A program made the position numbers and the translations under genes. A stretch of 41,616 nt of DNA, from contig JAOZPT010000019.1 of the NCBI GenBank assembly GCA_029932605.1, forward strand, positions 1 to 41,616, in the 5' to 3' direction. The number at the start of each line of letters is the position of its first letter. The first letter of the stretch is position 1. The DNA comes from Candidatus Zixiibacteriota bacterium. Lineage in GTDB: Bacteria; Zixibacteria; MSB-5A5; UBA10806; 4484-95. A model generated the notes under the pieces. That model was given only the letters and a program-made list of their open reading frames with translations, did no database searches and had not been told where the DNA came from. Shown here one piece after another: positions 1 through 41,616 of this stretch.

Positions 1-101
1 GCTAATTCATTAAAAACTCAGTATAACGATCTTTCAATGTTTTCAAAAGTATTTACTTGTGACAAGACGGACTTGACTTGACAGTTGTATAAAAATGTGG
101 T

Positions 102-138
102 CATCTACCTCTGAGAAAAAACCTCTCAGAGGTAGATG
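102..138. repeat. Perfect 15-bp inverted repeat (REP-like palindrome or terminator)
   Basis: CATCTACCTCTGAGA (102-116), 7-nt loop, TCTCAGAGGTAGATG (124-138); no clear U-tract on either strand. Confidence 0.75.
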
Positions 139-215
139 GTGTCAAATTAAGTCTTGTTTAGTACAATTTAAGGTTTTTATGGTTTTGACTATTTACCTAT
201 ATAAATAACGGTTTA

Positions 216-267
216 GGTAGGACAGGCATTTTTGCCTGTCATGTCAGACATGAATGTCTGACCTACC
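216..267. repeat. GTAG-type REP doublet (two inverted REP hairpins)
   Basis: GTAG-GACAGGCA-tttt-TGCCTGTC (217-240) followed by the inverse copy GTCAGACA-tgaa-TGTCTGAC-CTAC (243-266). Confidence 0.75.
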
Positions 268-306
268 AAGAAACTCAACAATTTTTATATAACGCTTTAT
301 ATTCTC

Positions 307-333
307 TAAATCACTTTATTCATAAGCCGATAA
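307..333 (+). promoter_or_regulatory. sigma28 (FliA) promoter of motAB
   Basis: TAAA-N15-GCCGATAA, exact consensus, ending 31 nt before the motA ATG. Confidence 0.9.
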
Positions 334-364
334 GTTAAACAGGGTTTTCTGCCCGTTTATCATT

Positions 365-1126
365 ATGGATATTGCCACTTTAGGAGGATTAATTGTCGGG
401 GTGGGGGCTGTAATTGTTGCTTTCGTGCTTGAAGGTGGGCACCTGTCTGCCTTGTTTCACGGGCCGGCAATGATAATTGTGATATTTGGCACTTTAGGGG
501 CGGCAACGGTTACCACCTCATATAGAATTTTTGGTAATATCCCCAAGCTTTTGAATATTGCCTTTTTTAGCAGGGCGGTCGATTCTATAAACCTGATTGA
601 TCAAATAGTCAGGTTAGCCGAGAAAGCCCGACGTGAGGGAATACTTGGTCTTGAACGAGATTTAGAAAATCTGAAAAACCCTTTTTTCCACAAGGCAGTG
701 CAACTTGTTGTCGATGGCACTGAGGTTACAATGCTTAGAAATATCCTTGAGACTGAAATGGCTTATATAAACCAGCGCCACAAAACCGGCATATTGTTTT
801 TCCAAAAGTTGGGGGGATTTTCTCCGACGATGGGTATAATAGGCACAGTGCTGGGTTTAATTCATGCCCTTTCTCAAGTAGATGAGGCAAGTAAAATAGC
901 AGGTGCTATTGCAGGTGCTTTTATTGCAACGTTGTGGGGAATTGCTATGGCCAACCTCTGCTATTTGCCGATAAGCGACAAGTTACGTTTCCGCCATCAA
1001 CAGGAAACCAAGACGTTAGAACTGGTGCTTGAGGGAATGATATCGATACAGTCCGGTGAAAATCCCAGAGTTATCCGAAACAAACTTCTTTCGTTTGTTA
1101 ATCCCAATCAACGAAATGAAAAATAA
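365..1126 (+). CDS. motA: Flagellar stator protein MotA
   Basis: TM helices; ARREGILGLE, PTMGIIGTVLGLI and GENPRVI motifs. Confidence 0.96.
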   Translation: MDIATLGGLIVGVGAVIVAFVLEGGHLSALFHGPAMIIVIFGTLGAATVTTSYRIFGNIPKLLNIAFFSRAVDSINLIDQIVRLAEKARREGILGLERDLENLKNPFFHKAVQLVVDGTEVTMLRNILETEMAYINQRHKTGILFFQKLGGFSPTMGIIGTVLGLIHALSQVDEASKIAGAIAGAFIATLWGIAMANLCYLPISDKLRFRHQQETKTLELVLEGMISIQSGENPRVIRNKLLSFVNPNQRNEK

Positions 1127-1137
1127 GTGAGGAGAAG

Positions 1138-1893
1138 TTGCTTTACCGAAGAAGAGACGGTGATGATGACGATGAGGATCTTCAGCGGTGGCTTTTGACT
1201 TACGCCGACCTGATAACTTTGCTATTAGCATTTTTTATAGTGATGTATTCCATGTCGAGAGTTGATGCTGGTAAATTTAAAATGGTTACAGAGGCTTTAA
1301 GCTCCGTTTTGAGGGGTACTGCTGAGTTTACGGCAGGACCAGCAGGGGAGGTTTCATCGGAATTATTCATAAATCGATGTTTGGAAAAAGGTGATTTGCT
1401 TATCCTTAAAAAACAGATTGATGAAATCTCACGGCAACTTGGACTTGGTATGCAGTTAAGTACCGAACTTCAAACACGGGGATTGGTAATTCATATAAGC
1501 GAGACAGCCTTTTTTGATCTAGGTAAGGCGGATTTGAAATATAAGGCGAAAAATATATTAGACCTTATTTCAATACAGCTTTTAAAAGTTCCAAACCATA
1601 TAAGGGTTGAAGGGCATACCGATAATCTTCCTATAAATACACCCAAATTCCCCTCCAATTGGGAACTTTCCACGACAAGGGCTACCGTGTGTTTAAGGTA
1701 TTTGATCGAAAAACATAATTTTCCACCAGAGCGAATTTCAGCTTTGGGTTATGCTAAATACCGTCCTATCGCTTCGAATAATACTGAACAAGGTCGAGCT
1801 AAAAACCGTCGTGTAGATATCGTGGTTTTAGCGCTTGAAGACAGTTTCAAAGAACCAGAGAACTTGTCAGGTGAATCTGTTGAGTTAAAATAG
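1138..1893 (+). CDS. motB: Flagellar stator protein MotB
   Basis: WLLTYADLITLLLAFF TM with conserved Asp; OmpA-like domain (EGHTD, NWELS, NRRV). Confidence 0.96.
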   Translation: MLYRRRDGDDDDEDLQRWLLTYADLITLLLAFFIVMYSMSRVDAGKFKMVTEALSSVLRGTAEFTAGPAGEVSSELFINRCLEKGDLLILKKQIDEISRQLGLGMQLSTELQTRGLVIHISETAFFDLGKADLKYKAKNILDLISIQLLKVPNHIRVEGHTDNLPINTPKFPSNWELSTTRATVCLRYLIEKHNFPPERISALGYAKYRPIASNNTEQGRAKNRRVDIVVLALEDSFKEPENLSGESVELK

Positions 1894-1940
1894 AAAAATT
1901 GCTGATTTGTTCATTTCAAGAATTTTTTTATTTTTCAGGT

Positions 1941-1953
1941 GGAAAATATTTCC
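1941..1953. promoter_or_regulatory. Candidate sigma54 enhancer-binding-protein site
   Basis: GGAAA-ATA-TTTCC palindrome ~100 bp upstream of the -24 box; similar motifs lie upstream of the other two sigma54 promoters. Confidence 0.45.
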
Positions 1954-2049
1954 GTTTTAAATGAAACACTTTTTGCGACCTTGCCTTCTGAATCATTGTA
2001 ACTTTCAGTTTGATACCATGTTATGATAATCAAAGTAATATTGTTTTGA

Positions 2050-2065
2050 TGGCACGAGGCTTGCT
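2050..2065 (+). promoter_or_regulatory. sigma54 promoter of the flgB operon
   Basis: TGGCACGAGGCTTGCT (GG-N10-GC). Confidence 0.9.
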
Positions 2066-2087
2066 TTAAGAATATCTGGGTAGGAGT

Positions 2088-2498
2088 ATGATTTTAAAAA
2101 GCCAGTTGATAGACAAGGCGGGTATTCCATTTTTTAAGAAGTTTCTACACATGACATCCGCCGCCCAGAAACTTACTGCAGCAAATATCGCTAATGTATC
2201 AACACCCGGGTATCGCAGTAAATCGATCAATTTTAAAAAGGAAATGTTATCGGCGTTAAGGAAACAGAAAATTTCTCTTAATGTTACCAGCGATCGACAT
2301 ATTCCTACTTTAGGTAGGCCTAATAAAATCAAGGTGATTACTGATAAGGATAATTCCAATAAATCTGGTTTAAACAATGTTGATATTGAGAAAGAGGTGT
2401 CATCCCTAGCGGAAAATCAAATACTTTATACTTTTGGTACAAAGATGTTAACTCGCAAGTTCAATACTCTAAAGATGGTTATCAGGGGCAGGAGGTAA
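2088..2498 (+). CDS. flgB: Basal-body rod protein FlgB
   Basis: ANIANVSTPGY and NNVDIEKE motifs; GGAG RBS. Confidence 0.95.
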   Translation: MILKSQLIDKAGIPFFKKFLHMTSAAQKLTAANIANVSTPGYRSKSINFKKEMLSALRKQKISLNVTSDRHIPTLGRPNKIKVITDKDNSNKSGLNNVDIEKEVSSLAENQILYTFGTKMLTRKFNTLKMVIRGRR

Positions 2499-2500
2499 AG

Positions 2501-2995
2501 ATGAATGGTATATTTTCTATAATTGATATGGCCGCATCTGGTCTTTCCGCCCAGAGAAAAAAGATAAATGCAATTGCCCAGAATATAGCCAACGTTGAAA
2601 CTACCAAGACTCCTGAGGGTACGCCATATAAACGCCGGCAGGTTGTTTTCGCCGAGGATTCGAAAAAGGCGAGTTTTATTGATACATTTAAAGAATCGGT
2701 AAAAGCTCTATCACGAACACATATAAAGCATCTTCCCAATTCCTCAGCGGTAAGCGGTAAAACAAGTAAAGTTCCCTTTGTATCGGCTGAGGAGAAGGTA
2801 ATTGAACCGGTTGCATTTAAAATGGTTTATGACCCTACTCATCCAGATGCTGATGAAAACGGGTATGTGGAAATGCCTGATATTGATATTATTGCAGAGA
2901 TGGTAGAGATGATGGTTGCATCGAGGGCTTACGAAGCTAACGTAACTGTGGCTCGGTCAGCAAAAGAAATGGCTATGGATGCACTCGATATTTAA
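2501..2995 (+). CDS. flgC: Basal-body rod protein FlgC
   Basis: ASGLSAQR, NIANVETT, YDPTHPDADENGYV, ASRAYEAN. Confidence 0.97.
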   Translation: MNGIFSIIDMAASGLSAQRKKINAIAQNIANVETTKTPEGTPYKRRQVVFAEDSKKASFIDTFKESVKALSRTHIKHLPNSSAVSGKTSKVPFVSAEEKVIEPVAFKMVYDPTHPDADENGYVEMPDIDIIAEMVEMMVASRAYEANVTVARSAKEMAMDALDI

Positions 2996-3016
2996 TTTCG
3001 GTTTAAGGAGTATTTT

Positions 3017-3322
3017 ATGAGGATTGACTCGTTAGGACTTTATACAAACAAAGGATTGATAAAGGACAAAATTCAATCCCAAACTGTGGATAAAGCAAAA
3101 TCTGTAAAAGTCTGGAAACCGACCCGGCTTAAACCAGATCCTGATAGAATGGATGATATAGTACCATCGGCCCTTTTCTCTTCTGCGGAAAGCAACCAGA
3201 TAAGAAAATTATTCGGTAATTTTGATGTTTCAGTTTTGACAAAACAGTATCAAAAAGAGATCAGTTCCAGAGGCCCGGGCAAGGATATTCTCCCGGGTAG
3301 CTTTATTGATGTCGTAGTTTAG
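3017..3322 (+). CDS. Hypothetical flagellar-operon protein
   Basis: AAGGAG RBS; fills the flgC-fliE gap tightly; ends in GSFIDVVV. Confidence 0.75.
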   Translation: MRIDSLGLYTNKGLIKDKIQSQTVDKAKSVKVWKPTRLKPDPDRMDDIVPSALFSSAESNQIRKLFGNFDVSVLTKQYQKEISSRGPGKDILPGSFIDVVV

Positions 3323-3323
3323 T

Positions 3324-3629
3324 ATGACGAAGATTTTACCCGGATATTCAAGACAGATTATACCCGATTTTTCCTCACTTGCTAAAAACAAGCAAGAGGA
3401 TGAAAAGACTTTAAGTTTTCCTGAGGTATTAAAGGAGATGGTGAATAATACTAACGACCTTCAACATAAAGCTGCTGAAATAGCAGAGAAATTCGTCGTT
3501 GGTGAGATATCAGATATACATGAGGTGATGGTAGCTGCTGAAGAAGCCGGGGTTGCTTTGGAGCTGGTCATGGAGATAAGGAATAAATTGATTGAAGCGT
3601 ATCAGGAATTGATGCGTATGCAGGTTTAA
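3324..3629 (+). CDS. fliE: Hook-basal body protein FliE
   Basis: DIHEVMVA, EIRNKLIEAYQELMRMQV C-terminus. Confidence 0.97.
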   Translation: MTKILPGYSRQIIPDFSSLAKNKQEDEKTLSFPEVLKEMVNNTNDLQHKAAEIAEKFVVGEISDIHEVMVAAEEAGVALELVMEIRNKLIEAYQELMRMQV

Positions 3630-3631
3630 TT

Positions 3632-5173
3632 ATGTTAAAAGAATATCTTAATAAGTTGATAGATGTCATTTTCCCTTGGTGGAAAGGTTTGACTTCTTCC
3701 AAGAAGGCTACCTTTATAGGCTTTACTGGATTAACATTGGTAATTATGATATTTCTTTTTGGGCAGATTATGAAGACTCAGTACCAGGTGTTATATCGTA
3801 ATCTTGATGCTGCAGAGTCAGGGGAGGTTATTGACCATTTAAAAGAAGCTAAGATACCATATCGACTTTCCCAGGGAGGAACGGCTATTCTTGTGCCGGG
3901 AAGAAAAATCCAACAGGTTCGGCTTGAATTAGCCTCGGCCGGTTTGCCCCGAAGTGGTTCTGTTGGCTATGAGATATTTGACCAGACAAACCTGGGTATG
4001 ACGGATTTTTTGCAGAAAGTAAACTACCGCCGAGCTCTGGAAGGAGAATTGACAAAAACTATCTCACGTCTAAAAGAAGTGAAATCGGCTCGTGTACATC
4101 TCGTGATCCCCCAACCCAGATTATTTAAAGAGGATAAAAAAGAACCGTCTGCCTCGGTTGTTTTATATCTGAATCGTAATATACCCTTGGCCCAAAGGCA
4201 GGTTGAAGGCATAATTTATCTTGTGGCGTCATCCGTGGAGGGACTTTCACCTGAGAACATAACTATCCTGGATTCTTCGGGAAGATTGTTGTCAAATCGC
4301 CGTGGAGCCAATGGGTTGGCTGTTTTATCTTCAAATCAGCTTGAGGTCAAAAAGAGTATTGAAGGTTATCTTCAGGATAAAGCACAATCGATGCTTGATG
4401 GAGTTCTGGGGGTTAATCGTTCGGTTGTTCGTGTAAATGCGGATTTGAATTTCGACCAGCTTGAGCGCACAACCGAGTTTTACGACCCGGATAATATTTC
4501 GACCAGGTCGGAGGAAATTAGTGAAGAGAAACAATCCGAATCTGAAGGTGTTGATCAAGAAAACAAAAGGGATGTTACAAATACGAAGAAGACTACTGTC
4601 AGGAATTATGAGGTCAATAAAACAATTGAACATCTGGTGAATCAGGTCGGCAATATTACCAGGCTTAATGTGTCGGTTTCGATTGATGGCACTTACAAGA
4701 TGGTAGAGGGTCCTGATGGTAAGGTTGTACGCCAGTTTGTTTCCAGGCCCCAAGAAGAGATCGATAAACTTTTAGCACTGGTTAAAGGAGCGGTCGGATT
4801 TTCAGAAAAGAGAAATGATGTAATCGAGGTCGTCAATATACCTTTTGAGACATTTCAGAATGTTTGGGAAGAAGACCAAAGGTTAAAACGTGAGGAGATG
4901 ATAAAATATTGGATGAAGATTGGTTTACGGATTCTTCTTCTCATTGCGGTGGTATTGATTCTTTTGAAATTGCGTAAGAAATATGCTGATTGGAGTAAAA
5001 GATACCAGGCGCGTAGGCGTTTTCTGGATGCTCAGGCTGAGGTCCAGAGAAAAGCTGCTGAAATCATTCCCAAAGTATCGAAGGAACCAAAGCTGATTGA
5101 CCATGTTCGCAAGATCGCCGATGATAATCCTGAGGAGATGGCCAAAGTTATAAAAACGATGATGGCGGAGTGA
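3632..5173 (+). CDS. fliF: MS-ring protein FliF
   Basis: Two TMs; VGYEIFD, RALEGEL, ARVHLVIP, ASVVL motifs. Confidence 0.97.
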   Translation: MLKEYLNKLIDVIFPWWKGLTSSKKATFIGFTGLTLVIMIFLFGQIMKTQYQVLYRNLDAAESGEVIDHLKEAKIPYRLSQGGTAILVPGRKIQQVRLELASAGLPRSGSVGYEIFDQTNLGMTDFLQKVNYRRALEGELTKTISRLKEVKSARVHLVIPQPRLFKEDKKEPSASVVLYLNRNIPLAQRQVEGIIYLVASSVEGLSPENITILDSSGRLLSNRRGANGLAVLSSNQLEVKKSIEGYLQDKAQSMLDGVLGVNRSVVRVNADLNFDQLERTTEFYDPDNISTRSEEISEEKQSESEGVDQENKRDVTNTKKTTVRNYEVNKTIEHLVNQVGNITRLNVSVSIDGTYKMVEGPDGKVVRQFVSRPQEEIDKLLALVKGAVGFSEKRNDVIEVVNIPFETFQNVWEEDQRLKREEMIKYWMKIGLRILLLIAVVLILLKLRKKYADWSKRYQARRRFLDAQAEVQRKAAEIIPKVSKEPKLIDHVRKIADDNPEEMAKVIKTMMAE

Positions 5174-5174
5174 T

Positions 5175-6197
5175 ATGGCTCAACAACATAGTATAGATGA
5201 AATAACAGGTGCTCAGAAAGCAGCTATACTGGTAGTAGGTTTGGGAACTGATGTCTCTTCAAAGGTCTTAAAAGAGCTGGCTGAACCCGAAATTGAAAAA
5301 CTCACGATTCAGGTAGCAAACCTCAAGGATATTCCCCCTTCACTTGAAGAGCAGGTTTTAAAAGAGGTTTCAGAATTGATAATGGCCCAGAAATATATAA
5401 ACCAGGGTGGTGCAGAGTATGCCCGTGATATCCTGGAATCGGCATTCGGCAAATCAAGAGCAATGGAGATACTTAAAAGACTAGAAGGATCGTTAAAGGC
5501 TACTGGTTTTGCAATGGTAAAAGATATAGATCCCAAACAGCTGATTAATTTCATTCAGAATGAACATCCACAAACAATTTCTCTCATTCTAACTCAGCTT
5601 TCGCACCAACAAGCTTCACAAATACTTTCGGATTTACCACCTGAACTCCAAGCGGAGGTTTCTTTGAGAATTGCCACAATGGAGAAAATTTCACCTACGA
5701 TAATCAATGAACTTGAGGGCGTATTGGAGGGCCAATTCGAGGAGGCGGGCAGCCGCGATTTATCCCTCTCTGGCGGGACCAAGATGGTCGCTGAAATTTT
5801 AAACCTTATGGATTCCTCTACCGAAAAGGCAATTATGGAATCGATAGAGAACGAAAATCCCGAGCTTGCTGCTGAAATCAAAAACCTGATGTTTATATTT
5901 GAGGATATTCTTCTTTTAGATGACCGTTCTATTCAAAGGGTGTTAAAAGAGGTGGAGACAAAAGAGCTGGCAATTGCTTTAAAAGCTGCCTCGGAAGAGA
6001 TTAAGACAAAGATATTTTCAAATGTCTCCGAGCGTGTAGCTGAAATGATCAGAGAAGAGATTGAGTTCATGGGGCCAATGAGGCTTTCTGATGTAGAAGC
6101 TGCCCAGCAGAAAATTGTTGAAACAGTAAGGCGTCTTCAGGATGAGGGCCAGATTATTATCGCCGGCCGTGGAGGAAAAGAAGAACTTGTTGTATGA
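5175..6197 (+). CDS. fliG: Motor switch protein FliG
   Basis: QKAAIL, EHPQTI, MFIFED, DVEAAQQKIV. Confidence 0.97.
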   Translation: MAQQHSIDEITGAQKAAILVVGLGTDVSSKVLKELAEPEIEKLTIQVANLKDIPPSLEEQVLKEVSELIMAQKYINQGGAEYARDILESAFGKSRAMEILKRLEGSLKATGFAMVKDIDPKQLINFIQNEHPQTISLILTQLSHQQASQILSDLPPELQAEVSLRIATMEKISPTIINELEGVLEGQFEEAGSRDLSLSGGTKMVAEILNLMDSSTEKAIMESIENENPELAAEIKNLMFIFEDILLLDDRSIQRVLKEVETKELAIALKAASEEIKTKIFSNVSERVAEMIREEIEFMGPMRLSDVEAAQQKIVETVRRLQDEGQIIIAGRGGKEELVV

Positions 6198-7011
6198 TAA
6201 AATAATAAGGAAATATAAGTATATAGACGAAGATAATGCTACTGTTGGTAAGATAGGTAAGATTTTTAAAGAAGGTAAATTTAAAGAACCCGATTTCCCC
6301 TTTTTTAAGTTGCCTAAAAAAATAAACTTAAAAAAAAATAGTCCCTCTCAGGAAGTTACCTCTATTAAGAAAAATGTTAAACATAAAAACGTAAATCATA
6401 CATCTTCTAAAATCCTCACTAATGGAAAGTCGTCAAAAAACATTGATAGGAATAAAGTGATTGTTGATTCACAGGGAGGTGTTGTTTCAGAATCTTTTAA
6501 AGCTCGATTGGAATCTGAGAAGCAAAAATCATACAATCAGGGTTTCCAAGAGGGAAGGCTTAAAGGATTCGCTGAAGGGACTGCAAGAGCAGAGCAGATA
6601 AGCCAGGTTTTTAGCAATGTTATTGATGAACTGAATAAAAAAAGTGATATCTTCTTTGAGGAAATTGAAAAGTGGATGTTAGACCTTAGCGTCCATTTGG
6701 CTGAGAAAATTGTTAGCGAAGCGGCTTCAAGAATGCCGGATGTCGTAAAAGCTAATGTGGATAAATGTCTTGATTTATTGGCCGGTTCCGGTGAGGTAGC
6801 TGTGAAGATAAATCCTGCTGATTATGAAATAGTTAAGGGTTATTTGAATAAATTGGAGAATAGATATGAGGGTAAATTCTCATTCTTGCTCAAACCAGAT
6901 AAAAATATCACCGGTGGTGGTTGTTTGATTGAAATGAATGGCTCGGTAATTGATGGTCGGATTGAGACTCAACTGGCCAAGATAAAACAACAAATGATGA
7001 TGCTTTCCTGA
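6190..7011 (+). CDS. fliH: Flagellar export protein FliH
   Basis: GxxxG repeats (GFQEGRLKGFAEG), INPAD, GGCLIE; lies between fliG and fliI. Start moved from 6142 to TTG 6190 (6187 also possible). Confidence 0.88.
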   Translation: MYDKIIRKYKYIDEDNATVGKIGKIFKEGKFKEPDFPFFKLPKKINLKKNSPSQEVTSIKKNVKHKNVNHTSSKILTNGKSSKNIDRNKVIVDSQGGVVSESFKARLESEKQKSYNQGFQEGRLKGFAEGTARAEQISQVFSNVIDELNKKSDIFFEEIEKWMLDLSVHLAEKIVSEAASRMPDVVKANVDKCLDLLAGSGEVAVKINPADYEIVKGYLNKLENRYEGKFSFLLKPDKNITGGGCLIEMNGSVIDGRIETQLAKIKQQMMMLS

Positions 7012-8348
7012 TGCTCAAGCTTAAGGAAAAAGTAGAAAAGATCAAGGACATAGTAAATTCCGTTCAGACCGTTGACCAGAGCGGAGTGGTAAGCCGTGTT
7101 ATAGGGACAGTTATTGAGGCTACGGGTCCCGCTTTGAAGGTTGGTGACCAGGTTTCAATAGCTACACCTAATGGTTTTGTAGCAGGTGAGGTGGTCGGTT
7201 TTAAAGATGGCAGGATATACCTGATGCCTTTGGGTGAGATGATAGGTATAGGTCCTGGGGCAGTTGTTTTGGCTGGTGGAAATACCCTGATTGCCAGGGT
7301 GGGACCGGAGTTATTGGGTAGAGTTCTGGATGGTCTGGGTAACCCCATCGATGATGGCCCGCCGTTACTGTGCAGGGAAACCCGCCCGTTTATCGGCTCT
7401 TCACCGGCGCCACTGGAAAGGAAAAGAATTACCCAACCGCTTTATACCGGTATAAGAGCAATTGATTGCTTTTTAACCTGCGGACTCGGGCAAAGAATAG
7501 GTATTTTTGCTGGTTCTGGTGTAGGCAAGAGCATTCTTCTGGGAATGATAGCTAAATTATCATCTGCCGATGTCAATATTATTGGACTAGTGGGTGAACG
7601 TGGCCGAGAAGTGCGTGAGTTTTTAGAGAAAGAATTAGGTCCTGAAGGTTTGAAGAAATCGGTGGTTGTGGCTGTAACATCTGATCGTTCGCCACTATTG
7701 CGAATAAAAGGACTAATGCTGGCTACTACTATTGCTGAATATTTCAGAGACCAGGGTAAAAACGTGGCCTTGATGATAGATTCATTAACAAGGGTGGCAA
7801 TGGGACAACGTGAAATAGGCTTGTCGATAGGAGAACCCGCAACAACCAGAGGTTATACACCCTCGGTATTCGCATTATTTCCAAAACTGCTGGAGAGAGC
7901 GGGCCAGTCAAAAAAAGGAAGCATCACAGGATTTTATACTGTGCTGGTCGAGGCCGACGACTTCTCTGAACCGATAAGCGATGCCACCAGAGCTATTCTC
8001 GATGGGCATATTGTCCTTTCGAGAAACCTTGCCTCTAAATATCATTATCCGGCAATTGATATTTTAGAATCTATCAGCAGGTTAATGTCTGATGTCGTAT
8101 CGCCAGAGCACATGGATATCGCCGGTAAGTGCCGTGAAATAATGGCGGTTTATCGTGATGCGGAAGATTTGGTCAATATCGGGGCCTATGTAAAAGGTTC
8201 ATCTCAAAAAATCGACTTTGCGTTGGAGAAAATCGATGCTTTAAATAATTTTTTAAGGCAAAAGGTCGATGAGAAAGCAGATTATAATCAATCGTTAGAG
8301 GTATTAAAACAAATCCTGGCTAAGCCTGTCAAAGATGAAAAAGTTTAA
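7011..8348 (+). CDS. fliI: Flagellar export ATPase FliI
   Basis: Walker A AGSGVGKS, GERGREV, DSLTR, ILDGHIVL. Confidence 0.97.
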   Translation: MLKLKEKVEKIKDIVNSVQTVDQSGVVSRVIGTVIEATGPALKVGDQVSIATPNGFVAGEVVGFKDGRIYLMPLGEMIGIGPGAVVLAGGNTLIARVGPELLGRVLDGLGNPIDDGPPLLCRETRPFIGSSPAPLERKRITQPLYTGIRAIDCFLTCGLGQRIGIFAGSGVGKSILLGMIAKLSSADVNIIGLVGERGREVREFLEKELGPEGLKKSVVVAVTSDRSPLLRIKGLMLATTIAEYFRDQGKNVALMIDSLTRVAMGQREIGLSIGEPATTRGYTPSVFALFPKLLERAGQSKKGSITGFYTVLVEADDFSEPISDATRAILDGHIVLSRNLASKYHYPAIDILESISRLMSDVVSPEHMDIAGKCREIMAVYRDAEDLVNIGAYVKGSSQKIDFALEKIDALNNFLRQKVDEKADYNQSLEVLKQILAKPVKDEKV

Positions 8349-8796
8349 TTTCAGGCTGGAAAAGATTAAAAGATATAAAGAACAACTGGAACAGGATAAA
8401 AAGAGAAAACTGGCAACCCAACAAATCCGCTGTCAGAAAGAGAAAAACAAACTCGCCTCTTTAACATCTAAGCATGATAAGTACTTTTCGTTATACGGCG
8501 TTAGAAAGCCCGGCCGGATAAATATCAATCAATTAATCCTGTCTAAGAGATATATAGATAAGCTTTCCGGTGATATGAAAAATCAGGCCAAGATTGTGTC
8601 ATCGGCTCAGAAAAATGTAGCAGGTGCTCAAAAGGCTTTACTTGAAGCTTCTCGCGAAAAAAAGAAGTATGAAAAACTTAAAAAAAGAAAATTGCAAAGT
8701 TATACGGAAGAATCTAATCGTCTGGAGAATAAAGAGCTTGATGAGTTCAGCTCACGAAGAGACAAAGTCAAGTTTGGTGATGTTCAACATTTTTAA
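8335..8796 (+). CDS. fliJ: Flagellar export protein FliJ
   Basis: MKKFNFRLEK start, coiled coil, ENKELDE end; follows fliI. Confidence 0.92.
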   Translation: MKKFNFRLEKIKRYKEQLEQDKKRKLATQQIRCQKEKNKLASLTSKHDKYFSLYGVRKPGRININQLILSKRYIDKLSGDMKNQAKIVSSAQKNVAGAQKALLEASREKKKYEKLKKRKLQSYTEESNRLENKELDEFSSRRDKVKFGDVQHF

Positions 8797-8960
8797 TGGT
8801 ATTTCCGAGAACTCAATATAATTATAAGACATAGCCTATATTGTTCGTAAGCTTTTTAATTTTTGGAGATAACCTGGATATCTTGATCAGAATTTGTTCC
8901 TGACAGAAGTAGGGGTGCTACATTACCGACAATTAAATTTTTTAATACTCCGTTTATCAA

Positions 8961-8996
8961 TAAAAAAAACCCCCTCCCGATTCGGGGGAGGGGGTT
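8961..8996 (-). terminator. Rho-independent terminator of the giant repeat-protein gene
   Basis: CCCCCTCCC/GGGAGGGGG stem (8970-8994) followed by 8 U on the minus strand, just after the stop at 9014. Confidence 0.9.
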
Positions 8997-9013
8997 AAGA
9001 AGTTCAGGCTCTA

Positions 9014-12000
9014 TTATTGGTTCTTAGGTACTACGGCTTTGTTGCCACGGATAATTGCAGTAGGACCACCACCACCAGCAGGCGGGGTTTCAGGGCAGTA
9101 CAGGATCTCAGGGTTTTGTCCCTTGAAGTACGCAACCAGGAAGGTTACGTCGGAACCTGAATATGAGCAACTACCGTTGGCATCGCCAGCAGAGTACAAC
9201 CAACCACCTTGATACGGGCAGCTGTCTGGAGGAGGATCACCAAGGCCTTTGAAGTAACGGACGCTGTAGGTAACATCGTTACCCGCAGGACTGCCGTCAC
9301 CATTGGCGTCGCCAGGCACGTAATCACAACCCACTTCACCAACCACGAATGTTACAGGAACAGTCGGGTTCGGATTGTTCGGGTCGTTTGTCGTGAAGTT
9401 AATTGAGCCTGTGTAGGTGCCTTCCTCTAAATCAGTGGCATCCATAGTAGCGGTTATATCAATCGGCGGATCGCCATAGGGGATTGAACCGGTTGAAATA
9501 TCAATGGACAACCATGGCAGCTGGAACGACGGCAGTATGCATAACGACAGGTCTAGGCCGTTGGAGTTACTGTCGAGAAGCTGAACCAGCGCTGAACCAT
9601 CCCACTGATAAGCCAGTGCGTCACCGTCATAAGAGCTTGCCCACAGGAATACGCAGTCTTGCGGGTCGCTGATACCCTGGATGGAAACCCATCCGGCAGC
9701 AAAGTCTAATGGCGGATTGATTGGACCGGAATACCAGTTCATCTCGTAAACGCCGGCATAGAGTAAGCCTGTCGGTACCGGTGTTATCGATGTAGTATAA
9801 GTAGCTACAACAGCACCGGGGAGTCCAGCATCATCTTCATAGAAGATGACCTCGAAAACCGCCGGATCTTCGAAGCACTCAGACCATGGCGGTAAACCAA
9901 GATCGAGACCCCAGAAACCGATTCCTTCGATTGGAGCGGTCAGATCCCAGAAGTTCTCATAGCACAGATAATCTGGATCAGTGCCAATATCACTTGTATG
10001 GAATGACCAGTAATCGGCATCCGGTAGGTTGGGCGACTGGCTGAACATTGAGCCTTCCGGACACTGTGGCGGAGGCGGAGGCATTTCGCCTTCGGTAATC
10101 TCAATTGTATAATTACCAGCATCGCCACCATAACCGTCAACAATAATGTAGTAGTCATGTCCGGCATAGCAGACCATACCGATCAACTCAGAATCAAACA
10201 GGAATGGATCGGAGCAGGCATCATCGTTGCAGGCGTAATACGGGCTCTCGCAGACATCCTCATAGACAAACAGCTTCGTGTCATAATCGGTTGTACCAAG
10301 ACAGAGCGTAATATCTATAGGTATATCCTCAGTGGGTGTGAACACATACACGACATCCGGTGAGGTAGATGAATACGGGCATACCTCCTCGTAGTCGTCA
10401 GTGTAGCCCACGATAGTTCCATCGTCGGTATATGGCAGACCTGTGACAACAGTTGCATTGGCACAATCATCGCCACCCTGCAGGATGATATTGGGATCAG
10501 GAACATTCGGTTCACCGGTATACGGAGCTTTATCTTCCGGTGTATTGGCGAACTTAGCATCGGGGCTGTTTGAGCCTTCGCCGATTGTCCAGTTTGGCGC
10601 CTGACCACCTGTGGCAGGTCCAACAGGTTCAGATGTCCGCAGAATCGGATTATCTATTGTGCAGTTGGCGCTGAATGTTAATACACTACCAGCCTCACCA
10701 ACGTTGCTGACAGATATAACTCCAGTGTCCGAACCACCTGGAGGAGCATTTCCTTCAAGTGAAGTCGGATCGACTGAGAAAGCAGGCGTTGCTACAGGCT
10801 GGAAGGAAGCCACATATTCAAGCACGCAGGGCCAACCATCAAACACCGACGGGCCAACCCATAACCAGTAAGTATTACCAGCTGTAAGGGTTTGTGTCAG
10901 GCTGGCGGTATCGCATGGGTCAGCGGTAGCGCTGGCCATAATCACCAGGTTGTCACAACCTCCAGTTCCATCGATAAAGAATATCAATATCGGGAACTCA
11001 CCCACGGCAGTAAAGCTGTAGGGTCCGGTTTCATCGCAAACCCACTCGAACCAGTCGGTATCGCGGTAGTTGGAACCACCAAAGAGGAATGTTCCGGATT
11101 CACCGCAGATAACATCGCCCGGGGTGATTGGCTGGAATACTGGCGGCTCAGAGTTACAACCGCCGTTGTATGTGTCGTCGTATTCATCACCGCATGGAGG
11201 CTCACCCTCGAGGATGCCCTCAGGCGGACACTCAACATTGCAGGGCTCTTCTTCGGTGATATTCAATATGTATTCACCGCAGTCGGAACCAAAGCCGTCA
11301 ACGACAACATAGTAAGTTCCAGGCGGGAAGTTGCCCGAAACCTGGGACTGCGTGCCGCAATAGTCGTCGTTATACATGAACTCGGTTCCGGGTCCACTGC
11401 AACATTCATCAGCGAAGACAGCAAGCTTGGTGTCATAGGAGGAACCGCACAACGAGACGGTCACATACATCAGCTCTGTCATCTCCATCTCGTAGATAAC
11501 ATCAGGACCATCCGAACCTTCTATGTCGCATTGGTTTGTGTAGTTACAGCTATTGTCTTCATCGGTATACGGCAATGACGGAATGATGTATGGATTGCCG
11601 CACCAGTCTCCCTCCGGAGGCTCTGATCCGGCAACGATACTTAAATCGTACTCCGGAATGCAATCCGGTGTTGGCCAGGTATCAACCATTACATAGTAAG
11701 TGCCAGCATCCAGGTAGGTATTAAAACCATGAGGAGTGGCGGAGCTACTGGTTGATATGGCAATACAAACACTCGGATCGGGTGGGCACATATCATCAAG
11801 CAAAAAGCCGGTGTATGTGGTTGTATACGGGTCAAGCGTGAACTGATACCAGCCAGAGGAGGTGACGTTGAACTCATACATGAAGTCCTCGCCGCCATCG
11901 TAAGAACCAAGGCAGGTCTCGGAGAAATCATTACCATAACCGCAGGTTGCGCCGTTGTGTGTATACGGAATGACCAGCGGATCTACGACTAAATCTGGTG

Positions 12001-14074
12001 TGCATTCATAAGGCTCGGCTGTAAACCAGCCCACATACTCAAGCACGCAATCCCAGCCAGAGAATACCGACGGGGCAGCAAACATCCAGTATGTTCCGGG
12101 TCCAACTATGGCTGAAATTTCAACCGTATCGCATGGGTTACCAGTGCCGCTGGTTAAGATTACCAGGTTATCACAGCCATTGGTTCCATCGATGATGAAG
12201 GTTGCGAGCGGGAATTCAGCCACAGCTCTCCAGGTGAGTTCCATTGTACCATCAGTATTGACCCACTCGAACCAGTCGGTATCGCGGTAGTTGCTACCCT
12301 CAAAGAGGTATGTTCCGGACTCGGCGCACATGATGTCGCCGGGGTTAATCGGCTGGAATACTGGCGGGGTTGAGTTACAACCGCCGTTATAGTTATCGAC
12401 ATATTCATCACCGCATGGAGGCTCATTTTCAGGTATGCCACCATCCGGGCAGGTAACGTCGCAAACTCCAGCTTCCGTGACATTAACGGTATATGAGAAG
12501 TTCATGCCCTGACCAGCTTGATTCGCTGCATAAGCGGGCCAGTAAATTACAGCACGAGGACCACCGGGAACAGCCAGGAAGGTCATATCATAACCGCCAT
12601 ATCCGTTAGGACAGTCTATGAATTCACCTGAGTCGCGAATGATATAGTCATCACAGGCGCAATCGTCCATGAGCACTATACCAACAGTCCAGAGATCCTC
12701 TCCTTCACCGCACATGACTATATTGATGTCGTTTGATTCATAGGGCAGGTCAATAGTGTACCAAACACCATTCCAATCCAGCACACCCGGGCAATCAACT
12801 GTGGCGCCTATGGTTGTGCCGGTGCCAGTGGCAGGATATGGCCCAGTGATAGCTTCAGCATCTTCGCAGTCGTCGTTAGCTGGAGCAGGTGAGGATTCGG
12901 TAATTGAGAGATCAAAGCTCTCAATACAATTTGGGGAGGGCCAGGTATCTACCATAATGTAATATGTTCCAGTAGTGAGGGCAATACCGGTAATAGTCTG
13001 ATTTCCACTGCTGCTGGAGGAGGTGGCAATACAGATTTCGTCTGAGAAGCCTGGAGGACATTCCTCATCAATCGCTAATCCTACCCATGAGGCGTCGGAT
13101 GTAACTGATACATCAACTGTAACATCCGATGTAACAGTAACCTCATAAATAATATCCTCACCACCATCGTAACTACCAAGGCATGTTTCATCGTAATCAT
13201 TTACTCTGCCGCAAGTAGTCTGGCCTGCATCAAGATAGGGCAGGTCGCCAGGGAGACTGACCGTAAGAGGCGAATCGCAGTTATCTCCGGGTTGTGGCAC
13301 ATAACATTCAACTCCAATTACAGAGAGATCGTAGTTGCCACAGCCACCACCCCAACCATCAACTACGATATAGTATGTATTTCCACCTGTTACCGGTAGA
13401 TCTGCAATTACAGACCAATAATTATCGAGAGGACAAAGATCAAAAGCATCATCGTTACAGGCATAGTATGGGCTCACGCATTCATTCTCATAAACGAATA
13501 GTTTTGTGTCGTAATCAGTATTTTCATTACAGAGGGAGATTTCAATGCATGTATCAACTTCGGGTGTATAAGAATATACAACGTCAGGAGAGGTTGAACT
13601 GGAGGGACACTCCTCATCATAGTCATCAGTAAAGCCACACGTAGTACCAGTATCGTAATAAGGAAGGCTGGGAATTGGTGTAGCTGTAGCGCAGTCATCG
13701 CCGCCCTGGAGGATTACGTTAGGGTCAGGAGGAGGAGCTATGTTAACGGATGGTTTTTTCTCCTTTACATATTCCTCAACTTCAACATCCCCAAAACGAG
13801 CGATAACAGAGGGAGCCATCCCGGTAGTGACAGCTTTTGAACCTTTGGCTGTCAATATATCTCTATCAAGCGCTCTGGCTTCCTCGGCTGCCATCTTGGC
13901 CTGCTCTGCTTTATATTGTTCCATCTTCTCAGCAATGAGAGCCGCTTCCTTAAGATCTTTCTGGGTAACCGGCTTCTTTGATGAGAGAACATCTTTAGAA
14001 ATCGCAGAGAAGGACAATGAAGCTAACGCTACAACCAACCCAACGACAATGATCACTAAAGAAAGTTTTTTCAT
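9014..14074 (-). CDS. Giant secreted Cys/Asp/Glu-rich protein: ~8 PPC-like beta-sandwich repeats, Ig/BACON-like domain, C-terminal dockerin-like domain
   Basis: GGAG RBS 6 nt before ATG 14074 (track start 14086); signal peptide MKKLSLVIIVVGLVVALASLSFSA; repeated DTKL..Y/CNDD and YYIVVDG motifs; paired GDANG loops at the C-terminus. Confidence 0.85.
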   Translation of the reverse strand: MKKLSLVIIVVGLVVALASLSFSAISKDVLSSKKPVTQKDLKEAALIAEKMEQYKAEQAKMAAEEARALDRDILTAKGSKAVTTGMAPSVIARFGDVEVEEYVKEKKPSVNIAPPPDPNVILQGGDDCATATPIPSLPYYDTGTTCGFTDDYDEECPSSSTSPDVVYSYTPEVDTCIEISLCNENTDYDTKLFVYENECVSPYYACNDDAFDLCPLDNYWSVIADLPVTGGNTYYIVVDGWGGGCGNYDLSVIGVECYVPQPGDNCDSPLTVSLPGDLPYLDAGQTTCGRVNDYDETCLGSYDGGEDIIYEVTVTSDVTVDVSVTSDASWVGLAIDEECPPGFSDEICIATSSSSSGNQTITGIALTTGTYYIMVDTWPSPNCIESFDLSITESSPAPANDDCEDAEAITGPYPATGTGTTIGATVDCPGVLDWNGVWYTIDLPYESNDINIVMCGEGEDLWTVGIVLMDDCACDDYIIRDSGEFIDCPNGYGGYDMTFLAVPGGPRAVIYWPAYAANQAGQGMNFSYTVNVTEAGVCDVTCPDGGIPENEPPCGDEYVDNYNGGCNSTPPVFQPINPGDIMCAESGTYLFEGSNYRDTDWFEWVNTDGTMELTWRAVAEFPLATFIIDGTNGCDNLVILTSGTGNPCDTVEISAIVGPGTYWMFAAPSVFSGWDCVLEYVGWFTAEPYECTPDLVVDPLVIPYTHNGATCGYGNDFSETCLGSYDGGEDFMYEFNVTSSGWYQFTLDPYTTTYTGFLLDDMCPPDPSVCIAISTSSSATPHGFNTYLDAGTYYVMVDTWPTPDCIPEYDLSIVAGSEPPEGDWCGNPYIIPSLPYTDEDNSCNYTNQCDIEGSDGPDVIYEMEMTELMYVTVSLCGSSYDTKLAVFADECCSGPGTEFMYNDDYCGTQSQVSGNFPPGTYYVVVDGFGSDCGEYILNITEEEPCNVECPPEGILEGEPPCGDEYDDTYNGGCNSEPPVFQPITPGDVICGESGTFLFGGSNYRDTDWFEWVCDETGPYSFTAVGEFPILIFFIDGTGGCDNLVIMASATADPCDTASLTQTLTAGNTYWLWVGPSVFDGWPCVLEYVASFQPVATPAFSVDPTSLEGNAPPGGSDTGVISVSNVGEAGSVLTFSANCTIDNPILRTSEPVGPATGGQAPNWTIGEGSNSPDAKFANTPEDKAPYTGEPNVPDPNIILQGGDDCANATVVTGLPYTDDGTIVGYTDDYEEVCPYSSTSPDVVYVFTPTEDIPIDITLCLGTTDYDTKLFVYEDVCESPYYACNDDACSDPFLFDSELIGMVCYAGHDYYIIVDGYGGDAGNYTIEITEGEMPPPPPQCPEGSMFSQSPNLPDADYWSFHTSDIGTDPDYLCYENFWDLTAPIEGIGFWGLDLGLPPWSECFEDPAVFEVIFYEDDAGLPGAVVATYTTSITPVPTGLLYAGVYEMNWYSGPINPPLDFAAGWVSIQGISDPQDCVFLWASSYDGDALAYQWDGSALVQLLDSNSNGLDLSLCILPSFQLPWLSIDISTGSIPYGDPPIDITATMDATDLEEGTYTGSINFTTNDPNNPNPTVPVTFVVGEVGCDYVPGDANGDGSPAGNDVTYSVRYFKGLGDPPPDSCPYQGGWLYSAGDANGSCSYSGSDVTFLVAYFKGQNPEILYCPETPPAGGGGPTAIIRGNKAVVPKNQ
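9080..9328 (-). other. Dockerin-like C-terminal domain, copy 1
   Basis: CDYVPGDANGDG..NDVTY..GDANGSC...SDVTFLVAYFKG; two Ca-loop/helix repeats. Confidence 0.8.
11040..12425. repeat. Intragenic direct repeat (duplicated module, offset 1221 bp)
   Basis: 33-bp identity 11040-11072 = 12261-12293; 24-bp identity 11181-11204 = 12402-12425. Confidence 0.9.
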
Positions 14075-14378
14075 AAGTTTCTCCAAACATTAGTTATGGT
14101 TAACATAACCTTACTTAACATTTCTAAGTTTACCTGATTTCCTCACTTTTAATGTTAACGATTTTCATGTTAACGTTAGTTTAAGTGATTTTGCTTTATA
14201 GGCATATCCTCCATTTTAACAAGGTTAGAAATTTGTGATAGTTTAACTTAATAAATATTCCACTTTAGATTTCTGAAATATATTCTCCTTACTTATTTCA
14301 TATTTACACCAGACGTTTTTCAACTGCGCCAGAAGAAGACAGTACAATTCGTCCGTAGACCCTCTTGTTACATTAATA

Positions 14379-14407
14379 ATTATAATTATTCTATCGTTCC
14401 TTGTCAA
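14379..14407 (-). promoter_or_regulatory. Perfect sigma70 promoter of the giant repeat-protein gene
   Basis: Minus strand TTGACA (14407-14402)-N17-TATAAT (14384-14379); A/T tracts just upstream (UP-element-like). Confidence 0.85.
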
Positions 14408-14701
14408 GTTTTTTTTATCAAAAATATTAAAAAAAATAATCCGTTGGTGTTTTTTTAGTTACAAGAATGAGGAACCTGAAACACCGGGTAATTTAATGCC
14501 TAGATTATGATGTGACAGATTAATGAACAAGTGCATAAAAATTATAGATATTTTAGGGATATATTTAGAACTAACTGATTGCGTCAAAAGCCGTTATGAA
14601 TTTCACTTTATTTTGTTTTTATAATTCGGTTTGATTTAATGTTTGGTGAAGTTTAAATTCACAAATAAACCCTGAAAGTAGAAAAATATTATAAATATGT
14701 T

Positions 14702-17700
14702 TCATCTTATTTTTTTGATGAAATCATGGTTTTTTCCTATTTTTATAATTTCTGGGCTAAAATGCGTGTAACCTAGTGGCGGAGTTCGATGGCAGAATAA
14801 TATTTCCGGGTTGTAAGCTTTATAATAAGCAACCAGAAAACTAATATCTGAACCCGTAAAACTACAATTACCGTTGACATCACCAGCTGCATATAGCCAG
14901 GTTGAGAGAGAGTCATCCAAGCAGGAATCAGGAGGAGGAAGTCCCAATCCCTTGAAATAGCGAACACCGAATGTTACATCGTTGCCCATAACATCACCGT
15001 CACCATTGATGTCGCCGGGGACGTAATCGCAACCGGGAGATAAAGGCATAACCGTAAGTGTGACCGGGATACTTCCGGAGATAGTGTCCGGGTCGTTTGA
15101 GTTAAAATTTATTGAACCGCTGTAATCACCCGGTGATAAATCTGTGGCGTCGAGGGTTACCTGCAGGATGGCGCTATCTGCGGGGGTGATATAATATGGA
15201 CCGCCATCAAACCCTATCCATGAATATTCACTGCTGAATGTTATAAATAATATACCCTCGCCACTATTGTAAATTGTGATATCGTGCACCGACAGGCTGT
15301 CCTCATATAAACTGTCGGTGATGCCATCAGCCGAGAAGGAGAGTTCTGGTGTCCCGGAAGCGCTAACACTAAAAATTACCGGTATATCAACATCAGGATT
15401 GACGGGATCATTGCTTATAAGATTGATGTTGCCGGTGTATATATTTTCATTTAACATGGTGGCATCGAAAGTAACGGTAATTACAGAGCTATCATGGGCA
15501 TCAACAATCCCCGTTGTAGGTGAGACCAAAAGCCAGCTTGGTTGAATGTATATCGCCAGATTGTTATGCATGTAGGGGGCGTTGTATAATATCTCAAGGC
15601 CGTCAGAACCGTCGATGTTTTCAATTCCTATGGTGGCGTTCTGAAGGTCATCTGAACCGGGATCCATCGTGCTATACTGCAGGGTGATTTCACCGCTGGG
15701 ATAAAGAATTGCCTGAAATGTCAATGAGCCGGTATCATTATAATTCGGTATTTCTATGAAGCTGACTATGAAACGATTATTGAAGCTGTCATTATAATAA
15801 TATATGGCGCCAGCCTGAGATGGGTCGAGGTCGTCCCACCAGATTGCAATCATATTGTTTGGATCGTCTGGATTTGGTATATAAGTGTTGTTATATGATG
15901 TCGAACCACTGCCAAATGATAGCATTCCATTTGAGCAGATATAAAGCGAAACATAGTCGTTTTCATAAAATGGAAACGCAAAACCGATAGATATCGGACC
16001 TTCATAATCGTCCATTCCTAAAACTATGGGGGTGCCGATTTCCGATATGTCAATCCAGTTATATACGGGGCCATTTGGCTCATCTGAATCTATCCATCCG
16101 TAACCGAAATTATCCGGACCTCCCTGACCGGTGGTTATAGGCGGGGAATAAGACTTATCGGTTGCACTTGCTTTTTCAGTGTCAACCTTATAATAACCAA
16201 CCGACCCTGGTCTGTGCAGGAGTGATGTAATTTCCTGCTTGGCATTATGACAGAGCGGGTCAAAGGTTTCTGTTAAAAGGTTGAAAAATAGAAAACTATT
16301 TCCATTATTGATGATGAAAAGCTCACGAGTCTCTATATTTCCTGGTTGTGTGGTTACGTTAAACGATGTGGGATTATATGATAACTCTGGTGGCTCCGGC
16401 GGGATAGTGCCAATGACAACGACATCATCGATATACCAACCAGCCTTGTTGACATGATAATCCGAACCGAATCTCCATCTGAACATAACATTATGATTAT
16501 AATAAACTGAAATATCAAAGCTGGCGTGGATCCAACCGTTACTTGAACCTGTATAGCCGGGTTCATTAAGGGCATAGATATCGTGGTCAGGGTAACCGCC
16601 ATCGGGTGAAATCAATGTCCATGAGTTGCCATCATCAGTAGATATGGAGACATTTCCACCATCCCAACCATTTTCGATATCATACCAGTGGTAGAATTCT
16701 AAACGTGCTTCAGAGAGGGCTAAAAACATATCTGGACTGATAAGGTTGTCATCGGCGTTATCTGGATATTCGCCGTCGAGTATTGTCCCCCAAACCTTTG
16801 TCCCCGACCATGCACAAGGTGGACCATAGGTTGGCTCTCCCCATTGCCATACGCCTTCTCCAGAATAATCGCCATTACTGTATTCAAATGTCTCGGCTGG
16901 CGTGATTGAAAAATCAAGAATGTTAGTCGCGCCGTCCTGTATGAATATAGAGTCAAGTCCCCGGCTGTACCCAATGGCTATAACCTGAACTCTGTATGAT
17001 GAACCTGAAGGCACGGCTAAAAACTGATAAAAACCATTGGTATCTGTTGTTTCGGGCGGTATGGGAGTATCCAGAATATTTACTTCAGCTCCATCGATGC
17101 TGTCACCAATTACTGAAGTAACGGTTCCCTGTAATATCGCAGGTGTAGCTGGCGTTAAAGCGAAATCTTGATGAGCTGTGTCACCGGCTGTAATGTAGAT
17201 AGATTGTTGTTGTGGTAGATAGCCATAATATGAAGCTTCAAGAGTAAAGGTCGTATCGGCAGGAAGACCAAGTCGAAAGTAACCGGAGATATTTGCATAG
17301 GTCTCGGCTTGACCATCTACGACCCTAATATGTGCTGGGAGGGGGTTTGAGGTGTTTATATCAGTAATATAACCATCTACATAACCAAACCCCTCAGCTA
17401 ATATACAAGCCCGATACAGGTTAATGATGCCATGACCATAATCGTTATCCTCTCCTGGTGTGCCGAGGTCCTCAGCGGTTAGCATCAAAATATCTTTTAT
17501 GGTGTTAGCATCAAGATTTGGATTGACCTGTCGAATAACGGCGACAGCACCCGCTATATATGGAGATGCTATAGAGGTTCCACTTTTATAACTATAGTCT
17601 CCACCAGGTACAGAACTTCTAACATTTACTCCGGGAGCGACAACCTCAGGTTTAATAGCCAGATCACCAGTGGCGCATTCTGTAGGTCCCCGGGCTGACT

Positions 17701-18862
17701 GGCTGTCTATCGGCAGTGAAGGTTCGTTACCGTCAACGGCACCCACGGAAAAAACATTATAGTATGTGGTGGCTCTATCGGCAGGTGAGCGCAGGCCGTC
17801 GAAACCCTCATCACCGGCGGAAAATATTATAACAGTACCAGCAGCTTCGCAGTTATCAATAGCGTTCCAGAACGTTTCGTCGCAGTCAGGATATTCCCAG
17901 CTATCAGGAATTCCCCATGAGTTTCCACACACATCGGGATTGTCCTGGGTGGTGGGATTATCATCCGGATCAACGATCCATTCAAGAGACATCAAAGTGG
18001 TTGAGATAAATTGTTCATGACTTCCATAGAATGCAGGAGAGGTTGAGATCCATGAGGCATCGATAGCAACACCAATGGTATCTCCATCGGGGGTTCGACC
18101 GCATATTATGCCCATGGTATGGGTGCCATGATCGCTGTAATCTGTTGGAAAACCCGAACCGCCGTTAGGATCAAACCAGCTTTCATCACAATCGCCATCA
18201 TCATCGACATCACCGCGGAAACGGTCAGCTAAAGCGGGATGGTAACCATCAACTCCGGTGTCGACATGAGATACAAGTCGGCCAGCGCCGGTATAACCCA
18301 TAGCCCAGGCTTGGGGAGCATGGATTCGTTCAAGCCCAATCTCATGGCCATAATGCAAGCGATCAGGTTTTTCAAAATTGTGCTCTTCGACAGGTTTAGT
18401 CAATTCTACTCGGTAATCGAGAGTAATTTTCTCGATCTCCTCTAAATTTGCAAAGTACATTATTGCTTCTTTGGTGGCCTCAACAGCTATGAGATTAACC
18501 AGCCAGAATCTTTTGATGTTTTGGATTTTACCATAGGCCTCAAGCTCGTTCATTGCGGGTATAACCGACTGCTGGGTTCTTGTGGCCACCTCCTGGAGGG
18601 ATGTTATTACCTGATAATTTCTCTGAGCGAGCGTTGCCCTTTGTAGGGTCAATTGCTGATTCAGAGCATAGATGTTAGCCTGTTTGGCCATTACCAGGAT
18701 TACTTTGTGCATATCAGATGGGTTGCTGTTTGTTAGCTTTTTTTGTAGTTGTGGGCTTATTGTTCCGCTCCAGCAGAGAACTTGCAGATGAGCAAATATA
18801 TAAGCTATGATTGTATATTTAAGAAGCTTCATGTAAAATACTTTCGTATTTAAAACACTCAA
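14702..18862 (-). CDS. Secreted S8 subtilase (bacillopeptidase F-like) with propeptide, 2 carboxypeptidase-regulatory-like domains, jelly-roll/MAM-like, NIDO-like, Ig/BACON-like and dockerin-like domains
   Basis: Catalytic triad motifs VDTGVD, HGTHTMG, GTSIASP; GPTEC..IKPEVVAPG; YGHG; signal peptide from ATG 18832 (probable true start). Confidence 0.92.
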   Translation of the reverse strand: MSVLNTKVFYMKLLKYTIIAYIFAHLQVLCWSGTISPQLQKKLTNSNPSDMHKVILVMAKQANIYALNQQLTLQRATLAQRNYQVITSLQEVATRTQQSVIPAMNELEAYGKIQNIKRFWLVNLIAVEATKEAIMYFANLEEIEKITLDYRVELTKPVEEHNFEKPDRLHYGHEIGLERIHAPQAWAMGYTGAGRLVSHVDTGVDGYHPALADRFRGDVDDDGDCDESWFDPNGGSGFPTDYSDHGTHTMGIICGRTPDGDTIGVAIDASWISTSPAFYGSHEQFISTTLMSLEWIVDPDDNPTTQDNPDVCGNSWGIPDSWEYPDCDETFWNAIDNCEAAGTVIIFSAGDEGFDGLRSPADRATTYYNVFSVGAVDGNEPSLPIDSQSARGPTECATGDLAIKPEVVAPGVNVRSSVPGGDYSYKSGTSIASPYIAGAVAVIRQVNPNLDANTIKDILMLTAEDLGTPGEDNDYGHGIINLYRACILAEGFGYVDGYITDINTSNPLPAHIRVVDGQAETYANISGYFRLGLPADTTFTLEASYYGYLPQQQSIYITAGDTAHQDFALTPATPAILQGTVTSVIGDSIDGAEVNILDTPIPPETTDTNGFYQFLAVPSGSSYRVQVIAIGYSRGLDSIFIQDGATNILDFSITPAETFEYSNGDYSGEGVWQWGEPTYGPPCAWSGTKVWGTILDGEYPDNADDNLISPDMFLALSEARLEFYHWYDIENGWDGGNVSISTDDGNSWTLISPDGGYPDHDIYALNEPGYTGSSNGWIHASFDISVYYNHNVMFRWRFGSDYHVNKAGWYIDDVVVIGTIPPEPPELSYNPTSFNVTTQPGNIETRELFIINNGNSFLFFNLLTETFDPLCHNAKQEITSLLHRPGSVGYYKVDTEKASATDKSYSPPITTGQGGPDNFGYGWIDSDEPNGPVYNWIDISEIGTPIVLGMDDYEGPISIGFAFPFYENDYVSLYICSNGMLSFGSGSTSYNNTYIPNPDDPNNMIAIWWDDLDPSQAGAIYYYNDSFNNRFIVSFIEIPNYNDTGSLTFQAILYPSGEITLQYSTMDPGSDDLQNATIGIENIDGSDGLEILYNAPYMHNNLAIYIQPSWLLVSPTTGIVDAHDSSVITVTFDATMLNENIYTGNINLISNDPVNPDVDIPVIFSVSASGTPELSFSADGITDSLYEDSLSVHDITIYNSGEGILFITFSSEYSWIGFDGGPYYITPADSAILQVTLDATDLSPGDYSGSINFNSNDPDTISGSIPVTLTVMPLSPGCDYVPGDINGDGDVMGNDVTFGVRYFKGLGLPPPDSCLDDSLSTWLYAAGDVNGNCSFTGSDISFLVAYYKAYNPEILFCHRTPPLGYTHFSPEIIKIGKNHDFIKKIR
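14777..15031 (-). other. Dockerin-like C-terminal domain, copy 2
   Basis: CDYVPGDINGDG..NDVTF..GDVNGNC...SDISFLVAYYK; aligns closely with copy 1. Confidence 0.8.
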
Positions 18863-18973
18863 GCTTGCATTTTCCTGAGTTCCGAATTTTACATACCAAT
18901 CGTTAGAGACCTGTTTAAAAAGGCCTATCTATTATTGCTCACATATTTTCTGTGATGTCAAGCAAATTTCTCG

Positions 18974-19008
18974 GGAAAAATGTGCCTACTCAATAAGAAA
19001 TATTTTCT
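18974..19008. promoter_or_regulatory. Candidate tandem enhancer sites
   Basis: GGAAAAATGTGCC (18974-18986) and AGAAATATTTTCT (18996-19008), 22 bp apart, ~95-120 bp upstream of the -24 box. Confidence 0.4.
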
Positions 19009-19095
19009 ACTGTTTTTATTATGGTATTTAGTTTGCTCTTTTTCCAATAATGCTAACCTGCAATTATATAAGATGTTACGTTAAACGGGATGTGA

Positions 19096-19111
19096 TGGCA
19101 CAGGGCTTGCT
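19096..19111 (+). promoter_or_regulatory. sigma54 promoter of the MotE-like/fliK/flgDE operon
   Basis: TGGCACAGGGCTTGCT (GG-N10-GC); nearly identical to the flgB promoter. Confidence 0.9.
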
Positions 19112-19142
19112 TTATTAAAAAACGGAATAGTGTATTTAAGCG

Positions 19143-19691
19143 ATGAAATTCGTGTTGAAAATAATTTTTTACTTAGCAGGGATGGTGGTTAGTTTTCTGG
19201 TTTATATTCTGGTTTTTTCGGCAGCGCTTGGAATAAAACCTGACCAGAGTTTGAAATATGCGAAATTTAAAATTGAGCATGTGAAGGCGGATAGTACGGC
19301 GATGGTAGAACAGGATACTGTGATTACAGAGGATTTAATGAGCGAGATCGATAAAGCCCGGCGGTCCATTGCTGATGAGAAAGCGGATTTGCAGTCTCAA
19401 AAAGAACGATTAATAAAAGAAAAGGAAAAACTTGAGGCTTTAAGAGAAGAGATACAGCAACTTTTAGCAGATAAACGTAAGGCAGAAGAGGAAAGGATGT
19501 ATAACCTGGCAAAGATATATGATGGTATGGACCAAGAGAGTGTTGCCAAGGTTTTTAGCCAAATGGAGGATTCGTTGGTTGTGGTGATTTTGCCGAAGAT
19601 GAAACCCGCTAATGCTAGCCAGGTTTTGGAGTTTCTTCCACCTGATAGGTCCGCAAGAATCTCGAAGATGTTATTGGTGAAGGGAGCTTAA
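19143..19691 (+). CDS. Flagellar MotE/YlxF/FlbB-like protein (MgtE N-terminal-like)
   Basis: N-terminal TM, coiled coil, LAKIYDGM..A..MKP..A..L repeats; precedes fliK. Confidence 0.8.
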   Translation: MKFVLKIIFYLAGMVVSFLVYILVFSAALGIKPDQSLKYAKFKIEHVKADSTAMVEQDTVITEDLMSEIDKARRSIADEKADLQSQKERLIKEKEKLEALREEIQQLLADKRKAEEERMYNLAKIYDGMDQESVAKVFSQMEDSLVVVILPKMKPANASQVLEFLPPDRSARISKMLLVKGA

Positions 19692-19692
19692 G

Positions 19693-21372
19693 TTGGGGCA
19701 GTTGTTTTCAGATATAGCATCTTTGACGAATTTTTTGATCCATAAAGGCGATAAATCAAATCCCGCTGATGTAAAAAAACAAGGTGGGTATGATTTTGAT
19801 GATTGGCTTACATTTTCAATAGTCAATAATAATTACTGGTGTAACGATAATACAAAAACGGGGATTATGAATGATTCCATAGGCGTATTGGAAAACCTCA
19901 TTGATGATGGCATAAATTTGTTCGAAAAAACAGAACATTTAGATTCTAATAATTTATCATCTGAAACATATTCATATAAGATCTTACCGGCGGATGAATT
20001 AAAATACTTGGTCAAAACTCAGACTGTTTCCCTGATACTGGACATTCAAAAATCGGAAGAGCTTGTTGGTTTGTTGAAAGAGGCTTTTTCTAAGAATAAA
20101 GTTGGTGATGGTGAACAGCTTTTAAATAAACAGTATAATAATCAGGCAGACACTACAGCACTGGAGGTCATCGCATATGATGGGTTTAGAAAGACCACAC
20201 CTTATTTACATGATAATTCCCATTTTCAGGGTGATGTATCGGTACAGTTGAAACCGGATTTTATATTTGATAAGCTCATATGGAAAGAAAATCAATCTGT
20301 ACCTTTAAAAATAAACACTAATGATGGTGATATTTTTTATTATAAGATTCCTGCCGAAAGATTGATGGAATTGTTGGAGAGATATCCTGATAGGATATTG
20401 ATAGAGGTAAAAACAACAGGGGAAGACGAAACATCGATAAACGATAATAAATTATTTTCTCAATCAACAAATCCTTCTAGTAGGAAAAATCAACAACATA
20501 AATATATTATATTTGATTTAAAAGCATTGCTTGAACAAAAAGATTTTAACCGTCAAATGAGCATTCAAAAGTTCAGGGTGATTGAAAAAACCGTCATAAC
20601 AGATATCCGGACTGCAACATGGCAAACAGGTATCAAGGATATTGTTGAAGAAAATTCAGGGAATAGTCAAACAGTTGTTTCTGATAACAACCACTGTAAG
20701 ATACGAAAGATGAAACAGTCATCTGCTAACGGATTTAAAACGCTGTTAACCTCAGATAACGATAAGTTAACCGAAACCACTGTTAATTCTTTTAAGGATT
20801 TTGCTGAGAGCATAAGACCTCGAGTGATAGCGGATAATGTTGTACCCAGGCAGTATCCAGCAATAAAAATTAACGAAAGGCTTGATTTAGCAAGTAGCAG
20901 ACTATCAGCTGAAAATGGTTCACCATGTATAGCTATTGAAAATATTGATAAGATTATAAACCAGTTAAGGTCAAGGTTGATGGTTATTCCGGGACGCACT
21001 CAAATGACCATCAAATTAAAACCAGAACATTTGGGTCGTCTTACCATTGACTTATCTTATGATGGTAAAAGGGTAGAGGTATTGTTTAAAGTGGAAACCC
21101 TTGGGGTAAAACAGATTCTTGAGGCTGAAATAATGCGATTGAGAACGGATTTAAATATTGACAATTGCAAGATTGAAATGGCCTTAAAGGATTTCCAGGA
21201 TTTTAATCCCTCATCTAACGGACATTTACATTCAAAAACGGCAGGGGGCTTTTCATGTCGCTATTTGCCGTCGGCTAATGGGCAAGTTGATGAGGATAAT
21301 AATAAAGATGAGAAGTTAAGTATTGGATGTTCGAAGAAATACCATGATGGAGAAATCGATCTATTTATTTGA
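19693..21372 (+). CDS. fliK: Hook-length control protein FliK
   Basis: C-terminal MTIKLKPEHLGRLTIDL signature; position before flgD; divergent N-terminus. Confidence 0.85.
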   Translation: MGQLFSDIASLTNFLIHKGDKSNPADVKKQGGYDFDDWLTFSIVNNNYWCNDNTKTGIMNDSIGVLENLIDDGINLFEKTEHLDSNNLSSETYSYKILPADELKYLVKTQTVSLILDIQKSEELVGLLKEAFSKNKVGDGEQLLNKQYNNQADTTALEVIAYDGFRKTTPYLHDNSHFQGDVSVQLKPDFIFDKLIWKENQSVPLKINTNDGDIFYYKIPAERLMELLERYPDRILIEVKTTGEDETSINDNKLFSQSTNPSSRKNQQHKYIIFDLKALLEQKDFNRQMSIQKFRVIEKTVITDIRTATWQTGIKDIVEENSGNSQTVVSDNNHCKIRKMKQSSANGFKTLLTSDNDKLTETTVNSFKDFAESIRPRVIADNVVPRQYPAIKINERLDLASSRLSAENGSPCIAIENIDKIINQLRSRLMVIPGRTQMTIKLKPEHLGRLTIDLSYDGKRVEVLFKVETLGVKQILEAEIMRLRTDLNIDNCKIEMALKDFQDFNPSSNGHLHSKTAGGFSCRYLPSANGQVDEDNNKDEKLSIGCSKKYHDGEIDLFI

Positions 21373-21383
21373 AAGGAGGTGAA

Positions 21384-22088
21384 ATGGCTAACATACCCAA
21401 TATTACGTTTTATGATCCGACCCTTGACGGCTATGATTACTCGGTGAAAAGTGACCTGGGGAAAGAAGACTTTTTGCATTTGTTAGTAACCCAGCTTCGT
21501 TACCAGGACCCTCTCTCACCGATGCAGGATCAGGCTTTTATTGCACAGTTAGCGCAATTTTCTCAGCTTGAACAGCTGGAGAACATGACCAGCTCACTTG
21601 AGACATCAACACAGGTTGATTATGTCATGAGCCAGACTATTGCCAACACTATGGCGACAACGTTAATAGGTAAGACCGTTGTCGCTGAAGGTGCGGATTT
21701 TTATCTGGCTTCAGATGGTCAGGCAAATTTAAGCTACCATCTTGATACCGAAGCCAGTTCTGTTACGGTTAAGATTTATAATGAGAGCGGTGCACTGGTA
21801 AGAACCATCCAACAAGAGGAAATCCCCAAGGGAAATAATACTTATATCTGGGATGGCCGTGATGATAATGGGAACCAGGCAAGTCCCGGCACCTATTCGT
21901 ATGAGGTAAGCGCCTCGACTCTTACCGGTGAGAACGTTGATGTTTCCAAAAGAGTAATCGGTCCTGTTGAGTCGGTTAAATATGTTGATGGTAGAGCTTA
22001 CCTTATAGTTGGCGGTTACAAGGTAGATTTATCGACGATAATTGAGATTCTGGATGGAGATAGTTTAAACGTTAATTATAACAGTTAA
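21384..22088 (+). CDS. flgD: Hook-capping protein FlgD
   Basis: FLHLLVTQLRYQDPLSPM, WDGRDDNG; AGGAGG RBS supports ATG 21384. Confidence 0.96.
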   Translation: MANIPNITFYDPTLDGYDYSVKSDLGKEDFLHLLVTQLRYQDPLSPMQDQAFIAQLAQFSQLEQLENMTSSLETSTQVDYVMSQTIANTMATTLIGKTVVAEGADFYLASDGQANLSYHLDTEASSVTVKIYNESGALVRTIQQEEIPKGNNTYIWDGRDDNGNQASPGTYSYEVSASTLTGENVDVSKRVIGPVESVKYVDGRAYLIVGGYKVDLSTIIEILDGDSLNVNYNS

Positions 22089-22116
22089 ATTTGACTGTTT
22101 GGAGAGGAGGTGAATA

Positions 22117-22503
22117 ATGAAGATATCCGATGTTGATAGAAATGTTGTTTCCGTGATTGAAAAGCCTTTTTCTATAAGGGAAAGTCCAACTATTCCTGAA
22201 AAGTCAAGGCAGTTTCAGAAGACTCTTGAATCAGAATTGTCCGTTGTTACTGATTTAAAATTTTCCAACCATGCTATTGACAGGCTTTCTACCAGAAAAG
22301 TCAAATTTGATAAACAGACTATAAGTAGGTTAAATAAGGCGGTTAGCAAAGCTGGTCAGAAGGGGGCCAGCCAATCGTTGGTATTGCTTGATGAGTTGGC
22401 TTTTCTGGTTTCGGTCAAAAACAAGATGGTTATTACCGCATTGGAAGCTGACAAAATGAAGGAAGGAGTATTCACTAACATAGACAGTGCGGTGATAGGT
22501 TAA
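22117..22503 (+). CDS. Flagellar operon protein (TIGR02530 family)
   Basis: LKFSNHAIDRL, KGASQSLVL, VITAL, GVFTNIDSAV; flgD-flgE position. Confidence 0.88.
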   Translation: MKISDVDRNVVSVIEKPFSIRESPTIPEKSRQFQKTLESELSVVTDLKFSNHAIDRLSTRKVKFDKQTISRLNKAVSKAGQKGASQSLVLLDELAFLVSVKNKMVITALEADKMKEGVFTNIDSAVIG

Positions 22504-22511
22504 TCGTAAAC

Positions 22512-22571
22512 GGGCTGGACCCCGATAAGGGGAGGCCCTTGCCCCGGCCTGACTGGTCGGGCTTCAGGAGG
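22512..22571 (+). promoter_or_regulatory. Putative structured cis-regulatory RNA leader of flgE
   Basis: Two GC-rich hairpins (22512-22538 with internal loop; 22541-22562) directly before the AGGAGG RBS; no U-tract. Confidence 0.6.
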
Positions 22572-22582
22572 GAATTTTAAAA

Positions 22583-25279
22583 ATGATGGCATCACTTTTT
22601 GCTGGAGTTTCCGGCTTGCGCAACCACCAGGTAAAAATGAATGTGGTTGGCGACAACATTGCGAACGTAAATACTATTGGCTTCAAGATGGGGCGAGTAA
22701 CGTTCCAGGAGGCTTTAGTGCAAACTATGCGTGGAGCGAGCAGGCCCACAGCAACCAGGGGTGGCTCAAATCCGCTCCAGTTGGGTTTGGGGATGTCTCT
22801 TTCCACTATAGATAACATTTTCTTGCAGGGTGGTCTTGAGACAACCGGTCAGATAACCGATCTGGCCATTCAGGGTTCGGGCTTCTTTGTTCTCTCTAAT
22901 GGCCAACAGGAATATTACACACGTGCTGGCGCTTTCGGTTACGATGCTAACTCCAACATGGTTAATCCGAGTAACGGATTTATCCTTCAGGGGAAAATGG
23001 CCGATGTTGATGGAACCATACCGGCTAACGCCCCCGTGGGGAATATAACTCTGCCGTTTGGCCAGCAGGACCCGGCGAGGGCTTCAACCGAGATGACGCT
23101 GGGTTTGAACTTGGATTCAAATGCCACTGATTCATTAGCCTCGCTTGTTCAGGCAGGTAGTACCAATGTGACAACTGTTTCTGGTTATGCACAAAACGGT
23201 TCAGGGGGTACTCATACGATAACGATTACAGGTGAGAATGCTTCTTTCTCTCAGCTTTCCGGTAATCATGCTAATGTGCTGGATGATTTTAGCCTGGGAG
23301 ATGCAACAGCTACTTCAAACTTGGATGGTGCAGGTAATCTTAATCCTGGTACTACATACTACTATACTGTAATCGCTGTGAATGAACTTGGTCAATCTAC
23401 AGGTGTTGAGTTTAGCCATACACTTGTAGCTGGTAACGATTCGATAGTTATTGATTGGTCGGCATATACCGATCTGGCAGATGCTGATAAAATCAATATT
23501 TATAGAACAACGGTAGCGGGAGATTATACTCAGGGTAATAACGGATGGATTGCCGAGGTCGATGTTTCCGGATCAACTCCACCTTCAACATATACCGATC
23601 TTGGTGACACTCCCATTTCAAGCATCAATCCACCTATTGTTAACTCCACTTTAAACCTTACTGGTCAGGTTAAACTTTCTGATCTTGGGATTACCAACGC
23701 TACAAATTTTCAAATAAGCGTTGATAACGATGACTGGGTTACACTTACCCAGTTAACGGTGGACTCGACCGTGAACGATTTGATTGCAGCAATAAATTCA
23801 AGTGTTCAGGGAGTTACAGCCTCGATTGTTGACGGTCAATTGGAATTAAAACGGGATTATGCAGGTAGTCCCAGTGTTTATAACGTTAGGGTTCGTGATC
23901 TTCCTTACCCTGACCAGCTTGATGATTTTGGCGTTGGCGATGCCACGGCTACGTCAAATCTGGATGGTGCGGGTAATCTTACGCCCGGTACCACATACTA
24001 TTATACCGTAATTGCTGTAAACAACAACGGAAAGTCAACGGGTTTTGAATTCAATCAAACAGTGGCTGCCGGTGATGACTCGATGGTTATCGATTGGTCA
24101 GCTTATGCTGACTTGGCTGACGCTACCAGCATTAGTATTTACCGAACCACAGTTCCTGGTGATTACACCTCGGGGAGCAATGGTTTAATTGCTAATGTTG
24201 ATGTTACAGGTGGAACCACAACATATACAGACCTTGGTGCAGCGCCTTTAAATAATGAGAATCCACCTACTGTAAATACAACCATTCCTAATATCTGTTT
24301 GAAAGTATTTGGAACATCAACGTTTACTGTGAATAATGGTACAGCCTCAACCATTCAGGCGGTTGATGTGTTTACGCCTACTGTAACAGGCATTGACTTT
24401 GATCCTGTTGCACTGACTTTAATTACTGACCCCAATACTGGTATTGTGACCGGCATTTCCGATTTAGGAGGGGGTGGAGTTACAATTTCAACCGGCCAGG
24501 GTGGCTTGGTTGGTGATCCTGATGGCACGGGGCCCTTGACATCATCGACATTGATAATTGAAACTCGTGATACGCAACATGCAACGAGTATTACTGCCTA
24601 TGATTCCCAAGGTGGAAGACATACAATAACGATCACTTTCACGAAGAGCTGGGAAAACAATATGTGGTATTGGGAGGCCTCTGTCAGCGGTAACGAGGAA
24701 ATTCGCACTGGCGGTTCAGGTAGTGTTAATTTTAATGCTGACGGTTCCTTGGCCTCATTTAATTTTGAGGGTGGAGCTACTTCATTAAGAATAGAACCGA
24801 ACAATGGGGCGGAGGAAATGGACATAACTATTTTGGCTGGAACGCCTGGTGGTTATGATGGTCTTACAGGTTTTGCCGCCTCATCGACCGCTACTGCCCG
24901 CTCACAGGATGGGTATGGTCTTGGTGTTCTGGCTAATATCTCAATTGACTCCTCAGGAACGATAACCGGCATATTTACAAATGGTGTTTCCCGGGTGCTG
25001 GCTCAGATTTACATTGCCGATTTTAACAATCCAGCCGGTTTAATAAAAGCTGGTAAAAATCTGTATCAAAGCTCTGCCAACTCTGGTAATGCCATTTTAG
25101 GTGTGCCCGGTTCTACGACATCCTCGACTATTACATCGGGAGCGCTGGAGATATCAAATGTTGACCTGGCTCAAGAGTTTACCAATATGATCGTATCCCA
25201 GAGGGGCTTCCAAGCCAACGCCAGAGTGATAACAACCTCTGATGCAATGTTGCAAGAGCTGGTAAACCTTAAAGGGTAA
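22583..25279 (+). CDS. flgE: Hook protein FlgE, enlarged (898 aa) with inserted domains
   Basis: NIANVNTIGFK, DLAIQGSGFF, YTRAGAF, YDSQG, LEISNVDLAQEFTNMIVSQRGFQAN. Confidence 0.96.
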   Translation: MMASLFAGVSGLRNHQVKMNVVGDNIANVNTIGFKMGRVTFQEALVQTMRGASRPTATRGGSNPLQLGLGMSLSTIDNIFLQGGLETTGQITDLAIQGSGFFVLSNGQQEYYTRAGAFGYDANSNMVNPSNGFILQGKMADVDGTIPANAPVGNITLPFGQQDPARASTEMTLGLNLDSNATDSLASLVQAGSTNVTTVSGYAQNGSGGTHTITITGENASFSQLSGNHANVLDDFSLGDATATSNLDGAGNLNPGTTYYYTVIAVNELGQSTGVEFSHTLVAGNDSIVIDWSAYTDLADADKINIYRTTVAGDYTQGNNGWIAEVDVSGSTPPSTYTDLGDTPISSINPPIVNSTLNLTGQVKLSDLGITNATNFQISVDNDDWVTLTQLTVDSTVNDLIAAINSSVQGVTASIVDGQLELKRDYAGSPSVYNVRVRDLPYPDQLDDFGVGDATATSNLDGAGNLTPGTTYYYTVIAVNNNGKSTGFEFNQTVAAGDDSMVIDWSAYADLADATSISIYRTTVPGDYTSGSNGLIANVDVTGGTTTYTDLGAAPLNNENPPTVNTTIPNICLKVFGTSTFTVNNGTASTIQAVDVFTPTVTGIDFDPVALTLITDPNTGIVTGISDLGGGGVTISTGQGGLVGDPDGTGPLTSSTLIIETRDTQHATSITAYDSQGGRHTITITFTKSWENNMWYWEASVSGNEEIRTGGSGSVNFNADGSLASFNFEGGATSLRIEPNNGAEEMDITILAGTPGGYDGLTGFAASSTATARSQDGYGLGVLANISIDSSGTITGIFTNGVSRVLAQIYIADFNNPAGLIKAGKNLYQSSANSGNAILGVPGSTTSSTITSGALEISNVDLAQEFTNMIVSQRGFQANARVITTSDAMLQELVNLKG
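23279..24286 (+). repeat. Duplicated ~125-aa FN3/Ig-like module within flgE
   Basis: Copies at 23279-23653 and 23918-24286; 89 of 125 residues identical by manual alignment. Confidence 0.92.
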
Positions 25280-25288
25280 TTGATGGTT

Positions 25289-25315
25289 AAGGGGGAGGGG
25301 TTGAACCTCCCCCTT
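25289..25315 (+). terminator. Intra-operon hairpin after flgE (weak terminator or mRNA stabiliser)
   Basis: AAGGGGGAGG-7nt-CCTCCCCCTT, with only a short U run. Confidence 0.65.
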
Positions 25316-25330
25316 TAAAGGAAATTGACA

Positions 25331-25540
25331 ATGATTAAACTGACAAGACTCAACGATTCGGAACTTGTGATAAATACCGACTTGATAGAATACATCGAGG
25401 CTATTCCGGATACTATTATCAGTCTGACCACAGGGAAAAAGATAATGGTAAAAGAGACCGTTGATGATGTGATTAACAAAGTGGAGAATTTTAAGAGAAG
25501 GACCAATCAGATAGAAATAAAAGATGAAAAGGTGAGGTGA
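25331..25540 (+). CDS. flbD: Flagellar protein FlbD (SwrD family)
   Basis: MIKLTRLN..IN.DLIE.IE..PDT.I.L..GKK..VKE. Confidence 0.93.
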   Translation: MIKLTRLNDSELVINTDLIEYIEAIPDTIISLTTGKKIMVKETVDDVINKVENFKRRTNQIEIKDEKVR

Positions 25541-25542
25541 AT

Positions 25543-26118
25543 ATGGCTGAGGTTGAACAGGTGACAACATCGAAAAGCCCGAAAACCGACGAGGAAACCC
25601 CTAAGGAAACTGAAAAAAAGAAGAAAGGATTAAATCTCAAACTGATAATGATTGTTGTTGTTCAATTGTTATTGGCTGGTGGTGCATTCTTTGTGGTTAC
25701 AAAATTCATTAAACCTGATCCAGCATTACAGATGGTAGTAAAAGAAAAAGAAGAAGAACCGGTTGTTAGCGAGGGTAATGCTGAAACACAGATTTACCTT
25801 CTGGAGGACCTCATTGTTAATCCGGCAGGTACTAAAGGCAGCCGCTATCTATCTGTTTCGATAGGTGTGGAGATGGCAGCTGAGCCAAAGGGGAAAAGCG
25901 GTGGCCATGGAGATGGTAATGAATCCAACCCGCTTAATGAGAGAAAACCTCAACTGAGGGATGCATTGATTAGTATACTTTCGGCCAAGACGATAATGCA
26001 GTTAACCACGGTTGAAGAAAAGGAACGGATAAGGCAGGAGATATTAGAAACGTTCCGCCGGGTTTTAGACCCAAAGCCTGTTTATCAGATTTATTTTGTT
26101 GATTTTGTATTGCAATAG
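25543..26118 (+). CDS. fliL: Basal-body-associated protein FliL
   Basis: Single TM, LIVNPAG..RYL, LRDALI.ILS.KT, IYFVDFVLQ. Confidence 0.93.
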   Translation: MAEVEQVTTSKSPKTDEETPKETEKKKKGLNLKLIMIVVVQLLLAGGAFFVVTKFIKPDPALQMVVKEKEEEPVVSEGNAETQIYLLEDLIVNPAGTKGSRYLSVSIGVEMAAEPKGKSGGHGDGNESNPLNERKPQLRDALISILSAKTIMQLTTVEEKERIRQEILETFRRVLDPKPVYQIYFVDFVLQ

Positions 26119-26120
26119 TT

Positions 26121-27104
26121 ATGGCGAAGATATTATCACAGGATGAAATCGATGATCTTCTGAGCAACGTGGCCACTAATGGTGAAGGCTCAGAGCTTTT
26201 AGAAAAAGCATCGGCTAAAGCGGATATATTGGGTAAAGCTGTAGCTTACGATTTTAAACATCCCAATCGTCTCTCCAAAGACCAGATGCGAACCCTGGAA
26301 TCCCTTCACTCTAACTTTGCCGGTCATTTCCGTTCTGCGCTTTCAGGGATTACCAGATCGGTGGTTGATGTTGACCTTTTATCGGTTGACCAGATTACCT
26401 ATTCCGAATTCATAATGTCTTTGATGTCACCATCATGCACTTATGTTTTTACATTATCACCTCTGGATGGTGTGGGCATTATGGATTTCAATCCCTCGGT
26501 TGTATTTGCATTTGTTGACCGGATGTTTGGTGGAGTAGGAAAGACATTGAATGCCGAGCGGGAGCTAACGGGTATTGAAAAATCTATTATGAAGAAGATT
26601 GTCTCCCGCAGTTTTAAAGAGTTAGAAAAAACCTGGGAAAGCATACTACCAGTCAATATTAAACAATCAGCCTTTGAATCAAATCCACAGTTTATCCAGG
26701 TTGTACCGCAGGGTGAAACGGTTATTGTGATATCATTACAATTAAAGATGATGTCTTCATCGGGGATAATGACCATTTGTTACCCATATCTGACCCTTGA
26801 AGGGGTTGTCGAAAAATTATCAGCGCAAAAAAGTATGGATAAAAACAAAAAAATAGTGGACAAAGACAACCGGTTAATGAATGCAAAAAGGCTTGTTCCA
26901 GTTCAGACATATGTGAAAACGGTTCTTGGCAATACCACCCTTACTGTGCGCGATCTTATAAATATAAAAGCGGGAGATGTTATTAAGCTGGACCAACGGA
27001 TTTATCAGGACGTCGACGTTTATGTTGGAGATAAGTTAAAGTTTCATGGTAAACCGGGTTTATCCGGCAACCAGTTAGCAGTAAAAATAACAAATTATCA
27101 TTGA
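26121..27104 (+). CDS. fliM: Motor switch protein FliM
   Basis: ILSQDEIDDLL CheY-binding peptide, YDFKHP, FESNPQF. Confidence 0.96.
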   Translation: MAKILSQDEIDDLLSNVATNGEGSELLEKASAKADILGKAVAYDFKHPNRLSKDQMRTLESLHSNFAGHFRSALSGITRSVVDVDLLSVDQITYSEFIMSLMSPSCTYVFTLSPLDGVGIMDFNPSVVFAFVDRMFGGVGKTLNAERELTGIEKSIMKKIVSRSFKELEKTWESILPVNIKQSAFESNPQFIQVVPQGETVIVISLQLKMMSSSGIMTICYPYLTLEGVVEKLSAQKSMDKNKKIVDKDNRLMNAKRLVPVQTYVKTVLGNTTLTVRDLINIKAGDVIKLDQRIYQDVDVYVGDKLKFHGKPGLSGNQLAVKITNYH

Positions 27105-27113
27105 GGATTAATT

Positions 27114-27749
27114 ATGGTTGAAGAAAAACAACAAGCAGACAGGTCTGACTCCAAGACGGGGAAGCCTCCTGATTCTCCGCCTGTCGACATGTCCGCTTCA
27201 CCCGAAAAGGAAGAGGTCAAGATACCGGAGATGGACGTTCCCCAATCAGAATCGGCCAGTGGGGAACAGTCAGAAGCACAAGTACAGGTAAAAGATATTC
27301 AACAAGAGGTTTCAGAGAAAGAATCTCCTGATTCGGCTGGGGAAACGGCTGAGGCAAAAATTATGGAAACACCGGAGAGAGATTCTACTTTGGCTCCAGA
27401 TAATGCTGAGACCACGCCGGCAATGGAGGATCAACCTCTTGTCGAGAAGCCATCATTTAAACAACTCAAACCCGAGGATAAAGAGAAAGTCCGAAATATC
27501 AATATGCTGTTGGATGTTTCCTTGCCGGTTTCCATTGAGCTTGGGCGGACCAATATGGCTATTGAGGATATCCTAAACCTTGGCCCCGGGTCCGTGGTAG
27601 AGTTGGACAAATTAGCAGGTGAACCGGTTGACCTTTTAGTTAATAATAAGCTCCTTGCTAAAGGTGAGGTAGTTGTGGTTGATGAGAATTTCGGTTTACG
27701 TGTTACCAGCATGATTTCTCCTCAGGATAGGATTAGGAGCCTGAAATGA
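27114..27749 (+). CDS. fliN: Motor switch protein FliN with long acidic N-terminal extension
   Basis: [30 protein letters not shown]. Confidence 0.95.
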
Positions 27750-28183
27750 AAACACTGAGGCTCTTACCTGGAATATTGATTTTACATGGCCTAACATACG
27801 CTCAAGATACACTAAAAACTGTTCCAGTTCTCCCCGAAATAGATTATAACCCGAGTATTGCAGGTATTCTATTCAAACTTATCCTATCACTGGTGGTCAT
27901 TGTTGGTTTGATTTATTTATCCATTTTCATGTTGAAAAGGTTAAGCAACAGGACATTTTCTAACAGCGAAAACTTGGTTAAGGTTATCGCTAAATCTCAT
28001 CTTACACCCAAACAAAGCCTTTTTATTGTAAAACTTGGATTGTCCTATAATGTATTGGGAGTCAGTGAATATTCAGTAAGCTTTATCAAGGAATTAGCTC
28101 CAGAAGAGGTCGAATCTCTCAAACAGAGTCCTGAAAAACCAAAAAGTTTTCAGAACGTTTTAAAATCCGTTTTAAAAAGATGA
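27746..28183 (+). CDS. fliO: Export protein FliO/FliZ
   Basis: TM helix then VI.K..L.PKQSL.IV..G....LGV; lies between fliN and fliP. Confidence 0.85.
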
Positions 28184-28926
28184 AGATACTTAAGGTCGCC
28201 TTAATTTGTTTGATACTCATAACGGTATTGGGCGAAATCTCCTTTGCCCAGACCCTTCCCAAAATCACAGTGGGTGTAGAGGAGGCAAAAGACGCCAAAG
28301 ACCTCTCGGTTACACTTCAGATACTCCTTTTACTTACAGTCCTGACCTTAGCTCCGGCGATTATTATAATGTTGACCTCATTTGTCAGGATAGTGGTGGT
28401 TTTTTCGTTTTTACGGAATGCTATCGGGACGCATCAAATGCCCCCTAATCAGTTGATGGTTGGTTTGGCTTTAATCCTTACGCTATTTGTTATGGCGCCA
28501 ACTATAACTAAAATCAATGAAACCGCCCTTCAGCCATACCTTAAAAATGAAATAACCCAGAAGAAGGCTTATGATGTGGGTGTTCAACCCATAAGGGAGT
28601 TTATGTTAAAACAGGTGCGTGAAAAAGACCTGGCGCTATTTGTCTCTTTTGCAGGAATACCTCAACCCCAGTCGGCAAATGAGCTGCCAACATATATAAT
28701 TATTCCAGGTTTCGTTATCTCCGAGCTCAGGATAGCCTTTCAGATAAGCTTTATCATATTTATACCATTTCTGATAATCGATATGGTGGTAGCGTCGGTT
28801 TTGATGTCGATGGGGATGTTGATGTTACCGCCGATTATGGTGTCACTACCGTTTAAGATACTGTTGTTCGTTTTAGTTGATGGCTGGTATTTGTTAATAA
28901 AGTCGATGCTGACAAGTTTTCACTGA
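28180..28926 (+). CDS. fliP: Export gate FliP
   Basis: TSFVRIVVV, PPNQ, ISEL..AFQI, SLPFKILLFVLVDGW. Confidence 0.97.
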   Translation: MKILKVALICLILITVLGEISFAQTLPKITVGVEEAKDAKDLSVTLQILLLLTVLTLAPAIIIMLTSFVRIVVVFSFLRNAIGTHQMPPNQLMVGLALILTLFVMAPTITKINETALQPYLKNEITQKKAYDVGVQPIREFMLKQVREKDLALFVSFAGIPQPQSANELPTYIIIPGFVISELRIAFQISFIIFIPFLIIDMVVASVLMSMGMLMLPPIMVSLPFKILLFVLVDGWYLLIKSMLTSFH

Positions 28927-28958
28927 CGGATTTTAATTGACAGGTAAGGGGTAATATT

Positions 28959-29228
28959 ATGGATATGCAATATGTAATTTCTGTAGGACGTGCAGCTATT
29001 TTCACCACCTTTATGGTGGCATCGCCGATGCTGGTTTTTTCTCTGATAATCGGGCTGGGTGTGGCTATTATTCAGGCGATAACCCAGATCCATGAAATGA
29101 CACTGACCTTTATCCCCAAAATTATAGCTGTAGCAGTTGCTTTAGTTATCTTTCTTCCCTGGATGATAAAGACACTTCTAAGTTTTACAGTTCAGCTTCT
29201 GTCGATGATACCATCGATGGCTTATTAG
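28959..29228 (+). CDS. fliQ: Export gate FliQ
   Basis: QAITQIHEMTLTFIPKI. Confidence 0.97.
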   Translation: MDMQYVISVGRAAIFTTFMVASPMLVFSLIIGLGVAIIQAITQIHEMTLTFIPKIIAVAVALVIFLPWMIKTLLSFTVQLLSMIPSMAY

Positions 29229-29243
29229 GTCTTATTCCTGCAC

Positions 29244-29263
29244 GGCAGACCTCTCGGTCTGCT
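29244..29263. other. Short hairpin after fliQ (terminator or degenerate REP)
   Basis: GGCAGACC-tctc-GGTCTGCT. Confidence 0.45.
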
Positions 29264-29318
29264 GATATCAAAGGCTTCTAGAGGACATGTGCCATCCACG
29301 ATACCAGACTATTTTTTT

Positions 29319-29354
29319 GGAAAAAGCTTCATCTATAGACTGGAATATTTTTCC
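29319..29354. promoter_or_regulatory. Candidate tandem enhancer sites
   Basis: GGAAAAAGCTTCA (29319-29331) and GGAATATTTTTCC (29342-29354), 23 bp apart, ~100-125 bp upstream of the -24 box. Confidence 0.4.
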
Positions 29355-29449
29355 CACAAATTAGAATAGACCATAGAAACATCCCTGAAAACTTCATCTA
29401 TCTTATTGAATTACAATAGGTTGTGAATATATGCCGGGAGTAGTCCTTC

Positions 29450-29465
29450 AGGCATAAGCTTTGCT
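29450..29465 (+). promoter_or_regulatory. sigma54 promoter of the fliR-flhBAF-flhG-fliA operon
   Basis: AGGCATAAGCTTTGCT (GG-N10-GC) just upstream of the AAGGAGG RBS. Confidence 0.75.
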
Positions 29466-29493
29466 CAAGCACTGATAAGGAGGATTGTGCCTG

Positions 29494-30279
29494 ATGACTT
29501 TTCTGCAACTGGGTGCGCTTGAATTTGAGAAGCTGTTGTTCGTTGTCTTACGGGTTGGTGGAATAATGACCGTGGCTCCCGTGTTTGGCCACCGGAATAT
29601 CCCCAAGATGCTTAAAATCAGCATTATTTTCATAATAAGTATAGTAATACTGCCGACAGTTCCTTCCTTACCTGTAAATTTACCTTCTGATTTATTCAGT
29701 CTAATTGGCATTCTGGCAAAAGAGGTAACTGCCGGTTTACTTATTGGGTTTACCTCTTTACTTCTTTTTTTTGCGGTTCAGTTTGGTGGTAACATTATCG
29801 GCCTGCAGATGGGGTTCGGTATCGTTAATGTCATTGACCCGAATTCATCAGCTCATGTTCCGATAATTGGCCAGTTTCAGTTCTTACTGGCAATATTGAT
29901 TTTTCTGGCCATCGATGGCCATCACCTTGTCCTCTCAGCAGTAATAAACAGTTTTCAGGCGATACCTCTTGGACAGATAAATTTCAGCAAGCTTTCTGCA
30001 GAGATCATCGTCCGAGCTGGCGTTGATACTTTAGCCTCAGCTATCAAGCTGAGCGCTCCCTGCATTGTTACCTTGTTTTTGGTGGATGTAGCTATGGGGA
30101 TAGTGGCACGTACCGTTCCCCAGATGAATATATTTATTGTTGGGTTTCCATTGAAGATCAGCATTGGTTTGGTGATGTTGGGTATATCGTTCCCGTTTGT
30201 TGGGTATGTATTTACCAAGCTTCTTCAGGGTTTAAATGCAGATCTTGATTATCTCATCATGGCAATGCGGCCGGTGTAA
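29494..30279 (+). CDS. fliR: Export gate FliR
   Basis: APVFG, GLQMGFG, DGHHLVL, RTVPQMNIFIVGFPLKI; start at ATG 29494. Confidence 0.96.
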   Translation: MTFLQLGALEFEKLLFVVLRVGGIMTVAPVFGHRNIPKMLKISIIFIISIVILPTVPSLPVNLPSDLFSLIGILAKEVTAGLLIGFTSLLLFFAVQFGGNIIGLQMGFGIVNVIDPNSSAHVPIIGQFQFLLAILIFLAIDGHHLVLSAVINSFQAIPLGQINFSKLSAEIIVRAGVDTLASAIKLSAPCIVTLFLVDVAMGIVARTVPQMNIFIVGFPLKISIGLVMLGISFPFVGYVFTKLLQGLNADLDYLIMAMRPV

Positions 30280-30282
30280 TTT

Positions 30283-31347
30283 ATGGCAGAGGAATATAGC
30301 CAGGACGAAAAAACTGAACAGCCAACTCCCCGGAGGCGGGAAAAGGCTAGGAAAAGAGGTCAGGTTGCCCGCTCTCAGGAGCTCAACTCGGTGGTTGTCA
30401 TCTTCTTTGGTGTTCTGGCTCTGATGATATTCTCCAGCTATATATTTTCAAACCTGGTTAGTCTATTTCATTTTAACTTGGCCAATATATATACTGATCT
30501 GAATATCGCTACAACATACGATCTTTTTATCTCCAACGGTTCAACATTGATAAAAACCGTTGCTCCGGTTCTGATACTGGTGGGTCTGGCAGGGCTTTTG
30601 ATAAACCTTGCCCAGGTTGGCGTGATGTTCACTCTTGAGCCTCTTACTCCTAAACTGGATAAGCTTGATATAATAAAAGGGCTTAAGAGACTTTTTTCAA
30701 CCAAGACGTTGTTTGAGTTATTTCGAGATACTATCAAGGTATTTATAATCGGTTACGTTGCATTTATAACCCTTAAGGGTGAGATGAATAACTACATACC
30801 ACTGGCGGACCAGGAAGTTGGCCAAATTATGTCATTTGCTACCAGAGTGGCTTTGAAAGTTGTGTTGAGAGCGGTTGGAGCCTTACTGTTTCTGGCTATA
30901 CTTGATTACGCCTATCAGAAATTTGAATTCGAGAAAAAATTGAGAATGACTAAGAAAGAGCTTAAAGAGGAATTTAAGCAGTATGAAGGTGATCCTCTGA
31001 TTAAATCGAGGATACGGCGTATCCAGCGCGAGATGGCTCGCACAAGAATGCTTCAAGAGATACCTGACGCAGATGTTGTGATTACAAACCCCACTCATAT
31101 CGCCGTGGCTTTGAAATATGATGCCGATACGATGTCGGCGCCCAAAATGATTGCCAAGGGTGAACGTCTGCTGGCGGAAAAGATCAAAGAGATAGCCGTT
31201 AAGGCCGCAGTACCAATCGTTGAAAACAAGCCGCTGGCCAAAGCCTTATTTGAGGCAGTAGAGGTTGGCATGATGATACCACCCAGGTTATTCAAAGCGG
31301 TGGCAGAGGTGTTAGCTTATGTTTACAAACTTAAAGGTAAAATCTGA
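30283..31347 (+). CDS. flhB: Export protein FlhB
   Basis: EKTEQPT, EGDPLIK, intact NPTH autocleavage motif. Confidence 0.97.
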   Translation: MAEEYSQDEKTEQPTPRRREKARKRGQVARSQELNSVVVIFFGVLALMIFSSYIFSNLVSLFHFNLANIYTDLNIATTYDLFISNGSTLIKTVAPVLILVGLAGLLINLAQVGVMFTLEPLTPKLDKLDIIKGLKRLFSTKTLFELFRDTIKVFIIGYVAFITLKGEMNNYIPLADQEVGQIMSFATRVALKVVLRAVGALLFLAILDYAYQKFEFEKKLRMTKKELKEEFKQYEGDPLIKSRIRRIQREMARTRMLQEIPDADVVITNPTHIAVALKYDADTMSAPKMIAKGERLLAEKIKEIAVKAAVPIVENKPLAKALFEAVEVGMMIPPRLFKAVAEVLAYVYKLKGKI

Positions 31348-33428
31348 TGGCTGATTTGACGGGTACTGATAAATCGTTATTGGCCCGCCTTACCGATTAT
31401 TCCGATGTAGTTCTGGCGGTGATGGTTGTTGCCATCTTGGGAATTCTGGTTTTACCTATACCACCGAAGTTTCTGGATCTCATGTTGGCCTTTAACATAA
31501 CTCTATCGATGGTGATACTTCTGGTTACGATGTATATCATCAAGCCTTTGGAGCTATCTGTTTTTCCAGGCATGCTTTTGATTGTAACGCTCTTCAGGTT
31601 ATCATTGAATGTAGCCTCAACCAGACTGATACTTGGCCGGGCATATGCTGGTGAGGTTATTTCCTCTTTTGGTAATTTTGTTGTTGGCGGTAATTATGTA
31701 GTTGGTTTCATCATTTTTGCCATCCTTGTGATCATTCAGTTTGTGGTTATCACTAAAGGCGCTAGCAGAATTGCTGAGGTTGCGGCGCGGTTTACCCTTG
31801 ACGCTATGCCTGGGAAACAGATGGCTATTGATGCCGATTTGAACTCGGGGCTTATTGCTGAAGAGGATGCTAGGCGTCGTAGAAATGAGATCAGCCGTGA
31901 GGCTGATTTCTATGGCGCTATGGATGGCGCTTCCAAATTCGTTCGTGGTGATGCTATCGCAGGAATACTTATAACTATTATAAACGTAATTGGCGGCATA
32001 GTAATCGGTGTTGTCCAGAAAGGGATGCCAGTAGGCCAGGCTCTTCAAACCTATACTCTGTTGACTGTTGGAGACGGTCTGGTTACACAAATTCCGGCGC
32101 TGGTGGTTTCAACCTCAGCCGGTATAATCGTTACACGGGCTGCTTCAGAATCAAACCTGGGAAAAGATCTTACCAGACAGATAACTTTCCAACCAAGAGC
32201 TATTATGGTAGCCGCTTTCATACTGATGATTTTCGGTATCGTGCCTGGTATGCCAACATTGCCTTTTATAATGTTGGGTGGAATTACCGGTGGGATTGCC
32301 TATTCAGCTATCAAAGCCAGGAAAAAACAGGAGAAAAAGGCTGAGGTTATTGAGGAGAAAAAAGAGATTCCCCCAGCAGAGCGAATGGAGGAATACCTTA
32401 AGGTTGATCCCATGGAGGTTGAAATCGGTTATGCTCTTATACCGTTAGTAGATGTATCACAGGGGAGTGACCTTCTCGATAGGATAAGCATGATCCGCCG
32501 TCAGATAGCCTTGGATCTGGGGCTCTTGGTTCCTCCTATCAGGATTCGTGATAATATGCAACTCAAGCCGAATGAGTACCAGATTAAGATTCGCGGACAT
32601 AACGTTTCCTCATTTGAGTTGTTTCCCGATCAATTTTTAGCGATAGACCCAGGTCTTGTGACCGAACCCGTAGAGGGGCCAGATGTAATCGAACCGGCTT
32701 TTGGACTGCGAGCTAAATGGATAAGCGAAAACGTCAAATCAATAGCTGAAAAGCGTGGTTACACCGTGGTCGAGCCTGCGGCGGTGTTAGCAACCCACTT
32801 AACCGAAATCATAAAATGTCATGCCGCGGAGTTACTGACACGTCAGGAGACCTCCAATTTGATAGAAAATATTAAAAAAGAACATGGCGCATTAGTCGAG
32901 GAGGTTGTTCCAGCTCAGGTAAGTCTAGGAGTTATTCAGAAGATATTGCAAAACCTTCTTGAGGAAAAAATTCCCATTAAAGATCTACCTGTCATACTTG
33001 AGACTATAGCCGATTTTTCATCGTCATCAAAAGACCCGGATATCTTGACTGAATACGTAAGGTATAACCTCGGTCGGACCATAACTGAGATGTATTTGAA
33101 CTCTGTTGGCGGGATAACGGTTATGACTCTTGATCCTGAGATTGAAAAGAAAATTGCTTCTGCTATACAATCAACCAAACATGGATTGGTGCTGGCGCTT
33201 CCACCTGACCTGGCCTTAAAAATTCAAGAAGCTATGAAGCAACCCGTTGAGGAGATGCAGGCACAGGGATATACGCCAATACTTCTGGTATCTCCCAACA
33301 TCAGGCTGGTATTTAAACGTTTTATCAAGCATGTCACTCCTGATTTGGTAGTGATGTCCTACAATGAATTGCTTCCGGATATCGAAGTTGAAAGCATAAA
33401 AACAGTGAGGTTATCAGATGATAATTAA
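31347..33428 (+). CDS. flhA: Export protein FlhA
   Basis: EVAARFTLDAMPGKQMAIDADL, FYGAMDGASKFV. Confidence 0.97.
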   Translation: MADLTGTDKSLLARLTDYSDVVLAVMVVAILGILVLPIPPKFLDLMLAFNITLSMVILLVTMYIIKPLELSVFPGMLLIVTLFRLSLNVASTRLILGRAYAGEVISSFGNFVVGGNYVVGFIIFAILVIIQFVVITKGASRIAEVAARFTLDAMPGKQMAIDADLNSGLIAEEDARRRRNEISREADFYGAMDGASKFVRGDAIAGILITIINVIGGIVIGVVQKGMPVGQALQTYTLLTVGDGLVTQIPALVVSTSAGIIVTRAASESNLGKDLTRQITFQPRAIMVAAFILMIFGIVPGMPTLPFIMLGGITGGIAYSAIKARKKQEKKAEVIEEKKEIPPAERMEEYLKVDPMEVEIGYALIPLVDVSQGSDLLDRISMIRRQIALDLGLLVPPIRIRDNMQLKPNEYQIKIRGHNVSSFELFPDQFLAIDPGLVTEPVEGPDVIEPAFGLRAKWISENVKSIAEKRGYTVVEPAAVLATHLTEIIKCHAAELLTRQETSNLIENIKKEHGALVEEVVPAQVSLGVIQKILQNLLEEKIPIKDLPVILETIADFSSSSKDPDILTEYVRYNLGRTITEMYLNSVGGITVMTLDPEIEKKIASAIQSTKHGLVLALPPDLALKIQEAMKQPVEEMQAQGYTPILLVSPNIRLVFKRFIKHVTPDLVVMSYNELLPDIEVESIKTVRLSDDN

Positions 33429-34605
33429 AAAATTTATTGCTCCTACAATGACCAAGGCACTCGCCAAGGTTAAAGATGAGTTTGGTGACCGGGCGGTTAT
33501 CCTTAAAACTCGCATGAATCGGAAAACAGGTGGTGTTGGTGATATAGAGGGTAAGAACGTTGAGGTTACAGCTGCCATGGAGACTCCATCTCAATCGAGA
33601 TTTGATATAACCGCAGAACCGTCATGCGAACCTAAGGGACCTGTAACCTCATCATCAAAATTCCCTTTTGAAAAAATGGAGCGCCTGACAGAGGAAATAA
33701 CAAATATCAAAAAATGCCTTAACGAGAAATCCAGTTTTTCCACAACAGATTCATTTTTTGGTTATCTCTCTACTGAATTATTAAAAGCGGGTAGAGACCT
33801 GGTTGCTCACAATCTCTCCGAACAATTATCACATGAAATCGTCACAAACCTTGCTAGAAGTGAGGATGCTTTAAGTATTGATGCGATCGAGATCAGAGTT
33901 CGCATTAAACAGAAGTTGAGTTCAATGATTCTTCCCGGTGAACCAATAGAAATAAAGGATAACGGCCTGACTGTGGTGATGTTTGTCGGTCCTACCGGTT
34001 CAGGAAAGACCTCGGCAGTAGCGCGTATTGCGATGCAGTATAAAGTTGAGAAAAACGGGAATATTGCAGGAATAATATCGGCAGATAATTTCAGGGCTGA
34101 TTCAAGCCAGCAAATAAAATCGTTTTGTAGGATACTGGGATGTCCCTGTGGGATAGTCTATTCGCCGGAGGAGTTGTCGATGGCGATAAAATCCAAAAGC
34201 CGAGGATTACTTTTAATCGATACCCCGGGTGTCAATCCCAGAAATGACAAGGAGATGGACGAATTGCAATCATTGATCAAAGCGGCTAAGCCTCATGAGG
34301 TGCATTTGGTGGTTTCAGCATCGACTCCGGCTAAGGACATGGTCAACATGCTTGAATCTTTTGGTGAATTTGGCACCGATAAAATTTTCATTTCGAAGCT
34401 TGATGAGACAGAAGCACCCGGTGGAGTTATAACAGCGGTTATCGGTTCAGGCAAGAGGTTGTCCTATGTAAGTTGTTCACGGGAGGTCCCTGGGCAGTTT
34501 GGAATTGCCAATCCAGAATCATTAGCGATGGCTGTTTTGACAGGTTCTCCTGTTAAGGAGGGCAAACCACAATGGCAAATGGAAGCAGTAGGGGTATGGC
34601 AATAG
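33418..34605 (+). CDS. flhF: SRP-family GTPase FlhF (divergent)
   Basis: MIIKKF..AL..VK...G..AVIL start; GPTGSGKT, DTPG, SKLDE. Confidence 0.9.
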   Translation: MIIKKFIAPTMTKALAKVKDEFGDRAVILKTRMNRKTGGVGDIEGKNVEVTAAMETPSQSRFDITAEPSCEPKGPVTSSSKFPFEKMERLTEEITNIKKCLNEKSSFSTTDSFFGYLSTELLKAGRDLVAHNLSEQLSHEIVTNLARSEDALSIDAIEIRVRIKQKLSSMILPGEPIEIKDNGLTVVMFVGPTGSGKTSAVARIAMQYKVEKNGNIAGIISADNFRADSSQQIKSFCRILGCPCGIVYSPEELSMAIKSKSRGLLLIDTPGVNPRNDKEMDELQSLIKAAKPHEVHLVVSASTPAKDMVNMLESFGEFGTDKIFISKLDETEAPGGVITAVIGSGKRLSYVSCSREVPGQFGIANPESLAMAVLTGSPVKEGKPQWQMEAVGVWQ

Positions 34606-35366
34606 AAACTGTTTTTGGTTTAGCGATTCTCTCCGGTAAAGGTGGAGTCGGGAAATCTGTCATCTCATTGAACCTTGCCCTGGCTCTTGGGCATTTAGGA
34701 ATTAAGACATTGTTGTTTGATGCTGCTGCTGGCGATCTGGCCAATCTTGCTAATGTCGGTCAGATTACTATTAATAAGGCTCAACCCGACGTTATTCAAA
34801 TCACCGATAACGTTAAATTGTATACCTCGGCAGTAACGAATTCTTGCACGACGTTTGATGAAGAAGGTGTCGAAGCGTTCTTGGCCGAGCTCATAAGGGT
34901 AACTCCCGGTTATAATTGTGCGGTTTTTGATTGCCCGACGGGTGTTGGACCAATCTCATGTATCCTGGGAGGTCTTTCAGAAAAAATAATCGTTGTAAGT
35001 ACCCCTGACCCAACTTCTATAGCAGGGGCGTATCTTCTGATTAAGAGGTTATATCATGATGGATTATCCGAAAGGTGTGGATTGCTTTTTAATTGTGTGA
35101 AATCAGCTGATGAAGCGGCTTCGCTAAAGACCAGATTTGATATAATGACACGCCGATTTCTAAGTAAGCAGTTCGAGCAAATTGGGTATATCCGTGATGA
35201 CTCTATGCTATCAGAGTCGGTATTAGAACAACAACCGCTTTTACTGGAGAAACATCAGAGTGATTCAAGCCTTGATTTTATAAGTTTGGCTGAAAGTTTA
35301 CGTCATTTAAAAGGGTTTCATTTTGAAACAGGGGTTTTAAAAACTAATTCTAATAACGGAGCATAG
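34596..35366 (+). CDS. flhG: MinD-like ATPase FlhG/FleN (divergent)
   Basis: SGKGGVGKS, DCPTG, TPDPTSI..AY..IK; lies between flhF and fliA; start 34596 (track 34572). Confidence 0.85.
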   Translation: MAIETVFGLAILSGKGGVGKSVISLNLALALGHLGIKTLLFDAAAGDLANLANVGQITINKAQPDVIQITDNVKLYTSAVTNSCTTFDEEGVEAFLAELIRVTPGYNCAVFDCPTGVGPISCILGGLSEKIIVVSTPDPTSIAGAYLLIKRLYHDGLSERCGLLFNCVKSADEAASLKTRFDIMTRRFLSKQFEQIGYIRDDSMLSESVLEQQPLLLEKHQSDSSLDFISLAESLRHLKGFHFETGVLKTNSNNGA

Positions 35367-35392
35367 GTTTTGGTAGACGATAATATAAGTAA

Positions 35393-36187
35393 ATGGGGAA
35401 TAAACGCTTAGTATTGCAGGGTAAGGCTATGGCGACACAGACAATTTGGGAAAATTATAAAAAAACAATGAACCCGAGTATTCGGGACAAAATGTTAAAT
35501 GAATACCTTCCACTGGTTAGAAATGTAGCCGGTCGTATGGCTATAGGATTTCCCAAGTCAGTGGAACTTAATGATCTTATCAGTACCGGTGTAATAGGAT
35601 TAATTGAGGCGTTCAATAATTATGACCCATCAAGAGGGGTAAAGTTTGAAACGTATGCGGTTCCCCGGATACGGGGGGCAATACTTGATGAATTAAGAGC
35701 GTTGGATTGGGTTCCCCGTTCCACACGGGCAAAATCACGTGAAATCGAAAAAGCCATGACGAAGCTCGAAAATCGATTAGGAAGGTCACCTTCCGAAAGA
35801 GAATTGGCCAAACAGCTAAACATCTCTACTGATGAACTTTTGTCGGCACTGGATGATGTATCATCAACAGCCCTACTCTCGCTTGATGAATTAATCTGTC
35901 GTGAGGACGATAATCGTCAGGTTCCGCGCATTGAAACAATCCAAAACGATAATGTTGATAACGTGCTCAACGATCTTGAACGAGGTGAATTGAGGATGTT
36001 CCTCATCAATGCTATAAGTACTCTTTCTGAACAAGAACGTTTGGTGGTGGCATTGTATTATTATGAGGAGCTTACGCTTAAGGAGATTGGAGAAGTGATG
36101 TTGATTTCCGAGTCGAGAGTTTCCCAGATTCATACTAAAGCAGTGTTGCGTTTAAGAGCCTTGATAAGAGAAAGATTTGCGCTTTAG
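35393..36187 (+). CDS. fliA: RNA polymerase sigma28 FliA/WhiG
   Basis: RIRGAILDELRALDWVPRS, LTLKEIG...ISESRVSQIH; alternative start 35429. Confidence 0.96.
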   Translation: MGNKRLVLQGKAMATQTIWENYKKTMNPSIRDKMLNEYLPLVRNVAGRMAIGFPKSVELNDLISTGVIGLIEAFNNYDPSRGVKFETYAVPRIRGAILDELRALDWVPRSTRAKSREIEKAMTKLENRLGRSPSERELAKQLNISTDELLSALDDVSSTALLSLDELICREDDNRQVPRIETIQNDNVDNVLNDLERGELRMFLINAISTLSEQERLVVALYYYEELTLKEIGEVMLISESRVSQIHTKAVLRLRALIRERFAL

Positions 36188-36246
36188 ATTGTTTGGCAAC
36201 TCGTATTTTGTTTTGACCGGCTCGATTGAGTTTTAGGAAAGGGATT

Positions 36247-36534
36247 ATGGTTAAACCGGTCGATCTGCAGGATAATCTTTCCAAAACAGAGCATCTGGAG
36301 AAAATTCAGCAGTTAAAAAAATCTGTTCCTGAAGAGGCTCAAAAACAGTTTGCTCAAGAAATAGCGAGGAAAGTTTCCGATGGTAGAAGTAGGGTTAGCT
36401 ATCTGCCCCAGGTTGACAAGATTATTATTCAACACGATAAAAGAAAAAAGAAAAAATCAGATGATAAAAAAAAACAGCGCAAAAAATATAAAAACAATGA
36501 TGGTTTAAGTAAGAAGATAAATTACATCGCGTAG
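36247..36534 (+). CDS. Small basic hypothetical protein, flagellar-locus type
   Basis: VKPVDLQ start, Lys-rich segment, KKINYIA end; AAAGGGA RBS. Confidence 0.7.
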   Translation: MVKPVDLQDNLSKTEHLEKIQQLKKSVPEEAQKQFAQEIARKVSDGRSRVSYLPQVDKIIIQHDKRKKKKSDDKKKQRKKYKNNDGLSKKINYIA

Positions 36535-36543
36535 GGAGATAAA

Positions 36544-36939
36544 ATGTTTTTTGTTTATTTATGGGTTATTCCCGCATTGTTTCTGTTCAACTTGCTTTTA
36601 TCAGCATGGATGGTATTAAAGATAGACAAACTTGAGAAGTTTCAGAGCGATGAAGCCCGCACCAATCTCCAGCTGATGAACCAGTCACTTAACCGCCTCT
36701 CTGATATTGCAGAGACGTTTGAAAAGCAAGATTATCATTCACATGTGCCTGATCGTTTAAGGGGGGGAGATTTGAAGGTCAACTCTGATTTTAGCAAAGA
36801 AAAAAAGGCGTTGACCTTAATTCAGCAGGGAGAGAACCCAAGACAAATCAGTCGAAAACTTGGTATTTCACGCTCGGAAGTTGAACTATTGGTTGCTTCG
36901 GAAAAACTTGGCAATGGTCGTAGACCAAACAGAGGTTAG
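36544..36939 (+). CDS. Membrane-anchored protein with C-terminal HTH-like motif (DUF6115/DUF2802-like)
   Basis: N-terminal TM, coiled coil, ISRKLGISRSEVELL; GGGAG RBS. Confidence 0.75.
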   Translation: MFFVYLWVIPALFLFNLLLSAWMVLKIDKLEKFQSDEARTNLQLMNQSLNRLSDIAETFEKQDYHSHVPDRLRGGDLKVNSDFSKEKKALTLIQQGENPRQISRKLGISRSEVELLVASEKLGNGRRPNRG

Positions 36940-36960
36940 AGTTGCTGTCAAGTTTGTCTA

Positions 36961-36987
36961 TTTAGAAAAATTAGCATATGCCGATAG
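36961..36987 (+). promoter_or_regulatory. Possible sigma28 promoter of the DUF2225-PilZ genes
   Basis: GCCGATAG -10 at 36980-36987; poor -35 (TTTA at 15-nt spacing). Confidence 0.4.
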
Positions 36988-37020
36988 TCATATAAGTCAA
37001 CTCTTAAGAGGTGAAAAGAT

Positions 37021-38202
37021 ATGGCTAAAACCGAAGACCCGTTTTTTTATTCACAGCTGGAATGTCCTGTATGCAAAACCTTAAATGAATATACCAACAT
37101 AAAAATGGGTTCTTATATTGAAAGCGGGCGAGATACGGATTTTTGTCCTGTCGGATATGTTTGGCATAATCCAGCTTTCCAGAAATACAATCCCCTTTTG
37201 TTTTTTATGGCGACTTGTCGAAAATGCTTTTATACACGTGAGCTTAACAACGCATACAAGAACTGGCAGAAAGATTCGACATTTAAGATGTATCGCTTGA
37301 AAAACCTCCAGGAAAAACACCTGGGTGAATACATGAAAGAGGGGGGCATACTTAAATTTTTGGGAAATCATATCGACCAGAACAAATACCCTTTTGAATC
37401 GGCAGTAATCAAATTTTTAATAGGTGTCTTCGATGAACAACTCCTGGAGCACCCCTCGAAACTTGATCTGGGAAGATATTTTTTAAGAATCGGCTGGCTT
37501 TTCCGAGTTGAAAATGACCTTATAGATGGTGAAAGTAGTATCATTTCAGGATTTTTCTTAAAGTTGAAAGGGGCTGTAAAAACAGCCAACCGGATTTTGC
37601 CCGATTATGATGATAAAATAAAAAACTTAAAAAGCCACATCGAACATGATTATGCTTTAGTCTTTAATGGTGTATCCCAGGCGGATGATTATAAAAGGCA
37701 AATTCAACAGGCTATTAATGAGGTCTCATCCTCATTGGAACCTCTGATAAATGCTGGCGAAAAACTTGAGCAAATTTTCAGTAAAGTAGAAAGAGCACTA
37801 GCAGGCGTAAATGAAGTTAAGAATAAGACTTTCTTTGAGTTTTCAAGTTTTTACGATTTTCTGTACAAAGCCAAAGAGCTATGGGATGAGGTTCCATTAT
37901 CTGAAAGAGAGGCTTTGATGAAAGCCACTGAATATTACCGGGAAGCGTATGAGGCTAGCGACAAAATTGGTCAGGGTATAGGACAGATTCAAGCGGCTTA
38001 CTTGATAGCCGAGCTTTCTCGACGTACCGGTAATCATGAGGATGCTGACCGTTATTTTAACCAAATGATCAGGTTCAGCCGAGATATTATCCATACTCAG
38101 AAGGGGGATAAATCAACCATAAAATTCACCAAGGGGTTGTTGGAGATGGCTATGGAACAGGCTCGCCTTAACAGGCGAGTAAGCGAGGGAGCGGTAAGAT
38201 GA
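37021..38202 (+). CDS. DUF2225-like zinc-finger/TPR protein
   Basis: CPVC..DTDFCP..C..C, LRIGWLFR, YLIAELSRRTG. Confidence 0.75.
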   Translation: MAKTEDPFFYSQLECPVCKTLNEYTNIKMGSYIESGRDTDFCPVGYVWHNPAFQKYNPLLFFMATCRKCFYTRELNNAYKNWQKDSTFKMYRLKNLQEKHLGEYMKEGGILKFLGNHIDQNKYPFESAVIKFLIGVFDEQLLEHPSKLDLGRYFLRIGWLFRVENDLIDGESSIISGFFLKLKGAVKTANRILPDYDDKIKNLKSHIEHDYALVFNGVSQADDYKRQIQQAINEVSSSLEPLINAGEKLEQIFSKVERALAGVNEVKNKTFFEFSSFYDFLYKAKELWDEVPLSEREALMKATEYYREAYEASDKIGQGIGQIQAAYLIAELSRRTGNHEDADRYFNQMIRFSRDIIHTQKGDKSTIKFTKGLLEMAMEQARLNRRVSEGAVR

Positions 38203-38957
38203 AAAAGATAAAAGCGAAAGAAAAAGCCACTGACGTAGTTCGTCTTTGGCAAAGGTTGGAGCTTAGGCTAAAAGATGGTGATGATGTCACCGTTTTTATT
38301 ACCCGAGTTGAGGACATTAGAGACGACAGGTTTATTGTTGAATGCCCGGTGAGAATCAAAGGGAAACACCCCTTGGAGGTTGGACAGACGGTCGAGGCTT
38401 TTTTCAACAAACAGGATGCCGCTTATGTATTTAAAGCGGTGATTGCCTCAATAGATTCCCAAAAAGAGAACATGACGACACTTCAGCCGATATCAGGACT
38501 TGCAAGGACTCAAAGAAGAAAATTTGTGCGGATTGATATATCTGGGGATATCGCTTATAAAGTGCTCGATGTCAGCAAACGCGAACACGGTCTAATAGGT
38601 ATTGAAAAAAAAGGTGAACTGCTCAACATATCTGCTGGTGGTATCTTGGTGGTTACCGCTGAAAAACTCAATCAGGGAGATCACCTGTTGATGAATTTCC
38701 GACTGAAAAACAGCCAAAATCTTGAAAACATTCTTGGCCTCGTGAAAAGAGTTGATGAACAGGAGGGAGAGTACATTGTTGGTATAGAGTTTTTAGTCAA
38801 AGAGCAGTTGTTAGAAACTTTTCCTCCTGACCTTGCTGAATTATTACCACCGGATATCGGTTATTTCAATGATGAGCTTCAAAAAGTCATAATCCAGTTT
38901 GTTTATAAACAGCAGGTTCAACTCAGGAAGAAAGGGAAATTGCAGGAAAGCCTATGA
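38199..38957 (+). CDS. YcgR/PilZ-type c-di-GMP flagellar brake
   Basis: QRRKFVR (RxxxR) and NISAGG (D/NxSxxG) motifs; PilZN-like N-domain. Confidence 0.88.
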   Translation: MKKIKAKEKATDVVRLWQRLELRLKDGDDVTVFITRVEDIRDDRFIVECPVRIKGKHPLEVGQTVEAFFNKQDAAYVFKAVIASIDSQKENMTTLQPISGLARTQRRKFVRIDISGDIAYKVLDVSKREHGLIGIEKKGELLNISAGGILVVTAEKLNQGDHLLMNFRLKNSQNLENILGLVKRVDEQEGEYIVGIEFLVKEQLLETFPPDLAELLPPDIGYFNDELQKVIIQFVYKQQVQLRKKGKLQESL

Positions 38958-39544
38958 GATTTTTATTTTGCCTGACGTTGTTAATCTTAACAGGGAATCC
39001 TCTTTTAGGGTTAGCCCAAGGACTTAATCCAGGTATTAATATAGCAGCTTGTTTTCACCAGGTTGATATCAGTAGTGATGAGCCTGCTGTTTGTTTGGCG
39101 GATTATTTTGTTAGAGAATTGGGTCTGAAGTTGAAAGATCGGCCATTAGATATCAAATTTTACCGGGGTTCGCAAGATAGCTTCGATCTTTGGGTGAGCT
39201 CCTTAAATTATCCCTATATTTTTATTGTTGATGTAACTGAGCAGGGTTGGATGATTAACCGGCCTTTTTCGATACCTTTTATCTTTAACATATATCGGTC
39301 AAGCTACATGATAAAAGCATATGTAAAGTTTTTCAGTAAAGACAATTTGAAGCTTTTGTTGAATAAAAGATACTATGTTAAAGTTAACGGCCGTGAAGCT
39401 TACCAGATTTTATATAATGATCCAAATGATGGTGAGCTTGCCATTTCATTCGGCAATCAAAAGTTAATACAAGAACATGTCTGGCAGAAGCTTATCCGGA
39501 ACGTAGCGAATGATGTTTATAATATATTAAAAAGAGGGGGATAG
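38954..39544 (+). CDS. Hypothetical exported protein
   Basis: ATGA overlap with the upstream stop; signal-peptide-like N-terminus. Confidence 0.7.
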   Translation: MRFLFCLTLLILTGNPLLGLAQGLNPGINIAACFHQVDISSDEPAVCLADYFVRELGLKLKDRPLDIKFYRGSQDSFDLWVSSLNYPYIFIVDVTEQGWMINRPFSIPFIFNIYRSSYMIKAYVKFFSKDNLKLLLNKRYYVKVNGREAYQILYNDPNDGELAISFGNQKLIQEHVWQKLIRNVANDVYNILKRGG

Positions 39545-39549
39545 TTTGT

Positions 39550-39972
39550 ATGTATAAAATGGTACAACAGTGTAAGCTTGAATCTCCAAATAAGGTTCTC
39601 GTAGTTGATGATGAATTGCTTGTGCGGAATATCATAGCCAAAGTCCTTAACCGTTACCTTGGATGTGAGGTTTATACTGCATCATCAGGTAGAGAGGCCA
39701 TCAGTTTTATAAAATCTGTTGGGTTTGATATTTTTTTAATTGATTTGGCCATGTCTGATATTTCCGGAATTGAACTTATTAAGATAATCCACAAGCTAAA
39801 ACTTCAGACACCTATAGTGGTAATCACGGGAAATGGCAGTGATAAGGATATTGTGGAAGCAAATAGGCTGGGGATAAACCAGATAGTTTATAAACCTTTT
39901 AAAATTGTCACCTTTTTAGAAGTTATGGCGGATATTCTTTTGGAAAAAGAAGGGGTGATTGATTACGCATAA
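39550..39972 (+). CDS. Single-domain response regulator (REC)
   Basis: VLVVDDE, phospho-Asp in FLIDLAM, VVITG, KPF. Confidence 0.92.
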   Translation: MYKMVQQCKLESPNKVLVVDDELLVRNIIAKVLNRYLGCEVYTASSGREAISFIKSVGFDIFLIDLAMSDISGIELIKIIHKLKLQTPIVVITGNGSDKDIVEANRLGINQIVYKPFKIVTFLEVMADILLEKEGVIDYA

Positions 39973-39998
39973 AACTAAAATCATTTAAGGAGGGTTAG

Positions 39999-40868
39999 GT
40001 GGCCCGGAGAAAGAAAGTCGAATTATCCTGTAATCTTGAAACGGAGCTGGCTCTGCTTTACGAGATAAGCACGTTGGTCCAGCTTTCGCCGTCGAATAAT
40101 AAGACCTTTGAGCAAATTTTGGAGCTGGTTAATAAGGTCGTAGATTTCAGGGCGGCTTCTTTATTTTTAATAGAAATGGAAACTGGCATGCTTACCGAAG
40201 TCGCCAAGTTGGGACGAAGTACTGACCTTATAAGTTTTGTCAGGTTCGATAAGGGAATGGGCTTATCGGGCTGGGTAGCCAAAGAGAAAAGACCGATTAT
40301 TCTTAATAACCTTCGCAAAAGTCATGGTAATATCCATACCAAGTCGTTTATGTCTGTACCGATAATATTCAAAGATGAGTTGATAGGAGTAATAAATTTT
40401 GCTCATGATCAACCTGATGCTTTTACCCAGAGGGATATGCAGATAGTTGGAATTATTGCCGCCGAGATTGCGGTGACAATTGAGCGAGTGGTATATGAAT
40501 ATCTTTTGGAGAAGAAGGATACCGAACTAAGGGAAACAAGCGAGAAATTAAGACAGGTTCAGATGAAATTGGTAGAATTTGAAAAAAAGCAGACGGAGGC
40601 TGATGTAGCGGTTACACTGAATCATAAAATAAGCAATCCCCTGGCAATTATCGCCGGCAATGCCCAATTTTTATTGATGACTATGAAAAATGCTAATCCG
40701 TCGGTTATTAAAAGGCTGAAAGCTATAGACGAAGGCGCTCTGGCCATTGCCCAGATTACTGAGAAATTCAAACAATTGGATACACTAGCGGTTGAGAATT
40801 ATGTTAAAGGTTATCCAAAAAAGACCATCAACTTGAAAAAACCGGCAAAGGTTAGTCAGCGGTGTTAG
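39999..40868 (+). CDS. GAF + coiled coil + HisKA protein lacking a HATPase domain
   Basis: GLSGWVA..RP, SFMSVPI...LIGVI, FT..D GAF motifs; H-box-like TLNHKISNPL; ends ~80 aa later. Confidence 0.85.
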   Translation: MARRKKVELSCNLETELALLYEISTLVQLSPSNNKTFEQILELVNKVVDFRAASLFLIEMETGMLTEVAKLGRSTDLISFVRFDKGMGLSGWVAKEKRPIILNNLRKSHGNIHTKSFMSVPIIFKDELIGVINFAHDQPDAFTQRDMQIVGIIAAEIAVTIERVVYEYLLEKKDTELRETSEKLRQVQMKLVEFEKKQTEADVAVTLNHKISNPLAIIAGNAQFLLMTMKNANPSVIKRLKAIDEGALAIAQITEKFKQLDTLAVENYVKGYPKKTINLKKPAKVSQRC

Positions 40869-41616
40869 CTCAAATTAGTGAAAATAGCACAAGTGTCAGC
40901 GAAATGCAGGTCTTGGTCAGAATGGATGTCGTTGGATATTTCATTCTTGACGGAAGCGGTAATACGGTTAAAACTGGTGGTGCGTTTGCAAATGATTCCT
41001 ATGTTTTGGGAAATCTTGTTGACCATATGCCGATGCTTTCGAACCATCTTGGCAATCCAGACAAACCCGGAGCTTTTTATAAAGCCTCAAAAGATTTAAA
41101 TATTCTTGCCGAGAACAAAGGTGAATGCACCATTTACGTCGGTCCTGCTCCTGACAGTGACGAGATTCTTGGTATTGTATTTAATGGCGTTTTGCCTGAT
41201 AAGGCTGGCAAATTAATACAGCCAGAGATATTCATTCTATCTCTTATCACTCAGGCTGTTAGAGCTTTTAATCGTGCAGATAATCTCGAGGATATTTTAA
41301 AAATTGTCCTTATTGGAGTAACGGCTGGCAGTGGCCTCGGCTTTAACCGTGCCTTTATACTTTTGACAAGTGATGATGGAAATTGTCTTAAAGGAGCTCT
41401 TGCCAATGGTCCTTCCTCTCCTGAAGAGGCTGGCGCAATATGGGAGAAACTCTCAACCGGTGAGTTGACGCTGGAGATGATGTTTGAGGATGTTTTGAGA
41501 AAAAGCGTTAATACTAGACAGCCGATAAATGAGTTGTTGAAGGGGTTGGAAATTCCCCTTGATAGAGCGAATAACATATTTGCCCGTACTGTCCTTGAGA
41601 AAAAATCGATTATTAG
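40862..41616 (+). CDS. GAF-containing sensor (probable histidine kinase), truncated by the window end
   Basis: Frame open from GTG 40862 to the end, absent from the ORF track; ILKIVLIGVTAGSGLGFNRAFILL..GPSSPEEAGAIW. Confidence 0.8.
   Translation, partial: MLAQISENSTSVSEMQVLVRMDVVGYFILDGSGNTVKTGGAFANDSYVLGNLVDHMPMLSNHLGNPDKPGAFYKASKDLNILAENKGECTIYVGPAPDSDEILGIVFNGVLPDKAGKLIQPEIFILSLITQAVRAFNRADNLEDILKIVLIGVTAGSGLGFNRAFILLTSDDGNCLKGALANGPSSPEEAGAIWEKLSTGELTLEMMFEDVLRKSVNTRQPINELLKGLEIPLDRANNIFARTVLEKKSII

Follow-up and report, generated by a model that had tools for sequence, protein, structure and literature searches.

The flgE gene in the genome of an uncultured sea-floor bacterium of the Zixibacteria, located in the window studied here (the whole stretch of DNA analysed, 41,616 nt), codes for a hook protein containing two similar modules, each of about 125 aa. 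The locus raises the questions of what this module is, where it came from, and what two copies of it do on a flagellar hook.

The flgE Gene and Its Locus

Four of four Pfam families (Flg_bb_rod, LlgE_F_G_D1, FlgE_D2, and Flg_bbr_C) and TIGR03506 were matched over their cut-offs in the 898-aa product, and TIGR02489 under its cut-off. The predicted model aligned with Salmonella FlgE (1wlg) with Z 20.4 over 275 residues. According to the Pfam and 1wlg matches, the D0/D1 termini and D2 of the rod-hook family are present. As is typical of flgE, the gene follows fliK, flgD, and a TIGR02530 gene, in a flagellar operon that looks complete, and it is distinct from the rod genes, since two shorter rod-type paralogues are coded on another contig (C10) of the same genome. 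Judging from its sequence, the protein is a working FlgE with a long arm inserted in D2.

An assembly artefact was considered and rejected: contigs of all four other sequencing runs (four studies) cover both modules, the copies have diverged, and a cluster of the two-copy FlgE protein is present in NCBI, Logan, ENA, and JGI assemblies. None of these contigs spans the whole stretch, and no joint skipping a module was found in those of the four runs; the few strain differences among them are scattered single changes. Metagenomes sharing at least half of the words of the stretch are from vents and sediments (five rows from five studies, besides the possible source; one of the rows belongs to the same study as that source), and no RNA dataset is among the listed holders of this DNA. 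No Rfam family was found in the window, and folding of a hairpin before flgE is no better than that of shuffled sequences (z −0.8).

FliK of this operon (19693–21372) has 559 aa, which would predict a longer hook; enterobacterial FliK has about 400 aa. The ORF at 25331–25540 presumably codes for FlbD. An acidic, Cys-rich repeat protein of 1690 aa is coded on the minus strand at 9014–14086, against the flagellar operon, between fliJ and the motE-like and fliK genes. Its G+C content is about 51% vs. 41% for the genome; Pfam and NCBIfam gave no match to it, and we take its end to be dockerin-like. Also coded inside the flagellar cluster (14702–18862, minus strand) is a subtilase of 1386 aa; it combines carboxypeptidase-regulatory, MAM, NIDO, and Ig domains with a weak dockerin domain. 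In the same genome, enlargement without the module is also seen in two proteins coded on contig C10, flagellin (about 751 aa) and FlgL (about 639 aa).

Domain Architecture of the Hook Protein

An insert of ~490 aa begins after the first strand of D2 and splits this domain, and residues 165–779 of the model aligned with Treponema D2 (Z 16.1). The arm (residues 186–662) matched FliD D2-D3 with Z 9.2 (170 aligned residues) and 8.3; its first half has no sequence match in PDB. Between the two modules, a flagellin-IN-like segment had been noted in the first-pass annotation, and PF07196 was indeed matched there over the cut-off. A nested layout is predicted, in which D2 encloses the arm, the arm carries module 1 and the IN domain, and the IN domain encloses module 2. 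The modules would be the outermost parts of the subunit, because module 1 lies before the IN domain and module 2 inside it. In the model of the full FlgE, both modules have pLDDT of about 90, and the pTM is 0.54, so that the orientations of domains are uncertain. Positions of all parts are listed in Table 1.

Table 1. Parts of the hook protein gene and the genes directly before it, with positions in the window.
Feature	Position	Strand	Basis and remarks
flgE, 898-aa hook protein	22583..25279	+	four Pfam families, TIGR03506, 1wlg match
N-terminal D0/D1 half, aa 1-165	22583..23077	+	Pfam matches at aa 8-35 and 95-150; low pLDDT at aa 1-96
D2 first strand, aa 166-177	23078..23113	+	strand 170-176; ~490-aa insert starts after it
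FliD-like outer arm, first half, aa 178-232	23114..23278	+	also in module-free relatives
Module 1 (site 1), aa 233-357	23279..23653	+	AlphaFold2 model, FN3 half mapping, SPO1 and crAss001 matches
Flagellin_IN-type domain, distal arm, aa 358-445	23654..23917	+	PF07196 E 9e-7; also in module-free relatives
Module 2 (site 2, loop of IN domain), aa 446-568	23918..24286	+	72% identity to module 1
Outer arm, return half, aa 569-662	24287..24568	+	alignment with module-free relatives; secondary structure
Remainder of D2, aa 663-778	24569..24916	+	PF07559 at aa 661-778
C-terminal D1/D0 half and stop	24917..25279	+	PF06429 at aa 852-896; helix 859-897
Context: fliK (559 aa), flgD, TIGR02530 gene	19693..22503	+	directly upstream of flgE; profile matches

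Comparison of the Two Modules

The two copies reported earlier were borne out: the modules are 123–125 aa long, both are in frame, and 89 of 123 aligned residues are identical. The second copy was found in the genome search with E 1e-51, and the likeness is therefore not due to chance. Nucleotide identity of the modules is 69% (80, 87, and 39% at the three codon positions), and 51 of the 89 identical residues are encoded by different codons. The NG86 method gave dN 0.19 and dS about 2.8, with a ratio of 0.07 and dS near saturation (pS 0.73). Between orthologues, dN/dS of the module was 0.013, 0.09, 0.042, and 0.046 in the four pairs computed, similarly to the neighbouring domains, and no sign of diversifying selection was found in these pairs. 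The modules are under purifying selection, and the earlier claim that synonymous differences reflect selection on the protein agrees with the ratios both between the copies and between orthologues. The G+C content of the module is normal for the genome, and the module was not found elsewhere in this genome, in flagellin or in any other gene.

Fold of the Module and Its Relationship to FN3

The isolated module was modelled in AlphaFold2 as a domain of seven strands (pLDDT 96, pTM 0.89). The Pfam FN3 family (PF00041) matched the modules with 16.2 and 19.8 bits, in the F strand only and under the curated cut-off of 25 bits. When compared in hhalign with an FN3 profile, module residues 20–49 corresponded to FN3 59–88 (strands F-G, probability 98.4) and residues 53–109 to FN3 14–58 (strands B-C-C'-E, probability 98.2); the profile was made of 54 canonical bacterial FN3 units drawn from matches of the module profile, a choice that favours likeness. 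The canonical chain order A-B-C-C'-E-F-G is not that of the module. The F-to-C spacing is 44–51 in all 62 FlgE modules and mostly 52–67 across tandem FN3 junctions, and the short spacing was also found in 29 other entries, one of them an FlgE fragment. The short spacing indicates the lack of strand A from the stretch joining G to B. Both in this link and upstream of F, the A-strand profile scored about −3, a level also given by shuffled sequences, compared with +17 in canonical units; strand A thus gave no signal in the link, and the N-terminal strand cannot be recognised as A. A transfer of strand A to the N-terminus was considered and rejected, since there was no A-strand signal there.

At the level of sequence, these alignments establish the module as an FN3-derived domain with swapped halves and a seventh, N-terminal strand. 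The first-pass annotation proposed a circularly permuted FN3. F-G does precede B-C-C'-E, but with no strand A in the G-B link and an N-terminal strand that is not A-like, the permutation is not a clean one, and the term describes the module only approximately. A plain junction of tandem FN3 domains is ruled out by the spacing, the single-domain model, and the clean insertion into module-free relatives. The swap may suit insertion by bringing the termini together. Both halves of canonical FN3 are homologous to the module, and the Trp, Tyr-Arg, and LxPGTxY motifs are common to both; however, the order differs, the G-B link is without strand A, and sequential structural matches are partial, as FN3 domains aligned with the module model with Z up to 3.8 over about 60 residues. 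Prediction of a module homodimer scored 0.00, which is no answer and evidence neither way.

Relationship to Phage Virion Proteins

The module model was compared with 48,161 solved chains. The best match was the insert of the SPO1 major capsid protein gp6.1 (9vel, residues 283–401), with Z 9.9 and rmsd 3.0 over 105 aligned residues, followed by IG1 of the crAss001 muzzle protein gp44 (7qok, residues 169–294) with Z 8.9; both are domains inserted in structural virion proteins. The module, as a predicted model, is a seven-strand sandwich with the same strand order as the SPO1 capsid insert and crAss IG1 (105 aligned residues). Module 2 within the full model matched the SPO1 capsid with Z 10.3. 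The Foldseek match to SPO1 was weak (E 1.8e-3, TM 0.51) and agrees with this top rank, and 19 matches with E < 0.001 (best TM 0.71) were obtained against predicted viral proteins. In sequence searches, module 2 matched the major head protein family PHROG 752 with E 1.5e-5, and SPO1 9vel was matched weakly (E 0.005). The module was found by tblastn in 92 phage records (best E 7e-6), the listed ones being major tail, tail sheath, and tail proteins. Its relatives also occur in phage-type proteins of the tail tube, sheath, tail fibre, and baseplate (baseplate J), and bacterial repeat proteins contain as many as 12 of them. PF25731 (crAss_MUZ), found in the Atlas with 0.83, is a lead only. Kinship with phage virion and tail proteins, which the first reading of the sequence had supposed, is thus seen both in predicted structure (SPO1, crAss001) and in sequence (PHROG 752 and the phage records).

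IG1 of the crAss001 muzzle was linked to C2-set domains and not to FN3 in its description (PMC10172136). No paper on the SPO1 capsid structure and, among the papers listed, no earlier description of a permuted phage FN3 were found in the literature searched, which covered few subscription journals. The SPO1 capsid and crAss muzzle domains, described separately, are tied together by the module. No FlgE chain was among the listed fold matches of the isolated module, which does not prove a different fold.

Matches below crAss001 were spider latrotoxins, and the next non-toxin row had Z 4.5. The matched beta-sheet domain of latrotoxins (9go9, 356–490; 7ptx, 363–494; 7pty, 362–468) has Z 6.9–5.0 and 11–13% identity, hinting at the same phage-type fold, but Z under 8 may reflect a common arrangement only. 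In addition, two modules are present in a protein to which its source gives the name PilX, and the swapped module may have entered type IV pili too.

Distribution in Zixibacteria

The named homologues are from Zixibacteria. Among 62 matches, 57 are FlgEs, of which three carry two modules, 37 carry one, and 17 carry none; complete proteins of these groups have 898–918, 750–773, and ~640–660 aa, respectively, and related FlgEs with two modules span 865–918 aa overall. A single module is always at site 1 and a second one always at site 2, and module-free FlgEs align cleanly across both sites. The survey of copy number suggested in the first-pass annotation has thus been carried out, and it gave a series of 0, 1, and 2 modules at two fixed sites.

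An FlgE match was found in 221 of 285 genomes of the phylum, and 197 of the 221 are without the module. It is present in flgE of 24 genomes: this one and eight of nine others of its family, 10 of 14 in a sister family (the remaining four without FlgE match), and all five in a third family. Of the 24 other genomes with FlgE in these three families, 23 have therefore kept it. Only this genome, among the 285, has a two-module flgE. The module was absent from 18 further FlgEs from other families and from 35 loci found by means of a relative, some of them in Latescibacterota and Cloacimonadota. In two genomes of another family, FlgE reaches ~790 aa through duplication of Flagellin_IN at site 2. A further 29 genomes of the phylum gave weak module matches only. 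Six of these were examined. In five, the matched protein was of the DUF4815 phage type, with confirmation by Pfam/PHROG for one of them, and in the sixth it was a canonical FN3 protein. The DUF4815 proteins of the five genomes carry the swapped module and are a possible local reservoir of it.

One FlgE from Gemmatimonadales, of about 800 aa, has an insert of another kind that does not contain the module. FlgEs of six records titled Ignavibacteria nest among those of Zixibacteria, some of them nearly identical, and these records are probably mislabelled.

History of the Module

In a tree computed from D0-D2 only (60 rows, a subset of relatives), at least two changes are required to explain where the module is present, as one group of three module-bearing proteins sits among module-free ones. 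Together with the shared site 1, the pattern suggests a single insertion and later losses or exchange of segments. Two-copy FlgEs do not group in this tree, and one is sister to a one-copy protein with support 100/99. The copies studied here are 72% identical to each other, compared with 60% or less between copy 2 and other site-2 copies. The scatter of two-copy forms and the closeness of these two copies imply repeated duplication or conversion. One clade for site-2 copies (p-AU 0.20) and one clade for all FlgE modules (p-AU 0.44) were neither rejected nor shown.

In an unrooted tree of modules, the sequences closest to those of FlgE are two modules from phage tail sheaths. As the search that found them started from an FlgE module and the tree includes just three named phage rows, a phage donor is no more than plausible. 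The module would have entered flgE of Zixibacteria once, at site 1, from a phage or a bacterial repeat protein, been lost or exchanged in some lineages, and been copied to site 2 more than once. The anatomy of the protein and its history of duplication are regarded as very probable. A broader reading, in which a rearranged FN3 cassette moves among phage capsids, tails, baseplates, and bacterial surface polymers, and in which a phage gene resembling that of a tail sheath gave it to the hook of Zixibacteria, where it was copied between two sites and, as a virion domain, tunes hook mechanics or binding, is rather doubtful.

Possible Function of the Modules

A hook has about 120 subunits (PMC5069557), and about 240 modules would thus be displayed on it. 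The reading tentatively preferred is that the two modules form the outermost layer, which would thicken and brace the hook by adding contacts between subunits, as D3-D4 do in Campylobacter. There, D3-D4 provide additional contacts between subunits, and when these domains are deleted, more than 90% of cells have broken stubs (PMC5097172); when grafted into Salmonella, they slow it, for which the authors blame a stiffer hook (PMC5069557). These contacts and the deletion phenotype, together with low dN/dS of the module, favour bracing, as do the point of insertion in D2 shared with Campylobacter and Caulobacter D3 and the retention of the module in the three families. The best solved matches, inserted in structural virion proteins, point the same way, and crAss IG2 serves as an assembly platform (PMC10172136). 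Orthologue dN/dS of 0.013–0.09, like that of neighbouring domains, argues for a constant rather than a varying role, and duplication of the IN domain at site 2 in two genomes looks as if bulk at this site were favoured. Several points stand against bracing. Of seven regions compared in one-copy relatives, the module shows the lowest conservation (59 and 70% identity, vs. 63–85 and 70–87%), most FlgE-bearing genomes of the phylum do without it, Ig-like domains of phages often stick out loosely and make no contacts (PMC8718954), and purifying selection would be expected from the need to fold and be exported alone.

The modules could instead be weak multivalent adhesins for glycans or minerals, by which the hook would hold sediment particles or other cells. 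Phage Ig/FN3 domains have been proposed to bind cell-surface carbohydrates weakly, a proposal left unverified by that source (PMC8718954), an acidic flagellar surface has been proposed to bind minerals in Geovibrio (PMC11532411), and the DNA of this stretch occurs in vent and sediment metagenomes. The modules are indeed acidic (16 and 14 D/E vs. 2 K/R), with a mean of 12.8 D/E in FlgE modules vs. 5.4 in non-FlgE modules, but the IN and D2 domains beside them are equally acidic. Moreover, neither a binding site nor a conserved patch specific to FlgE was identified in the module, its nine invariant residues look structural, and the much longer filament, whose flagellin lacks the module, would be better placed for adhesion, which is thus unlikely. 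Near-neutral accretion, i.e., a mobile domain landing in tolerant loops at the tip of the arm and then kept by selection for folding and export only, would explain the patchy presence, with at least two changes on the core tree, the scattered two-copy forms, and the IN domain duplicated at the same site elsewhere. It is quite unlikely, as the module is retained across three families with synonymous sites near saturation and dN/dS < 0.1, and as clean deletion to the 640-aa form, evidently viable in kin, would save about 250 residues per subunit. Armour hiding the conserved core of the hook from flagellotropic phages, proteases, or grazers would agree with the outermost predicted position of the modules, with their conservation being lowest over long distances, and with signs that lineages have exchanged segments; such a role is very unlikely, because close orthologues are without diversifying selection and strains differ in few, scattered single changes. 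For a display or decoy surface in general, diversification would be expected, and with orthologue dN/dS of 0.01–0.09 it is not seen. Bracing therefore stays the tentative choice.

Comparison with Known Systems

No earlier description of an FN3 domain in an FlgE hook was found in titles and beginnings of abstracts, nor any report on a Zixibacteria FlgE hook in literature covering few subscription journals. The size of this FlgE is ordinary; new are the traceable, rearranged domain shared with phages and the series of 0, 1, and 2 copies. The series points to FlgE loops tolerating the display of a folded domain, and at its fixed sites it represents a ready-made experiment on outer domains of the hook.

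The SPO1 capsid insert and crAss001 IG1 are only 13–14% identical to the module, and the host protein here is a subunit of a bacterial flagellum. Among axial flagellar proteins, flagellins with Ig-like outer domains resemble this FlgE in decoration with a beta-sandwich and in duplication, and nearly half of outer-domain flagellins have an Ig-like domain (PMC11532411). That survey concerns filaments, not hooks, and its main text names neither fibronectin nor phage.

Enlarged hooks are known, with outer domains of no traceable origin, whereas here the origin of the domain can be followed to a rearranged FN3 that also occurs in virion proteins of phages. FlgE of Campylobacter jejuni with D3-D4 (851–865 aa; 5az4, 5jxl; PMC5069557, PMC5097172) is similar in size to this FlgE, and 365 residues of 5az4 align to the model, with D0-D2 conserved. 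D3 of Caulobacter FlgE (5ay6) and D3-D4 of Campylobacter are inserted after the first strand of D2, as here (PMC5069557). Unlike in these two hooks, the duplicated module matches phage proteins best and not hook structures, the arm resembles FliD D2-D3, and the copy number varies from 0 to 1 to 2, which sets it apart from Campylobacter D3-D4.
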